This document shows, in pieces, positions 1 to 64,000 of a stretch of 64,000 nucleotides of DNA. Source of the stretch: an uncultured virus (IMG/VR IMGVR_UViG_3300018475_001895) (Duplodnaviria; Heunggongvirae; Uroviricota; Caudoviricetes). A program made the translations under genes and the position numbers. A model generated the notes under the pieces. It was not told where the DNA came from. It saw nothing but the letters and a program-made list of their open reading frames with translations, and did not search any database. How positions within the stretch are numbered: position 1 is the first letter of the stretch; the number at the start of each line of letters is the position of its first letter. Location: the IMG/VR virus record IMGVR_UViG_3300018475_001895; one strand, 5' to 3'.

Positions 1-975
1 ATCGACATTACCACTAGCCACAGCGCCATATGTATCGGCACTACTATCCATATTCGACTTGCCCCGATAGGTTCCATCATACGCAAGAGTATCACGTCTA
101 TCTGTAATAAACGTATACTGGAAAGGCATACCGTGGACAAAGAGCATACGACCAATAGGAATACTCATCATAGAGCTATCCACATAAGCACTATAGTCAT
201 ATCCATATGCTTCATACAGTGCCTCCATGTTCGCATTCATATCCATCTGATTGATGACAACATCATCTTCACCAGCAGCATCACCATCCACACTAAAATC
301 AGGAACATCAACACTATCACCATCTGGTGTTGTTACGGTATTGGGATCCTGCTCAACTGTATTTTCGCCAGCAGTATAAGTACCAGCAGAAGCGGTCATC
401 ATACGAGCGGTTCTCAAATATGGATTATTATATCGAATAGTAACACCATCAGGTGATTGCACTGCGCGATCTAAGGTAATCCACATTCCAACAACGGTCT
501 GGTCGGCACTGGCAGACTGTGCAATATGGTATCGGGTTTCAATCATACCATTGATATTAACTTCAATCTTTTTATCACACATTAACCTATCACCAATGAT
601 CAAACCATTGGATTCAGCCGAAGATCCGCTATATGAAGAAAATACTTTCGCTCCAGATGCTTTAATGATAAGTTCTACCTGCACAGGAATAGCTCCGTTG
701 GCTTCTACTTCCGGAATGATCTCCTCTTCATCCAGAATTGGCATTACTTGCAGCATTGTAGCAGGGCACCAATATCCAACAGGAACATTCTCATCATTAG
801 AACTCTCACTAATATAAAAGAGCTCCAAAGTACCAGAGATAAACTGCTTTCTAGAATAAAACTCTGTACCTTCAGGGAGTAATACTGTGGATGGTACGGT
901 ATCATACACGGAGTGAAACAGTCGTGTAGTTCGGATACATTTACATACCATTGAATTTGTTACAAAATCGGCCAT
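1..975 (-). CDS. Partial CDS running off the window edge; putative virion/tail protein downstream of the tape measure gene
   Basis: ATG at 975 with GAAAGGAG Shine-Dalgarno (SD); open frame MADFVTNSMVCKCIRTTRLFHSVYD... to position 1 with no stop, so absent from the ORF track. Function inferred from position only. Confidence 0.7.
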   Translation of the reverse strand, partial: MADFVTNSMVCKCIRTTRLFHSVYDTVPSTVLLPEGTEFYSRKQFISGTLELFYISESSNDENVPVGYWCPATMLQVMPILDEEEIIPEVEANGAIPVQVELIIKASGAKVFSSYSGSSAESNGLIIGDRLMCDKKIEVNINGMIETRYHIAQSASADQTVVGMWITLDRAVQSPDGVTIRYNNPYLRTARMMTASAGTYTAGENTVEQDPNTVTTPDGDSVDVPDFSVDGDAAGEDDVVINQMDMNANMEALYEAYGYDYSAYVDSSMMSIPIGRMLFVHGMPFQYTFITDRRDTLAYDGTYRGKSNMDSSADTYGAVASGNVD

Positions 976-994
976 ATTCTATCTCCTTTCCACA

Positions 995-1037
995 AAATAA
1001 AAAGAAGAGGGACACAGGGTGATACCTGTGTCCCTCT
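995..1037 (-). terminator. Intrinsic terminator after the tape-measure gene
   Basis: AGAGGGACACAGG(1006-1018)/CCTGTGTCCCTCT(1025-1037) stem followed by a T-rich tract on the minus strand. Confidence 0.8.
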
Positions 1038-1056
1038 CGACATCTTGAACGCCCGG

Positions 1057-4000
1057 TTATATGCTTGTCAACCGGTTAATGGTTAGTGCTCCAACATCCT
1101 CGGGATTCTTATCACCATTGGGATAATGAGGCTGAACCGTAGGGAGACTAGAGTTTGAGTTGATGGAAGATGTGCTATCATCAGCAGTTTTCTCTGTATT
1201 CTTACTGATCTTAGTAAGCAGATCCACCATCGTTGCCATACTAGCAGCAATAACTTGCAGTGCATCAGTGTACTCACCGGGGGCTCCACCAGAAGAACTA
1301 GCACCAACAGCTTCAGTAATTTTCTCAGTAAGAGTGGCAACTGTGCTGTCAGTCTGAGCTTCATCACGAGCTTTATCGAACTGTGCATTAATTCTGCGTA
1401 CATCAGCCATGATAGCAGAATGACTATCAGACATATCCGCAACACCACGACCCCAACCTGGACCAGCACCGGTAGTGGGATTATCGACATTCGCATAGGT
1501 ATTATAGATCTGTGCGGCGGATTGTGCACGAGCAGCAAGCTGTTCCTGACCCTTACTGGTACTAGACCAACCACTGTACATCTCAAAGTTATCCAGACCA
1601 ATCTGAGCGCCATGTTCGGGAGATGTTGCTTGATTCAATTTCTCTTTAAGTCCGGAGAAAGATGTAGATGTCTCATGCTCAAAGAACTTCAGCTGTGTAG
1701 ATAGTTCACGCCAGTCAAGGTTGTTATCAACCGCAAACTTGAACAAATTATAACCGCGAGGACCAGTCCACTGTGCAAGGCCGATACCTGGATAATAGTT
1801 ACCATCAGAGCCCTTATATGCGCCTCTATTGATACTAATATCAGAGTTATCATATGCGCGGAAAAGTCTCTCAGTCCAATCGTTCAAAGCCGCATTACTG
1901 GACAGAACCTGATCATGTCCGGGGAATCCAGACAGATAGTCACCTTCAACTCGAGCTGAAGTATTGCCAGATTCATGTTGCCAGCAACCCATAATACCTG
2001 CAGCACCTTCAGGTGTGTAACCTTCTTTCTGCAGATAGTTCCAAATCTCAGATTTATGCTGAGTAGGATCAGTCTTACCGGCAGATGCGCCGAAACTAAA
2101 GTTTGTGCCGCCAACAACACCACCGCTAGAACCAACTTTACGTCCAGTCGTGACAGTATTGCCATTTTCGTCTACAGTCTCACTACTGAGAGTTCCACCG
2201 AGAAGCACGGTCATAATGTCATCCATCTGACTACCGATACTACTGAATACGGTACTGAGAGCAGACATAGTATCCATACCAGTCACATCAGGTATACTGC
2301 TCCCTGTAGAAGAATATGCTGTTGTCGATCCAACTACAGCGGTGCCACCCAAACTTGTACCACCAACCATAGCTCGTTGACTCATATCCAAGGGCAGTAG
2401 ATTATCAATCGATCCCTTACCGTCCTTGGTGAATGCCCAGAAGTTTTTACCCTCACTTGCAAAAATACTAGGATCCCAAACTTTCTCAGTTCTTGTTGTA
2501 GATGCAGGATCATTTACAAGGATCATTCCATTTCTCGTACCAACGAGATCGATAAAATGTCCACCATTTGTAAAATGACCTTTACTCATACTAGCAAGAA
2601 TTGGAACACCAGATGCGAGTGTATCAACAAGTTGACTGGCAGGAACAGTCTTGATATCAAGACCATATTCTTCAGCAAGTGCAGGGAATAATGCCCATGC
2701 TGTGCCGTTATTAGATGTGCGATGGCCGTGTGCAACAGACCAATCAGCAACACCAGGGGGATCTGCAGGAATACCAAACGATCTAAGAATCATGGCAGCA
2801 GACGTGGGACCACATGCAGAAGACTTCATTGTCTGACTGGAATCCCCGATACTGGAATACATCTTAGTTGCCCAACGAGAGTCGCCCTGGAGATAAAACG
2901 GAAAATTATTCTTATACTCTACACTGGTATCAACATTTGCATCTGTAGCATTCTCGGGAGTTGCTTCATCATCAGCGCCATATCGTTCGGGGCCGCCCTT
3001 ACCATAGGAGTAAATCGCATTCTTGGTATTATCTAACAGGCCCTTCATTGTTGTAGATTTCCGACTACCGGTCAGAGGATCAACGAGACCAACTCCGCCC
3101 TTGCCAGTCATCCTATCCGCAACCATGTAGTGCATATTCTTACCATATGCGCCACCCTTACCCATTACAACAACAGGCTGACCTTTACGCAGATTTGCTG
3201 CCATTGCATTGGAATTTACAGGACCTTCAGACATACCATAGCCGTGAGATGCAGCATATTGACCAAAGAACGCAGGATTGGTTCCACCATCAGAAGCTCG
3301 CATACCCATGCTGTAACTCATACGATTCGCTTCACCGGGAGTAGAGCCTCGCGCACCGTAAGCGGAAGACACCATAGCAGCAGCAGTAGGGCCGCAACCA
3401 GCCTTAGCCATAGCTTGAGAGTCCTGATTCCACTTTCCAGAGCGCTGGCTCATAGGAGTGACAGATCCAGTTCCCCATTCAGAGATATCATAACCATCAC
3501 CGCCACCAAACCAACCCTTCACTGTGCTCCATGCATTAGACGCGCCAGTCTTGATCTTATTCCAAACGCCGGATGCGCCAGATTTAATTCTACTCCACAT
3601 AGAGGTATCCCCAGACTTCGCAGCACTGGACGCAACTGCAGCAGTTGCCATTGCAGAACTGATAGAAGCATTAGAACCTTCAGTCTCTTTCATATCAGCA
3701 ATCAAAGAAGAACCGAGCCCTTCACCGATAATACCGAAAATATTCGGAAGCTTCGATTTATCTTTATAGATATCCTGCATCATATTGATCAGTGATTGAC
3801 CGATACCAAATCCAGCATTTATGATAGTTTCACTAAGCTGTTTGGGGTTCTTGATAAACTCAGTAACCTTACCAATGATACCACCGTTTCCGTCAGCACC
3901 AGTAACAGAAGCTACCTTATCTTTCACTGCACTGGCAATACGAGAAATAATGCCTTGCTGCGCAACTGCAACGCCAGACGGCACTCCCATTCCCCATTCA

Positions 4001-7000
4001 CCATATCCAGGACCGCTACCAAAGATTCCGCCAAACCAATTACCAACCGCAGATGCGCCAGATTTAATACCTTCCCAAGCTTTTGTGGCACCTGTTGCAA
4101 TAGCATTACCGGCCTTTTTAGCACCAGAAGATATCGCATCTCCTGCTTTCTGGAAAATATTCTTACGTTCCGAGCCATCAGCATTGTACTTCTTAGCATA
4201 CTCGTCGACAGTAAGAGATGCATTATTCTCTGCATTATAGGTATCCGTGGCAGTCTGAAGTTCGGCCTGCTTCTTAGCGAGTTCAGCCTTACCATCTTCA
4301 TCCTGGAAGATATTGTAGACAGCCTGAACTATCTTGTCCATGAACAAAGAAGCAGCAACGCTCAGGAATCCGCCAACACCAGGAATCAGAGAAAGTAATC
4401 CACCAAGGGTATTACAGAGACCTGCTGTTAAACGCATACCGAGAGTTACATCCTCACCGAAAACATTAAAGTATTTACGAGCATTACCCATGCCACTTGT
4501 AAAATCAACGATAGCAAAACCGATAGCAAGAATACCACCAGTACCAAAAGCGGCAATTTGCTTAATCGTAGACTTCAGTGTTGACTTTGCACCATCCTTC
4601 AATGCCTTCTCAAGAACTTCGCCACTCAGCATTGCAACTAGCTTGGATCCCACCTGACCAATCTTTTTAGAGAGTTTGCCAAATGCAGCTTTAACTGTCT
4701 TATTGCTCAACAAAGTATCGATCAACTTCTTAATAGCACTCTTGACAGGACCGGTATCCGTAGCAGCTTCAGCAGCTTCTTTCGCTACAGCGCCAGCTGC
4801 AGCTTTTGTACTCTTTCCTGCAGCTATACCACCGAGCTTCTCACTCAAACCAGTCATTAGAGAACCGACCTTCTGTGAAGCTTTCGCGCCAAAGTTCATA
4901 AGACCATCTTTAACAGCAGTCACACCTTCGACAACTTTGCCTCCAACAGCTTTAGCACCATCGGCAACAGCACTACCTCTAATCATATCAAAGAGGCCAG
5001 TAACACCAGTTTTCGCATTATCAACAACACCACCTACAACTTGACCAATTTTAGTATTGCCAAGCCATTCGACAGCATTACCAATAGCGTTCTTAGTGCC
5101 CTGAATGCCTCTACCGATGAAACCACCAGCTCTGCTGGATCTAGTAGCACCTTCAGCAACATCATCGGGATGAATAATTCCTCGAACGAAATCTCCAACC
5201 CTACCAAGACGAGTAGCCGCTTTAGCAGTTTTTGTCCAGGTCTTAGTACCCCTACGAGTAAGAGAATGAACAGCTTTTTCAGATGCCTCGCCGGCAATCT
5301 CTTTCGCAGCATTAGAATCGGACAGCGCAGAAACGATCTGATTCGGGCTCAGCTTATTCAGACCCAATCCTCTCAAAAGATTAATTCCGAAATTTTCAAG
5401 ACCCCAAGCCTTATTACCCTTATCACTGAACATATGGAACATGAACGGCAGACCAACAGAAGCAATACCGGACAGTAATCCACCCTTACCGAGCAGGAAG
5501 TCCAGAATTCCGTTAGAAGATTTCTCTTCACCATCGCCTCCACCAGCTGCAACCAGTTGCCCATTTGCATTCATTTGCTGAGCTGCCATAACAGCTTCAG
5601 CTTCTTCCTGTGTCTGAGCAGACTGAATCATTTTATCATACTCTTCTGCAGGAGTAGCAGAGGACTCTGCGGATCTATCAGCAGATAGATACTTGCGCTT
5701 CCATCTACGGAACCGATCAGCTGCTGCTCTTGCGGCATTCTTTACATGATCAAGAGGGTTTGGTTTATTCGGCCCGCCACCAGCAGAAGGTGTTCCACTT
5801 CCAGGAGCTTTAGGCGCACCAGGCGCTTGTTTGTTATCATTCGCTGCAGGAAGACCAGGAAGATTGCCAGAATCACCACTAGAGGTAGGTGCATCCTGAT
5901 CAGAATCAGTACCGTTATCGGTATTGAACTTAGCGCTCTTCTCTACACCGAGGATATAGACAGGAATTGCATGATTGGATAATTTTCTGGCCATTCCGTT
6001 AATAACCGTTACATACGGGAATGGGATACGGGCATCGCCTCCGATAGCAACAGGTGTTAGACCCTTAACCTCATCAAGATATCCACCATCAATAATGAAG
6101 GAACCGATCTTCTTGATTTTGGTTTTGATCTTATCTACACCTTCACCATCTTCATCATCACCCTTACCAGTGATTTTATTCCAAACCCATTTAACTCCTT
6201 TTCCTACACCCTTAGCCGCAAACTTGATACCCTTGCCTATTCCCTTTCCGACAAACTTCATGCCATCCCAGGCAAGTTTCGCAACATCGGGAGCGATAGC
6301 TGCTGCAGTCTCAACAAGACCTCGCACAACGGAAGAAATACCAAGTATACCATCTTTTAGTACACCAGTAAGTGTACCAAGGATATCACCAAGCGCTTTA
6401 CCGATACCTTCACCGGCAGCTTTTATCGTTTTGCCTACACCGACAAGGATTTCTCCAACACCTTGTGCAGCACCCTTCAAAAGTTCGCCGATTGCAGAAC
6501 CAATCGTCTTAGTAATGCTCCACATGGTTTTCGCAGCGCCAACAACGCCATCCTTCAACGCTCCAACAGCTTTTCCAAGCAAACGGAACGGATGCATGAC
6601 AGTATCGATAACTTTACCGACACGTTCTTTGACACCACTGAAAACATCGCTTACGGTTTCGGCTACACGATCATAGATCTTACCGAAAATAGTCCGACGC
6701 TTCTTTACCTTCTTACTACCTTCCATCTCCTCGGGAAGTTCTTCATCAGAAAGCTTTCCAAACTTCTTATCGAGAAGTGTTTTGATATAGGCAATATTCC
6801 AACCAGTACCACCAAGCTGGCCCTTAATCTCACTATAGATCTTGGGGATATCTTTGGTATGCTTGGAGATTGTCTCAAGATATTCATTATCAGACTTCTT
6901 TGCTTTGTGTCGTTTAGTAGGAGCTTCCCTATCAGCTTTCGCTTTAGATTCACGATCAGCTTTTATCTTTTCAGATTCAGCCTTATCTCTATCTCTTTGA

Positions 7001-10000
7001 GCAGCTTTATCAGCGCGCTCTTTATCACGCAACTTCTTTCGTTCAGACTGACTATCTCTCTTTTTCTGCTCCTTAGGATCCTCTACAGACTTCCAGTCAG
7101 CATCCACATAACTAGGATCTGTATCCGGCACCCACTGTCCACCAGGAATGAATCGACCATTCGCATCTCTGTTCTGGACATACTTCATTCCAGCATAAGG
7201 ATCAGTAGCAGTATTGTCTGTAGATGCATCAGGAGCTTGTTCGGCTCCAGGTGCAGGTTTAGACCCACCTTTAATCTTATTCCAAGTATCACGGAAGGTT
7301 TGTTTCAGTCTCCCGCCGAGTCCTCGACTCTGTTGTTTCGCTTCTTCCTCAGACGGAGGCTTTTTTCCGAAAAACTGTCCAAAGAATCCACGAACAGTGC
7401 CTGTCATATGACCAATAGTCTCTTTCGCTTCATTAATCTTCTGCTCTCGTTCAAGTCGAGCCTGTTCTTTCTTATCAGCGCGAGCTTTCTCTTTGCGCTC
7501 TTCCGGGGTTTCACCGCCAACCTTACCAGTAACAATAAACTCCAATGCTTTAAACGGCGCAGAGATAATATTACCGATAGCCTTACCAATAGCGCTAAAG
7601 ATTTTGTTAGTTGCATTCTCAAGAGGAGTAATTACTTTCTCTTTAAAGAACTCACCAAGAGGCTTACCAACATGTTTCTCAAAAACATTATCGAAGCTCT
7701 CTTTAATCTTATCGCCAATATTATGGAAAGACTCTTTGATTCGTTCTCCCGCTTCATGCATTTGCTCCTTCAAAGGCTCAATGGAACGGGAAAACGGGCC
7801 GACTACATTCTTATCAAACCATTCTCCAACAGATTTACCCATCTGGTTAATCTTGTTAGACATGGGTGTAAGAATTTTATCTTTCGTAAAATCGAACGCT
7901 TTACCGAACAGACCACCTTGGCGTTTCTTGACAGTCTTGGTAATTTTATTACCATTTTCATCAGTGGACTCTTCAGTAACATCAGCTTCCTCGCCGAAGA
8001 AGAATGAATTGATCTTCTCAGCATTCAGTGCTCCTGTAAGACCGCCTAAGAATCCGAAGATAGGACCACCGGGAATCAAAGACAGACCGGGAATAATACC
8101 GAGACTGGAAATGAGTCCCCAAGCACCAGCACCCAGTGTAGCCCCACCAAGAGCGGCTGGGGCTCTATCTTTTATTTCCTTCTTAACCTTCTCTCTGAAC
8201 TCTTTGCTGATTAAACCAGATTTAGGATCTTCGATATTACCGAACAAAAGTTCTCGCATCTGATGAGATGCAGTGGTCATTCCACCAAGTGCGCCAATAA
8301 CTCCGCCAAGCAGAGGACCACCGGGTAAGAACATACTACCAATGACACCGATAGCAGCACCTTTACCCATAGCAGGCGCATACTGTTTGAATGCATCAGT
8401 AACAGTACGATCAATAAGGCCAGACTTAGTCTGTTTCTTTCGCGTGACCTTCTTACCAGTAAGAGGATCCACCACCGGCTTCATCCGACCTGGATTCTTG
8501 GGATCTGGCATCATGACATCTTCAACATCATCACCAAATTCACCAAACAGGAAAGACTTTAGCTTATCAGAACCAGCAACAAGACTGGCTCCACTACCAA
8601 GAACCATTCCCAGAATAGGGCCACCAGGTAAAAAGAGACTTCCGAGAAGACCCGCACCAGCGCCAATGACCATATCAGGAAAAGCTTTATTAACTTCATC
8701 TTTAACAAGCTTAAACTTCTCCCGAGAACCGTGGTCATCGCCATTAGCATCTGGACCAAAAAGCATATCAGTGAAATCATCGGTAGCTTTCTTTATCTTA
8801 CCACCAATGCCGTAGTAGCCCATATAGTCCTCGCCATTCTCACCATGTACATACTTTACACCTTTACGAGGACTATCCGCAGCTTCGCCCCAGAGGAGCC
8901 TGTCGATTAAACCAGCACCTTCAGTTTTGGTTCCATCTTTAATACCGCGAACTTTACCTCGTATTTGGTTATATGCATCACTAAAACGGCCACCACTATA
9001 TTCACCAGTGAAATTGCCCTCTTCGTCAAGAACTTTATTACCGATAAACTTGGACTTAATGCGACCGCCGAATTCTTTAGCTCGATTCTTAACCGGATCC
9101 ACAACTTTCTCAAAGAGTCGATTTTTAATCCTTGGGATCAAACCGGTCTCTTTATTGAAAAGAGAATCCTTTAACGGTTCACCAATGTGTTCAGCAAACC
9201 AACTTCTTGCATCCATCCAGTGCGCCTTTACCGAAGCAGTTACAGTGCGCATAAGACTGGGTACTTCATCAGTGCTATTAAGATACGATTCCGCATCTTC
9301 ACCGTAGATGATCTTAAATAAGAATGCATCAATGGTCTCAAGCCCCTGATTCATAAGAGCGAACGGAGCTTTTGTCATTGCACCCTTTAGATTATCTAAG
9401 AAGCCCTTATCTGGACTAATTCCCAAACGCTCTTTAAACTTATCACTATGAGAAGTGATTAGTCTACGAGTAGCCTCAATCTGAGGATTGTCCGATGTCC
9501 CAGGAGCCGTATTCTTTATCTGTAATGCTTCCTGGTATGCCATAATCGTTTCGAGAGGTGTATCCTTATCAATAATAAGTTCGTCAAGAGAACGAACCTT
9601 ATCAATTTCAGCCTGCCTCTTTTGTCTATCGCTACGCTCACGACGCTCACGTTCCTGACGCCGAGCAGTTGCACCATTTTCCGCTTGCACTTTTCTATCA
9701 AGACTATCACGAACAGTTTGAGCATCTTTGAGAGCTTCTGTAAGCATCGGGTTACCAGATGTGCTTACATTGCCAGTTTCATTACCGATAATGTAAGTGT
9801 ATGTGATAATACCTCGGCGCAATGTTGTAAGAATATCATTTGCAATGATATTAGTAGCATTTACGCCTCCCATTGTCAAGTTCCGAGCATGTGCTTTCTT
9901 GACAATATCATCACGCTCATCTTCCGTTAAACCATATCGACGTCTCTTAGACTCATACTCAAGACTATTTGCAGTCTCTTTATCGAGCATTCCAGAGAAG

Positions 10001-11772
10001 ATAATACCAAGACCACTTGTAGCAAGCTCGTTGTTTCTTGTGGCACTCGCCCTATTACGAGCAGTTCTAGCGCTTGCAATTTCATTGGCAAGCATCATTT
10101 GCTCATGCCTGGGCATCTTTTGCAAGATAGAACTTATCACACTAGCATAGATATCCTTATTAGGACTATCCGGCATCTGTTCGAGGAACTGCTCTCGCGT
10201 AGCGGCATTTCCTCTTGTAAATTTCCGAGGATCAATGAAATTATTATCCTCCGCCTGCTTCTGCATCCAGAGATACATATACTGACGAAAATCTTCATCC
10301 ATCTTCGGATCTTTAAATCGTACAGATTCGCCACGTCTCTGGAAATTAGAAGCGGCGCTTCCCATACGTCCAACCAGATCATTAGAGGTATGATGCTCTT
10401 TTGCATACACCTCGGTAGCTTTCATCAGCTTTCCTGTGCTATAATCATACATACTCACAGGGTCACCAGAGACTGCACTATAAATACGAGACAGCCACAT
10501 AGGGATGACCTGTTCAACTGCATGTACAGTCTTATTGGTCAAAACAGCTTGACCGGTAGGATTCTTTAATGTAGTATCGATACCGTGGCGAGATCGCACA
10601 TTAGAACCGAGTAGACCAAAAATAAAATCGGAGATTTTTCCTCCGCCCTCTTCAACCGGTTTAGAAAAGTTTCGACCTCTATCAGCCCATTTAGCTAAAA
10701 GTGCAGGAAAGAATGACTCCAAATACTTACCTGTCTGATCCATTGTCTGCTTTAAATAAGCAGGAAGCATCGCAGAAAGTACCTGGTCCGTAATAAGCTG
10801 TAACGGGTTATCGCCAGCAGCTCCAAGAATAGTCTTTAAATCCATGCCACCAGTTGCCATACTAAGCATACTGGAAATACCATATTTCTCGTCAGCATTT
10901 TTCTTAATGGTTTTTAGCCAATTCTTGATATTCAACTCACCATGAACACCAAATAGCTCTTCATCTTTTGGTGCCTCAAACTTCTCCGGTGCAGCCGGAG
11001 TTGTGTTGGTTTTAATCTGCGTAAGCAGATCCGTGATTGTCTGTAGCTGACCCATCATCTGCTGGTGTGCTTCACGATTTACTTCCAGCATAGATGTTGC
11101 AAAAGAGTTCACCGCTTGCAATGTTGCCGCCTGTTGGGTGACCATGTTCTGAGCAGCATTCATCATTTGTGCATGCTGCTTCAAAGACATACGAATATTC
11201 GTTTGTGCATTTGCATTATTCGTATGAACCATGGCTTGTGTAGCGGTACTAATAGCGCTGATTGTTGCATCGGTACGAATATCAGCACCACGTTCCTGCA
11301 CTTCGACAAGTTTTACTTCTTTCTCGAATGCGGGATCTACTTCAGGTTCGACATATTCTCCATCTTCATCGAACCCGGTCATGTCAACATCACCAAAACT
11401 ATCCAACAGGGAATCAATATTTGCACCCCATTCGGATCGATCTCGGTTAGCAACATAAAGATCTCCAGACTTTAAATCCGACAATGCGTTATTCGCAAAT
11501 TTAGATAGAGCTTGGAAATTATCCGAATGCATTGCACGGTCGACGCTCTTATTTAAGCTATCTACAGGATTGCGTAGAAAGCGGGCAGTATCTTCAATTA
11601 GATCACGGTTGGTGTCAACCATGCCTGCCAATGTGGGCATCGACATATTTACGACTTCAGTACCAGATGCGAGGAATAATTTTGCCGTTCCTGTAAAATA
11701 TTTGCCACCTTTGGTAGCGATGCCTTTCAGGCGCTGGCGAACATCTTTCACCATCTTATCATTCTCGGCCAA
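1057..11772 (-). CDS. Giant tape-measure-like tail protein with two C39-like cysteine peptidase domains and a C-terminal phage tail lysozyme domain
   Basis: 3571 aa; Ala/Gly/Lys-rich helical repeats (AWEGIKSGASAVGNWFGG); three GxxxPGGP Gly-rich hydrophobic repeats; AGCGPTAAAMV...HY and SACGPTSAAMI...GHF (C39-like); IWNYLQKEGYTPEGAAGIMGCWQHESG...GIGLAQWTGPRG (phage tail lysozyme). Confidence 0.85.
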   Translation of the reverse strand: MAENDKMVKDVRQRLKGIATKGGKYFTGTAKLFLASGTEVVNMSMPTLAGMVDTNRDLIEDTARFLRNPVDSLNKSVDRAMHSDNFQALSKFANNALSDLKSGDLYVANRDRSEWGANIDSLLDSFGDVDMTGFDEDGEYVEPEVDPAFEKEVKLVEVQERGADIRTDATISAISTATQAMVHTNNANAQTNIRMSLKQHAQMMNAAQNMVTQQAATLQAVNSFATSMLEVNREAHQQMMGQLQTITDLLTQIKTNTTPAAPEKFEAPKDEELFGVHGELNIKNWLKTIKKNADEKYGISSMLSMATGGMDLKTILGAAGDNPLQLITDQVLSAMLPAYLKQTMDQTGKYLESFFPALLAKWADRGRNFSKPVEEGGGKISDFIFGLLGSNVRSRHGIDTTLKNPTGQAVLTNKTVHAVEQVIPMWLSRIYSAVSGDPVSMYDYSTGKLMKATEVYAKEHHTSNDLVGRMGSAASNFQRRGESVRFKDPKMDEDFRQYMYLWMQKQAEDNNFIDPRKFTRGNAATREQFLEQMPDSPNKDIYASVISSILQKMPRHEQMMLANEIASARTARNRASATRNNELATSGLGIIFSGMLDKETANSLEYESKRRRYGLTEDERDDIVKKAHARNLTMGGVNATNIIANDILTTLRRGIITYTYIIGNETGNVSTSGNPMLTEALKDAQTVRDSLDRKVQAENGATARRQERERRERSDRQKRQAEIDKVRSLDELIIDKDTPLETIMAYQEALQIKNTAPGTSDNPQIEATRRLITSHSDKFKERLGISPDKGFLDNLKGAMTKAPFALMNQGLETIDAFLFKIIYGEDAESYLNSTDEVPSLMRTVTASVKAHWMDARSWFAEHIGEPLKDSLFNKETGLIPRIKNRLFEKVVDPVKNRAKEFGGRIKSKFIGNKVLDEEGNFTGEYSGGRFSDAYNQIRGKVRGIKDGTKTEGAGLIDRLLWGEAADSPRKGVKYVHGENGEDYMGYYGIGGKIKKATDDFTDMLFGPDANGDDHGSREKFKLVKDEVNKAFPDMVIGAGAGLLGSLFLPGGPILGMVLGSGASLVAGSDKLKSFLFGEFGDDVEDVMMPDPKNPGRMKPVVDPLTGKKVTRKKQTKSGLIDRTVTDAFKQYAPAMGKGAAIGVIGSMFLPGGPLLGGVIGALGGMTTASHQMRELLFGNIEDPKSGLISKEFREKVKKEIKDRAPAALGGATLGAGAWGLISSLGIIPGLSLIPGGPIFGFLGGLTGALNAEKINSFFFGEEADVTEESTDENGNKITKTVKKRQGGLFGKAFDFTKDKILTPMSNKINQMGKSVGEWFDKNVVGPFSRSIEPLKEQMHEAGERIKESFHNIGDKIKESFDNVFEKHVGKPLGEFFKEKVITPLENATNKIFSAIGKAIGNIISAPFKALEFIVTGKVGGETPEERKEKARADKKEQARLEREQKINEAKETIGHMTGTVRGFFGQFFGKKPPSEEEAKQQSRGLGGRLKQTFRDTWNKIKGGSKPAPGAEQAPDASTDNTATDPYAGMKYVQNRDANGRFIPGGQWVPDTDPSYVDADWKSVEDPKEQKKRDSQSERKKLRDKERADKAAQRDRDKAESEKIKADRESKAKADREAPTKRHKAKKSDNEYLETISKHTKDIPKIYSEIKGQLGGTGWNIAYIKTLLDKKFGKLSDEELPEEMEGSKKVKKRRTIFGKIYDRVAETVSDVFSGVKERVGKVIDTVMHPFRLLGKAVGALKDGVVGAAKTMWSITKTIGSAIGELLKGAAQGVGEILVGVGKTIKAAGEGIGKALGDILGTLTGVLKDGILGISSVVRGLVETAAAIAPDVAKLAWDGMKFVGKGIGKGIKFAAKGVGKGVKWVWNKITGKGDDEDGEGVDKIKTKIKKIGSFIIDGGYLDEVKGLTPVAIGGDARIPFPYVTVINGMARKLSNHAIPVYILGVEKSAKFNTDNGTDSDQDAPTSSGDSGNLPGLPAANDNKQAPGAPKAPGSGTPSAGGGPNKPNPLDHVKNAARAAADRFRRWKRKYLSADRSAESSATPAEEYDKMIQSAQTQEEAEAVMAAQQMNANGQLVAAGGGDGEEKSSNGILDFLLGKGGLLSGIASVGLPFMFHMFSDKGNKAWGLENFGINLLRGLGLNKLSPNQIVSALSDSNAAKEIAGEASEKAVHSLTRRGTKTWTKTAKAATRLGRVGDFVRGIIHPDDVAEGATRSSRAGGFIGRGIQGTKNAIGNAVEWLGNTKIGQVVGGVVDNAKTGVTGLFDMIRGSAVADGAKAVGGKVVEGVTAVKDGLMNFGAKASQKVGSLMTGLSEKLGGIAAGKSTKAAAGAVAKEAAEAATDTGPVKSAIKKLIDTLLSNKTVKAAFGKLSKKIGQVGSKLVAMLSGEVLEKALKDGAKSTLKSTIKQIAAFGTGGILAIGFAIVDFTSGMGNARKYFNVFGEDVTLGMRLTAGLCNTLGGLLSLIPGVGGFLSVAASLFMDKIVQAVYNIFQDEDGKAELAKKQAELQTATDTYNAENNASLTVDEYAKKYNADGSERKNIFQKAGDAISSGAKKAGNAIATGATKAWEGIKSGASAVGNWFGGIFGSGPGYGEWGMGVPSGVAVAQQGIISRIASAVKDKVASVTGADGNGGIIGKVTEFIKNPKQLSETIINAGFGIGQSLINMMQDIYKDKSKLPNIFGIIGEGLGSSLIADMKETEGSNASISSAMATAAVASSAAKSGDTSMWSRIKSGASGVWNKIKTGASNAWSTVKGWFGGGDGYDISEWGTGSVTPMSQRSGKWNQDSQAMAKAGCGPTAAAMVSSAYGARGSTPGEANRMSYSMGMRASDGGTNPAFFGQYAASHGYGMSEGPVNSNAMAANLRKGQPVVVMGKGGAYGKNMHYMVADRMTGKGGVGLVDPLTGSRKSTTMKGLLDNTKNAIYSYGKGGPERYGADDEATPENATDANVDTSVEYKNNFPFYLQGDSRWATKMYSSIGDSSQTMKSSACGPTSAAMILRSFGIPADPPGVADWSVAHGHRTSNNGTAWALFPALAEEYGLDIKTVPASQLVDTLASGVPILASMSKGHFTNGGHFIDLVGTRNGMILVNDPASTTRTEKVWDPSIFASEGKNFWAFTKDGKGSIDNLLPLDMSQRAMVGGTSLGGTAVVGSTTAYSSTGSSIPDVTGMDTMSALSTVFSSIGSQMDDIMTVLLGGTLSSETVDENGNTVTTGRKVGSSGGVVGGTNFSFGASAGKTDPTQHKSEIWNYLQKEGYTPEGAAGIMGCWQHESGNTSARVEGDYLSGFPGHDQVLSSNAALNDWTERLFRAYDNSDISINRGAYKGSDGNYYPGIGLAQWTGPRGYNLFKFAVDNNLDWRELSTQLKFFEHETSTSFSGLKEKLNQATSPEHGAQIGLDNFEMYSGWSSTSKGQEQLAARAQSAAQIYNTYANVDNPTTGAGPGWGRGVADMSDSHSAIMADVRRINAQFDKARDEAQTDSTVATLTEKITEAVGASSSGGAPGEYTDALQVIAASMATMVDLLTKISKNTEKTADDSTSSINSNSSLPTVQPHYPNGDKNPEDVGALTINRLTSI

Positions 11773-11802
11773 TACGTTTCACCTACTTTCTACAGGGTAT
11801 AG

Positions 11803-11814
11803 TATAGGAATGTT
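11803..11814 (-). promoter_or_regulatory. Putative late promoter AACA-N6-TA (AACATTCCTATA)
   Basis: Motif recurs upstream of at least 7 genes in the window; here it is upstream of the tape measure gene. Confidence 0.7.
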
Positions 11815-11873
11815 CGGCCTAAACCATATACCGGCTAGTATAACATAAATAGTTTGATGAAAAAATAAAAGCA

Positions 11874-11901
11874 AATGGGAGCCCATATGGGCTCCCATTT
11901 T
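11874..11901. terminator. GAGCCCA/TGGGCTC palindromic hairpin, possibly a bidirectional terminator
   Basis: AAATGGGAGCCCATATGGGCTCCCATTT flanked by A and T tracts. Confidence 0.55.
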
Positions 11902-11982
11902 TCTGTATACATATTATATTCATAATGATAGAATCGAGACCGTTGTGAACTTGCTGGATGTCGACAGCATTCAGCAAAATCC

Positions 11983-12297
11983 ATGTTCACAGAAGGAGAT
12001 GATCTGAAGGCGCATACTCTCCAAAAGTTGCATGCTCGGAACCAGCGTGTTGCTCCCTGTTTAGAAGAATTGCTTCTTCCAGGGTATACACTGGATGATA
12101 TTTCTGAAACAGCTAAGACTAACGAGTGGAACGTGGTGCGGTATATTGAAACCGAGCCATTGGACCCATTCAGAGTCTTCGTAACCCGTATGGCTTTGGC
12201 CAACGGCGTAAGTAAACTTACTTTAGCTCAATCCTATCACTATGGATGTTATCCGGGAAGTATATTTCAACTTCCCGGGTACATCTTTATTCACTGA
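11983..12297 (+). CDS. Hypothetical protein
   Basis: 104-aa ORF downstream of a TACATATTATA early-like motif (11908-11918); start uncertain. Confidence 0.4.
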   Translation: MFTEGDDLKAHTLQKLHARNQRVAPCLEELLLPGYTLDDISETAKTNEWNVVRYIETEPLDPFRVFVTRMALANGVSKLTLAQSYHYGCYPGSIFQLPGYIFIH

Positions 12298-12604
12298 TGG
12301 AATTTTCTTTTTCTAGCAATGACTCCATCTCAGATTTAGTACCGATGCCTCTGATCGATCCAAATTTCTCGCCACGCCAAAACCGAAAACCGCCACACTT
12401 TTCACTGAATCGCATTAACTTTACAAACTGAATAGTTTCATTTTCATTCTCTCGTAACATGGGATAAAGTCCAACGATATCACCAGTTTCAGTATCAAGC
12501 TGAACTTGTGCTAAGAATACAAAGGTACCGTCGTCTTCAGCACGACCGTTTAGCATGTCGAGCACTCGTTGAATAACGCTCTTAACAACGTCTGAGATGA
12601 TCAT
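12287..12604 (-). CDS. Hypothetical protein
   Basis: 105-aa ORF, co-oriented, 6 nt after the upstream gene. Confidence 0.65.
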   Translation of the reverse strand: MIISDVVKSVIQRVLDMLNGRAEDDGTFVFLAQVQLDTETGDIVGLYPMLRENENETIQFVKLMRFSEKCGGFRFWRGEKFGSIRGIGTKSEMESLLEKENSISE

Positions 12605-12610
12605 ATGTAT

Positions 12611-13114
12611 TTAACCCTTCTTAGCCTGCTTCTTCTGCAGAGCCAGAGCGCGGTCAACCACACTCTTCTTATAAGTTACCTTACCGGTATGAGCGCCAGA
12701 ACGCTCCATCTTCTTTACGGTCAGCTGCAGCATCTTCTCACGGAACATGCGCATATTCTTCCCGCATTCGGTATAGATGTACATAGCCTCATCCACAGCA
12801 TCAGTGACCCACTCAACATCTCGAGCGCCGTATTCGAAGCTGTCAATGATCTTGCTACGCTCACCGGCATCGGTAACACCAGCATGCTTCAGCATCTTGT
12901 CCATGAACTTCTGCAGACCTGCACCAATGTCGCACTCTTCCTCAAGCAGAGCGTCATTGCGCAGGAGATACTTCTTAGCCTTGAAGTCCTTATCAGACAG
13001 AACTGCATAGACCAGAGTCTGGAAGTCAGACTTAGAGAACCTGCTGGACGGATTCTTCTTCAGCTCGTCAACGATCGTATTAACCGCTACGGCCACATTC
13101 TTCTTTTCGCTCAT
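12611..13114 (-). CDS. Small basic-tailed protein, likely highly expressed (possible nucleoid/DNA-binding protein)
   Basis: AGGAGG SD; strong AAG/CTG/GAG codon bias; Lys-rich C-terminus; only weak resemblance to an HU-like segment. Confidence 0.7.
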   Translation of the reverse strand: MSEKKNVAVAVNTIVDELKKNPSSRFSKSDFQTLVYAVLSDKDFKAKKYLLRNDALLEEECDIGAGLQKFMDKMLKHAGVTDAGERSKIIDSFEYGARDVEWVTDAVDEAMYIYTECGKNMRMFREKMLQLTVKKMERSGAHTGKVTYKKSVVDRALALQKKQAKKG

Positions 13115-13197
13115 TGTTATAGTTCCTCCTTAATATTCATTTACATTGGGGAATATGGTTATGGTATTTCTAAACGAGGACTATTTCGCCTCGGGAT

Positions 13198-13488
13198 TCA
13201 CCCTCCAATAATCACATCACCGCTACCATCTCGCACAGATCCACCAATCGAGACAGCATCACCGACTCTGGCTGCAGGTCTACCGTTGATAAAAACGCTA
13301 CTACTACCAGCGGAGATTGTGTCAGAATGTCCAGGATGTACTAAACACCCGTGAGATGCATAGCTATCTCCGACACGACCTGCACCAAGTCCATTGATCA
13401 GTACATCACTGCTTGCTGTGACAAGAGGGACAGGAGCACACATATCATGTCCGGTGTTAGAATCACCCAATCTTGTAGCACTTGGCAT
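13198..13488 (-). CDS. PAAR-domain tail spike tip protein
   Basis: ATRLGD...VLINGLGAGRVGD...GSSSVFINGRPAARVGD...GSGDVIIG. Confidence 0.93.
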   Translation of the reverse strand: MPSATRLGDSNTGHDMCAPVPLVTASSDVLINGLGAGRVGDSYASHGCLVHPGHSDTISAGSSSVFINGRPAARVGDAVSIGGSVRDGSGDVIIGG

Positions 13489-13501
13489 GGAATATACCCC
13501 C

Positions 13502-13804
13502 TTAGTTCAAACGAACTATACCACCCTGAGTTGTAAAGTTTCCGGTAATCGTAACATCAGCTTTAATGTCGATCTTATTTGCATTGATTGTCATATTCTC
13601 ACACTCAATGTGAATATCACGAGCATTTAAGTTGAGATCACGAATTTTCAGAATTACATCCAGAGAAGTAAAATCAACACTATCCGGAACGATAATGACC
13701 ATCTTCTCAGCCTCGTAGATGAGAACGGTCTTTCCACCCATTCCTTCAAGTTCGGTTCGATATAATCCTTTTAGCGTTGATGCGGGTACACCACTTTCAT
13801 ACAT
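13502..13804 (-). CDS. Short baseplate spike-like (beta-helix) protein
   Basis: Alternating beta-strand repeats IHIECENMTINANKIDIKADVTITGNFTTQGG directly upstream of PAAR; GGAGG SD. Confidence 0.6.
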   Translation of the reverse strand: MYESGVPASTLKGLYRTELEGMGGKTVLIYEAEKMVIIVPDSVDFTSLDVILKIRDLNLNARDIHIECENMTINANKIDIKADVTITGNFTTQGGIVRLN

Positions 13805-13827
13805 GGTATCACCTCCAATATACCAGG

Positions 13828-14193
13828 TTAGGCTCTGGGGACAAGAACCATAAACCCATCTGTATCACGAACGCCCTCTTTAGTCTTCTTGATCTTCTTA
13901 TCTTTCACACGCTGATTATAATTAGCTCGGATCTTGCCGATCAGATCACTAACCTCAGCGGCACCAGCGTTAATGATTACAGACAGAATCTCTTCATCTC
14001 TGGCCTCTTTTCCGTATACAGGAATAGCCAGCAGAGCCACAATCAGGTCACGATTAACATCTTTCATCACAACCTGAGTAGTCTTTTTACTCTCAGACTT
14101 TGCAAGCAACATTGCACGTACATCTGCAGCCATATCAATATTCATCCTTTCTCTCGGAGTTATTATTTTGTCTGCTGATAAATCAATAAACAA
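13828..14193 (-). CDS. Hypothetical protein with C-terminal RDTDGFMVLVPR motif
   Basis: 121-aa ORF, start uncertain. Confidence 0.6.
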   Translation of the reverse strand: MFIDLSADKIITPRERMNIDMAADVRAMLLAKSESKKTTQVVMKDVNRDLIVALLAIPVYGKEARDEEILSVIINAGAAEVSDLIGKIRANYNQRVKDKKIKKTKEGVRDTDGFMVLVPRA

Positions 14194-14230
14194 TGATCTC
14201 TTGTGGGTTTAGTAATATTTTAGCACCTCG

Positions 14231-14242
14231 AACACCACTATA
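14231..14242 (+). promoter_or_regulatory. Putative late promoter AACACCACTATA
   Basis: AACA-N6-TA upstream of the RNAP beta gene. Confidence 0.7.
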
Positions 14243-14299
14243 ACGTATACAAATATTGTGTGCTGATTGAATCCTGAAACGAAAGGTTGTGAAGATAAC

Positions 14300-17200
14300 A
14301 TGGTAAGGGTTGACTATCTGGACCCTTTTATGGTTTACCAGACGAAGCCGCCTGTCATTATGCCTGAAACCCAGGGGGATCGTAAGAAGGATCAGGCATA
14401 TGTCGTAATTGCGCCCACGATTGAACAGGAGCTTCAATTCCTTTCAACAAATAAGGTGCTATCTTTCCGTTATTTATCGAAGTATTTTGTAGAGAAAAGA
14501 TGGGACACAAAACTGTATGGAGCCGGACGAGTAATCACGCTTCCCAATAAAGATGGGGAGCTTTCTAATCTTCTGGGCAGATATCACACAGGAAATCTCA
14601 AAGATCTTGATGAAGTCACATCTTTCCTCCCCACAAATAAAACTGATCTTCTAAAACGTCTGAACGTATTGGTTGAAGTCAACCACGTAACCAATGGTGT
14701 ATTGACTAACCCGAAAGATAATCGAATTCTCCGCATGAAAGTTCAAGATTTGATCAAAGAACTTAGTCGGGTAATCGAAATTGACTATCTTGGACCTTAT
14801 CAGAGAACCATTATTATCCCCATGGAACTCTGGTTTGATGCTGAGGAATATAACGCACCAGCAAATCTCATGAAACCTATTAGCAAGAATCCTATGGGCG
14901 TCTTTCTCGGGATGCTTACCGATGTAAATACTCTCAGAAAATTCGGTAATATCATGCTGGTTGATGGTAATTACGTGCTGAAGATGAATGCTGATAGTAT
15001 TCCTGATAAAGAAAAGGATGACCCGAAAGAGTTCATCGAAGAGCAAATTACTGCTTTCATGAGGAAAGCTCGTAAGCGTAATCCGGCATATCTTGCTCCT
15101 ATTAAAGAAATGGACGGAGAAGATGATCCTTCTACCGTTTCTCTTGCAGTTGCAGCGGAGAAAACACGTAAAGAAATGACAGCTGATAAAGCTATCGAGG
15201 CAATCAAAGCTGATCCAGATAAAGTATCTCCGGAAAAGAAAGAAGCGATTGCTAAAAAGGTTGAAGAGAAAATTGCAGCAAAGCCTGCCAGCAGTTCCTC
15301 TTCACCAGCTCCTGCAATGGTTGATGAGTATGATAGTGGCACTGATCCTGAGGATGAACTCATTCGTCTGGATGAAGATCTTCCTAAGATTGAGTTCGAT
15401 AAACCTGGTGAAGCCGATGTTATTCTCTCTGCAAAAATGTCTGGTAGATCTGTTGCATCTGAGAAACGTAATGAGATGCTGAAAGATAAGTATCGTGAAC
15501 TTAAGTTCGGTGCTACATCTATGATGGATCTCATTGAAACTGAAACTGCCGCAGAGATTCCGGTTATCGAAACAAAAGCGCGTACGATTAATCCGGCTCT
15601 AAAGAAGCTCTCTGCTCAGCGGTTTGAAGAGACCTATGATAAGACCCTGATGCAGCATGACCTTGTCAGTATTCTTCTTCATTTCTCCGGTGTACGTCCT
15701 GCAATGTATTTGAATAAAGATATCGAGATCGAAGATGTTTCGTCCAGAACTGATCGTGTATTAAAATACACGGTTACATTCGAAGATGAAGATCGTAAAC
15801 GTCATCGGTTCTCATTCAAATTGCCGAAGATGTATAAGCATAAATATCTCTTCTTAAATGGACAGGAACTTACGATTACTCATCAGAAGCTGCCATTCCC
15901 GATTACAAAAGTTCAGGCTGATCGTTGTCAGTTGGTAACTAACTACAATAAGATCTTCGTATATCGATATGGTACTGCGCTTTCTCCGAGAATCATTCGA
16001 CTGAAGAAAATCTTAAGTGGTGAAAATCTTCCTAACTGTGTCATTCGTAAGGGTGATTGTACATCGATGAACAAATCCCGTCTTACCACGATTGAGTTTG
16101 ATGAACTTGCAAGCAATTTCGTGAAAATTCAGATTGGTAAAATGAATGACAATATTTCGTTCTTGTTCGATCCTGATGCTACTAGCGTCATGTTTGATGA
16201 GAGAAAAATGCCGACTAAAGTTGATTCTGTTACCAGTGATGAACTCGATAAAATCGAAGATAAGACCTTGTTCCCCATTGCTCTCAGAAAAACCAAATCT
16301 TCCAATCAGTCTGTAGTGATTCAGTATTGGTTGTCTGGCACAACCAATCAGGTTTATGATGATAAGGGGATAAAACAGGGTGAACTCTCTGACTTTCTGA
16401 TTCAGAATCTGATTGAATTCAATCCAAATCTTGAGAAAGATTTTGCTGATACCAGTGCTGGTAGTAAGTTCATGTATTCTCGTGTAAGGATCATGTCTCA
16501 AGATATTCCGCTGATTCTTGTCATGGGTGCAGCTGATCCTAATGGTCTTATTGGTGCACTAGAGAAGAGTAAGATCAACTACCAATTTGTTGAGAAACGT
16601 CCTACCGTTGATAAAAACGTCACTGGCGTCATTCCTTTCGCGGATGGGTATTTCGTTTTCGATCGATATCCTTATGAGAACTCTCTGCTGCTTAATGGTC
16701 TTTCTACGTTCCCGTCTAAGGAGTATAACTTTTATGATATGAACATGAGAGACACTTATGTAGATATTTTCGATCTCATGTGTGGACAGAGAACTCTTGC
16801 AGATAACCTGCCTGCATTTAACTATATGATGATCGATCCCATCACAAAAGAAGTTCTCAATAAGTTGGATATGCCTACAGATTTTGTAACCTTGCTTCAT
16901 TTCTGTAATGGCGTATTGGCTGACAATTCTTTCCAGATTGACTCGAACTATGAGAACAGCCGTATTCGCTCTAACGAGATTATTATGGCACATCTCTACA
17001 GAGAACTGGCTGTTGCATGGTCCAATTATCGATCTGGTAGAACTGACACTTTTTCTATTCCTGAAGATATTATCCTTAAACTTTTACTCACGTCTAAGAT
17101 CGTGGACCCGAAGTCGAAGTTGAATATCTCGCTGGAACTTGAAAATGATCGCAATGTGAAACTTAAGGGTCCAAGTGGTATGAATGAAGACCATTCGTTT

Positions 17201-18619
17201 ACGATTGAAAAGCGTGCATATCATCCTACTATGCGTGGCGTCGTTGCTACAAATAGTACACCTTCTGGTGAAGTTGGTATCAATCGACATATGGTTACTA
17301 ATGCGAATCTGAAAGATGCTCGCGGTTTTATCGAAATTAAGAAAGATTCGTATGATGGTACTGAGCTGCTATCTCCCGGTGAGATGCTTCAGCCTTTTGG
17401 TCCTGAATCCGCCGATATTGAGCGTCTTTGTATGTCAATTTCGCAGTCCAAACATCTCGTACCCGTTGCTTCGCAGTGCTCTTGTCCTGTGTCTTATGAT
17501 ATGGAGCGTATTGCACCATACATGAGTAATGATTTTGCGTTTACGGCAAAACAAGATGGTAAAGTAGTAGAGATCTCTGAGGATCTTATGATCGTTCAGT
17601 ATACTGATGGAAGTTTCGATGATATTGACCTCTCTGAACATCCAGCTCGTAATACTGATGGTGGTTTCTATATCATGAATAAGATGGATGCTAGACTGAA
17701 AGTCGGTAATCGGTTCAAAGCTGGCGATATTCTAGCTTTTGATAAAAAGACTATCAACGATCTTGATTTCTTCGGTGATCCCTGTGCTAACGTCGGCACA
17801 CTTGCACGTGTTGCTTTCGAATCTAATGGTTCAGTCTTTGAAGACTCCGGATATATTACCGATGACTTTGCTCACCGATTTGCAACACAGATCACAAAGC
17901 AGAAGCGAGTTATTCTCTCTAAGTATGCTAATATCAAATATATTGCTAAGATTGGACAGAAAGTCCAAGCAAATGATCCCATCTTAGCGTTTGATGATAC
18001 GAAAGATGAATTCTCGTCTCAGCTTCTGGCTTCTATCACTGATCAGCTTGCCGATGAAGATGAAGTGATTGCTACCAGTGCACCTGTTATCAGTAAGTAT
18101 ACTGGAACAATTAAGGACATTCAGATCATCTATACTGTTCCACTGGAAGATATGTCACCGAGTCTCCGGAAGGTTGTTGACAGTTATGCTAAAGATGCAT
18201 CTAAACGCGAAAAAGTTGTCGGCAAATATCGTGACATCCGCGATGCGAACACTATCATGAAATCTTCCGAGATGGCTATTCCTGATTCCCGTGGTAAGGT
18301 TGCTGGCACTAAGATTAATGAAGGTGTTATCATTGACTTCTACATCGAATATGAAGATGTTGCCGGTAATGGTGATAAGGGTTCTATCACTGCTCTGAAA
18401 TTTACTGTCTGTAATGTAGTGCCGTCAGAGCTTGCCGGATATACTGAATTCAATCCTGATCGAAAGATTGAAGTATATGTGGCATCGTTTGGCGCATTCA
18501 AACGAATGGTTGCGGACGTTGAGAAGATTGGTATTCTGACTAAAGTTCTTGTCGAGAGTAAGAGAATGCTTAAAGACGAATATAGTCAGAAAATCAAAGA
18601 TGCATTGAAAAAGAAATAA
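14300..18619 (+). CDS. Phage multisubunit RNA polymerase beta subunit, large N-terminal polypeptide (probably virion RNAP)
   Basis: GPSGMN..KRAYHPTMRGVVATNSTPSGEVG (cf. RpoB GPGGL..RDVHP..ETPEG); ERLCMSISQSKHLVP (cf. NRALMGSNMQRQAVP); VFEDS; GDK. Ends before the RpoB C-terminal clamp segment. ATG 14300 preferred over TTG 14267. Confidence 0.9.
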   Translation: MVRVDYLDPFMVYQTKPPVIMPETQGDRKKDQAYVVIAPTIEQELQFLSTNKVLSFRYLSKYFVEKRWDTKLYGAGRVITLPNKDGELSNLLGRYHTGNLKDLDEVTSFLPTNKTDLLKRLNVLVEVNHVTNGVLTNPKDNRILRMKVQDLIKELSRVIEIDYLGPYQRTIIIPMELWFDAEEYNAPANLMKPISKNPMGVFLGMLTDVNTLRKFGNIMLVDGNYVLKMNADSIPDKEKDDPKEFIEEQITAFMRKARKRNPAYLAPIKEMDGEDDPSTVSLAVAAEKTRKEMTADKAIEAIKADPDKVSPEKKEAIAKKVEEKIAAKPASSSSSPAPAMVDEYDSGTDPEDELIRLDEDLPKIEFDKPGEADVILSAKMSGRSVASEKRNEMLKDKYRELKFGATSMMDLIETETAAEIPVIETKARTINPALKKLSAQRFEETYDKTLMQHDLVSILLHFSGVRPAMYLNKDIEIEDVSSRTDRVLKYTVTFEDEDRKRHRFSFKLPKMYKHKYLFLNGQELTITHQKLPFPITKVQADRCQLVTNYNKIFVYRYGTALSPRIIRLKKILSGENLPNCVIRKGDCTSMNKSRLTTIEFDELASNFVKIQIGKMNDNISFLFDPDATSVMFDERKMPTKVDSVTSDELDKIEDKTLFPIALRKTKSSNQSVVIQYWLSGTTNQVYDDKGIKQGELSDFLIQNLIEFNPNLEKDFADTSAGSKFMYSRVRIMSQDIPLILVMGAADPNGLIGALEKSKINYQFVEKRPTVDKNVTGVIPFADGYFVFDRYPYENSLLLNGLSTFPSKEYNFYDMNMRDTYVDIFDLMCGQRTLADNLPAFNYMMIDPITKEVLNKLDMPTDFVTLLHFCNGVLADNSFQIDSNYENSRIRSNEIIMAHLYRELAVAWSNYRSGRTDTFSIPEDIILKLLLTSKIVDPKSKLNISLELENDRNVKLKGPSGMNEDHSFTIEKRAYHPTMRGVVATNSTPSGEVGINRHMVTNANLKDARGFIEIKKDSYDGTELLSPGEMLQPFGPESADIERLCMSISQSKHLVPVASQCSCPVSYDMERIAPYMSNDFAFTAKQDGKVVEISEDLMIVQYTDGSFDDIDLSEHPARNTDGGFYIMNKMDARLKVGNRFKAGDILAFDKKTINDLDFFGDPCANVGTLARVAFESNGSVFEDSGYITDDFAHRFATQITKQKRVILSKYANIKYIAKIGQKVQANDPILAFDDTKDEFSSQLLASITDQLADEDEVIATSAPVISKYTGTIKDIQIIYTVPLEDMSPSLRKVVDSYAKDASKREKVVGKYRDIRDANTIMKSSEMAIPDSRGKVAGTKINEGVIIDFYIEYEDVAGNGDKGSITALKFTVCNVVPSELAGYTEFNPDRKIEVYVASFGAFKRMVADVEKIGILTKVLVESKRMLKDEYSQKIKDALKKK

Positions 18620-18623
18620 ACAA

Positions 18624-18661
18624 ATACGAGGGTGGGACTGTCCCACCCTCGTATACTTTTT
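18624..18661. terminator. Terminator between convergent RNAP beta and folD
   Basis: ATACGAGGGTGGGAC/GTCCCACCCTCGTAT inverted repeat followed by ACTTTTT. Confidence 0.8.
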
Positions 18662-18667
18662 ATATCA

Positions 18668-19549
18668 TCATTTCTTGTGTTTACCCACACGATACGCTGC
18701 TGTAATCGTATTACGCATCAACATTGCACGTGTCATTAATCCAATTCCACCAGGAACAGGAGTGTACCATAATGCATTCTTATATGTATCAGGATGAAAA
18801 TCACCACACAAATTTCCATCAGCATCTCGATTAATACCAACGTCAATAATACCAAATTCGCGATCTGTCGGCACCATATCCGGTGTAATGAAATTCGGCT
18901 TACCGACAGCGCTTACAATGATATTCGAATGTGTTGTATGCTCTTTAAGCTCCAGCGTATGAGAATGGCACACAGTGACAGTTGCATTCTTTTGCATAAA
19001 TAACTGAGCCAAAGGTTTACCGACAATATCAGACCTACCGATAATTGTCACATTATAACCATGAATCATATCCAGATTATAGTATTCGAGAAGCTTCCAA
19101 ATACCGGCAACAGTACACGGCAGCATATACTCATGCGGTGAGTTATCTGCATACAGAAGTCCCATATTCTCGGTAGTAATACCGTCCACATCTTTGATGG
19201 GTGAAATAGTGTTAATGATAGCAGCTCTATCACCAGCGCTATAGAACATAGTTGGCAAAGGGAGTTGAACCATAATACCGCTAATCATATCATCCTCATT
19301 TAAGGCTTTGATGATAGAAATGATATCATTTGTGTAATTCTTATCACCGGGAAAAGAGTACACTATAGTTACAATTCCGCATTTACGAGCATCAGCTTCT
19401 TTATTTCGTACATAGATATCAGATGCAGCATTCACACCAACCTTGATGATAGCGAGACGCGGTCTTACTGTGAACCTCTCTGCATGATCTCTAGTATCTT
19501 CCAAGATTTCGTTGGCGCACTCTTTTGCAAATAAAATCTGCGAATTCAT
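18668..19549 (-). CDS. folD: Bifunctional methylenetetrahydrofolate dehydrogenase/cyclohydrolase
   Basis: YVRNK, GIMVQLPLP, KDVDG, LPCT, IGRSDIVGKPLA, NATVTVCHS, IDVGIN, TPVPGGIG motifs. Confidence 0.96.
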   Translation of the reverse strand: MNSQILFAKECANEILEDTRDHAERFTVRPRLAIIKVGVNAASDIYVRNKEADARKCGIVTIVYSFPGDKNYTNDIISIIKALNEDDMISGIMVQLPLPTMFYSAGDRAAIINTISPIKDVDGITTENMGLLYADNSPHEYMLPCTVAGIWKLLEYYNLDMIHGYNVTIIGRSDIVGKPLAQLFMQKNATVTVCHSHTLELKEHTTHSNIIVSAVGKPNFITPDMVPTDREFGIIDVGINRDADGNLCGDFHPDTYKNALWYTPVPGGIGLMTRAMLMRNTITAAYRVGKHKK

Positions 19550-19553
19550 ATTC

Positions 19554-19952
19554 TTATTCCTCCTCAGAGGTAGTTTTATCCATTACATATCGCTGAGAAA
19601 CAACGTCATCGGTAAATACTTGATATCCCATTCCGGGTTCCTTGATCAACCATTCACCTTCTGCTACAACCAGGAGACGATTAGTATCTTTATTGGATAC
19701 GACAAGAGTCGGATGCGTCATCCCGTTGATTTCAGGATTATCATTACCGCTAACCTGACTCTTATTGCGACTAATCATATGCCCTTCGATACCGATAGGA
19801 TCACCATTAGTCAAAGCGTAGAAATCGTCTCCGATCCAATTCAGAATATCGAAAAGATTGGAGAGACGGAACTGCACGCCTTCATGTGCAGTGTGGCGAA
19901 CTTCCAGGGGTCTGATGGTAGATACATTCATACTAGTTGCGATCATTTCCAT
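19554..19952 (-). CDS. Hypothetical protein
   Basis: 132 aa with AAGGAGG SD, operonic. Confidence 0.75.
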   Translation of the reverse strand: MEMIATSMNVSTIRPLEVRHTAHEGVQFRLSNLFDILNWIGDDFYALTNGDPIGIEGHMISRNKSQVSGNDNPEINGMTHPTLVVSNKDTNRLLVVAEGEWLIKEPGMGYQVFTDDVVSQRYVMDKTTSEEE

Positions 19953-19966
19953 AGTTAATTACCTCC

Positions 19967-20635
19967 TTAGAATTGGTACAGATCGTAAGCTTTCATAAAG
20001 TCATTCATATCAGACTTATAAGTTTCAACAGATCCATCTCGTTTATAAACGAGAATCTTGAATTTGAAATCATAGTCTGTATACGCACAACATTGAGCCT
20101 GTATCTCATAAACACCCTCCACACCTTTTCGGTGGAAGTTTATGAAATTGGCAAGCTCATTAATATTATCAATGACAGTATCAGTTTGGTATACGTCCAT
20201 TACCTCAACTTCACCGTCATATGATGCACGGAGTTTAAAACTGATAGCAATCTTATCAATCTCCATCAGTCTTAGATATGCTTTTAGAGAAATACGCATA
20301 TACATATGCTCAGTTGCATTAACCAGCACATATAGATCATCATACTTTTTCTGAAGCTCTTTCAACTTCTTGAGATCAAATCGAGTGCTACTAATAATAA
20401 CCTTGGGTTTACCATCTTTACTATAAATAGCAAGATTGTCAAACTTCACAAAATGGAAGTCCTTTACAAAACGGCTGGACTTCCATTTCTTGAGTTTCTT
20501 CCAAAGCCAATGCTTCCAAGAACCCTTCTTAAACTCAGGAGCTTTAATCTCTTTCTCTTTTGATTTCTTATCTTTCTTCGATTTCTCTTCACTCTTACGC
20601 GGAACGAGAGTGAAGAACTCATCTTTCTTGCTCAC
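19967..20635 (-). CDS. Hypothetical Lys-rich protein
   Basis: 222 aa; GTG start overlapping the upstream stop. Confidence 0.75.
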   Translation of the reverse strand: MSKKDEFFTLVPRKSEEKSKKDKKSKEKEIKAPEFKKGSWKHWLWKKLKKWKSSRFVKDFHFVKFDNLAIYSKDGKPKVIISSTRFDLKKLKELQKKYDDLYVLVNATEHMYMRISLKAYLRLMEIDKIAISFKLRASYDGEVEVMDVYQTDTVIDNINELANFINFHRKGVEGVYEIQAQCCAYTDYDFKFKILVYKRDGSVETYKSDMNDFMKAYDLYQF

Positions 20636-21357
20636 AACGTCACCCTTCCTTTCTCGTCTACGTTGATATTGAGTAAATCAAAAATCTTCTGAGGATTACC
20701 AGCTACGACATCGTATGTATAGTCATCATACACAACAATAGCTTTCAATGTTATAGTAACCACCTCAAGATGCTCTTTATTACACATTTTAATATAGCGA
20801 TCAATATTTACGTACATCATACGCTGAATGATCTCAAGAGCTTGTTTTAATTCAGATGGCGTATCTATAATGAGATACGGAAATGATGAATTATCTGTAT
20901 CAGTTGCCAGATGATCTAACACTTTACTTTTACCACCAATATCCATCTCAGCTCTGACCCGACACATAATACCAACACGTTTGATATGTCGAACTTTTCT
21001 AGAACATTCACATTTAGCAAATGTTCCGGAAGATCGTTTCCAGTCAATAGTCTTCCCTACATTATTCCAAGCTTTATTTTGCCAAGCTTTCCGATTATAT
21101 GCAGTGACTAATCTTTTAAACCCGGTATTATTCTGATAGTCGCTAGCATAAATACGATATGTAGTAGCTCTGGTGTTCTGTTCACCTGGAGATACTCGGC
21201 CTTTCGGATAATATAAATAATTATCACCAACAGGTAGACCTTTTCTGGGAGATGCGATTTCACCAGGTTCATTCTTAGAATCAAATGATATATCTGATCC
21301 AATTCGTTTTAGAATAATGAACCCATCGTCATCTCGATATTGACTCTTTTTACTCAC
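20632..21357 (-). CDS. Hypothetical protein with N-terminal RDDDGFIILKRI motif
   Basis: 241 aa; GGAGG SD; GTG start. Confidence 0.75.
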   Translation of the reverse strand: MSKKSQYRDDDGFIILKRIGSDISFDSKNEPGEIASPRKGLPVGDNYLYYPKGRVSPGEQNTRATTYRIYASDYQNNTGFKRLVTAYNRKAWQNKAWNNVGKTIDWKRSSGTFAKCECSRKVRHIKRVGIMCRVRAEMDIGGKSKVLDHLATDTDNSSFPYLIIDTPSELKQALEIIQRMMYVNIDRYIKMCNKEHLEVVTITLKAIVVYDDYTYDVVAGNPQKIFDLLNINVDEKGRVTL

Positions 21358-21539
21358 ACAACTTCCTCCAATTTCCGCAGAATTATATCATCGTCTGTAT
21401 ATGTTTCAGAAAAGAATAAACTCAGAGGTTTAGCGCATAGGTTCTACTTATAGGTAGATAGAATATGCTTATAGCATAAACATAAAGGTAGAATAAAGAG
21501 AAGAAAGTAATATAAAGAAAGAGAAAATAAGAGATTTAA

Positions 21540-21724
21540 TGTTTTTCGGTGGACAGCTCTTAAAGAGCGCAGTGGAGGTTCTCCGTGGCCTCCTCAAAAG
21601 GCCTAAGGAGAATCGCGAAACGAGCAAATAAATAACCGGAGCCCACTTAATTTCTTAGTCCACCGAAAAACAAAGCAAGCAAAAAGAATAATACATGTAA
21701 ACATTGCGTTTACATGTATTATTC
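21540..21724. repeat. Structured intergenic element at a divergent-transcription point (15-bp and 17-bp perfect inverted repeats)
   Basis: TGTTTTTCGGTGGAC(21540-21554)/GTCCACCGAAAAACA(21658-21672) enclosing smaller hairpins; GAATAATACATGTAAAC(21686-21702)/GTTTACATGTATTATTC(21708-21724). Confidence 0.75.
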
Positions 21725-21850
21725 AAATTTTGAGATAAAATTATTAAAATTTCTAAATAAATCAAAAATTACTATTCGATAATACAGATAACAACTAGAT
21801 AAATAATCATCTGAATCTATCAGAAATGAAAGGAGTTATTTGATAATACT

Positions 21851-22417
21851 ATGATTAACATCATAACTTCTAATCCAACAATTATTAAGAATATACAAGA
21901 CTATACAGATAACTTCATCGTCGTACATTTGATGGAATGTACTCTGATTCCGTTATCTGTTCAAACCAGTGGATACAAGTTTAATATCTATCATCAAGAT
22001 GGAATAGATTTATCAGAATATGAAGAATATAAAAGTTCTTCTAATCTGAGATTTGAATTTATTCCTGTGCGAGCTATTTCAGAAGCTCTAGACAAAATCA
22101 TTGAGACTATCGCACGGGAAGAAGAGCAAGCACGAACCGAGGCTGAAAAATTCAATGAAAATCAAGAAGAACTGATGATAGCCTCGGTCGTTGACATGAG
22201 TTGGAATAAACTCGGGATAAACTACATCAACAATAGACTCGCTCAGCATGATTGCGAGTCCTCCTGTCTGAATTTATATCAGTATCTTCGGGTGGGATCT
22301 ATTCAGAGTCTAGCCGACATACTGAAAGGTCGGCTCCAAAGTGATTTTGTTTATCCCGAAGATCCTGTTGCATTTAGTTACGCAATCATGCGAGTCCTGA
22401 ATGGGGTGAGCATGTGA
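21851..22417 (+). CDS. Hypothetical protein
   Basis: 188 aa; AAAGGAG SD; AACAACTAGATA motif upstream at 21790-21801. Confidence 0.75.
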   Translation: MINIITSNPTIIKNIQDYTDNFIVVHLMECTLIPLSVQTSGYKFNIYHQDGIDLSEYEEYKSSSNLRFEFIPVRAISEALDKIIETIAREEEQARTEAEKFNENQEELMIASVVDMSWNKLGINYINNRLAQHDCESSCLNLYQYLRVGSIQSLADILKGRLQSDFVYPEDPVAFSYAIMRVLNGVSM

Positions 22418-23151
22418 GAATACCACATATCAATAAACTACGACTCGAATCAATAGATAAAGCACCTTCGGCCGAGATTGAAGTTGCTATTGAACCAAGT
22501 GTATACCTCGACGATCTCGGCCTCTTTGAAGACAAGAAAGAATATATCAAATGGGTTATTCGAATGAAGAAGCTCATACGAGATTCTTTCGAGTATGAAG
22601 AGTTGATTTATTTCCTGAAGAGAAAGAGAGGAATGGATCGATGCGGTGTACATCCAAACCAGACGATATGGGATGGATTCCGCATTGAATTACATCATAC
22701 ACCTTTCTGTTTGGAAGATATTGTACATATCGTGACAAATAAGAGAAAGCAGCGCGGAGAATCCATGAAGATGGGTGATATCGCCCATGAGATCATGGAA
22801 TTACATTATCTTGGTCTGGTTGGACTATATCCACTCTGTATGATTTGTCACTATTTCTGCCACTCGGATGAGGGTGACTCTCTATTTATTCCACTTGAAA
22901 ATGTTTTCGGTGATCCAGAAAAATTCTATGAAATGTATAGGCCATATGCCACGGAAGGTATACAGACGAAGTGGAATAACTTGGTTCAGTTGAATAAAGG
23001 ATATCATCTGATAACAGAAACCATTCCGATCGAACTTCAGAAGAAATACATTTACGTAAAACCCACAGATAAGAAGGGTAAGAAAGCTGATTTTGAAGTG
23101 GTCAGCACTACCAAGTTGGTGGATTTTATCAATGAGATCAATAAGAAATAA
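22414..23151 (+). CDS. HNH-like (His-Me finger) protein, paralog of 29862-30506
   Basis: DRCGV...IELHHTPF...LYPLCMICHYFCH. Confidence 0.6.
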   Translation: MRIPHINKLRLESIDKAPSAEIEVAIEPSVYLDDLGLFEDKKEYIKWVIRMKKLIRDSFEYEELIYFLKRKRGMDRCGVHPNQTIWDGFRIELHHTPFCLEDIVHIVTNKRKQRGESMKMGDIAHEIMELHYLGLVGLYPLCMICHYFCHSDEGDSLFIPLENVFGDPEKFYEMYRPYATEGIQTKWNNLVQLNKGYHLITETIPIELQKKYIYVKPTDKKGKKADFEVVSTTKLVDFINEINKK

Positions 23152-23154
23152 AGA

Positions 23155-23194
23155 ATGAGTGAGATGTTAAATCGTCTCACTCATCTTTCTTTTT
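23155..23194 (+). terminator. Intrinsic terminator
   Basis: ATGAGTGAGA/TCTCACTCAT stem followed by CTTTCTTTTT. Confidence 0.75.
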
Positions 23195-23198
23195 CGCC

Positions 23199-23211
23199 TA
23201 TATACTATAAT
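23199..23211 (+). promoter_or_regulatory. Putative early-type promoter TATATACTATAAT
   Basis: Related motif at 25479, 35586 (minus), 59762, 11908 and 42128. Confidence 0.55.
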
Positions 23212-23242
23212 GATGAAGATTATAGAAGAAAGGAGGACATGT

Positions 23243-23878
23243 ATGGGCAATTCGCCAGAGTATATTGTCTTCACAGATGCGTCATTGAGACGAAATAAGA
23301 CAAGATCCTATTGTGCTTTCGGTGTTGTTGTATTAAATCTAAAGACACTGGAATACGCCTCATTTGGGGCAGAGTTAGGAAGCCGCACAGTTACGTTTGG
23401 AGAGGGCTGGGCGGTGTATCGTGGAATTCAAGCTGTCTGTAATATCGTTGATAAGAAACGGAAAGATCCCATACAGATTTTAGTGGTGACGGACAGTAAG
23501 CTTACAGTGAAAGTTTTAAGTGAGTATATCCCGTTTGTGTGGGATACAAAAAATTGGGAGAACTGGAAGAAAGTAGATGGTTCTCCAGTAAAGAATCAAG
23601 GATTATATCGAAAGATAGTGGCATTGATTAATGATCATCCCGAGATCCATCCTCGCATTGCTCATATCAATTCTCATCAGTCAGATAATGATTGGGAGAA
23701 GATTCAGAGTAAGTTGAAGAAGTATGGTATCAATGCTGACCCAAAAACAACACGTGTCTTTATGAATATGAATGATCTGGCAGATTCTATCTGTCAGGGC
23801 ATCACAAAGAAGATGCGAGATGAAGAAGAGAAGACCGGTGAATTTATCCGGTTAATACCGAAAGGAGAACTAAAATGA
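23243..23878 (+). CDS. rnhA: Ribonuclease HI
   Basis: VFTDAS, E helix (FGEGWA), VTDS, WKKVDGSPVKNQGL, HINSH, NDLAD; ATG 23243 follows AGGAGG. Confidence 0.88.
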   Translation: MGNSPEYIVFTDASLRRNKTRSYCAFGVVVLNLKTLEYASFGAELGSRTVTFGEGWAVYRGIQAVCNIVDKKRKDPIQILVVTDSKLTVKVLSEYIPFVWDTKNWENWKKVDGSPVKNQGLYRKIVALINDHPEIHPRIAHINSHQSDNDWEKIQSKLKKYGINADPKTTRVFMNMNDLADSICQGITKKMRDEEEKTGEFIRLIPKGELK

Positions 23879-24264
23879 GAATGTTATTGGTAGGCCAAGC
23901 TAAAGATAGTAATGACATCGTCTATGGTGTATCTCTTAACGGAAAAACTCTTGTAGAAATACTCGGAACATCACAAGGACCAATCACTCCTGCTGAATTA
24001 GTTCGGATCTGCAAAGAAAATGATTGTAAGATTACAGCCGAACAGTATTTCACATATGCGAGCCTATTTATTAGGGTTATGACCGCACATCAATATGTAT
24101 CATGGACAAGAGAGTCTATGAATGGTATTATTGCAATGATGCAAGATGAGGATTGTGAGGGTATGTTGGATGAGTTTTTCAATTCTGACAACTATCCTCT
24201 CATGGAAGATCTTATGGGAGTCTTTGCTGATACTGACACATATCAGATTGTCCCGAAGGATTAA
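23875..24264 (+). CDS. Hypothetical protein
   Basis: 129 aa; AAAGGAG SD; adjoins the rnh stop. Confidence 0.7.
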   Translation: MRMLLVGQAKDSNDIVYGVSLNGKTLVEILGTSQGPITPAELVRICKENDCKITAEQYFTYASLFIRVMTAHQYVSWTRESMNGIIAMMQDEDCEGMLDEFFNSDNYPLMEDLMGVFADTDTYQIVPKD

Positions 24265-24309
24265 ATCTTCGAGTATAAATTATATAGACAGAGGAGGTGA
24301 AGCCCGTGT

Positions 24310-25170
24310 ATGACAGAACCTAAGAGAAGAAGTTGCGCAAGTAGACTTCATGCATTACAAGATGATTTCGGTTTGTCGGAAAAAGAACTTAAACAAGCCG
24401 TACGAGAGGTATCAAGACCTCGTGAAGTAAAACTTCCAACCTTCCATGAGAAGGTTTCGAAGAAAGAAAAGATGCGCCGGGAACTTGAAACGCCCGGAAA
24501 CAAACAGCATAAGTATATGATTGCTTACTGGTATTTGGAGGAATACCTTGAGCCTGAATATTCCCATGATGTGTATCGTAAGCATCAAGATTTCAAAGAT
24601 TTGATTCAGTATGCTTATGAACAGGCTATGGGTGTAATACAGATAGGAACATACATCGTTAATACTGACCTTAATCCTCTTACAGCATTTCCTGATCCGC
24701 CGGATGATGAATTGGATATTCCTGAAATTCAATGGAATGAGTTTGATGTATATTGTAAGAAGCATCCATTGAAAGGTGGAGCCAAAGATATCTTCAAACG
24801 GCGTAAGAGATTTAAGAAATATTTGCATAAGAGACGTGGTCGTTATTATTCCAAGAAGAGAATGCGAATGTATGATCCCTTGTTCGCAATGACAGTCGTG
24901 GACGAGAAAGAAATGCTTAAAAATCTCGAACGCATAACCCGTGAAAATGAACTTCGTGTGAAAAAGTTCCATGAGATGTTGGATTCTCTTGTATCTGATA
25001 GATCGATTGGAGCAGAAGCCATGAAGAAGTTCGATAAGCAAACTAAAGATATTATGTCCCAGCATCGAAAACGATTGAACTCATTCATGAAACAAATTGG
25101 ACAGAAACCTACACCAGTGACGTTCGATTTTGATGATGAGCCCTCAATTACCTATGATGGTTGGGATTGA
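24310..25170 (+). CDS. Hypothetical basic protein
   Basis: 286 aa; GGAGGTG SD. Confidence 0.75.
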   Translation: MTEPKRRSCASRLHALQDDFGLSEKELKQAVREVSRPREVKLPTFHEKVSKKEKMRRELETPGNKQHKYMIAYWYLEEYLEPEYSHDVYRKHQDFKDLIQYAYEQAMGVIQIGTYIVNTDLNPLTAFPDPPDDELDIPEIQWNEFDVYCKKHPLKGGAKDIFKRRKRFKKYLHKRRGRYYSKKRMRMYDPLFAMTVVDEKEMLKNLERITRENELRVKKFHEMLDSLVSDRSIGAEAMKKFDKQTKDIMSQHRKRLNSFMKQIGQKPTPVTFDFDDEPSITYDGWD

Positions 25171-25187
25171 TGAGGGGTGAATAATAA

Positions 25188-25460
25188 ATGAAGATGGTAT
25201 ATGAGCCAGGAGAGAAAGAGCAATTTTCTAATATGAAGAGTTACTTGTTCAATGAATCTCTTTCTGAGCGGATTTATAGCTTAGATTTTAAAGTAACGAA
25301 TCCAGCTTTAGCCGAGTATATTCTGATAGCTATGATGAATGGAAAATTGTCAGAAGTTGATATAGGTATTGATATACAGAGCATCAATATCATGTCACTG
25401 GCTGAGACAAAGATCCTGAAAGAAAAGCTTCATCAAATGATTGAAGATCTTATGCCTTAG
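25188..25460 (+). CDS. Hypothetical protein
   Basis: 90 aa, operonic. Confidence 0.65.
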   Translation: MKMVYEPGEKEQFSNMKSYLFNESLSERIYSLDFKVTNPALAEYILIAMMNGKLSEVDIGIDIQSINIMSLAETKILKEKLHQMIEDLMP

Positions 25461-25520
25461 ACGGATCTCAGTTTTGTGTATATATTATAATAGGGATAAA
25501 AGACAAAGTGAGGTCATTCT

Positions 25521-27233
25521 ATGGCTAAGAAAAATAAGATCAAAAAAGATTCAAGTAACAAGAATAGTAAGAACGAATCCAAGCTCTCTAAGAAACGATT
25601 GCTCAGTAGCGAATACGAGCAGTATAAGCGGATTGGAGAAATTGACCGTTCCCAAAATTGGTTGGAGTTATTTACTCCAACCGTGGTCCAAGACCTTTTC
25701 GAAATCATGCACTCCTGTTCGGATAATCAGCTCAAATCTGATTATATTCGTAAGGAGTTAGCATATTATGGATTCGAGCCCGTCGGACTCGGAACCAATA
25801 TTTATACTATGCACAATCCGGCATATCCTGGAGTAATATTCAAATTTGCTCTGGATGACAATGGTTTGGCAGATAACTTCAATGACACATTACTGCAGGA
25901 CCTTGTCAATGATTTTCTGGTGAACGAGTGTGGCGATAAGCCAAGATATACTCGAGTAGTAGCCAGACATCCGTCTGCAATCGTATCTGTACAAGAGCGC
26001 AAAGTTGTGGTTGCAGATCAAGATCGTATGGACACATTTCGTGGAAGTATCCTTAAAACTCTACAGAAATTGTCCATGAAGTTTATGATCATCGATCTTT
26101 CACCATCGTTATATCACCTGAATTATGGTATTGACCGTAATGGTGATTGGTGTTTTGTCGATGCGTCAGATCTCTATCCATTAGCAAATATCGATAAAAA
26201 GGTTCGATGTAACAAAGCTGTTGGATGGAATGATAAGAAGCGCGAGGTGAGACGTTGTGGTGGACGTTTAAGATATAACGAAGACTTCAGCAATATCATC
26301 TGTGAAAACTGTGGGACAGAGTTTCTGCCATTAGAGATTCGACCCAAAGATAAGGAGGAAAAAGGACGAATGGCAAATAGTATTTGCGATGGTATCTCGA
26401 TCGAAGAGAGAGAAGAGATGCGCAGAGCCGAGATGAGAGAAATTCTCGGCGAAACTCCCCAGGATATTGACGATATGGACACCGAAGAGACGGTTGAGGA
26501 AACCTCTCGGAATCATATCGAACAGCCTGCGGCGAAGAATCCTCTGCCCACTAAGCAGAGACCTGCTACAATCTTCGTAACGCCTGCACCTGCTAGCGAA
26601 GATGATGACGACGATGGCGTAGAAGCGCCGGTTGTTCGTGAACCCAGCGAAGAGGTACGTCAAGAGACATCTACATCCTTCTCTGAATATCTGGGACGTA
26701 GACCTACTCCCGAGGTATTGGATGAGGATGACTATGAAGAAGATCCTCTTGGAAATGATGAGGAAGATGAGCATGTTGTGCTCGCATATGCTCGTGAAGG
26801 AACTGAGTTTCCTGATCCTGACATGGAGGAAGATAATGATTCTGATGAGGACGAAGACGAGTCCGATGATGTAGAGGATGAATCTGATTCCATGGAGCCT
26901 GTTGATGAAGAAGATGCGACTGAGGAAGAGCTGGAACCGGTTGAACCTAAGATCACATACTCTGTCGTCAATTATGATCCCAAACATGCGCTCGGTTCAC
27001 ATATCGGACTGACTGACAGTGGCACTTTCCCTGGAATCCTGATGCATATCGAAGGTGACTTCGAGGAAGCATTCAAGGAGTACGGTCTCAGTCTGTATGT
27101 GAAGATCGGCGACGACTCTACGATTACTCAGGCAATCAGTGCAGAGGTATTCCGTAAGATCCTGGCTGATGTAGTTCCTGAGATCATTGAAGAACAGGAA
27201 GCCTATGAGCGTAGCCGTAAGGCGTATTATTAA
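25521..27233 (+). CDS. Protein-kinase-like domain, Zn ribbon and acidic low-complexity region
   Basis: G-loop-like VGLGTNIY, VIFK, catalytic-loop-like DLSPSLYHLNYG, FVDASD; RC...RCGG...CENCG; D/E-rich tract. Confidence 0.6.
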   Translation: MAKKNKIKKDSSNKNSKNESKLSKKRLLSSEYEQYKRIGEIDRSQNWLELFTPTVVQDLFEIMHSCSDNQLKSDYIRKELAYYGFEPVGLGTNIYTMHNPAYPGVIFKFALDDNGLADNFNDTLLQDLVNDFLVNECGDKPRYTRVVARHPSAIVSVQERKVVVADQDRMDTFRGSILKTLQKLSMKFMIIDLSPSLYHLNYGIDRNGDWCFVDASDLYPLANIDKKVRCNKAVGWNDKKREVRRCGGRLRYNEDFSNIICENCGTEFLPLEIRPKDKEEKGRMANSICDGISIEEREEMRRAEMREILGETPQDIDDMDTEETVEETSRNHIEQPAAKNPLPTKQRPATIFVTPAPASEDDDDDGVEAPVVREPSEEVRQETSTSFSEYLGRRPTPEVLDEDDYEEDPLGNDEEDEHVVLAYAREGTEFPDPDMEEDNDSDEDEDESDDVEDESDSMEPVDEEDATEEELEPVEPKITYSVVNYDPKHALGSHIGLTDSGTFPGILMHIEGDFEEAFKEYGLSLYVKIGDDSTITQAISAEVFRKILADVVPEIIEEQEAYERSRKAYY

Positions 27234-27330
27234 GTGATTACTGGCTGGAAATTAAATATAACCAGTCATGATCATAGATATCCCCGCAACCCCATACCAT
27301 TCTGTAAACTAAATTAAGGAGGAATTAATA

Positions 27331-28398
27331 ATGGTATTCATTCTGAACGAACAGAAGGCCACCAAGATTTTCGAGAACTATCGGAATGTGGCCGCCTTTA
27401 CCCTGTCCAAGGGCCTGAAGGGTGCAACCATCGGTGATCTGGAGGTTTCCTACGAGAAGCTGAATTTCCTGCCCGATGAGGACACTATCAACGCGATCAA
27501 GTCCGGCGACATGAAGCTGAAGAAGGTCATCAAGAAGGCCCTCAAGGCTCTGTATTCTCCCAGCATGGATAATGCGGCTATTGGTCTGGGCATGACTCAG
27601 CTGGTCACTATCCTGTCCAATAATCGTAAGGCTAAGCGCGGTCCCGCTGTTCTGGTCTTCGTGACTGACGAGGAGGATACTGCTCGCAACAAGATCATGA
27701 CCAAGTATATCACTGCTCTTCTGAATGCTTTTGGTCTCAATCCCATCACTAAGGGCAAGGTTGTCAATAAGCTGTTCAAGAAGCGCAAGAAGGCTAAGGA
27801 GAAGGTCATTGAGTTCTCCAAGAAAAAGGATTCCGGCTGCAATCTGTCCCGCAAGGGTGTTGAGCTGAAGCGTATCAATTACGTCTTCTATGAGCTGGAG
27901 ATGCGTCAGTCTGCTATGACCAATATGGATCTGCGTGATATGGATAGCAGCGCTGCTGAAGCCTGCACCAAGAGCCTGCTGAAGGTTTATACCGCGGAGA
28001 ACCTGAAGGAAGTGGACAAGAAGATTGCTAAGCGTTTGGCCAAGAAGGATAAGACCGCGGTTAAGGCTTATCAGAGCTTGAATGAGATCCTGGTCTCTAT
28101 GAACGCTGATCTGAAGATGCCCAAGGTCAAGTTTGGCCAGAAGAAGAAGAAGGGCAAGGCTGTTGGTCCTAAGGTCAATACCAAGAAGTTCAAGAAGTTC
28201 TTCACCAAGAAGCGTAATCGCGGCATGCTGCTGCTGATCTATGCTCACACCCTGGCTGTAATGCTGGGCCTGGAGATTGGTTCCAAGGACTACAACTCCT
28301 ACATGAAGGGTGTTTGCAACTCCTTCAAGGAGGGCTTCGGTAAGGAGTTTACCGCAGCTGCGACCGCTTATGCCAAGGGCGAGAACGCTGTCGGTTAA
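27331..28398 (+). CDS. Lys-rich, likely highly expressed hypothetical protein
   Basis: 355 aa; AAGGAGG SD; extreme AAG/CTG codon bias; own terminator. Confidence 0.85.
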   Translation: MVFILNEQKATKIFENYRNVAAFTLSKGLKGATIGDLEVSYEKLNFLPDEDTINAIKSGDMKLKKVIKKALKALYSPSMDNAAIGLGMTQLVTILSNNRKAKRGPAVLVFVTDEEDTARNKIMTKYITALLNAFGLNPITKGKVVNKLFKKRKKAKEKVIEFSKKKDSGCNLSRKGVELKRINYVFYELEMRQSAMTNMDLRDMDSSAAEACTKSLLKVYTAENLKEVDKKIAKRLAKKDKTAVKAYQSLNEILVSMNADLKMPKVKFGQKKKKGKAVGPKVNTKKFKKFFTKKRNRGMLLLIYAHTLAVMLGLEIGSKDYNSYMKGVCNSFKEGFGKEFTAAATAYAKGENAVG

Positions 28399-28415
28399 TT
28401 AAATCCGATTGGCAG

Positions 28416-28450
28416 AAAGAGCGGGGTCTATGTGGCCTCGCTCTTTTTCT
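28416..28450 (+). terminator. Intrinsic terminator
   Basis: AAAGAGCGGGGTC/GGCCTCGCTCTTT stem followed by T tract. Confidence 0.7.
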
Positions 28451-28465
28451 ATTTCATAGCAGGAG

Positions 28466-29311
28466 GTGAGGACAATAGCCTTCATATATGAAGATCCGAA
28501 TAGAGATCGACAAGGTTTCTATAAATTGAAACGAACCTATAGCGATCTGTATAAGAAAGTAAATTATACAACACCTGTACAGATGGTGCAGAACAGAATC
28601 ATTGAGTATGATATTAAATCTGCAAATATCAGCATGCTTCGACAAGCGGGTGTGGTTAAAAGTTCTACATTGGATGAATTAGAGAAACTCCCTAAGAAAG
28701 ACCGACAAGTATTAATCGGTAAAATGCAGAAACTTGACCCGAAACTGAAGAAGGTTATTGCCCGTGGAATCATTCAGGCTAAACATGATTTATTCCAAGC
28801 AAATGGAATCCAGGATAGTGAAGTGTTATCTATTAAAAATGATGCACTTTTCATCGCTGGAAGGCGTTTGAAATATACAAAGTTTGGTGAGGTTGAGTTT
28901 AGGCCTAAGAACACGTATTCTTTCTATATCAAAATTGAAGGGATTGAGTTCTATTATGATTCTAAAAATGATATAGTTGCTGTTAAAGGTGTGAATGATT
29001 CAATAGTTGAACATCCAGATCATCAGGAAGGTATGATTCGATTCTTTGCAAAAGTTATGAAATTCATGGTATATGATCATCGTGATGCTTTGCGAAGATA
29101 TCTGATTGAATTTTCTGATGACTATAAGAACAAACGCCTTCCGGTACAATACTATCGTGAGTTTGGTAGCGCTAATATTTACCGGACAAATATGGGCATC
29201 GCTGAATATAGTTTTAATTTGGTTGCTGCAGGCGAAGATGATAAAGAGATCATCAATGGTGTGTTCAATTATATGAAGTTTGTACTTCCACTTATACAGA
29301 CATTTATTTAG
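28466..29311 (+). CDS. Small family-B DNA polymerase-like palm protein (fragment or split polymerase)
   Basis: Motif A-like IEYDIKSANIS and motif C-like SIKNDALF; no exonuclease domain. Confidence 0.5.
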   Translation: MRTIAFIYEDPNRDRQGFYKLKRTYSDLYKKVNYTTPVQMVQNRIIEYDIKSANISMLRQAGVVKSSTLDELEKLPKKDRQVLIGKMQKLDPKLKKVIARGIIQAKHDLFQANGIQDSEVLSIKNDALFIAGRRLKYTKFGEVEFRPKNTYSFYIKIEGIEFYYDSKNDIVAVKGVNDSIVEHPDHQEGMIRFFAKVMKFMVYDHRDALRRYLIEFSDDYKNKRLPVQYYREFGSANIYRTNMGIAEYSFNLVAAGEDDKEIINGVFNYMKFVLPLIQTFI

Positions 29312-29327
29312 GAGGTGTAATCGCATT

Positions 29328-29813
29328 ATGATCTCTGGATTAGTTCTTGCATACATCTGGGCTGCGGTTATTTTCGTAGTAGGAATTATTCTGATGGTAT
29401 GTGGCTTTATCTTTATGAAACATGCTCGCAGGTATAAAAAGATGCAAGAAGAGCTTGTCAAGAAAGTTGAGATTCGAACGAAGAAGGAGTATAATAAGAT
29501 CGCTTTGATGTCTCCTAAGGATCTCAATACCTATTTGACACAAACATTTGCTAAGATGCTCGAGGTTGAGTCTCAAGCACATATCAGTGAGAAGGATTTT
29601 GAAGCCACTACAAAACTCTTTGCATATAGTTTGGCCGCGCTGGTAGATTTTCTTGGGCCTGAGACGATTGACGCGATTGATTACTATTACGGCAAAGACT
29701 ACGTGCAGAGATGGGCACAGTATTCGTATCGCTTGATTGAAGCTCGAAGACTTACTGACAGTGTGGTAAATAAAGCGATGATGTATGAATCGCTTACTAA
29801 CCATATGGTATAG
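29328..29813 (+). CDS. Membrane-anchored hypothetical protein
   Basis: ATG 29328 after AGGAGG; N-terminal TM helix LAYIWAAVIFVVGIILMVCGFIF. Confidence 0.7.
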   Translation: MISGLVLAYIWAAVIFVVGIILMVCGFIFMKHARRYKKMQEELVKKVEIRTKKEYNKIALMSPKDLNTYLTQTFAKMLEVESQAHISEKDFEATTKLFAYSLAALVDFLGPETIDAIDYYYGKDYVQRWAQYSYRLIEARRLTDSVVNKAMMYESLTNHMV

Positions 29814-29861
29814 TAAAAATAAGAGAGGAGTGGACCGTCTATGGCCCACTCCTTATTCTTT

Positions 29862-30506
29862 TTATTTGAAACTTTTTAACTGATCGGCAACATCAAACAA
29901 TCCTTGATCAAGAGATTTACCATCGGCATTTTTACATTCATCGATATATCGTTGAATATATCGAAAATGTTCGCGCTCCATACCATCACCCCATCTATCG
30001 ATAAAGCGATCCAGTCTGCCCCATGTGGCTTTAATATCAATGAAGATTCCCTTATTACTCTTTTTATTATGAGCACCACCAATATGAACCGGTTTAGAGA
30101 GCATGACAATCATGATATTATCGGCCTCGTGTTCAGCCAGTACCAAATCGGCGATCTTAAATGTAGTGATATCTGTATCACCTCTGAGAAGACAAGCACG
30201 TAGCACAATATCACAAATATCAAAAAGATTAAAAATTGGTCCATGATGCATTTCAATTTTTAGCTTAGGTGCTTCTGTAGGAAGATTTCCCATGATAACG
30301 CATTTATCCAGTCCACCTTCTTTAAGCTTATGGATGTAATCACTATAGCGGTCATCATCCCGGACCATAGCTTCACAGCCTTTTACATATTTTTCATACC
30401 GATCATAATCTTCAAGAAGATCTCTTTTTTCTGCTTCAAAGGAGATATATTCTTTAGCATTTTTACCGAGGCCATGTATTTTAAGGGGTTCAAATTTAGA
30501 AGACAC
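29862..30506 (-). CDS. HNH-like protein, paralog of 22414-23151
   Basis: DKCVI...IEMHHGPIF...VMLSKPVH; likely GTG start at 30506 after AGGAGG; AACACCCCTATA motif at 30537-30548. Confidence 0.6.
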   Translation of the reverse strand: MSSKFEPLKIHGLGKNAKEYISFEAEKRDLLEDYDRYEKYVKGCEAMVRDDDRYSDYIHKLKEGGLDKCVIMGNLPTEAPKLKIEMHHGPIFNLFDICDIVLRACLLRGDTDITTFKIADLVLAEHEADNIMIVMLSKPVHIGGAHNKKSNKGIFIDIKATWGRLDRFIDRWGDGMEREHFRYIQRYIDECKNADGKSLDQGLFDVADQLKSFK

Positions 30507-30741
30507 AAAAGACTCCTCCTTCTTTTGCAACATATTTATAGGGGTGTTGTCGCGTTTTTGAAGGATGACATCTTGTAGTATGACTATATGACCTCTTCAC
30601 AGATTGTCGGAATGTTACTGGGTGCAGCTATGTGCGTTCTGACGCGGCTTTTTGGCATGGACATATATTCTTCTCCGTTTTGTTTCTGCCTGTGTTTTTG
30701 TCAGGTGATTTCCAATTCTTTTCTCTTTCCTTTGTTGAGTG

Positions 30742-30781
30742 ATAACAGGAGTACCTTTAGGGGAGGTACTCCTGTTATTTT
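30742..30781 (+). terminator. Intrinsic terminator
   Basis: ATAACAGGAGTACCT/AGGTACTCCTGTTAT perfect stem followed by TTT. Confidence 0.75.
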
Positions 30782-30800
30782 CGTATTTATCGATACAGAA

Positions 30801-30812
30801 AACATCACTATA
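30801..30812 (+). promoter_or_regulatory. Putative late promoter AACATCACTATA
   Basis: AACA-N6-TA upstream of a three-gene operon ending in RNAP beta'. Confidence 0.7.
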
Positions 30813-30864
30813 ATCGGTAGAGACCGTGATTTGCGATGATTTATACAGAAAGGAGGAGTATCTG

Positions 30865-33042
30865 TTGACTTATGATTTTCTCGAGTCTCTATATGCAGAT
30901 GTACTATCGATTGTAAAAGGTCTGGTGGTAAAACGCGTAGACCTTGCTCGTGAGAATGAGACTATTGATACGGTCAGAGCATTTGAGACTTATCTGGCCT
31001 GTGTAAATGGGACTCGTTATTTTTATACTTTCAAAGAGTATGAATTGGAAATTTTAGAGAAGTATATGCCGAAAACACAAGCAGTAGCCTGCCATCTGGA
31101 TGCAAACAAAATCCCAGAGGAGCTGCGCGAGGCTATTGTGAACGATCAGGCTAAGTATGTATTGGACACATACGTTGAGCGAAATGAATATTACCGAATG
31201 CTAATTGGTCTTCCTCGGCTGGATGATACTCAATGGATATATGTCCGCAATCAAAGAGATATTCCCAGGGATGTGCCGATTCATCAGATGTCGATTGACC
31301 AAATTTCTCAGCTTGAAGTTCGAGGAGTATTAGATCAGTTGAAAGCTGATAATCCCAGTGCAGACTATCTGAATTATCTTGGTGTGAACTCTGTTGATTT
31401 GATTGAAGCACGGTTGGCAAAACCCTTTGAAATTCTTCGGATGGGTAGTACAACAAATGTTCGAGTAATGGATATGTTCCAGAAGGAGTATTACTTTGCT
31501 CGACGTTATATCATGTCTACGATCTATCATAGAGAACAAATCACTACTAAGACTCTATATGATCCGACGATCGGTGTTTTGATGTTGACGCTGGCTATTC
31601 GCAATACATTAGTACCTGATGAAAAAGCTTACCTTAATTTTGAAGAGATTCTTGACGCAATTCTGGAATCTTATGGGATGTTAAGGTATTTCCAGAAGTT
31701 TCCATTTACTTATAAGCAGAGACTAGTTCTTGCTATGGACCGTCTGCTGAAAGTAAAAGGAACTGATGGCGTGCTTGTTGATGTCTGTAAGTTGTTTTCG
31801 CAGGATGACCTGATTGCTAATCGGTATTTTCTTATGAAGACACAACCTAAAGACATTGATGGTAATATCAGTTTCACTGGAGATCCAAATCAGGACTATC
31901 GTCTTGATTTCATCAGAGCCGAAATTCAAGAGCATGATATCAATACACAGGAAGAAAATCGACTCTCATATGACACTGTCACTGACAATGACTTTCTTTG
32001 GCAGCTTACTCCTGAAGAGAAAGAGGAGATTCTTCTTACTGATTTTAATCTGATGATGACGAAGTATGTTGACGTAGAAGTTGCATACGAAGTCACGTCC
32101 CTTGTATTTGAAGTTTGTTGTTTTATTAATCTTATCTTGTATGCCAGAGATAACATTGCAAAGGTGACAATGGTCAATACTTATGCAACTTCTGGTAAGT
32201 GTACGTTATTCACGATGATGAACTTCCTTTTGGCTGCTATGGCTAAGAGGGCTCATTTTGATGGAAATATTGTATACGAGCCTACACAGATTGCAGAGAT
32301 CTGGAGATTCAATTATGATGATATCGAGGAGCAAGTCCGAGAGATTGTTAATAAGTATGAATTACAGATTGATGTGGACCGTGTCCTGGTTGAAGGATTT
32401 GATATGGAACTTGCCAAACCCCTTGGGAGGACAGATTCCCCTGATATTCTGTCCATATATGTAAAGAATCGAGCACTCTTCGATGCGATATTGGATGAGA
32501 TGCATAAAACGAATGATATCCGACAATATATTGCGTTATCTAACTGTAAGGATATTTTCTTTACATCTTCTAAGGAGCGTGAAACTTTCATCAAGCTTGA
32601 TGGGACATATGCAGAAACATACTATGAAATGTTGGAAGATCTTGATCCAAAATTAGCAAGAAAGCTTGATAGCATCGAAGATGAGGATGCACTGAATGGT
32701 CTGCTAGTGTATATTCTGGAGAAGCTGGAAGATCTATTTAACTCAGATGAGCTGAAATATCTATTCCTTAATACTCCTACTGTATACGCATCACTGATTG
32801 GTCGATATATCCGAATGGCGATTAATGTCTTCAAGGCGTCTTCCGTCCAGCTTCGCTCTATTAATATTTTCTTCTATCTTGGAGATAGAGATCCTATTCG
32901 TGTGATTGATGGTAAAGTTGTACATAAGAAGTATCCAATCAATGAATGGATTCATGTACAAGATACCGTAAGTACACATAAAACCATATTCCTGAATGAA
33001 TATATAGCAGTAGGTGATAAGGCCTACGCAAATATCGAGTAA
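30865..33042 (+). CDS. Putative virion structural (baseplate-type) protein
   Basis: ~725 aa; TTG after AGGAGG; late motif upstream; LLKVKGT segment resembles baseplate wedge proteins (inference). Confidence 0.55.
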   Translation: MTYDFLESLYADVLSIVKGLVVKRVDLARENETIDTVRAFETYLACVNGTRYFYTFKEYELEILEKYMPKTQAVACHLDANKIPEELREAIVNDQAKYVLDTYVERNEYYRMLIGLPRLDDTQWIYVRNQRDIPRDVPIHQMSIDQISQLEVRGVLDQLKADNPSADYLNYLGVNSVDLIEARLAKPFEILRMGSTTNVRVMDMFQKEYYFARRYIMSTIYHREQITTKTLYDPTIGVLMLTLAIRNTLVPDEKAYLNFEEILDAILESYGMLRYFQKFPFTYKQRLVLAMDRLLKVKGTDGVLVDVCKLFSQDDLIANRYFLMKTQPKDIDGNISFTGDPNQDYRLDFIRAEIQEHDINTQEENRLSYDTVTDNDFLWQLTPEEKEEILLTDFNLMMTKYVDVEVAYEVTSLVFEVCCFINLILYARDNIAKVTMVNTYATSGKCTLFTMMNFLLAAMAKRAHFDGNIVYEPTQIAEIWRFNYDDIEEQVREIVNKYELQIDVDRVLVEGFDMELAKPLGRTDSPDILSIYVKNRALFDAILDEMHKTNDIRQYIALSNCKDIFFTSSKERETFIKLDGTYAETYYEMLEDLDPKLARKLDSIEDEDALNGLLVYILEKLEDLFNSDELKYLFLNTPTVYASLIGRYIRMAINVFKASSVQLRSINIFFYLGDRDPIRVIDGKVVHKKYPINEWIHVQDTVSTHKTIFLNEYIAVGDKAYANIE

Positions 33043-33062
33043 AGAGAGGTGCACAATTACTC

Positions 33063-33950
33063 ATGGCTAATATTAAAATTCGTGGCGATCATATGACCGT
33101 GCTTGATACTGTGCATGATGATTCTGGTCGTCTTTTGGCTGAAGCAAGGCCTCATGAAGTCATTGGCGAGGTGGAAATCATTTTGGCTTCCAAATATGGC
33201 GGTAAAACGATTTTCACTCGTTCTCTGAGACGCAATGATCTGCTCGTTACTGGTGCAGTATTCTTGTCTGAAAAGGTGAACAATATTCGTTCTACTTTTA
33301 AGACTACTCCAATTGATTTGGAGCTCGGTGTTCACACAATTGAGGAGATCGATACTTCTTCTGATACTGTACCGTTGGAGAAGATCGTTGGCATCATGGT
33401 CGGTAATGGTGGTTGTGGTGATACCTATAATACAGTACATAAAGTTCATCGCACGGATCGTACTGTACCCGGCATGCTCCCCCTTCGGGTTGTACCTTTG
33501 GAGCATGATCTGGAAGGCGCTACACGCAATCGTTACCTCCTGCGTGTAGTAAAGGGCGACTATGCTTATTACTACGGTAAGAAGTTTACCGTTGAGCGTG
33601 AGATCAATGTCCAATATGAAGATGGCACGACCGTTCCTACAAACGTAGATATCATCGGCGATTCTAACGGGAAGTATATCAAGACTTTCACTAAGTATTC
33701 TGCGACATTGGATGAGACGGATATTCGTGAAGGTTTTAAGATCAGTCAGGGAAGTACCATGCGGTCGTTGGTAAATTCTGTTGGTCTGATGACAGGTTAT
33801 ATCGGAGAGGCGTCTGATTCCAAAGAAAAGGGCGGAAATGTTGAGGAAGTCTTCAATGCCCGAATGATGACTACTCTGAACATGGAGAACAATGAATTGA
33901 AAGATTCTGAGGCGACAGTTACTTTTATCTATCGTCTCTATTTCACTTAA
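33063..33950 (+). CDS. Putative tail/baseplate structural protein
   Basis: 295 aa, beta-rich, NDLLVTG...VGNGG...TFIYRLYF; late operon. Confidence 0.55.
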   Translation: MANIKIRGDHMTVLDTVHDDSGRLLAEARPHEVIGEVEIILASKYGGKTIFTRSLRRNDLLVTGAVFLSEKVNNIRSTFKTTPIDLELGVHTIEEIDTSSDTVPLEKIVGIMVGNGGCGDTYNTVHKVHRTDRTVPGMLPLRVVPLEHDLEGATRNRYLLRVVKGDYAYYYGKKFTVEREINVQYEDGTTVPTNVDIIGDSNGKYIKTFTKYSATLDETDIREGFKISQGSTMRSLVNSVGLMTGYIGEASDSKEKGGNVEEVFNARMMTTLNMENNELKDSEATVTFIYRLYFT

Positions 33951-33967
33951 TGAGGAGGGATTGACCA

Positions 33968-35212
33968 ATGGCGGAAAGGATTCTCAACGAGGCTCAGCAG
34001 AAAGAGCTGTTCCGCCTCATCGGTGATCCTGAAAAGTTGGATGCTCATATCATTGCAAATTTATTTGCTTATATGAAAGATGGCGGTATTAAGTATCATC
34101 CTGATGATATTATTACCATTGGACCAAATGAGTCGAAGTTTGTAAAACCCAATACGAAGACTACAATCGGTATCTATCTAGCAAATAAGTATATCTGGGA
34201 AGATCTGGCCATCTTCGGGTATATCAATAAACCCGTTACTGGCAAGGTAAATGGCAAGATTGATACCGCAATGGCAAAAGCTTTGATGTCTGGTGATATT
34301 ACACGGGAGCAATATGGTCGTTATATTGATCGTACACAGTGGTTATATGGTGGTCCTCTTGCTTTTATTATCAATACTTCCTTATCGGAAACTTTGATCA
34401 CTCTTCCTCCGGCTGCTAAAGCTCAGAAGAAGAAGCTCCTTGAAGAAAATCGAGAAGGCATTGAAGCGAATGATCCTCAGGTGTCTACTCATATTGAACA
34501 TGAAGTTGTTAAGACTGCATTGGATGAAATGAGGAAAAAGAATGACCCTGCTATGGCATTGTTTGATGCCGGTTGCGGTATTGATCCATATAACCAATAT
34601 AAGACAATTATGGTTATGAAGGGTGCTGTTCAGGATAATACAGGCGAATCTCCTACGGGATATAAGGTCATTACATCTAACTATGATACCGGTATCACTA
34701 AAGAAGATATGCCGAAAATCGCTGATACAGTTGTTACGTCATCCTATTCTTCTGGCGTTGCTACACAGGACTCCGGTACAAACGGAAAGAAATATAACGC
34801 TTTGTTTCAGCGAGTTCGACTTCAAAAGCGCGGTTCTGATTGTAGCACAACCGAGACGATTGCCGTTGATATCACAAAGGATAATGCAGACGACTATACC
34901 TGGCGGTATATCGTCGAAGGTAGTTCTAACGGTAGTAAGGGCAAACTTGTGATGCTTACTCCAGAAAATATTGACTCCTACATCGGCAAGACAGTAAAGA
35001 TGCGCACCGGTATCTACTGTAAGGCGAAAGACCCTGAGTATTGTTCTTGCTGTATTGGCGACAGACCATATCGTATCGGTGTGCGTAATATTGGGTTTAC
35101 GTTTATGACTATTTCAGGCTCTACCTTAAATGCTTCCTTGAAGCGTAAACATGACGTAAGCGTGAAGTTATATCCGATACAGATATCCGATGTGATGAAA
35201 TATGTGATGTAA
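33968..35212 (+). CDS. Phage RNA polymerase beta' C-terminal subunit
   Basis: Bridge-helix-like SSYSSGVATQDSGTNGKKY...SDCST; Zn site MRTGIYC...CSCCIG; trigger-loop-like TLNASLKRKH. Confidence 0.85.
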   Translation: MAERILNEAQQKELFRLIGDPEKLDAHIIANLFAYMKDGGIKYHPDDIITIGPNESKFVKPNTKTTIGIYLANKYIWEDLAIFGYINKPVTGKVNGKIDTAMAKALMSGDITREQYGRYIDRTQWLYGGPLAFIINTSLSETLITLPPAAKAQKKKLLEENREGIEANDPQVSTHIEHEVVKTALDEMRKKNDPAMALFDAGCGIDPYNQYKTIMVMKGAVQDNTGESPTGYKVITSNYDTGITKEDMPKIADTVVTSSYSSGVATQDSGTNGKKYNALFQRVRLQKRGSDCSTTETIAVDITKDNADDYTWRYIVEGSSNGSKGKLVMLTPENIDSYIGKTVKMRTGIYCKAKDPEYCSCCIGDRPYRIGVRNIGFTFMTISGSTLNASLKRKHDVSVKLYPIQISDVMKYVM

Positions 35213-35324
35213 TAAATCCCCACTGGTCTTAATTGATCAGTGGGGTAACATTTTGTATGAAAGGCGGAGAAAAAGAATCGGATGAAGGTTACCGATTCTT
35301 TGAGATGTGTTATGTTGATGGAAG

Positions 35325-35516
35325 TTATCCGACAACAATGCGACCCATATTGCCATATAAAGGCTCAGGACCAGGTTTACGATATTCAACAACAGGGAGC
35401 TCATCACTCAAATCTGTGTTGAAATTGTCGATTTTCATGTGTTCACAACATTCTTTTAAATGCATAAACGTCTCGACCAATCATTCCATCGAAGGATATT
35501 CCGCGTTGGTTCCCAT
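35325..35516 (-). pseudogene. Small ORF (63 codons) with in-frame TGA at codon 12; pseudogene, read-through gene or 11-aa peptide
   Basis: GAAAGGAGG SD, then MGTNAEYPSME*LVETFMHLKECCEHMKIDNFNTDLSDELPVVEYRKPGPEPLYGNMGRIVVG*; TGA at 35481-35483. Confidence 0.5.
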
Positions 35517-35711
35517 AATATCTCCTCCTTTCATACATAAAATGGAGAGAGGGTAGTGTCAGTACCCTCTCTCCATGCCTTCATTATTATAGTATATATG
35601 CGAAAGTTATGTTAAATTGGAAAAGTGCAGAGAGCCCAAATTGGGCTCTCTATTTTATTCTTAGCAGTTTCCTAACTTAGGTATAACACCCACTCGAAGG
35701 AGGTAATTATA

Positions 35712-36377
35712 TTGCTTGCGCACAAGGTAAATGAAGATGCACGACTGTTTTTCTTTGAGGTAAAATATCCTGAAGAATACGGTGTATGGTACCCCACATA
35801 TGATCAGGATATCGAATATCTGAAATCTCGAATCCTGACTTATCGTTCCGCTCATACGACTGAGATGGATATGGAGACCAGTCAGTATTATGAAGGTGCA
35901 AAAACGCTCATTGAAGTTTTCGATCTGTTCATGGCTACCGGCATCGCAACTATCTGTAAAGATATGAATGTACTGATCGAGAATATCAAAGAGCCGGAAC
36001 ATTTTGATCATGCAGAAGTTCAGTTTCATATGATCTATGATCAAACACAGGTTGATGATAACGGGAAAATGACAAGTTCTGCTAAAGGTGATTATAAAAT
36101 CACTCTTATCTATACTCGTGAAACCAATAATCCCTGTGGTATTTTCCTGATCTATGGAGAGAATCTCGATAATGGTAATACCTTTACCGTTGGAGATACT
36201 CTGGTATCTAAAATCGGGCTGACTACTGATCATTTAAACTGGTTGGACGAGGGTGCAAAATGTTTTCCTGCTGGTCCGATTCTGAAGTATAGTGAGAACT
36301 TTCCTATATATGCTACACTAGCTAATCAGATCATGGATCGTCTGAAGGATACGTTAGATATTATTGTGTATGATTAA
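35712..36377 (+). CDS. Hypothetical protein
   Basis: 221 aa; AGGAGG SD. Confidence 0.75.
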   Translation: MLAHKVNEDARLFFFEVKYPEEYGVWYPTYDQDIEYLKSRILTYRSAHTTEMDMETSQYYEGAKTLIEVFDLFMATGIATICKDMNVLIENIKEPEHFDHAEVQFHMIYDQTQVDDNGKMTSSAKGDYKITLIYTRETNNPCGIFLIYGENLDNGNTFTVGDTLVSKIGLTTDHLNWLDEGAKCFPAGPILKYSENFPIYATLANQIMDRLKDTLDIIVYD

Positions 36378-36394
36378 TAAGAATTGAGAGGTGA

Positions 36395-37114
36395 ATGGTT
36401 TTGACTGATATGAAGTCGATTACAGTCATTAAACGTGATGGTCGTGAGGTTGAATTCAATTACGATCGTATTACGAAAGCTATCAAGTCAGCAATGATTG
36501 CTGTGAATCCGCAGGGTTATATTAATGGTATTCCAGTTGAGCTTGCTGCTGCGAATGTCAAAGACGATGTTGTTTACGATATCGAGAAGTCCTTGCGATC
36601 TGATGCAGATAAAAAGATCACTGTAGAAGCAATCCAGGATCTCGTTGAAGAAGCTCTTATTCGTTTAGGCTATTCTGATATTGCCAGAGCGTACATCATC
36701 TATAGACAGAATCGTAATCGTGCACGCAATTATAAATCTGATATGATGAATATTATGCGTGAGATTACATATTCTGATGCTGTTGATGCTGATATTAAAC
36801 GCGAGAATGGTAATATCAATGCTGACTCTCCTATGGGAGCTATGCTCAAGTATGGTTCTGAAGTATCCAAACAGTTTGCGCATCAGGATCTTCTTACACC
36901 CGAACATAGCAAGGCTCATATGGAGGGAGACTGTCAAATACATGATTTGGATTTCCTTGCTACTGGTACATTGACTTGTAATCAGATTGATATTATCGAA
37001 CTTTTTAAGGATGGGTTTTCTACAGGGCACGGATATCTTAGAGAACCTGGTTCGATTCGATCTTATGCAGCTCTTGCATGTATTGCGATTCAGGCAGAGC
37101 AGAATGATATGCAT
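36395..37114 (+). CDS. nrdD: Anaerobic ribonucleoside-triphosphate reductase, exon 1 (ATP cone)
   Basis: VIKRDGREVEFNYDRI ATP cone, ENGNIN, IHDLDF, ...QNDMH; continues in frame as GGQS after the intron. Confidence 0.93.
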
Positions 37115-38187
37115 TTCGGTGTGTAAATTTACATTATTTCATTTTGATTAATGTAATATTTATATAATGTGGTGCCGCCATATAGGAAACTTATGGTGGA
37201 AACTCCGTAAACCTGTGATCCGCAGGGTGTGAAGATAACGAATAGTTACATCAGGAAATGGGTGTTTAATATCTTTGCTAACCGGGAACTGCAAGTGTGA
37301 CGACTTGTTAATCCGGTGCCACGTTCAAATTTATTTATACCATCACATTCATATTCTATAGGAAAGGAGGGTGCATTATGAGCAAAGTTCAGGTTAATAC
37401 ATTATGGTCATTGGAAAACATAAAAGACCAATACATATTTGATACTGAAACTCTTGATATTACAAATATATGGAGTGGCAGAATTATTTCTGTGTATATA
37501 GATAAACGTGGATATCCTGCTGTATCTATGAGTTTGAAAAATCCAACAAAAACTGGCAGAAGATATGCTAATGTAAAATATCATAAAATTATTGCATTAG
37601 CATGTATAAACAATGGTCCATATAAGCTCATTGAACATCTTGATGATAATCCATTAAACTTTCATCCGAGCAATCTTAAGTTTTCAACTCAAACCGAAAA
37701 TGCAAAAACTATGCGTGCAAATGGAATCAATAATCATATTGATTCAATCTTTGAGTTGATGCTAACAGATGGAACGAAGTATATTGGAACAACAAAAGAG
37801 ATTTCAGAGCAAAGCGGTATTCGCAGAGGCGCCATATATGATAAGATGTATCAGCGATATGATAAATCTCATACAAGGACTCAGCGAAAATATAATATAC
37901 AACACGTTAAACTTCTCTATTCTGGGAATGAGCGGAGGAACGCTACAAAGAAAGAAAAGGTGCTACGGGAAAGGGATAGTGATGGGTTCCTTATCCTACA
38001 TAGAATTAATAATTTGAACAGGTTCAGAGACTAACGAAAGGATAGCCGGCGCATAAGGTTTGAGTCTTATCAACTCTTAACGGCGAGTAACCGAGTAGTG
38101 TTAGCTCCGAGATGGATACGGGAGCGAAAATGGAGGGCCCTAACTAGGTGAAGCTAGAGGGCTGAGATATAGTCCGTTGGCCCGACG
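37115..38187 (+). mobile_element. Group I intron in nrdD (1073 nt) carrying an HNH homing endonuclease
   Basis: P1: exon AUGCAU, UUCG loop, GUGUGU with U.G at the splice site; R CAGAGACTA 38025-38033; S AGATATAGTC 38165-38174; terminal G 38187; splicing restores NDMH|GGQSIPNFEYG. Confidence 0.92.
37378..38034 (+). CDS. Intron-encoded HNH homing endonuclease
   Basis: HKIIA...IEHLDDNPLNFHPSNLKFSTQTEN; GAAAGGAGG SD; stop overlaps intron P7. Confidence 0.88.
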   Translation: MSKVQVNTLWSLENIKDQYIFDTETLDITNIWSGRIISVYIDKRGYPAVSMSLKNPTKTGRRYANVKYHKIIALACINNGPYKLIEHLDDNPLNFHPSNLKFSTQTENAKTMRANGINNHIDSIFELMLTDGTKYIGTTKEISEQSGIRRGAIYDKMYQRYDKSHTRTQRKYNIQHVKLLYSGNERRNATKKEKVLRERDSDGFLILHRINNLNRFRD

Positions 38188-39882
38188 GGTGGGCAATCTA
38201 TACCAAACTTTGAATACGGTCTTGCAATCGGTGTGCATAAAAGTTTTCGCAAGGCTATTATTCAGAAAATTCTTGATTATCTCAATATCATTGCAGGCAT
38301 TGAGTATCAGTCTTTGAAGACTGAAATTAAAGCCAGTGTTGATCACTACATTGCTAATGGTGTCAAGCTGAATGAGTATGTTGCGGAAGAAAACATGTCC
38401 AAGGATCCTTCTAGGATTATAGCAATCTCTGATATTATTCGCAATTATACCAATACGGATATTAGTTTTGATACGGCTAGCAATATTCTTAAAAGTGCAA
38501 TTCGGACTGTTGTTGATGAAACACATCAGGCCACTGAAGCTGTTATCCATAATCTTAACAGTATGCATTCTCGTGCTGGCGCACAGGTACCATTTTCTTC
38601 TTTGAACTATGGCACGGATACCACAGATGCTGGTAGACTTGTTATTAGAGAAACTTTGAATGCTGTAAATGAAGGTCTCGGTAACGGTGAAACGGCAATC
38701 TTCCCCATCTCTATTTTCCGAGTAAAAGATGGAATCAATTTTAAACCCGGGGATCCTAATTACGATCTCTATAGATATTCTATGGAGGTTACTGCTAAGA
38801 GACTATTCCCGAATTATGAGTTTCTTGATGCACCGTTCAATCTGCAGTATTATGTAGAAGGTAAACCTGAAACATACGTTGCTACGATGGGATGTAGGAC
38901 TCGTGTTATGGGCAATATCAACGGTCCTGAGATCTCTCATGGTCGTGGTAATCTGTCTTTTACAACCATCAACCTTCCCCGTCTTGCGATCAAGGCTGAA
39001 AAGAATATTGATAAATTCTTTGATGAGCTTGCTCATATGCTTCAGCTCGTCGAAGAACAGTTATATTTAAGATATAAATACCAGAGTACAAAGAAAGTTC
39101 TTAATTTCCCATTCCTTATGGGTGAGAGTCTTTGGTTGGATTCTGATAAACTTGAATACAATGATAGCGTGAAGGAAGTTCTCAAGCATGGCACATTAAG
39201 TATTGGGTTTATCGGCCTCGCCGAGGCTCTGGTAGCTTTGATTGGTAAGCATCATGGTGAGTCCAAAGAAGCTCAAGAACTCGGTCTTAAGATCATTGGG
39301 TTTATGCGCAAGTGGTGTGATGATGCAAGTCAGAGACATTACTTAAACTACAGTCTTCTGCAAACCCCGGCCGAAGGGCTTTCTGGAAGATTTACTCGTC
39401 TTGATAGAAAACGCTATGGCATTATTCCCGGTGTAACTGATAGAGAATACTATACTAATTCGAGTCATGTACCCGTTTACTATGAGATTAATGCTTTTGA
39501 TAAGATTGCTATCGAAGCGCCATATCATGCTCTGTGTAATGCAGGACATATTGCATATATCGAGATGGATGGAGATCCCAGTAAGAATGTCGATGCAATC
39601 GAGCAGATTCTTGCCCATATGAAGAATTGTGGTATCGGATATGGATCTATCAACCATCCTGTCGACTATGATCCTGTCTGTGGTTACACTGGTATCATTG
39701 ATGATGTATGCCCTCGCTGTGGTAGACGCGAAGGTGAACCTGTGGCAGTAGATAAGCTTCGTCATCTGGGTGTGTGGAAGCATCATGCAGCGGATCCGAT
39801 TGCATATCGTCCGGATCCCAACGAGGAAGCTGATAAAATTCCAAATATTTTCGTATACACACCGAAGAAGGAGAATGAATGA
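38188..39882 (+). CDS. nrdD: Anaerobic ribonucleoside-triphosphate reductase, exon 2 (lacks the glycyl-radical motif)
   Basis: LNSMHSRAGAQVPFSS, IFPI, TMGCRT, GRGNLSFTTINLPR, TPAEGL, YYTNS, CGY...CPRCG; no R(V/I)TGY at the C-terminus; spliced product ~804 aa. Confidence 0.93.
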   Translation, partial: GGQSIPNFEYGLAIGVHKSFRKAIIQKILDYLNIIAGIEYQSLKTEIKASVDHYIANGVKLNEYVAEENMSKDPSRIIAISDIIRNYTNTDISFDTASNILKSAIRTVVDETHQATEAVIHNLNSMHSRAGAQVPFSSLNYGTDTTDAGRLVIRETLNAVNEGLGNGETAIFPISIFRVKDGINFKPGDPNYDLYRYSMEVTAKRLFPNYEFLDAPFNLQYYVEGKPETYVATMGCRTRVMGNINGPEISHGRGNLSFTTINLPRLAIKAEKNIDKFFDELAHMLQLVEEQLYLRYKYQSTKKVLNFPFLMGESLWLDSDKLEYNDSVKEVLKHGTLSIGFIGLAEALVALIGKHHGESKEAQELGLKIIGFMRKWCDDASQRHYLNYSLLQTPAEGLSGRFTRLDRKRYGIIPGVTDREYYTNSSHVPVYYEINAFDKIAIEAPYHALCNAGHIAYIEMDGDPSKNVDAIEQILAHMKNCGIGYGSINHPVDYDPVCGYTGIIDDVCPRCGRREGEPVAVDKLRHLGVWKHHAADPIAYRPDPNEEADKIPNIFVYTPKKENE

Positions 39883-40397
39883 GTAAGATCAGAGTAGCGG
39901 GTGTGATTGAGAATTCTACTGTTGACGGCCCCGGATTCCGCACAGTAATTTTTACTCAAGGATGTCCGCATCATTGTGAAGGGTGTCATAATCCGGAAAC
40001 CTGGTCTTGTGATGGTGGGACTTTAATTGAAGTGAAAGATCTTGCTGATCTTATCATGAAAAATCCATATTGTACTGCAATCACATTATCTGGTGGCGAA
40101 CCAATGAGTCAAGCTGCTGAATTGTGTGAATTGTTGGATGTGTTTGAAAGTGCTGGTAAGAGCTATCATGTGATGACTTTTACTGGATATACATTTGAAC
40201 ACCTGTGGGATAGTGGTTCCAACCACATGAAAGAACTAATTTCTCGATCTGATCTAGTGGTCGATGGGCCATTCATTATGACTGAGAAATCGTTGGAATT
40301 GTACTACCGAGGTTCGCGGAATCAACGAATTTTGGAAGGAAAGTCCTCGATCATGTTAGGTCGGCCGGTGCTTGCAAAGATCGGAGATCAGATCTAG
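39879..40397 (+). CDS. nrdG: Anaerobic RNR activating protein (radical SAM)
   Basis: VDGPGFR, QGCPHHCEGCHN (CxxxCxxC), SGGEP, VDGPF, RGSRNQR. Confidence 0.96.
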   Translation: MSKIRVAGVIENSTVDGPGFRTVIFTQGCPHHCEGCHNPETWSCDGGTLIEVKDLADLIMKNPYCTAITLSGGEPMSQAAELCELLDVFESAGKSYHVMTFTGYTFEHLWDSGSNHMKELISRSDLVVDGPFIMTEKSLELYYRGSRNQRILEGKSSIMLGRPVLAKIGDQI

Positions 40398-40437
40398 AAA
40401 GACTTATAAATTCTACTTCGAAGGAGTGTTTTGCTAC

Positions 40438-40515
40438 ATGAAGACTTTTGTAAGAAATGGTATTGAAATGGTTGGCGAAGGAGTTCGCTTTGATCGTATC
40501 AGGCGTGTTACCGGT
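40438..40515 (+). CDS. Stand-alone NrdD glycyl-radical peptide, exon 1
   Basis: AAGGAG SD; MKTFVRNGIEMVGEGVRFDRIRRVTG, then intron. Confidence 0.88.
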
Positions 40516-41501
40516 TGACCTACCAAATAGGCCGGTGCCCATGGTGACATGGGGCAATAAAATCCATTAAACTGTCGGGGACGATCCTTAGAGCTCTGAA
40601 TACTAAGTATATGCAGTGATGTATATATGGCAAAGTGTAACGGCTTTGGTATAGTAACAACGTCAGAGATTGGACAATCCGCAGCGAAACCTCTGTTTAT
40701 TTCAGAGGGACGTTCAACGATTATAATATGGAGAGTTTAGCTATGAGTAAAAAACCAGAAATAAAACCTACTGATAATGAAATTGAATATGTTACAGAAT
40801 GGTATGGTATAAAGAAGGCTGCAGAAATTGCGGATGATCTTGAAATCTCTGTGAATCGTGTATATAATATTTGCAGATTTATAGGATTTAAACATTTAAA
40901 TCGCAATTTCCTAATAATGTATGATCAGGAGCAAATTATCCTCGGTGGAATTCTCGGTGATGGTAATATTAAACGCAATGGTAGTAATTATTACTATCGA
41001 GAATCTCATTCCGAAAAAGAGAAAGAATACTGCTACTGGAAATTTAAGATGCTAGAAAACTTGGCGTCTAAACGAGGGTTCGGTATTTCCGATAAACGTG
41101 ATGGACAATATGGTTTTCAAACAATAAACTCACCAGCATTTAAGAAATATAAGAAAATGTCTAAAAGTGAGGTTATTGATAACTTAGATATACTAGGGGC
41201 TTTGGTATATTTTCTCGATGATGGATGGATGAAATCTACCGGGTTTTGTTTGTCTACAGGCATACTCGATGAAAATGAGCGTGAATTATTAAAGGCCAAA
41301 CTTGATAAACTATTTAGAATCGATTGTCACCTTATTGGCAATGAGACTTTATCAGTAACAAAGAAAGATATTATTAAGTTAATTAAAGCGTTTAAGAAGT
41401 ATATCCCTCATAACATTGATGTATACAGGAAGAAAGTGCAGCCGCTCATAGATAAATTTAAGGTATAATCTAATCCTCCCAGAAATGGAAGGCAGCCAAT
41501 G
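40516..41501 (+). mobile_element. Group I intron (986 nt) carrying a LAGLIDADG endonuclease, inserted right after the radical Gly codon
   Basis: P1 ACCGGU/GCCGGU; Q AATCCGCAGC 40676-40685; R CAACGATTA 40715-40723; S AGGTATAATC 41461-41470; terminal G 41501; splicing restores RVTG|YLVG. Confidence 0.92.
40728..41468 (+). CDS. Intron-encoded LAGLIDADG homing endonuclease
   Basis: IILGGILGDGNI and ALVYFLDDGW motifs, N-terminal HTH-like segment. Confidence 0.88.
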   Translation: MESLAMSKKPEIKPTDNEIEYVTEWYGIKKAAEIADDLEISVNRVYNICRFIGFKHLNRNFLIMYDQEQIILGGILGDGNIKRNGSNYYYRESHSEKEKEYCYWKFKMLENLASKRGFGISDKRDGQYGFQTINSPAFKKYKKMSKSEVIDNLDILGALVYFLDDGWMKSTGFCLSTGILDENERELLKAKLDKLFRIDCHLIGNETLSVTKKDIIKLIKAFKKYIPHNIDVYRKKVQPLIDKFKV

Positions 41502-41615
41502 TATCTGGTAGGCACATTGGATCGTTTTAATGATGCGAAGCGTGCTGAAGAACATGATCGCGTGAAGCATTCTGTTGGCATGCCGCTTAAGTTACAGGTA
41601 GGTGAAAGTGCGTGA
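41502..41615 (+). CDS. Stand-alone NrdD glycyl-radical peptide, exon 2
   Basis: YLVGTLDRFNDAKRAEEHDRVKHSVGMPLKLQVGESA*; spliced total 63 aa. Confidence 0.88.
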   Translation, partial: YLVGTLDRFNDAKRAEEHDRVKHSVGMPLKLQVGESA

Positions 41616-42115
41616 ATGGTGCCGCTATTGAGGAACGTATCTGGGTCGTTCACAATGGCGCTACAACCACTACTACGCTAAGAGATCTTTATGCAGCTTA
41701 TGTTGCCGGTCGACTGGGGGAATACCGCATTTATTATGTGGACCCTCAGTCGATCGAAGACTCTCGAAAAGATGATATGAAGAAACCTCTTGTTGGTACA
41801 ATGAGTATTCTTGAAGTAATCAATAATGGGATTCATCAGAAAGTGGTTGTTACGTCGGAGGATGATCTCACTGTTACAATGGGAGCAACTGGGACGTTGC
41901 TCGATTATGCTGACTGGGAGCCTACGCATCTTACTGTGAATTTTGCTCCGAATACGAAACATTTCGTTTCAGCACTGAGTGGAATTGGTGGGGCTCCTGG
42001 GGATAAGATCTTTATTCGCAAGATTAAGTCTTATCGAATGACAGGATCTTGTAATGTCGTTACATTACCAACACCCAATATGATTTCAGTGAACGGCTTT
42101 GTGGTTATGTGTTAA
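41612..42115 (+). CDS. Stand-alone degenerate Hint (intein-like) domain protein
   Basis: Pattern resembles intein blocks A/N2 (ERIWVVHNG..TLRDLY), B (EVINNG...VVVTSEDDLTVT) and F/G (NVVTL...ISVNGFVVMC); catalytic Cys1, TxxH and HN absent. Confidence 0.5.
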   Translation: MNGAAIEERIWVVHNGATTTTTLRDLYAAYVAGRLGEYRIYYVDPQSIEDSRKDDMKKPLVGTMSILEVINNGIHQKVVVTSEDDLTVTMGATGTLLDYADWEPTHLTVNFAPNTKHFVSALSGIGGAPGDKIFIRKIKSYRMTGSCNVVTLPTPNMISVNGFVVMC

Positions 42116-42149
42116 TTATTAATTGATTAATACTATAACTAATTTATAA

Positions 42150-43000
42150 GCTCGAAGTTGCTAGCGGGCTATTGAGGTACGATTCGGTTGGGCTGCCCTG
42201 GCGGGGTGATATGTGGAATCATCCTGCCCTCGTGCGTGCATGTGGCGGCCCGTTGTGCCTTGCCATTTTAGGCGTCCGGTGATAGCGGGGAATTCACTCG
42301 GCGCTAATTCCAGCTCAGTACAGTCGTAGTGTCAACGCTGTATGGTCAGATTAGCGACACGCCGATAATAAGGTCTGGCTTTAGGCGGCTAATCATTGAA
42401 TGTATACCAGAACCGAGCGCAGGATATAAAATAAGAAATCCGGTAACAATGCTACAGGACAAGTAGTATGCGCCGATAGGACTCTATGAGCGAGAGTCCT
42501 AGTTACTGGTCTATTTGAGGATTGAGAGTCGAGAACTACATTGAGGCGAAACTGGGATCTTTTATTAATCCTGCTTAACTGTGGTATTTGGGCCAACGAA
42601 TACGCGCTGGCAAGTCCTCGGTAAATTACGTCGGGATATATCAGATCTGACGGATGCGGTGTGGTAATGGCAGAGCTATTGTTCTAGGCCGTTATGTAAA
42701 TGTGTCTCGACTCTCTTTCCTCGGTAGTATTTTTATTTCATCAATATCCATCTTAATATATCCAGGGTGATAGTTTCGTATCGTAGGTTCACAGCCTAAC
42801 CCTGGCACATACGTATGCAATCCTTTGGATATTGGGCAGCAGACATTGTGAACATGACCTCCAATCTATGTAATCGTGGATATCGTTGTCGACCAAGTTT
42901 CAACGGTCGATCAGGACAACAAAGGCACTTCCTTGAGTATGGTATGTTTGCTTGTGAGGCAGGGAGCTGTAGAGGGTGGTGTGTCCTCTACAGCTCATTT
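42150..43000 (+). ncRNA. Large (~850 nt) highly structured non-coding RNA candidate
   Basis: No credible ORF; at least 10 nested helices, with G-U pairs on the plus strand; upstream TAATACTATAA motif; downstream terminator. Confidence 0.75.
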
Positions 43001-43006
43001 TATTTT
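42964..43006 (+). terminator. Intrinsic terminator of the ncRNA candidate
   Basis: GAGCTGTAGAGGG/TCCTCTACAGCTC stem followed by ATTTTATTTT. Confidence 0.8.
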
Positions 43007-43036
43007 ATCAATTATCACAGAAAGGTGTGAATTTAT

Positions 43037-43837
43037 ATGATGAAATTATGGGAAAAGATCCTAAACTTCTTTCATTTATATACACAAAGCCAGATGAAGC
43101 AAAAGCTGGCCGATAATACAGCTTACTATGACGCTGAAATTGTAGCTCTTCGAACTTCTGCTGAACAAACGGTAGAAGGGTTGAAGGGAATTATTTCCGC
43201 GCATGAAACTCTTCAGTTAAGATATGATGAGGTTGCTGAAGTCGTTACAAAACAGAACGATATGATTGCAAGTCTCAATAAAGTAAAAGAGAATCTTGAT
43301 AAACAGCTCACGATTGCTAATCAGAGACTTCGTGATATGGAGCGCGTTGATGCTGCGCGAGTAGAAGAAGTTGCTAGATATAAGGAAGCGGCAATGAAGA
43401 ACATAGAATACGTAAAAGATGTTCAGAAACAGCTTTCTGAGGTACTTCACGACAGTAATGCATTCGGATTTCCGAATAAAGTGGCTATACCCGGATCAAC
43501 ATCCATCAGAACTGATATCAGTGAAGATTCCGCAAATGGTGATATGATCATTGTTCGCGGAAGAACTCTTCTGACTGACGATATGACACCAAAAATTAAT
43601 GATACACCTGATATGTATGGTCGATTAGAATTGATCTTTGGTTATATGGAGAGATATGGAGTTCTGTCCAATATTGCTAAGAATCTGATCCGTTCTGGTA
43701 CGATTGCTTTTACTCTTGCATACAATGATCATTGCACTGCATATGAGACATATTATGAGTGTGTAGCAAAACGACAGGACGAGACATCTCTTGTCGTAAT
43801 CAATGATATGAAGAAATTAGATGTGGAGGGGCAATGA
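43037..43837 (+). CDS. Coiled-coil hypothetical protein
   Basis: 266 aa; GAAAGGTG SD; heptad-rich N-terminal half. Confidence 0.75.
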   Translation: MMKLWEKILNFFHLYTQSQMKQKLADNTAYYDAEIVALRTSAEQTVEGLKGIISAHETLQLRYDEVAEVVTKQNDMIASLNKVKENLDKQLTIANQRLRDMERVDAARVEEVARYKEAAMKNIEYVKDVQKQLSEVLHDSNAFGFPNKVAIPGSTSIRTDISEDSANGDMIIVRGRTLLTDDMTPKINDTPDMYGRLELIFGYMERYGVLSNIAKNLIRSGTIAFTLAYNDHCTAYETYYECVAKRQDETSLVVINDMKKLDVEGQ

Positions 43838-43856
43838 CCCCTCCACATCTTTTATT
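43819..43856. terminator. Terminator between convergent genes
   Basis: AGATGTGGAGGGG/CCCCTCCACATCT stem followed by TTTATT. Confidence 0.75.
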
Positions 43857-43894
43857 CAATTTTCAGGAATATGCTACTGCAACAGCTATTGCCG

Positions 43895-44386
43895 TCACTC
43901 AGAAGTAGTTTCCTCCTTAGTAGTAGCGTCTTCTTTCGCTGCTTCTTGTTTAGCTTCATCGATAGCCTTCTGAGCTTCCTCTTCAGCGTTTGTCGTTCCA
44001 CCAATAAGTTCAATCAGCGTCATGATAGACACAGTAAGCTCTTGAGCCCGCACTTTATCCAGACCGCCTTCGCTGATCCAGTAGCCGACAACAGCAACGA
44101 CTTCCAGAATTGCAAAGACAATAATAGCTGTGGTATTGTCACCAAAACCGATCACACCACATACACCGGCCACCATCAGTGCGACAGCAAGCCAGAATTT
44201 ACGGCTCTTCAGCTTATCTTTTAGTGTAGGCTTCTGTGCTTGAATATCGACAAGAGACTGAGCCATGTTGATCAGTTTCTCAACATTAGCCGACTGGTTC
44301 GTCTCCAGTGTCGACGTATTCGTCTGTGTAGTCTGGTTCAGAGACTGGGATTGGGATTGGTTGAGGGATTGGGATGTCGACATCAT
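43895..44386 (-). CDS. Putative holin
   Basis: KLKSRKFWLAVALMVAGV followed by two TM helices and YWISEGGLD, a pattern typical of Firmicutes phage holins. Confidence 0.65.
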   Translation of the reverse strand: MMSTSQSLNQSQSQSLNQTTQTNTSTLETNQSANVEKLINMAQSLVDIQAQKPTLKDKLKSRKFWLAVALMVAGVCGVIGFGDNTTAIIVFAILEVVAVVGYWISEGGLDKVRAQELTVSIMTLIELIGGTTNAEEEAQKAIDEAKQEAAKEDATTKEETTSE

Positions 44387-44723
44387 AATTTACCTCACTT
44401 TCAATTTTTTCTTCTTTTGACTTTTTATCACCACGAGGTTTGAAGATATCGTTATACTTAAAAACATTCTCAATCGTCTTGGTGATAAGATAGAAACCGA
44501 TTTGTCCGATTACGATTGTGCACACATTAGATGAAAGACTTTCTGCAATCTGTCCACGTCCCATAAAGGCAAGAACATATGAACACCAGATCCATGCAAC
44601 ACCATTGATAGAATAGAACCAAATTAGCTGCTTAGATGTAGATGAGAAAGTTTTTGCTAAGCCGTTTGTGAATCCAGTAGGTTCTTTTACGCCTTCGGAA
44701 TTCTTTTTATGGAATATACCCAT
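44286..44723 (-). CDS. Two-TM membrane protein (lysis-module neighbour)
   Basis: SKQLIWFYSINGVAWIWCSYVLAFMG...VCTIVIGQIGFYLI; AAAGGAGG SD. Confidence 0.7.
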   Translation of the reverse strand: MGIFHKKNSEGVKEPTGFTNGLAKTFSSTSKQLIWFYSINGVAWIWCSYVLAFMGRGQIAESLSSNVCTIVIGQIGFYLITKTIENVFKYNDIFKPRGDKKSKEEKIESEVNYDVDIPIPQPIPIPVSEPDYTDEYVDTGDEPVG

Positions 44724-44734
44724 TGGTACCTCCT

Positions 44735-46849
44735 TTACTCAGTTGCAGCTTGAATCACGATCAGGAACTGGAGAATGTCCCCCTCTTTCAGTCGGATATT
44801 GAGAAGCTCAATACCGGTGGCAGTGACATCATAATCTTGACCTTCACGCAGAACTGTCTGTCCATAATTGACAAGCAGAATCTTATCAGTATCGGGATTA
44901 TAATCATCAACCGTGATCAAGTTGTTATTGTTGGTAGTTTCGCTGTATACTGCAAGCTTGGTAAAGAAATTACCAGGACGCGTTTTGAGCTCGGTGATAG
45001 CTGCTTCCAGATAAGTTCTCAGGTCAGTATTCTGATTCTGTGTAGATACCGTCCAATGGAACTTACTAGTAGCATTACCAGTATTACCGACATAGAGATT
45101 GATCTCATCTGCGTGATACCACACATCACCGATTGTAGTACGATTACCATCTGCATCCATATTAGGTGGTTCAGAGGGTTGAATAGTAATCTGGGATGGA
45201 ACCATACCGAGACCATGTTCAATCACTGTTTCACCAAGAGTGTTAGGATCATCGCCATAGTAAAGATCTTTCTGTGTATCACCGAAGAAGTTACCGTCAC
45301 CCTCAGCAACCTGGAAGATAGGATATGTAGAAGTGATATCCATCTGACCATGACCGAGAGAATACCAAACGTGCTTATCTTCATTATACACTAACCAGAG
45401 ATAAGATCCTTCTTTATATCCACCAAATACAGGATTACCAAAACAGTCACAGATAGCCTCTGCGGGACCATCGATACATTTTGCCGTGGGCGCCGTTTCA
45501 AGATCATGTGCTAACTTTACCAGCAAAGTATAATGGTCACAGAGAACGCTATAGGACATATCTAAATGAATATGCTGACCAGACTGACCACTTGCATTGA
45601 TGACGTTGAAGTTGGGAACGTCCATCATTGCACCCTGGAGAATTGTAAAATAGATAGCCTCATTTGTATCCAGATGACTGGTGAGAAGCACTACCTGATC
45701 CAGAGTATCAATGGTGTAGTCAACATCATACACGAGTAATTTATTGTCTCTGATTACACTAAGATGATCTTTCTTACGATTAAAGTTAGGGACTGGAATA
45801 ACAGTAATCCCATTATCGGTCGCTACATATTCTTCATGTAATACATTGAGAGAATATCTGTAGTTTCCAGTAGCTCCCCAATTATTTGGAACAATTTCAC
45901 CATTGGTTTCAATCATCCTGACAGTACGGAAAACGAGAATATCATCAGCATAAAGAGGAAACGCCATTTGGATATGAGCCGAATCTTCTGTGATTTCATA
46001 GTCTAAACCATTTCGTAAGATAGTTTGACCATAGTTGATCTCCAGATAATTAGAACCGATAGCCTTTACCGGAATAGGCACTCGTTCTGTTCCAGTTTCA
46101 TCAATCGTTACTGGATAGTTTTCTACTTCAATATCATATTTGAAATTTCCACGCTTAGCAGTCACTGTATAAGATGTAATCTTAAAGAAAAGAATTTCAT
46201 CCTTGTACAACGAAAAGTTGAGGAGTTTTATTGTATCGGGAGCTTTACGAACGAACTCATAGTCTAGCATCGGTCGAAGCATAGTTTGACCATAGTTAAT
46301 ATCCAGCATCATTGTGTTAGCATCAAACCCGGGAATTACAATCAAACTCTCATTATCGTGTGTGGCAGTATGTGTGTATTCTCTTACAACAGGGAGCAGC
46401 ACCTTAGTGATATCACTATAGGTATCACTGCTCATCAACGTCCATGCATTTTGTTTTTCGCTATACACAAGGAACATTGTAGTTCCAGCACACTGACCAC
46501 CAGGAATAGGTTCACCCGCACCACTTAAAATAGGTTTAGGTCCACTTCCATTAAAATCGAGAGATGGTTCACACTCTACATTGGTGTGAACTGTAAGTAA
46601 AAGAGGAAATCCATCTGTGAGAATTTTATTACGAATATGCGCTTCTAGTTTTCGCTCAGTGCCACGACTATATGCATGGTTGAAATGTTTCACTGAATTA
46701 CCCAGATGATTATCATAGGTAGTCAGCCAGGTCTCTAATACACCGCCGTTTTCCCGACGAAGAATATTAGAAGTTACCGTTTGTGGAAAAAGAATATCGA
46801 AGATGTTTTTCTTCGCATTAAAACGGCGCATACGAAATAGCCGATTCAT
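44735..46849 (-). CDS. Putative tail/baseplate accessory protein with repeated NYGQTxLR..DY modules
   Basis: 704 aa; three NYGQT(M/I/V)LR..DY copies plus one degenerate copy; AACATGACTATA motif at 46884-46895. Confidence 0.65.
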   Translation of the reverse strand: MNRLFRMRRFNAKKNIFDILFPQTVTSNILRRENGGVLETWLTTYDNHLGNSVKHFNHAYSRGTERKLEAHIRNKILTDGFPLLLTVHTNVECEPSLDFNGSGPKPILSGAGEPIPGGQCAGTTMFLVYSEKQNAWTLMSSDTYSDITKVLLPVVREYTHTATHDNESLIVIPGFDANTMMLDINYGQTMLRPMLDYEFVRKAPDTIKLLNFSLYKDEILFFKITSYTVTAKRGNFKYDIEVENYPVTIDETGTERVPIPVKAIGSNYLEINYGQTILRNGLDYEITEDSAHIQMAFPLYADDILVFRTVRMIETNGEIVPNNWGATGNYRYSLNVLHEEYVATDNGITVIPVPNFNRKKDHLSVIRDNKLLVYDVDYTIDTLDQVVLLTSHLDTNEAIYFTILQGAMMDVPNFNVINASGQSGQHIHLDMSYSVLCDHYTLLVKLAHDLETAPTAKCIDGPAEAICDCFGNPVFGGYKEGSYLWLVYNEDKHVWYSLGHGQMDITSTYPIFQVAEGDGNFFGDTQKDLYYGDDPNTLGETVIEHGLGMVPSQITIQPSEPPNMDADGNRTTIGDVWYHADEINLYVGNTGNATSKFHWTVSTQNQNTDLRTYLEAAITELKTRPGNFFTKLAVYSETTNNNNLITVDDYNPDTDKILLVNYGQTVLREGQDYDVTATGIELLNIRLKEGDILQFLIVIQAATE

Positions 46850-46900
46850 AAAAACATTACCTCCTTCATCGGATATCTCCGGTTATAGTCATGTTTCACG

Positions 46901-46945
46901 AAAAGAATACCGCTGGGGAGAATATCCCCAGCGGTACTTTATTTT
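46901..46945 (-). terminator. Intrinsic terminator
   Basis: TACCGCTGGGGA/TCCCCAGCGGTA stem with A/T tracts. Confidence 0.75.
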
Positions 46946-46976
46946 AAGTCTTAGTTGTGCAGTTTGAGATTACTAA

Positions 46977-48788
46977 TTACTGAGCAATCTCGACCATCAC
47001 CATCTGACCGACAGCAACATCCTGCATCTCGTCAGTGCTGGAAACCAGAACGGGCACGCTCAGAGCCAGCTCAGCAACAGCCTCAGCAGTGGCGAAGTAG
47101 TCAGCAGCGTGGCCGCCCAGAGTAGCAGCATCGCCAGTGATATCAGCAGCCAGCTTGCCATCGACACCGATCTTCAGGATCTTGCCAGCATTCTCGACGG
47201 AAGCGACGTCAACCAGCATATCAGTGTTGATAGCATCAGTGATACCATAACCCGCCAGGGTGGTGGGAGTACCGGTGATCTTAGTCCAGGCGATATCGGG
47301 CAGACGCTCAGCAGCGATAGTACCGGTAGTGATCCAGCTACCATCGATAGCCTTGATCTGGCTCTGCAGTTCATTGATGTTGTACAGGACAGAGCCCTCG
47401 GTAGAAGTGTCACCCAGAGTCTCCTCCAGAGCATCAACGCGAGTTACAACGGTCTCGCCACCATCACCAGCACCCAGAACGATAGCAGCAATCTCCTCAA
47501 CGGTACCGGCCAGATTCTCGTGAGCCTCAGCGGTAGCGAAGTAAGAAGCGGCATGACCCTCCAGGGTAGCAGCGTCGCCAGTGATGTTAACAGGCAGCTT
47601 ACCCTCAGCATTCAGCACCAGAACCTTACCGGCATTGGCAGCAGAAGCCTCGGTAACCAGCATATCAGAAGCAACGGCATCGGTAATGCCATAGCCGGCC
47701 AGAGTAGTGGGCTTGTTCTGAACACCAGACCAGTCAACAGCAGAGGCAGTGCCAGCGCTGTAGGGCATCAGGCCCTGCATATAGTCAGCGGTACCCAGCT
47801 TAGTCTCGTCGGTAACGAAATACATCTTACCAACAGAGCCCTCAGCATCAGCGACCTTAACGGTATCACCGTTCTGAACCTGCTCAGTGGTCAGGTTAGC
47901 CAGCTCAGCCTCGGAAGCCACGACGTACATACGCTCGATGGCAGCCTTGGGGAACAGAGAGATGTCCAGAGTGCCGGTCTTGATCTGAGAAGCATCGATG
48001 TTCTGGATACCAGTCTGCAGAGCCTTCACGTCGGCAACCAGGCCAGTGTCAGAATCAGCATTACCGACGATCTCCTCAACAGTCTGAACACGAGAAGCAG
48101 CCGCATAATACTCGGCAGCATTGCCACCCAGAGTAGCAGCATCACCGGTAATATCGAAAGCCAGCTTACCGTCAGCATTAGCCTGAGCAACCTTGGAAGC
48201 AGCAGCAGCGCCACCAGCATTAGCCAGATCAGTAGTCTTCACCGCATCGGTGATACCGTAGCCAGCAACAGTGGTAGGAGCGCCGGTAATGCGGCTCCAA
48301 GCAACAGCAGAGGTCTCATCGGACAGCTTCATGTAGGAAACGGTACCGTCAGCAACCGCAGTGACCAGATACACGGCACCGTTGGTAACCTTGACGATAT
48401 CGCCTACGTTAACATCCTCGCCAGTCAGAGCAGCCTTGGCGTCCTCAGAGCCAACCTCGACACCCTTACCGGAAATGTCAACGGGCAGGTTCTCACGAGC
48501 GATCACACCCTCAATGGCAGAAGCGTTGACAGTGGTGATCTCAGAACCATCCCTCAGTGCAGGAATAACGACATTATCGATAGTGGCCATGCGATTAATT
48601 GCACGCAGCATCAGAGCAGACATGGTCTCCTCAGCGCTCAGAACGTCATTGACCTGGAAAGCGGTCTCCTCACCGGTAATAGTGGAAGCGGCGCCCAGGG
48701 CAACGATGTCGGCAGAAGTAGCGAAATGGATAGCATCCCAATCTACGCCATTATACCGACGGACAGTAGTCTTGCGAGTAGTAGCCAT
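46977..48788 (-). CDS. Tail fibre / head-decoration-like protein with PTT(L/V)AGYGITDA repeats
   Basis: 603 aa; three W..(I/V)..PTTxAGYGITDA...ITGDAATLxG..A.Y(Y/F)A repeats; strong codon bias. Confidence 0.75.
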   Translation of the reverse strand: MATTRKTTVRRYNGVDWDAIHFATSADIVALGAASTITGEETAFQVNDVLSAEETMSALMLRAINRMATIDNVVIPALRDGSEITTVNASAIEGVIARENLPVDISGKGVEVGSEDAKAALTGEDVNVGDIVKVTNGAVYLVTAVADGTVSYMKLSDETSAVAWSRITGAPTTVAGYGITDAVKTTDLANAGGAAAASKVAQANADGKLAFDITGDAATLGGNAAEYYAAASRVQTVEEIVGNADSDTGLVADVKALQTGIQNIDASQIKTGTLDISLFPKAAIERMYVVASEAELANLTTEQVQNGDTVKVADAEGSVGKMYFVTDETKLGTADYMQGLMPYSAGTASAVDWSGVQNKPTTLAGYGITDAVASDMLVTEASAANAGKVLVLNAEGKLPVNITGDAATLEGHAASYFATAEAHENLAGTVEEIAAIVLGAGDGGETVVTRVDALEETLGDTSTEGSVLYNINELQSQIKAIDGSWITTGTIAAERLPDIAWTKITGTPTTLAGYGITDAINTDMLVDVASVENAGKILKIGVDGKLAADITGDAATLGGHAADYFATAEAVAELALSVPVLVSSTDEMQDVAVGQMVMVEIAQ

Positions 48789-48819
48789 AAATCTTCACAT
48801 TCCTTTCTGGTAAATAGAT

Positions 48820-50112
48820 TTATTCAGATTGCTTGATCTGCTTCAGTACGATGAACTGAATCACATCACCCGAAGCAAGGGTGAAGTCGTTGATAAGATG
48901 GATGCCATTTTCGACAGCAATGTAGTCTATACCGACACGAAGCATAGTTTGGCCATAGTTCACGACAAGTTTGTCAACAGATCCATCGAAACCTTCGATC
49001 GTGGCAATGCTGGTAACATCGTCAGAGGCGACGGTATAGTTTACCACCAAAGCATCAATCTTACCCGGACGGTTAGCAATGGAAGTATCGAGTTCCTTGA
49101 GTTTCATCTCGTACTCTTCACGTAATGTCTCTTCCAGCTTTACGAGTTTCTGATTACATTCCTTTTGAATTTCAGAAATGTAATTGGTCATAGCCTCGAA
49201 ACGAATTTCAGTAGACTTGTAAAAAGTTTCTACTCGTTCACTGAGAATAGATACTACAGAAGTTACGGCAGACTCTGTGGACTCTAGCAGAACCCAGCTT
49301 GAATCAGGTTCATCGTATATGAGCATTATAATGTTGTTTTCTGTGATAGAATGAGGAATTGGCTCTCCCTCTTTCGTAACAATGGGCATTGGGTCCATTG
49401 AGTTCACGGAAATGGTTGCGCCCGGGTTCAGATCTTCGGTAACTCGAACAGTCATTACCATAAGATCCTTAATTTCCCCGTCCACAAAAATGCTGGTAGA
49501 GTCTCCTCCACCAACAGTTTCAGCATAAATATCACCAGCACTTGCACCATCAAGACCCCATCCCTCGAATAGATGCTTATGTCGATTATATTTACCCTCA
49601 TATGTAATATAAGCATCGGTATCAAAGAACTTGATCACTGCATGTTCTTCATCACCTTTAAATGCCATACACATACCGAATGCAGTAGGCCATCCGAGTG
49701 TTTCAAAGTTTTCATACTCGATTGGACCGCAGAAAAATGCAGGTGCTTTCATTTGTCGAATTACACTATCCGGCGTAAAGCTAAGATCCAGCTGATCCAA
49801 CTGACTAAGTCTGGTATATACAGTAATACCATTTACTCTATCAGCATTAAGAACATTCGTTCCAGGATCAAATTTGGTAAGAATCTGCTTCAGATACTCA
49901 AGGCTGTTAGGGGAGAACAGCCGCCCGTTATGGGGATTCCGAATATAGAAAGTACCTTCTTTGTAGTTGATACCAAGTTCGCCGGGTGCAAGTTTATCTT
50001 TATCGTCATCAGAAGTGATCTCTTTTACAATGATACGGAATATCTGCGACAGCAAGTGCATTTGATACTCGCTCAATGTAGTATTGACCGGATCACGGGT
50101 CATGGCCATCAA
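48820..50112 (-). CDS. Putative tail-fibre-associated protein
   Basis: LAPGELGIN N-terminal motif; C-terminal NYGQTMLRVGIDY module; AACATCAGTATA motif at 50132-50143. Confidence 0.65.
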   Translation of the reverse strand: MMAMTRDPVNTTLSEYQMHLLSQIFRIIVKEITSDDDKDKLAPGELGINYKEGTFYIRNPHNGRLFSPNSLEYLKQILTKFDPGTNVLNADRVNGITVYTRLSQLDQLDLSFTPDSVIRQMKAPAFFCGPIEYENFETLGWPTAFGMCMAFKGDEEHAVIKFFDTDAYITYEGKYNRHKHLFEGWGLDGASAGDIYAETVGGGDSTSIFVDGEIKDLMVMTVRVTEDLNPGATISVNSMDPMPIVTKEGEPIPHSITENNIIMLIYDEPDSSWVLLESTESAVTSVVSILSERVETFYKSTEIRFEAMTNYISEIQKECNQKLVKLEETLREEYEMKLKELDTSIANRPGKIDALVVNYTVASDDVTSIATIEGFDGSVDKLVVNYGQTMLRVGIDYIAVENGIHLINDFTLASGDVIQFIVLKQIKQSE

Positions 50113-50289
50113 TCCTCCTTCGTTGCTTGATTATACTGATGTTCCGACATAAAAGTTAAAGTGGAAAAGAAATAAAGAGAGCCCAAGCTGGCTCTCTTTT
50201 CTGTTTCCGATTTGGTGATAAATTAGTCTATATTATAAGTATAGATTGGATAAAGAAGAGACACCCGGGAGAAATCCCGGGTGTTCTTT

Positions 50290-53200
50290 TTACTCTTTGA
50301 TGGTATAAGTCTGATCACTACCAAGACCAGGAATAATAATGCGAGATTGATTATCCGGCATACCGGTAAGACTGATATCAGAGATAGCGTTGAATTTTCT
50401 AACAAGATCTCTGATAAAGTATTCAGCTTCATCTTGATGATCTTCCAGATATTTCAGTTCTCTCATAAGTCTACCATTATAGATATACTCCTCCATGAGA
50501 ACATCGTAGAATCCACGATATGTCTTATCACAGACATGCATCGGAATCATTTTCTCATAATCTCTATCCGGTCTTTGAATACTAGTAGAAGTGTCAGGAG
50601 CATTCCAATATTGGATAGCAAGACGCTTTGCTCGACTAAGATAGATATCTTTCTTGCTATAGAAGAAATCGACACAAGAAATTATCTCGTTGAAATTCAG
50701 CAACTGGATTTTACCTGCGGCAATTTCTTTATATTCCGTTCTAGGGATATATCTACCATTGACGAATAGCATCATTCTATCACCCAGGAATGCAATATCT
50801 CGATAGGAATAATCGATTACATGTCTCCATGCGGCTTCTCTTTCACGGTTAGTTACACCTTCTTCATCGTCATAGTCGATATGATATCTTCCGATGTTAG
50901 TGGAATACGTTACACTGTAATCGGTAGTATCAATTCGAGCGGTACTAACGGTATGAGATCTTCCGGTATAAAGTCGCATGAGACCAGGATCAAAGACATC
51001 CTCGCCAGTGACAAGACGTTTATGGAAGATATTAACATCTTTCAGATCAATTACACCAGATGAAATCAGATCTGCAAGAATGCTGATATAACGAATACCA
51101 AGCTTTCCTCTGAAATTCATAACAATATCATCAAACATAAATGCTGTAATATTATCATGATCGAACTGGAGCATCAGCAGACGTTCGTTGATATTCAGAA
51201 TCATAGACTCAGTATCGGAATAACAGACCTTGTTATCGATTTCTTCTAGGAATTCATACCAAATTGCACGATCAGTCGGATCTTCGGAGAACTGTTTACC
51301 ATAGTTGATCTTATAAAGTGTGGGATCGTCAACTTTGCGGAACAGTTCAATTTCAGTCTCATCGCCATGTGCGCCATAGTCAAACGTCAGCGTTGATTTA
51401 ACATCACCTTCACCGAGATCCATTAAGAAACCTTCAGGGAGATTGTATCCATTTTCCATAAGAGGAGAACAAACAATTTCCCCAACGTAGTCCTGCAGTG
51501 TGACACCAGGGATGTTGACCCAGATTGTACCAATTTCAGCGAAGTCGGGTTCCCTAATAGACATGATGTACTTCAGGTTATTCATCTTCGCAGTCTGAAT
51601 AACAGGAGCAGCATCTTCTGGATCAGGCGGGATATCTAGCCAGTACATGCCAATCTCAGCATTCTCCGGCTTCTCTTCGGAAAGGATATACTCAGCACCA
51701 TCCGTTTCCATATCCACATTATCGAGTTCCGGATAAGGATTCTCAATTTCATTCGCCGCGTTACTGTACACATAATCGATCAAGAGAACTTTATAGACTG
51801 CTACGTTTAGAGTCTCTTTATCCATTGTATCCAGATAACTTTCCCAAAGAATTCTGATCGCAGTTTTATCCTCCTCAGTACCCTCGGTAATGTATCGGAG
51901 AATGATTCTCTTTTTCTGCTCGACAGTGTATCCTGCGATCTCTGCACCAGTGATATAGTTACCAGATTCATCATCCACATAAGAGATAGTTTCCAATGCA
52001 AACATGTCCGGCGCTACAACACCTACACCGTTCAACACATTATCGAACGGGTTTTCATCAATATATGGTGTATCAGGATTATCTTTACCATCTACGTCAA
52101 AAGTCTCGGCATATATTTGACCTTCATAATGCCAACTATCAGGAGGAGGGCCAATACCGGATTCGTATTGTTCGAAACCTTCACGCTCAGGAAGAGTATT
52201 GTCTTCAATGGACACGGCATTCAATTCTGGAGATTCTGGTAGAGGACCAATATTCATCTCGGTTCTTTCAACAATGCGGGGGTCATCTATGCCAGAACCT
52301 TCTTGTAGAACCAGATAGTCTTTATGGCCTTTAGATAGTTTAAAATATGTCAGTAGTAGTTCAGTGTATTCCTGTGGGCCTGTATCATCAATAATCATAT
52401 CCATTGCATATGAGCCAGCTTTGATATCCTGAGGGATATTATCAGGATCAAGTCCCATGGCTTTGATACGTTCAATAGGATTTACCTGGAACATATCAGG
52501 TTCTACGTTGACAAGAAGTTCGAACCAAAGATGCTGGTCTTTCACCGAAGGCTCAACAGTTGCTACACGGACAGCATCATCTACAGGATGATCGATCACA
52601 TCACCACGAAGAATAAGCAGGTTCCGATAGAAGCGGTTCAGTTTAGTATGCAGTTCTAAAATATTATTCAGATCTACATAATCTCCAATATTTTCAATGA
52701 CAGTATCTTCACCAGCGTTAAACTTGATCAATGTAAACCTATTCACATCATACATCTCAGAGTCAATGATATAAGTGGGGTTACCAAGTTCAAGGTTTTC
52801 TACATAATGGTCATCTATCTTTTTAAGAGATACCACCTGATAGTCACTAAAAATATTACCACAATAGAACATGATATCTCGATGAGGCTCAAATGGTACA
52901 TTTGTGACAATAGCACTTTTTGTTTTACCATTGAGCATATGAATATCTGTCTGGAAGAAAGTAGGTCTTGCAAAGCGACTGTTATCACACATCAAGAAAT
53001 CATTCTGCTCACTACAGAAGAACGGGAATTTCTCCCAAAGTCTATAGCAGTATGCTGCAATTCTGAAAAGCTTATCCAGAATAATCTCTTCATCGTCAGA
53101 CCCAAGGATTACATCGTTCACCGGTCGGAGCTTGTTCAGATATTCTACATCACAGTTATATGGATCATCGATCATCATAAATTCCGGATAGCAAACCAAA

Positions 53201-54057
53201 CGTGATACATCCGGACAAGGTATCCTGTCAGAGCTGTCGGTATACACTCTAACGATACAGTCTTTATCTACTTTTATGCAAGGATAGAACTTAGCATCAA
53301 TAGGATACCCAGGATCATGATCTACAACGATATGATGATAGCATCGAGTATGATACGGACTATCAATGAAGATACCAGTATTGGCTTTTACCTCATATAC
53401 ACCAGCAAGGTTTGCGCAAAGAAACAAATCGATATCAGTCGTATAGGAGCAATGAAACTCCCAGTGAGTTGCATCAATCTGTTTTACTTCAGGGATACAT
53501 ATCTTGCCATTACTGATGTAGTATACACATTTACCTGGATTATCCATACTCGCAAAAGGTTGTCTGGTGATATCAATTCTTTGCACGTGGATATAGTCGC
53601 CCTCAACATCGGCGATCTTAGTATATCGTTGGAAGATATTTTCATTACGAATCAATGTAACCACGGTATTCTCAATATCGTAATGTTTTGGCATGATACC
53701 ATAGAGATGAACTTCAGATTCGATCCACGTAATAGTATTGGGGTTAATATATTCATCATCGATCCAGATTTCCAAATCTTCAATAGGTTGACGATCGATC
53801 ATGAAATGTGGATAAAAATACCCAACACGCTCAATGTCACGATAGGATAACGAACATTGCTCGATAGATTTCTGCCCAATATATTCCCTATTTTCTCGGA
53901 TCCTCCGTTCCTCCGTACAGAGTATGCCCATCTCGTTCAGTGTATTATACAGTTCGGTTGTAGTTGACATGTTTGAGACAAGCACCCGAGCTCGCCTCCT
54001 TTCCATATATTTTCTCAGGGGGGCTTTTCTATAAAAGAATATAGGCAAAAATCCCAC
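50290..54057 (-). CDS. Large putative virion structural protein
   Basis: ~1230-1255 aa acidic protein in a late operon; true start probably ~25-30 codons downstream. Confidence 0.6.
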   Translation of the reverse strand: MGFLPIFFYRKAPLRKYMERRRARVLVSNMSTTTELYNTLNEMGILCTEERRIRENREYIGQKSIEQCSLSYRDIERVGYFYPHFMIDRQPIEDLEIWIDDEYINPNTITWIESEVHLYGIMPKHYDIENTVVTLIRNENIFQRYTKIADVEGDYIHVQRIDITRQPFASMDNPGKCVYYISNGKICIPEVKQIDATHWEFHCSYTTDIDLFLCANLAGVYEVKANTGIFIDSPYHTRCYHHIVVDHDPGYPIDAKFYPCIKVDKDCIVRVYTDSSDRIPCPDVSRLVCYPEFMMIDDPYNCDVEYLNKLRPVNDVILGSDDEEIILDKLFRIAAYCYRLWEKFPFFCSEQNDFLMCDNSRFARPTFFQTDIHMLNGKTKSAIVTNVPFEPHRDIMFYCGNIFSDYQVVSLKKIDDHYVENLELGNPTYIIDSEMYDVNRFTLIKFNAGEDTVIENIGDYVDLNNILELHTKLNRFYRNLLILRGDVIDHPVDDAVRVATVEPSVKDQHLWFELLVNVEPDMFQVNPIERIKAMGLDPDNIPQDIKAGSYAMDMIIDDTGPQEYTELLLTYFKLSKGHKDYLVLQEGSGIDDPRIVERTEMNIGPLPESPELNAVSIEDNTLPEREGFEQYESGIGPPPDSWHYEGQIYAETFDVDGKDNPDTPYIDENPFDNVLNGVGVVAPDMFALETISYVDDESGNYITGAEIAGYTVEQKKRIILRYITEGTEEDKTAIRILWESYLDTMDKETLNVAVYKVLLIDYVYSNAANEIENPYPELDNVDMETDGAEYILSEEKPENAEIGMYWLDIPPDPEDAAPVIQTAKMNNLKYIMSIREPDFAEIGTIWVNIPGVTLQDYVGEIVCSPLMENGYNLPEGFLMDLGEGDVKSTLTFDYGAHGDETEIELFRKVDDPTLYKINYGKQFSEDPTDRAIWYEFLEEIDNKVCYSDTESMILNINERLLMLQFDHDNITAFMFDDIVMNFRGKLGIRYISILADLISSGVIDLKDVNIFHKRLVTGEDVFDPGLMRLYTGRSHTVSTARIDTTDYSVTYSTNIGRYHIDYDDEEGVTNREREAAWRHVIDYSYRDIAFLGDRMMLFVNGRYIPRTEYKEIAAGKIQLLNFNEIISCVDFFYSKKDIYLSRAKRLAIQYWNAPDTSTSIQRPDRDYEKMIPMHVCDKTYRGFYDVLMEEYIYNGRLMRELKYLEDHQDEAEYFIRDLVRKFNAISDISLTGMPDNQSRIIIPGLGSDQTYTIKE

Positions 54058-54114
54058 CCTTTAAAAGATAAGACGGGAAGGGAGCTATTGTCCCCTCCCG
54101 TCGTGGTTACATTC

Positions 54115-55185
54115 TTACTGATTGCCGATCATCAACTGCATACGCTTGTACATATCTGCGCCCTTAGTTTTCTCCATAACAGGCTCAAGAGCCATACGAG
54201 AAATCAGAGGAGATTCAAACAGAACCATACAGATCGTATAGAGATGATAGCCGATATAGTCGATCGACATAGCTGTAGCGGCACCGTATAGTCTGATCCA
54301 CTTGTCATATACCAGATAGTCGCTGAGGCCCTTCATGGAAGGGCAGAGACGTTTCAGTTCCAGAATAAACAAAGAGATCGAATCAAAGTTATCTGTCTGG
54401 AACTGTGCATCCAAAGACTCAGTGATCAATTTAGACAGCTTTGGGAAATATGTATTCTTATACCGACGGAAGAACATTTCCTGACCAGTCTGTGTTCCAT
54501 ACATCTGAATCAAGGCAAACTCAGTAGCCAGGTAACGAATCTTGTCTTTAGTGACAGGATCCATATGTACCAGAGAGTTAATAGCTTTTTCCAGCATAGA
54601 ACCATACAGAAGAGCCATACCATCGCCCAGATCTGCAGGAACAGAAGAATTTGTCTGCACAATTTTTAATGCAACACATGCAGCGAACAATGCTGCCATA
54701 AGTGCATTATAATTTCTGCTATGAGCAATCTGATATTTGCCCATATTATCAAGCTGGACAAAATCAGAAATGTTCACGAAGATACGAGCATTTCGACCAC
54801 TGCCCTGGATGATATAGGGGATGCATGTAGGAAGTTTATACTCTTCGCTGTAGACCATGATTACAGATCCATCATCAATCATAGAGCGCATTGTTTTCTT
54901 GCAGCTCAACTTGTAACGAGGACCTTCAAAGAGTTCATACTGCACAGTCTTGTCAAATTGAGTATAATCGACATGAAGAAATCCGTTATTTTCAACGGTC
55001 ATACGGGGGATTACGTCAACCAGCCGCTGGCCGTTGACCATAGTGTTTTTATTAGCGTATTCAAACACCTCAGAATCACTGAGACGGTAGAATATTTTAC
55101 GCTCACCGACAGTTTCCCCCAAGAGTGTCAGTGTATCGTCCTGTGGCCAAGACAAAGAGGGGAGAAAGACTTTTGTGTCAGTCAT
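54115..55185 (-). CDS. Hypothetical protein (late; possibly structural)
   Basis: 356 aa; AAAGGAG SD; AACATAAGTATA motif at 55235-55246. Confidence 0.75.
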   Translation of the reverse strand: MTDTKVFLPSLSWPQDDTLTLLGETVGERKIFYRLSDSEVFEYANKNTMVNGQRLVDVIPRMTVENNGFLHVDYTQFDKTVQYELFEGPRYKLSCKKTMRSMIDDGSVIMVYSEEYKLPTCIPYIIQGSGRNARIFVNISDFVQLDNMGKYQIAHSRNYNALMAALFAACVALKIVQTNSSVPADLGDGMALLYGSMLEKAINSLVHMDPVTKDKIRYLATEFALIQMYGTQTGQEMFFRRYKNTYFPKLSKLITESLDAQFQTDNFDSISLFILELKRLCPSMKGLSDYLVYDKWIRLYGAATAMSIDYIGYHLYTICMVLFESPLISRMALEPVMEKTKGADMYKRMQLMIGNQ

Positions 55186-55333
55186 TCCAATTTAGCTCCT
55201 TTCATTCAGCGCTGATTATTACACATATAACATGTATACTTATGTTTTTCTAAAGATCCCCTAGTCGAAATTGAAATGGGTATAAGAGGTATATTTCCTC
55301 AAAGTTTACCATTATATGGAGGCCTAATTCCTT

Positions 55334-55846
55334 ATGAAACAACGTATGAATAGACAGAAAATTTCGCAACTTCAAATGGATCGTGCTGAGCATGAAATGA
55401 AACGTAATATGACCAAAACATACAACTGTGTTTCATGCTCAAAGGCTATTCGAGAAGAGGATATTATAACAGCTGATGCTTTCAGGATAATGGATCCTGG
55501 TGGTGAAGTTCGATATTTAGTTGGATATCGGTTTAGTTGTAGTAAAGATTTAATCAAACCTTTCTATGACGCTAGGTATAGATGCATGTGTACTCAAGGC
55601 GACGATGCATCTGCACATAATTGTCAAACTTGTATGTACAGTGAGCCATATATGGTTCAGATACTCAATGAAGTTCCTAAAGGTGGTAAAGCTAAAAAGT
55701 GGGCCAAACCACCCAAAAATAACTGTATAGCACATCGTATTTTATATCGCTGTAAAAACTTAATACGTATGGAACAGTTTAATGAAGGAACATTCATGTG
55801 TGCATATATTAAATGTGATCATTATAAGAAACGGGAGGAGAAGTGA
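55334..55846 (+). CDS. Cys-rich (Zn-binding) hypothetical protein
   Basis: CVSC, CQTC and further Cys/His; GGAGG SD. Confidence 0.7.
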   Translation: MKQRMNRQKISQLQMDRAEHEMKRNMTKTYNCVSCSKAIREEDIITADAFRIMDPGGEVRYLVGYRFSCSKDLIKPFYDARYRCMCTQGDDASAHNCQTCMYSEPYMVQILNEVPKGGKAKKWAKPPKNNCIAHRILYRCKNLIRMEQFNEGTFMCAYIKCDHYKKREEK

Positions 55847-56613
55847 TTTTAATGGCCAAAAAGGATAAAGAGCAGGAGAAGAAAGTTGAAGTCGAAAGTG
55901 GTAAGACTAAAACTGATAACCACAATAAGGCTTACATAAATTCAAAAGGCGAACGCGTTATGCGCATCACTGAAGTTATCAAGGTTCTTGCTAAGGATCA
56001 GTTGATGACTTGGGCAAATATGTTGGGTTTCAAAGGTATTGACTATAAGAAAGAGCTTGAAAGAACTGCAAATATCGGTTCTATGTTTCATGGTGTAGTC
56101 GAACAGTTCATGAATCCCAAGCAGCTTGCATTTATTGACTATTCCGCATATGGTGTCTACGGTTTTCAGTCTGAAATGGAAGCTACCAATGCAATTCATT
56201 CTTTCTTCGAATGGTATGAAGATGTAAAAAATATCGTCAAAGTTAAGTTCACTGAAAAAGTTGTAGTCGGTGAGAAACTTGGTGGTACTATCGATTGTGG
56301 TATTGAAGGTTTTTGTGATCCCGAAAAGGTAATCTTCGTAGACTATAAAACGAGTCCCAGTTTTTATCTCAGTCAGTTTCTTCAGCTTGCAGGTTATGTA
56401 AAACTTTATGAAGAGGTTTATGGTGAGGATACTGTGGAAGGTGTTATGGTGGTCCTTGCCAATAAGAAAACGGGAACTAAAGCTCGTGCACGATTTATTG
56501 ATCGGGATGCAATGGGTCCAATTATTTTGTGTTTCGATTGTCTTTATAATACAGCAGTTGCCACTAAGGTCCTAAACAATAGTTGGTGGCAGTTGGGAAA
56601 GGATATACAGTAA
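55843..56613 (+). CDS. PD-(D/E)XK exonuclease (Cas4/RecB-like)
   Basis: GSMFH, GTID, VDYKTS, QLAGY motifs. Confidence 0.85.
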   Translation: MILMAKKDKEQEKKVEVESGKTKTDNHNKAYINSKGERVMRITEVIKVLAKDQLMTWANMLGFKGIDYKKELERTANIGSMFHGVVEQFMNPKQLAFIDYSAYGVYGFQSEMEATNAIHSFFEWYEDVKNIVKVKFTEKVVVGEKLGGTIDCGIEGFCDPEKVIFVDYKTSPSFYLSQFLQLAGYVKLYEEVYGEDTVEGVMVVLANKKTGTKARARFIDRDAMGPIILCFDCLYNTAVATKVLNNSWWQLGKDIQ

Positions 56614-57305
56614 TGCATTACACGAATGAAACTACATCATTTCTCTCGTATGAAGTAATTGGTGAGGTATCTCTGAATATCCTTGAGTTTAAAGAGAAAG
56701 GTGATACTCTTAATTTTACGGGGGAAATTACTGAAATCTTCTATGAAGACTATTTGAACAAAATGCCAGGTGGGATTCCAAGGCTTCTTCCCCAGAAGCA
56801 TGCGTTGAATCTTAAACTTGTATCAGTTCAAGCCAATCGCATTGTAAGGAATATTACCATATTGATCACGGATGTTATTACATATGAAACTGATGAGAAC
56901 TACAACAGCTGTAGAATTACAGTCAAGTATGCAAGAATTCCTACAGGGGATACTGATCCTCGATCTTTGGTGACAATTCGTCCTGTAGTCTCTCATATTT
57001 TTCACAGTGATGGCTTTATCGGCCTCACGCTCGAAGGTGATATGAAAGCGATCATGCATATGGCTAGCCGGGAACTTCGTGTATTCTGTCATGGTGGGAT
57101 TGTTTATTATAACGGTGATTTGACTATGTTGAATACCACTATGGAGGACAAACCTACTATTGATAGTATACGATATAACACAATTGGCATACTAACAGCA
57201 TCAGCATTGAAAATTCCTGTACAGGAGGAGTATAGGAGATTTAAAGATGCTTTTAAACATTTTGTGAAAAATATCTACGGTTTGGATAATATCGCAGATA
57301 TTTGA
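56613..57305 (+). CDS. Hypothetical protein
   Basis: TAATG stop/start coupling with the exonuclease gene. Confidence 0.65.
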   Translation: MHYTNETTSFLSYEVIGEVSLNILEFKEKGDTLNFTGEITEIFYEDYLNKMPGGIPRLLPQKHALNLKLVSVQANRIVRNITILITDVITYETDENYNSCRITVKYARIPTGDTDPRSLVTIRPVVSHIFHSDGFIGLTLEGDMKAIMHMASRELRVFCHGGIVYYNGDLTMLNTTMEDKPTIDSIRYNTIGILTASALKIPVQEEYRRFKDAFKHFVKNIYGLDNIADI

Positions 57306-57328
57306 TATGAAATAAGGAGGAAGTATAT

Positions 57329-58315
57329 ATGAGCTATGCTGATTTTAAATTCATTGGTAACTGTAAGAAGATCCTTGCGGAGGGATTCTCTGATGAATCA
57401 TTCCAGGTTCGTCCTAAGTGGGAAGATGGTACTCCCGCACATACGAAGAAGCTGCTACATGTAGTTGACCATTATCAGCTTGCACAGGATTCTATTCCCA
57501 TTATGACCATGCGCAAAACAGGATTTAAGACCTGTATTGGTGAGATTCTTTGGATCTATCAGAAAGCATCCAATGTCATTAGTGAGCTCGGTTCTCATAT
57601 CTGGGATGAGTGGGATGTTGGTAATGGTACAATCGGAAAAGCTTATGGCTATCAGATCGGTAAACTCCATCGACATCATAAGCATACTCCTGGAGAAAAT
57701 CTGTCTGACTACCCGTCTGCTGGTGAAAAGGACGGCTGGATTTATCTGAATCAGATCGATGCCGTTATTTGGGACCTGAGAAATAATCCTGGTTCTCGGT
57801 CTATTATTACGAATATGTACAATCATGAAGATCTCAGCGAGATGGGTCTTCGTCCCTGTGCATATTCTATGACATATAATGTCACAAAAGACTCTGATGG
57901 AAATATGGTTCTGAATTCTATTCTGAACCAGCGTTCACAGGATATGCTCACCGCCAATAATTGGAATGCCGTTCAATATTCTGTTCTGACTCATATGTTG
58001 GCTCAGATTTGTGGCATGAAGGTTGGTAAATTTACCCATGTAATTGTAGATGCGCATATTTACGATCGACACATCCCTGTTGTGGAGAGTATGATCAAAG
58101 AGTATGAGAATGTGTTGGTTAAAGCCGTACATAATATCGACTCTGGTTATGATGATCGTACTATTCAGGAACTGCGCGAAGTTCTGCCATATCGTAATCC
58201 TAAGTTCTGGATCAATCCTGATATCAAAAGTTTCTATGACTTTACTACAAAGGATTTTGAGCTGAAGGATTATCATTACGTTCCGTTCGACTATAAAATC
58301 CCTGTGGCAGTCTAA
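57329..58315 (+). CDS. thyA: Thymidylate synthase
   Basis: EILW, IWDEW, GKAYG, LRPCA (catalytic Cys), QRSQD...N (dUMP-specific Asn), DAHIYDRH. Confidence 0.96.
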   Translation: MSYADFKFIGNCKKILAEGFSDESFQVRPKWEDGTPAHTKKLLHVVDHYQLAQDSIPIMTMRKTGFKTCIGEILWIYQKASNVISELGSHIWDEWDVGNGTIGKAYGYQIGKLHRHHKHTPGENLSDYPSAGEKDGWIYLNQIDAVIWDLRNNPGSRSIITNMYNHEDLSEMGLRPCAYSMTYNVTKDSDGNMVLNSILNQRSQDMLTANNWNAVQYSVLTHMLAQICGMKVGKFTHVIVDAHIYDRHIPVVESMIKEYENVLVKAVHNIDSGYDDRTIQELREVLPYRNPKFWINPDIKSFYDFTTKDFELKDYHYVPFDYKIPVAV

Positions 58316-58327
58316 TGAGGTGACTAT

Positions 58328-58630
58328 ATGAAAGTGTTTCTGAGTCATCCAATGCACGGGATTTCTGAGGAAGAGTGTCTTGCATATCGAGATAAGGCGA
58401 TGGAGCATATTTGTGAAAGATTTCCGGATGCAGAATTACTTGAAACATTCATTCATGAAAATGCTCCTGTTAATGCTACACGTCAATGGCATCTTGGAGA
58501 ATCTATTAAGTTCATGGGAGATGCTGATATAGTATTCTTTTCAAAAGATTTCCGAGAAGCTCGTGGATGTTGCGTAGAGTATCAAGTGTGTCTCGAATAT
58601 GGGATCCCATTTGAAATTCTACAAATTTAA
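58328..58630 (+). CDS. Small nucleoside-2-deoxyribosyltransferase-like / DUF4406-like protein
   Basis: VFLSHPMHG...ADIVFF...ARGCCVEY. Confidence 0.6.
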   Translation: MKVFLSHPMHGISEEECLAYRDKAMEHICERFPDAELLETFIHENAPVNATRQWHLGESIKFMGDADIVFFSKDFREARGCCVEYQVCLEYGIPFEILQI

Positions 58631-58638
58631 GAATTGAG

Positions 58639-59751
58639 GTGAATGTTATGATCGCGATTGCTCTTGTAGATCAAAAGTGGGGCATCGCAGCCAATGGCAA
58701 GCAAATCATATTTATTCCGGAAGATCTGAAACGGTTCAAGAAGCTTACTGAGGGTCATCCAGTTATTATGGGTCGTAAAACATATGAAGCCCTTCCCGGA
58801 AAGAGACCACTTCCAGGAAGACGTAATCTGATTCTATCCAGGAATATGGAGACTGCACCAGAAGGATTTGAGCTTGGTAGCCTCATGGCTAATGATCCCG
58901 ATACATGTGTAATAGGTGGTGAGTCGGTCTATGCGCAGCTACTTCCTTTATGTGATCATATCTACCTCACTGTAGTAGAATATGATTTCGAGGCTGATCA
59001 ATTTTTCCCCAATATTACTCATGATGGAAGTGATTGGGAGTTAAGATCCCGTGGACCTGATCTTGAGTATAATGGATATGTATACCATTTCGATGAATAT
59101 GTTCGCAAAGGTTCTTTTGATCTTGTTGAACCTACGAAATCGGTAGAAGAAGATCTGCAGCAGTTTAATAAAGCTGAAATTCTTGCTGTTGCAGAAACAC
59201 TTATCCAGCAAGCTCAAAAGGAGCATACGAATGAAGAGGCCCAAGCCTCAGCCATCTTAGCAAATCTGGCAGTATTGTGTTATTCTCAGGGTATGAATGC
59301 AACCTGTAACAAAGGTGTGAAAGCTTTTGCATCTACCGATGATATTTTTGCTGACGTTATTGCAGAGGCGCAAATTCGTTGGGAGTGGATCATCACATAC
59401 TGTCACGATGTGTTAAACATTGATCTTCATCCATTGGCAATGCTATTTGTATTGCGATTTATCACATCTAGCGAGAACGATGTGTATGCTCCACATGTTC
59501 TTGCGGGTATTGAGCGTGTCAGCAAACAGTTGGATGAAAAGATCGCTGAAGATGTACAAGCAGCGGATGCTGAAATCGATCCTGAGATTGAAAGTTTTGA
59601 TGGGAGTATGGCAACTTTGGTTGTAGAATATTTCAAATTGCTTGAGGAAATCGGAACATTCCATCGGGATCGCGATAAGTACGAGACAGAAGAACAGAAG
59701 AAACTACATGATCGAATTGTTACGATTTATCGTAAGATCGGTCGTACATAA
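58639..59751 (+). CDS. folA: Dihydrofolate reductase fused to a ~210-aa unknown helical domain
   Basis: GIAANG...PEDLKRFKKLT, VIMGRKTYEAL, RPLPGRRN, VIGGESVY, DQFFP. Confidence 0.88.
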   Translation: MNVMIAIALVDQKWGIAANGKQIIFIPEDLKRFKKLTEGHPVIMGRKTYEALPGKRPLPGRRNLILSRNMETAPEGFELGSLMANDPDTCVIGGESVYAQLLPLCDHIYLTVVEYDFEADQFFPNITHDGSDWELRSRGPDLEYNGYVYHFDEYVRKGSFDLVEPTKSVEEDLQQFNKAEILAVAETLIQQAQKEHTNEEAQASAILANLAVLCYSQGMNATCNKGVKAFASTDDIFADVIAEAQIRWEWIITYCHDVLNIDLHPLAMLFVLRFITSSENDVYAPHVLAGIERVSKQLDEKIAEDVQAADAEIDPEIESFDGSMATLVVEYFKLLEEIGTFHRDRDKYETEEQKKLHDRIVTIYRKIGRT

Positions 59752-59853
59752 CCTCTCGAAATACATATTATATCAGTGGATGTAGAGCCTTCATACATAA
59801 GGTTTTGCATCCACTGATATTGTAATTCAAAATATAGAGAGGAGTATGAAACT

Positions 59854-60144
59854 ATGACAAGAAGACAGAGACGAGATCTTGTAATTGATCAGAAGAGAGC
59901 CGCACTTGCATATGCAGCTCGTGATGTTTCTCAGCAAGAATTAGCCGAAGAGTTCGGTGTTACTCAGAGCACTATTTCCAGATACATTAAACTGGGCGAA
60001 TTAGCGATCCTCGCAGAGTGTAATATCAAAGAAGCCGATAGTCCGAGCACAGTGCGAGCTAAAGCTAGTAGAGCTGGTTATCATGACACCAGTGATATTC
60101 AGCGTATACATGGTCATTGTGTTCGACGATATCAGAAAGTGTAA
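59854..60144 (+). CDS. Helix-turn-helix DNA-binding protein
   Basis: SQQELAEEFGVTQSTISRYI. Confidence 0.8.
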   Translation: MTRRQRRDLVIDQKRAALAYAARDVSQQELAEEFGVTQSTISRYIKLGELAILAECNIKEADSPSTVRAKASRAGYHDTSDIQRIHGHCVRRYQKV

Positions 60145-60192
60145 TTTAAATAAGCATACATAAAATACGAAAGAAAAGGAGAGTGAAATTGT

Positions 60193-61533
60193 ATGCAGGC
60201 AATCCGTGCTGGGGACCTTTATTTCTTGCAGTCCCCGTTTCATACGCAACCGTCAGATACAGGAGCTGCTGTAGAAAAGAGGCTTAGTTATCTGCTCGGT
60301 ACAGTTTCATCGAGACCGGTGGTAGTAATCCGGCCTCCCGCATGGTGGGATCGTTTCAACACCTGTACTGTCATACCCGCACTGTCCCACGGTGAACCGG
60401 CTATTGTTTATAAGCTGATCGACCGCTACGGAGGGATGACGAAAGCTGACTATCCCTTTGTGCCTCATAATCCACATACCATTCCTGTTTCACGACTGGG
60501 CAAGTTTATGGGGTCAATGACAGATGAAGAATTAGAACCTCTTCTCTATGCATATAAGTGGATCCATGATCCCTTTATGCAGATGGATACACAGAACTAT
60601 CCTGTACCAGAGGTATATCGAGATGTGATGGCGAAAAAGATTCCGCCTCACAGTTGGAGAGTGAATAAAGATGCCAGAGCTGGTGTAGATATCCGTATCA
60701 CGAAAGATATGGAACTACAAAGTGAAACTAATCCTGAGCTGAACCGTTTCAATATTGGCTCTGCGATGAAAACCAAGATCTCTCCCACTGCTGAGAGAGC
60801 ATTGAACTGTGACAAGATTTATGTTCCAACGGAGAACCCTCTTCCTGATTCCGTTGAAATGGGGATTAATGAAATATCTTGTCCGGTAGAAAAATCATTC
60901 CCGCCATCAATATTTGATACGGAGACGCTGAACAGGGTTGCCAGCAGGTTTACTATCAGCGATGCGTATTATAATAACGATAAATCTATTCGAACACCAG
61001 ATATCCTTACAGCGTCTGAAATTTCAAATATCCGTTGTGAGCTGACCGATTCTGAATTCAATGAGATCATTCAGTTCTACAAGAAGATGACACCGTTGGA
61101 TGCATATATACTTGGTCCGCGTCTTCCTCTTGAAGTTCTGGCTGATATTACTGAGATGCCCACATCTAAGGCTGTCGCTCTGAAAAGGCTCTGTAATTAT
61201 ATGCGCGATCTTCCTTGCGAAGATTATGATAATAGAGTCAAAGAGCTTGAAGATAGGTTAGAGTCTGAAAAGGAAGAACAATCTGAAGTCGAAGAAGAGA
61301 TTAAACAGCAAGGCGCAAATAAGTCTCCATCCATGTATGTGAATGAGCTTCAGAAAGTTAAACCATATCTGAATCAGAAATCTATCATGAGCATGCCAGA
61401 TGATGTCGCCAGGCTATTCCTCGAAATGCCGATGTATCTCATTAAGAGAAATTATAATGGGACTCAGTTTAATAAACCATATGCGAAAGCTATGGAATAC
61501 TATAAAGAGAAACTAAGTAAAACACCAGCTTGA
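60193..61533 (+). CDS. Protein with N-terminal PemK/MazF-like domain and long C-terminal extension
   Basis: IRAGDLYF...RPVVVI...NTCTVIPALS resembles MazF RGDIY..RPVLVI..TVIVAPIT. Confidence 0.55.
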   Translation: MQAIRAGDLYFLQSPFHTQPSDTGAAVEKRLSYLLGTVSSRPVVVIRPPAWWDRFNTCTVIPALSHGEPAIVYKLIDRYGGMTKADYPFVPHNPHTIPVSRLGKFMGSMTDEELEPLLYAYKWIHDPFMQMDTQNYPVPEVYRDVMAKKIPPHSWRVNKDARAGVDIRITKDMELQSETNPELNRFNIGSAMKTKISPTAERALNCDKIYVPTENPLPDSVEMGINEISCPVEKSFPPSIFDTETLNRVASRFTISDAYYNNDKSIRTPDILTASEISNIRCELTDSEFNEIIQFYKKMTPLDAYILGPRLPLEVLADITEMPTSKAVALKRLCNYMRDLPCEDYDNRVKELEDRLESEKEEQSEVEEEIKQQGANKSPSMYVNELQKVKPYLNQKSIMSMPDDVARLFLEMPMYLIKRNYNGTQFNKPYAKAMEYYKEKLSKTPA

Positions 61534-61546
61534 TTGGAGAAGAGTA

Positions 61547-61576
61547 AAACGGGGGCCTAGCGTCCCCGTTTCTTTT
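61547..61576 (+). terminator. Intrinsic terminator
   Basis: AAACGGGGGC/GTCCCCGTTT stem followed by CTTTT. Confidence 0.75.
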
Positions 61577-61612
61577 CCTGTCAATATATTAACACAAATG
61601 TACAAATAGGAG

Positions 61613-62806
61613 GTGAAATATAGTTTGCGTGACTTTAAAATCATAGCAGCTATGGCAGATTTGCATATTGGAGTACGTCATGTTAGTGCAAAGACGCTTA
61701 AAGTTCAGCTGAAGAAACATTTCTTTGACGTTCTGAGGAATATGAAATATCTTGATGGAATTTTTCTGCTTGGGGATCTTCTTCATACAGTGATTACATT
61801 GGATTCAGATTATTCAGAACTGTTTCATTGGTTCATAGATAAGGTTTATAAGATTGCAAAAAAGAAAGGTGCCACTGTGGTTATTGTACGAGGCACTCAA
61901 GCACACGATGCAACCCAGCTTGATAATATAAAATATCTTCAGAGAAATGAAGATGGTGTTGATTTCCGTATCTATGATACCGTGGAAGAGATAACTCTCT
62001 GGAATGATTATAAGGTTCTGGTACTTCCCGATGTAAAGGTGAAACAGCTCAAAGATGTTGGCAAGTATTTTAAAAATTCTGATAAATATGATCTGATTCT
62101 TGGTCATGGGCTGATTACACAAATGCAGTTCTTTGCACAGGAATCTGAGAATATGCCAACAAAGACTTATGTTTTTGATGCAGATGAGCTCAATTCTGCG
62201 TGTAAAGGTCCGGTTTTATTTGGTCATATCCATCAGTACCAGTCAATCGGAAATCAATTCTACTATGTAGGCCCGTTTACGATGCTTGAGCGTGGTAATA
62301 TTGATGCTGGTTTTGTTGTTATGGGTATCTATGATAATGATCGGACAAAATATAAAGTTGAGCATTATATCAATCCGGATTCTGCAGCCTATCATGAGAT
62401 TGATGTAACTGCAAAGATCCTTCGTGATATTCCTATTGATGAGATCGTTGAGGCGATTGATTCTATCGCGACCGATGCAAAAGAGAATGATCTCATCACT
62501 CTTCGAATTACCCGTGGTGATGAGACTGAGGCTGCAGAGAAAGTGATGATACTGGAGAATCGATATCGAAAAGATAAAAGATTTTCAATCATCAAGAAAG
62601 TTAAAAATAAACGGGAAGAAGAGCATGATAAACTGCAAGCGGATAGGAAAAAGAGATATGAGTATTTAATGGATGAGAATATGGAACTTCCATCTATTCT
62701 GTACACATACTATCTTTCAGATGTAATTCCAACTCTTCCTGATAAGAAGAGTGTTGCTGCTTGTCTGACTGAAGATGATTTCCGTAAAGCGTTAGGAGTT
62801 GAATAA
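61613..62806 (+). CDS. SbcD/Mre11-like metallophosphoesterase nuclease
   Basis: ADLHIG, GDLLH, GTQAHD, GHG, GHIH. Confidence 0.85.
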   Translation: MKYSLRDFKIIAAMADLHIGVRHVSAKTLKVQLKKHFFDVLRNMKYLDGIFLLGDLLHTVITLDSDYSELFHWFIDKVYKIAKKKGATVVIVRGTQAHDATQLDNIKYLQRNEDGVDFRIYDTVEEITLWNDYKVLVLPDVKVKQLKDVGKYFKNSDKYDLILGHGLITQMQFFAQESENMPTKTYVFDADELNSACKGPVLFGHIHQYQSIGNQFYYVGPFTMLERGNIDAGFVVMGIYDNDRTKYKVEHYINPDSAAYHEIDVTAKILRDIPIDEIVEAIDSIATDAKENDLITLRITRGDETEAAEKVMILENRYRKDKRFSIIKKVKNKREEEHDKLQADRKKRYEYLMDENMELPSILYTYYLSDVIPTLPDKKSVAACLTEDDFRKALGVE

Positions 62807-62808
62807 AT

Positions 62809-63069
62809 ATGACCCAACAAGAACTTGATAAATTAAATACTCTTACTAAGAAGTATGGGTATGAATTTAGATCTCTTAGAGAGATCAAGAAATATACACG
62901 CAAAGTGCGGAGAGATATTCGTGAGAAATGTAAAGCTATGGGAATTCGTGTCGATGATAATACCATAAGAATTTATCGGACATGGAAACCAAAGAAGAGA
63001 TTTGATAATCTCTTAATCCGTCCTGGATTGAAGAAGCGTTATATTCAATTAAAATACAAAGGAGATTGA
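62809..63069 (+). CDS. Small basic hypothetical protein
   Basis: 86 aa, operonic. Confidence 0.6.
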   Translation: MTQQELDKLNTLTKKYGYEFRSLREIKKYTRKVRRDIREKCKAMGIRVDDNTIRIYRTWKPKKRFDNLLIRPGLKKRYIQLKYKGD

Positions 63070-63302
63070 TACGCATGGCTAATAGTGAAATGATGGAACT
63101 GGAAGGTACTGTGGTTGAAGCATTCCCCAGTCTGATGTTCAAAGTTGCTGTAGATGTTGGAGGAAAGACTCATCATGTGATGTGTACGCTTTCCGGTAAG
63201 TTGAAGATGAACTATATCCGGGTGCTGGTAGGAGATAAAGTTATGATTCAGATGTCTCCATATGATCTGACAAAGGGTCGTATCACCTGGAGATACAAGT
63301 AA
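63066..63302 (+). CDS. infA: Translation initiation factor IF-1
   Basis: ELEGTVVEAFP..MFKV...SGKLKMNYIRVLVGDKV...SPYDLTKGRITWR. Confidence 0.95.
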   Translation: MIRMANSEMMELEGTVVEAFPSLMFKVAVDVGGKTHHVMCTLSGKLKMNYIRVLVGDKVMIQMSPYDLTKGRITWRYK

Positions 63303-63392
63303 CAAAGGCGCTCTATTAAAGGTTGATCTGTGGGTAAACGTATCTATACATACCCATACTAAATCTTAAAATTCCGAAAGTGGGATTGATAT

Positions 63393-64000
63393 ATGAGTGC
63401 TAATTATCTCAAACTTTTATCGGCAACGGATAAACTTCCAGTGCATACTGATTTAGATACACTGGATATCTACTGTGAATATCTGTTGAACGATTCCAGC
63501 AAATACATAAACTATGCAAATTTAACGAATCTTCAGGATTACATATCGAGAATGGATCCGAAGATCTTTATGACGAATGATGCAAAGATGGCTCGATATG
63601 AATTCATCAAGTGCTATCTGGAAGCTCGTATCAGTCGTGGTGTAGTTTCTCGTAAGATGTGTCTCCGATATGTAAGTGAAACTGTAGATCATAAGTATTG
63701 GAAGATCATCCAGCGAGAGATTCTTAATTCGATTGAACCTGATACACTGAAGAAGAAAGATATTGAATTTATCAATGATATGATCTTTGCTCAATTGAAC
63801 GTCATGTTTCTGCATGCATACAAGGCTCCGATTGTGCGACTTATGGAAGAATTGGAGACGAATGAGTTCGGTAAAACTCCTGAGAGTTGTACGAATGCAA
63901 TCCAGTTATTCCAGAGTATGTTGAATGAGCTTATGAAAGCTCAGCGGAGATCTAAGCAGGACAATAGATTCAATCTGACAGACGTGAACCATTTTAATGC
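63393..64000 (+). CDS. Partial CDS running off the window edge (possibly a helicase N-terminus; unconfirmed)
   Basis: MSANYLKLLSATDKLPVH... open to the window end; no diagnostic motif within the window. Confidence 0.6.
   Translation, partial: MSANYLKLLSATDKLPVHTDLDTLDIYCEYLLNDSSKYINYANLTNLQDYISRMDPKIFMTNDAKMARYEFIKCYLEARISRGVVSRKMCLRYVSETVDHKYWKIIQREILNSIEPDTLKKKDIEFINDMIFAQLNVMFLHAYKAPIVRLMEELETNEFGKTPESCTNAIQLFQSMLNELMKAQRRSKQDNRFNLTDVNHFN

Follow-up and report, generated by a model that had tools for sequence, protein, structure and literature searches.

The GOLLD and ROOL RNAs have conserved cores that are recognisable across distant hosts, and they are frequently found beside tRNA genes in phages and prophages. 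To our knowledge, none of the large orphan RNAs that recur in big phages (GOLLD, ROOL, and the RNA of phage ICP1) has a known job. Morons, a concept from the lambdoid phages, are promoter-cargo-terminator cassettes inserted between conserved genes, and the cargo of the classical ones is a protein gene. GOLLD and ROOL are reported to form multimeric cages (bioRxiv 10.1101/2024.12.08.627333). According to a report on ICP1 (PMC7567579), this lytic Vibrio phage produces a non-coding RNA of about 800 nt from an ORF-less gap of about 1 kb (gp139/gp140), and this RNA was the most abundant phage transcript by RNA-seq.

The stretch of DNA analysed here (the window, 64,000 nt) corresponds to positions 53270-117269 of a 230,855-bp IMG/VR virus record with an estimated completeness of 89% and a GC content of 0.414; coordinates refer to the window unless the genome is named. 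The source is an uncultured gut jumbo phage. The stretch occurs in 21 runs, which are faecal or gut metagenomes per their records and include no listed RNA data set; this says nothing about expression. Among the products of the phage are a multisubunit RNA-polymerase beta-like protein and virion proteins. Its 230-kb genome is compact and has only 15 ORF-free gaps of at least 250 nt. One of them, 921 nt long (42116-43036), lies between ORF167 and ORF266 and has a GC content of 0.45-0.51, above the genome value of 0.414. The remaining gaps of this kind have GC contents of 0.31-0.49; a tRNA island (0.45) and, in the intron of the window, the 5′ part free of ORFs (0.42) are among the GC-richer ones. 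Judged from its sequence, the 921-nt gap probably gives rise to a long non-coding RNA outside all known RNA families. The gap, its flanking genes and its boundaries comprise the following features:

41612-42115, + strand: ORF167, the conserved upstream neighbour, with a predicted free-standing Hint/intein-like fold (homologues, AF2 model)
42128-42151, + strand: promoter-like AT-rich boxes, TAATACTATAAC followed by TTTATAAGC, partial matches to recurrent boxes of the phage
42145-43005, + strand: candidate non-coding transcript of about 860 nt, ORF-free and GC-enriched with an excess of long stems; the 5′ end is placed by inference and the 3′ end is the terminator
42731-42745, + strand: TTTTATTTCATCAAT, first copy of a U-rich tail motif, directly 3′ of a long-range helix (motif search)
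42964-43012, + strand: intrinsic terminator, a 13-15-bp stem (42964-42996) followed by the T-run ATTTTATTTT with the second copy of the tail motif (terminator scan; p 0.98)
43037-43837, + strand: ORF266, the conserved downstream neighbour, with a predicted long coiled coil and C-terminal alpha/beta domain (homologues, AF2 model)

An earlier note on this DNA had found no credible ORF in the gap, and this was upheld under 4 genetic codes, by family searches and by natural indels. With translation table 11, no gap ORF exceeded 71 aa; the longest ATG ORF had this length (42815-43030) and extended through the terminator. Recoding TAG as Q, TGA as W or TAA as Q gave no long gap ORF, except for read-through into ORF266. 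The 8 longest stop-to-stop frames had no match at E ≤ 1 in PHROG (0/8) or Pfam (0/8). No start codon in the gap was preceded by a Shine-Dalgarno-like box and headed an ORF of more than 40 aa; elsewhere the phage uses strong AAGGAGG ribosome-binding sites. Variant-strain contigs from two gut metagenome runs carried a T inserted after 42190 and a C after 42248, and one of these contigs additionally had a 1-nt deletion at 42266 and an AC inserted after 42918. The 2-nt insertion falls inside the longest ATG ORF and the three 1-nt indels strike the 5′ ORFs. Such natural indels of 1-2 nt would frameshift every sizeable ORF; therefore, taken together with the negative ORF and family searches, the gap is non-coding.

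ORF167 had 17 homologues at 56-96% identity and no match in Pfam. Its AF2 model is of low confidence (pLDDT 59, pTM 0.60), and the 16 matches of this model in PDB at E ≤ 0.001 were all inteins (16/16); matches in BFVD were mostly intein-bearing viral proteins. The usual Hint/intein catalytic residues are not evident in the ORF167 alignment. For ORF266, 4 homologues were found at 33-92% identity, and the AF2 model had a pLDDT of 75.6. Searching with tblastn among 50,697 GenBank phage records gave no match for either ORF167 or ORF266.

The region upstream of ORF167 holds a ribonucleotide reductase gene, nrdD, in pieces. A piece with the ATP-cone and NRDD 1-103 (36395-37126) is followed by an HNH endonuclease ORF (37378-38034), by a piece with NRDD 113-531 that is without the glycyl-radical end (38233-39882), and by nrdG (39879-40397). 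Past nrdG, a 64-codon gene provides the missing glycyl-radical tail of nrdD, and this gene is itself interrupted by a group I intron of 986 nt (40516-41501) with a LAGLIDADG ORF, lying 600 nt upstream of the gap. Exon 1 (40438-40515) ends with ...RIRRVTG, and exon 2 (41502-41615) starts with YLVG... and matches NRDD 542-562 at E 0.05. In intron-less homologues from metagenome contigs, the similarity stops exactly at 41502 and is preceded there by sequence coding for ...RITG.

Both boundary elements claimed in the earlier note were confirmed. The upstream motif TAATACTATAA is located at 42128 and is promoter-like. The 9 nt at 42129-42137, AATACTATA, lie inside TAATACTATAAC and are one mismatch from a recurrent box of the phage, TATA[CT]TATA, which occurs at 29 sites; 7 of these have TTTCCGATTTG 14-15 nt upstream, an element that the box of the gap does not have. 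At 42143, TTTATAAGC fits the pattern T[GT]TATAA[AG]C, which has 15 sites in the genome and at a few of them stands directly before a ribosome-binding site. A putative promoter at the 5′ box is plausible from these matches, and read-through from ORF167 is equally possible because no terminator precedes the gap. At the other end, a strong intrinsic terminator was identified by the terminator scan; ORF266 starts about 30 nt past it, and the ribosome-binding site of ORF266 lies about 25 nt past it. In the 230-kb genome the 15-nt tail motif TTTTATTT[CT]ATCAAT has only two copies, one following this terminator and the other following the 3′ arm of a 17-18-bp long-range helix (42705-42723). Since the motif accompanies both helix plus U-tract elements, there may be two termination points.

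Comparison with known RNA families was negative. The Rfam covariance-model search of the whole window returned no family at gathering score, and at E ≤ 10 the sole match in 41900-43300 was BTnc201, a spurious match on the terminator hairpin. The Intron_gpI model found the neighbouring intron (E 0.04-0.05), so the search method works on this DNA. That the gap bears no signature of tRNA, tmRNA, RNase P or intron, as had been stated, was borne out by Rfam, and for tRNA and tmRNA also by ARAGORN, which found one tRNA in the whole genome (genome 48061-48147), at a distance of about 47 kb. GOLLD and ROOL were each rejected, with no covariance-model match even at E ≤ 10 and no adjoining tRNA gene, and OLE had no covariance-model match. 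A group I intron in the gap was rejected on the grounds of no Intron_gpI match at E ≤ 10 and flanking genes that are full length compared with their homologues; a group II intron had neither an Rfam match nor a reverse-transcriptase ORF. Riboswitch, T-box and other cis-regulatory Rfam families also gave no match in the gap. Blastn in distant mode against the 50,697 GenBank phage records gave no match. Within the phage's own genome, the best match to the gap, in a search for paralogues or antisense targets, was a 16-mer (E 0.04), and the second large gap (genome 48028-48941) showed no similarity to it. A full-text search found no description of the gap RNA within the literature searched.

The folding of the gap was assessed next to shuffled and coding sequences. 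All seven coordinate-stamped helices of the earlier note, and all seven further motifs that it quoted, lay exactly where it had placed them, the seven pairs being fully complementary when G-U is allowed. Over 42145-43010, 5 perfect Watson-Crick stems of at least 9 bp were present vs 0.92 ± 0.9 in 100 dinucleotide shuffles (0/100 reached 5), and 2 of at least 11 bp vs 0.06 (0/100 reached 2); six coding control segments of the same length had 1, 0, 1, 1, 4 and 1 stems of at least 9 bp. The whole-region MFE z was −3.0 on the + strand and −2.58 on the − strand (20 shuffles), and four 881-nt coding controls from the same window had values of −2.44, −2.72, −0.67 and −2.42. In 200-nt windows, z ranged from −3.3 to +0.2 in the gap, being about 0 in the windows of 42601-42900, and went down to −7.8 in coding sequence. 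The two structure tests disagree, long stems being in excess and the whole-region MFE barely below that of the coding controls; the folding-energy excess of the gap is ordinary for this phage. The nested helices described earlier go partly beyond chance: long stems are in excess, and the MFE z is close to that of the coding controls. Coding sequence of this phage folds almost as well as the gap. Mismatches that read as G-U on the + strand had also been taken as a sign of selection at the RNA level. With its high G+U content, the + strand still folds better after shuffling, by about 55 kcal/mol (−269 vs −214 kcal/mol for shuffles of the − strand), and the G-U argument is therefore a composition effect.

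A base-pair-probability model contained 28 helices with p of at least 0.59, and only 48% of the positions were well defined in the ensemble. Seven of the ten pairings proposed earlier were in this model (p 0.79-0.99); 42163/42247, 42742/42826 and 42255/42922 were absent, the last being the long-range pair that had been supposed to close the core. The predicted elements are as follows:

42200-42228, + strand: 11-bp hairpin (p 0.99), among the pairs proposed earlier
42249-42289, + strand: 8-bp helix enclosing a small hairpin at 42261-42274 (p 0.79, 0.89)
42302-42356, + strand: 8-bp helix with an inner 6-bp hairpin (p 0.79, 0.88)
42440-42509, + strand: three-way junction of 8 + 7 + 9 bp (p 0.87, 0.98, 0.98; RNAalifold structure, model R1)
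42516-42723, + strand: long-range helix of 6 + 11 bp closing a branched domain of about 170 nt (p 0.94, 0.98)
42762-42805, + strand: Y-shaped domain, a 7-bp stem with two small hairpins (p 0.89-0.94)
42864-42911, + strand: two 7-bp hairpins (p 0.97, 0.94)

The long-range helix is an 18-nt inverted repeat with 89% complementarity. Five variant positions among those listed fall in loops or linkers or are able to extend a helix, a post-hoc reading of 5 events; pairing with G42290 would be possible for the C inserted after 42248, and the deletion at 42266 lies in the loop of the predicted hairpin at 42261-42274.

Relatives of the locus were sought at several distances. The gap was 100% identical in all 5 IMG/VR contigs carrying it. 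A variant-strain contig differed over 41855-43115 by 11 substitutions and 2 indels, the divergence of the gap being about 0.7-0.9%; in the variant strain, ORF266 had 65 differences in 1,377 nt (about 4.7% divergence) and ORF167 had 0 differences over the 262 nt of 41653-41914. Low divergence is common to the gap and ORF167, so it points to a mosaic block rather than to selection acting on the gap. IMG/VR queries with ORF266, the ORF167 alignment, an ORF167 motif back-translated to DNA and both arms of the long-range helix returned only the same 5 identical contigs and one distant relative. A metagenome scan added 3 distant relatives, and a scan of one genome per GTDB species found no relative. 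Closer homologues were available as proteins (ORF167 84-96% and ORF266 67-92% identity). The relatives compared at the DNA level, designated L012, L013, L014 and L015, are distant, with ORF167 identities of 57-68%.

The complete ORF167-gap-ORF266 locus was present in L012, L013 and L015, where tblastn matched ORF266 at 29-35% identity, and in all three the slot was ORF-poor and non-coding, with lengths of 513 nt, 840 nt and about 640 nt, respectively. The slots of the relatives had GC contents of 0.47-0.51, and each began with an AT-rich TATAA-like box and closed with a GC-rich hairpin, from which about 30-45 nt lead to the ribosome-binding site; the order hairpin, ribosome-binding site, ATG was kept in the three loci. 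On the + strand, z was −4.2 in L012, −2.55 in L013 and −6.4 in L015, and on the − strand −3.0, −2.0 (for the shorter span 2187-2923) and −2.4, respectively. Stems of at least 10 bp numbered 2 vs 0.11 expected in L012, and stems of at least 9 bp 3 vs 0.30 expected in L015; in L013 long stems were enriched only at 11 bp or more. None of the 4 coding controls from the relatives had stems of at least 10 bp.

Sequence similarity between the gap and these slots was not found. Neither nhmmer --max (all filters off) nor blastn with 7-nt words detected any between the gap and the syntenic gaps, MAFFT of the 5′ and 3′ ends of the gap gave no conserved block besides the 5′ AT-rich box of L012 and L013, and a covariance model of the three-way junction found nothing in the relatives. 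Covariation gives no support because the alignable homologues are all 99-100% identical. The k-mer GGACTCT was present in 4 of the 5 gaps (expected 0.2), and its positions are non-collinear, so it was set aside as chance. Even L012 and L013, with ORF167 75% identical, have gaps that are not alignable outside a shared 15-nt box; this box consists of ATATATGTATAAAC and one flanking base, occupies the same place as the boxes of the window, and occurs once in the 105-kb record of L012. As far as these sequences can tell, turnover of the gap between L012 and L013 is faster than in known functional structured RNAs. The adjacency of the gap to the ribonucleotide reductase locus is, on the same comparison, incidental, because the ORF167-gap-ORF266 module of the relatives has no adjoining nrdD or nrdG. 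The reading of the RNA as an ornate one of the GOLLD, ROOL or OLE kind, or as a demonstrable new class, was not supported, there being no Rfam match, no alignable distant homologue and an ordinary folding energy; the syntenic gaps of the relatives share architecture only, not sequence.

Taking these results together, we give about even chances to the gap being a moron-like, lineage-specific cassette for a terminator-bounded, structured, long non-coding transcript. The AT-rich promoter-like box just past the ORF167 stop would start a non-coding transcription cassette, which would end at the strong intrinsic terminator about 30 nt before ORF266, and the intervening GC-enriched sequence of about 860 nt would form many local hairpins and a few longer-range helices. 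Transcription would start at a promoter of the cassette itself or run in from the operon upstream, and the product would accumulate as a discrete RNA. Because the sequence turns over completely between relatives, such an RNA may act through bulk structure or abundance rather than through a conserved catalytic or binding core, possibly by sequestering a host factor as a decoy or sponge, or as a transcriptional insulator between modules. The retention, in a compact genome and at 29-35% ORF266 identity, of a slot that is long, GC-richer, stem-rich and terminator-ended argues for function and not junk. The complete absence of conservation in sequence speaks against an ornate, conserved-core RNA. 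In a bolder form, which we regard as rather improbable, the slot would be fixed across a clade of uncultured gut jumbo phages, between a promoter-like box and a terminator hairpin and beside a domesticated Hint-fold protein, as a hypervariable non-coding moron, always holding a structured RNA of 0.5-0.9 kb shaped by an arms race; its sequence would be replaced, or diverge past recognition, between lineages, the RNA being, for example, a decoy against a host defence or nuclease.

Two other readings deserve weight although we consider both unlikely. The gap could be a remnant with no function, left by mobile DNA that has decayed or by a moron that has died in a hot spot of recombination; it would be transcribed only passively, its hairpins being a by-product of GC-richer foreign sequence. 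Selfish elements are close by (the HNH gene, the LAGLIDADG gene and the group I intron), gap length and sequence are wholly different among the relatives, the MFE z is similar to that of coding sequence, and terminal inverted repeats of 11 nt, matching at 10/11, flank the gap, although a MITE reading of these repeats was rejected with no second copy in the genome. Against this reading, no protein remnant is detectable in any frame; the homing-endonuclease region at 40700-41450 is AT-rich (GC 0.32-0.35) whereas the gap is GC-rich, the non-coding gap persists with the same boundaries at 29-35% ORF266 identity in a genome with few such gaps, and the enrichment in long stems is shared by the window's gap and those of two of the three relatives, the third, L013, having it at 11 bp or more only. 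Somewhat doubtful too is a cis-acting leader or attenuator, the gap being the long structured 5′ leader of ORF266, or equally a 3′ UTR of the upstream operon, with no function in trans, in which the terminator would gate the transcription reaching ORF266. About 30 nt separate the terminator from the ribosome-binding site and start codon of ORF266, the only hexamer matches in between overlap that start codon so that no separate promoter fits there, the order of hairpin, ribosome-binding site and ATG recurs in L012, L013 and L015, and a second helix and U-tract with the same tail motif at 42705-42745 resembles tandem attenuators. Known attenuators and antitermination leaders measure tens to a few hundred nucleotides, and a leader would not explain why 500-900 nt and a whole series of independent hairpins are present; nor did any riboswitch, T-box or other cis-regulatory family match.

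Far less probable than these is a DNA-level element such as an R-loop-primed replication origin or a packaging or recombination site. The promoter-like box would fire into G-rich, hairpin-rich DNA (+ strand GC skew 0.13-0.16), but this skew does not differ from that of the + strand genes on either side, the cumulative skew over the whole genome does not turn near genome position 95-96 kb, iterons and tandem repeats are absent, and a convergent transcription end point lies 0.8 kb away. Hidden small-protein genes are just as improbable. Several ORFs of 30-70 codons exist in the gap, and L015 has an 86-codon ATG ORF with AAGGA upstream; against this, no window ORF above 40 aa has a Shine-Dalgarno-like box, natural indels interrupt the longest ATG ORF and the 5′ ORFs, the longest ORF crosses the terminator, and the translations are Cys-rich and of low complexity with no family match.

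If the cassette does produce a discrete RNA, the locus would be a case of conserved position and architecture without conserved sequence. Such a case would favour a function carried by structure or abundance, or a rapid turnover driven by the host, over a conserved ribozyme-like core. If the gap is instead a remnant or a leader, a helix-rich, GC-richer gap with a modest folding z would be insufficient for calling an ornate RNA.

Set beside known systems, the candidate RNA shares with the group I introns of phage nucleotide-metabolism genes a structured nature, a similar size and the same neighbourhood, but the gap lies between two complete genes and not inside one. It resembles morons in its place between conserved genes, its own promoter-like box and terminator, its atypical GC content and a cargo that varies among relatives, and differs from the classical ones in a cargo that has no protein gene, both in the window and in 3/3 relatives with the complete locus. 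With GOLLD and ROOL it has in common the size class of about 0.6-0.9 kb, carriage by phages or prophages and many helices; unlike them, it is without an alignable relative or a model match, and the tRNA is about 47 kb away. The likeness to the ICP1 RNA lies in an ORF-free gap of about 1 kb, a length of about 0.8 kb and a position not beside tRNAs, and the difference in that the ICP1 transcript was seen by RNA-seq whereas the transcript of the gap is a prediction. By this analogy, the ICP1 RNA is the nearest experimental system that the gap resembles.

The ribonucleotide reductase gene nrdD was found to be present as several pieces across 36395-40397 of the window, and its glycyl-radical C-terminus was found as a detached gene of 64 codons within 40438-41615, itself split by a group I intron. 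The features of this region, upstream of ORF167, were as follows.

36395-37126, nrdD piece, ATP-cone and residues 1-103 of the NRDD domain family
37378-38034, HNH endonuclease ORF, between two nrdD pieces
38233-39882, nrdD piece, NRDD 113-531, with the Zn ribbon present and the glycyl-radical motif absent
39879-40397, nrdG, following the NRDD 113-531 piece
40516-41501, group I intron (986 nt), interrupting the 64-codon gene
40728-41468, LAGLIDADG homing-endonuclease ORF, inside the intron

Both ends of the intron matched Rfam Intron_gpI (E 0.04-0.05), and homology to intron-less homologues in metagenome contigs stopped exactly at 41502. Exon 1 ends with the residues ...RIRRVTG, and exon 2 begins with YLVGTLDRF.... 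Another group I intron candidate, with a tRNA-like match within it, was observed at genome 28192-28580 (693-1081 of L017, a stretch of the same genome outside the window); it scored 45 bits with Intron_gpI (gathering score 50; E 5.6e-9).

ORF167 (41612-42115) has 17 homologues and is conserved across the phage clade. Its structure was modelled, with low confidence (pLDDT 59), as a free-standing Hint/intein-like domain lacking exteins and, apparently, the usual catalytic residues; ORF167 may be a domesticated intein. Comparison with a variant strain, represented by contigs from two gut metagenome runs, revealed 99-100% identity over 41653-43115, which covers ORF167 and the ORF-free gap under study (42116-43036); in the flanks, identity was 83% in the LAGLIDADG ORF and about 95% in ORF266. 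The 41653-43115 block is a recombination mosaic, whose breakpoints lie close to the intron on one side and to the ORF266 start on the other.

Upon scanning 7 kb for local folding, the strongest plus-strand signal (z -7.75) was located at 41601-41800, in the 5′ part of ORF167 and outside the studied gap. A local z of -6 to -7.8 was obtained for the following feature.

43819-43850, bidirectional terminator, perfect 13-14-bp, between the convergent ORF266 and minus-strand structural genes

A second ORF-free gap, 914 nt in length with a GC content of 0.45, was observed outside the window at genome 48028-48941 (about 1529-2442 of L016, another such stretch). It contains a minus-strand tRNA-Leu(CAG) and further tRNA-like T-arm sequence, and no similarity was found between this gap and the studied one.

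A promoter-like consensus, TTTCCGATTTG-N14-15-TATA[CT]TATA, recurs in the phage genome, for example at window 50229, 80905, and 103170 (positions as given). TATA[CT]TATA occurred at 29 sites genome-wide, 25 of them on the plus strand, and the exact upstream element TTTCCGATTTG was present in 7. The phage also encodes a homologue of a polymerase subunit.

33968-35212, homologue of the beta subunit of a phage multisubunit RNA polymerase (PHROG 2962, E 4e-60)

Part of the phage genome is probably transcribed by this polymerase of its own, and a phage-encoded polymerase matters for what qualifies as a promoter in this genome.
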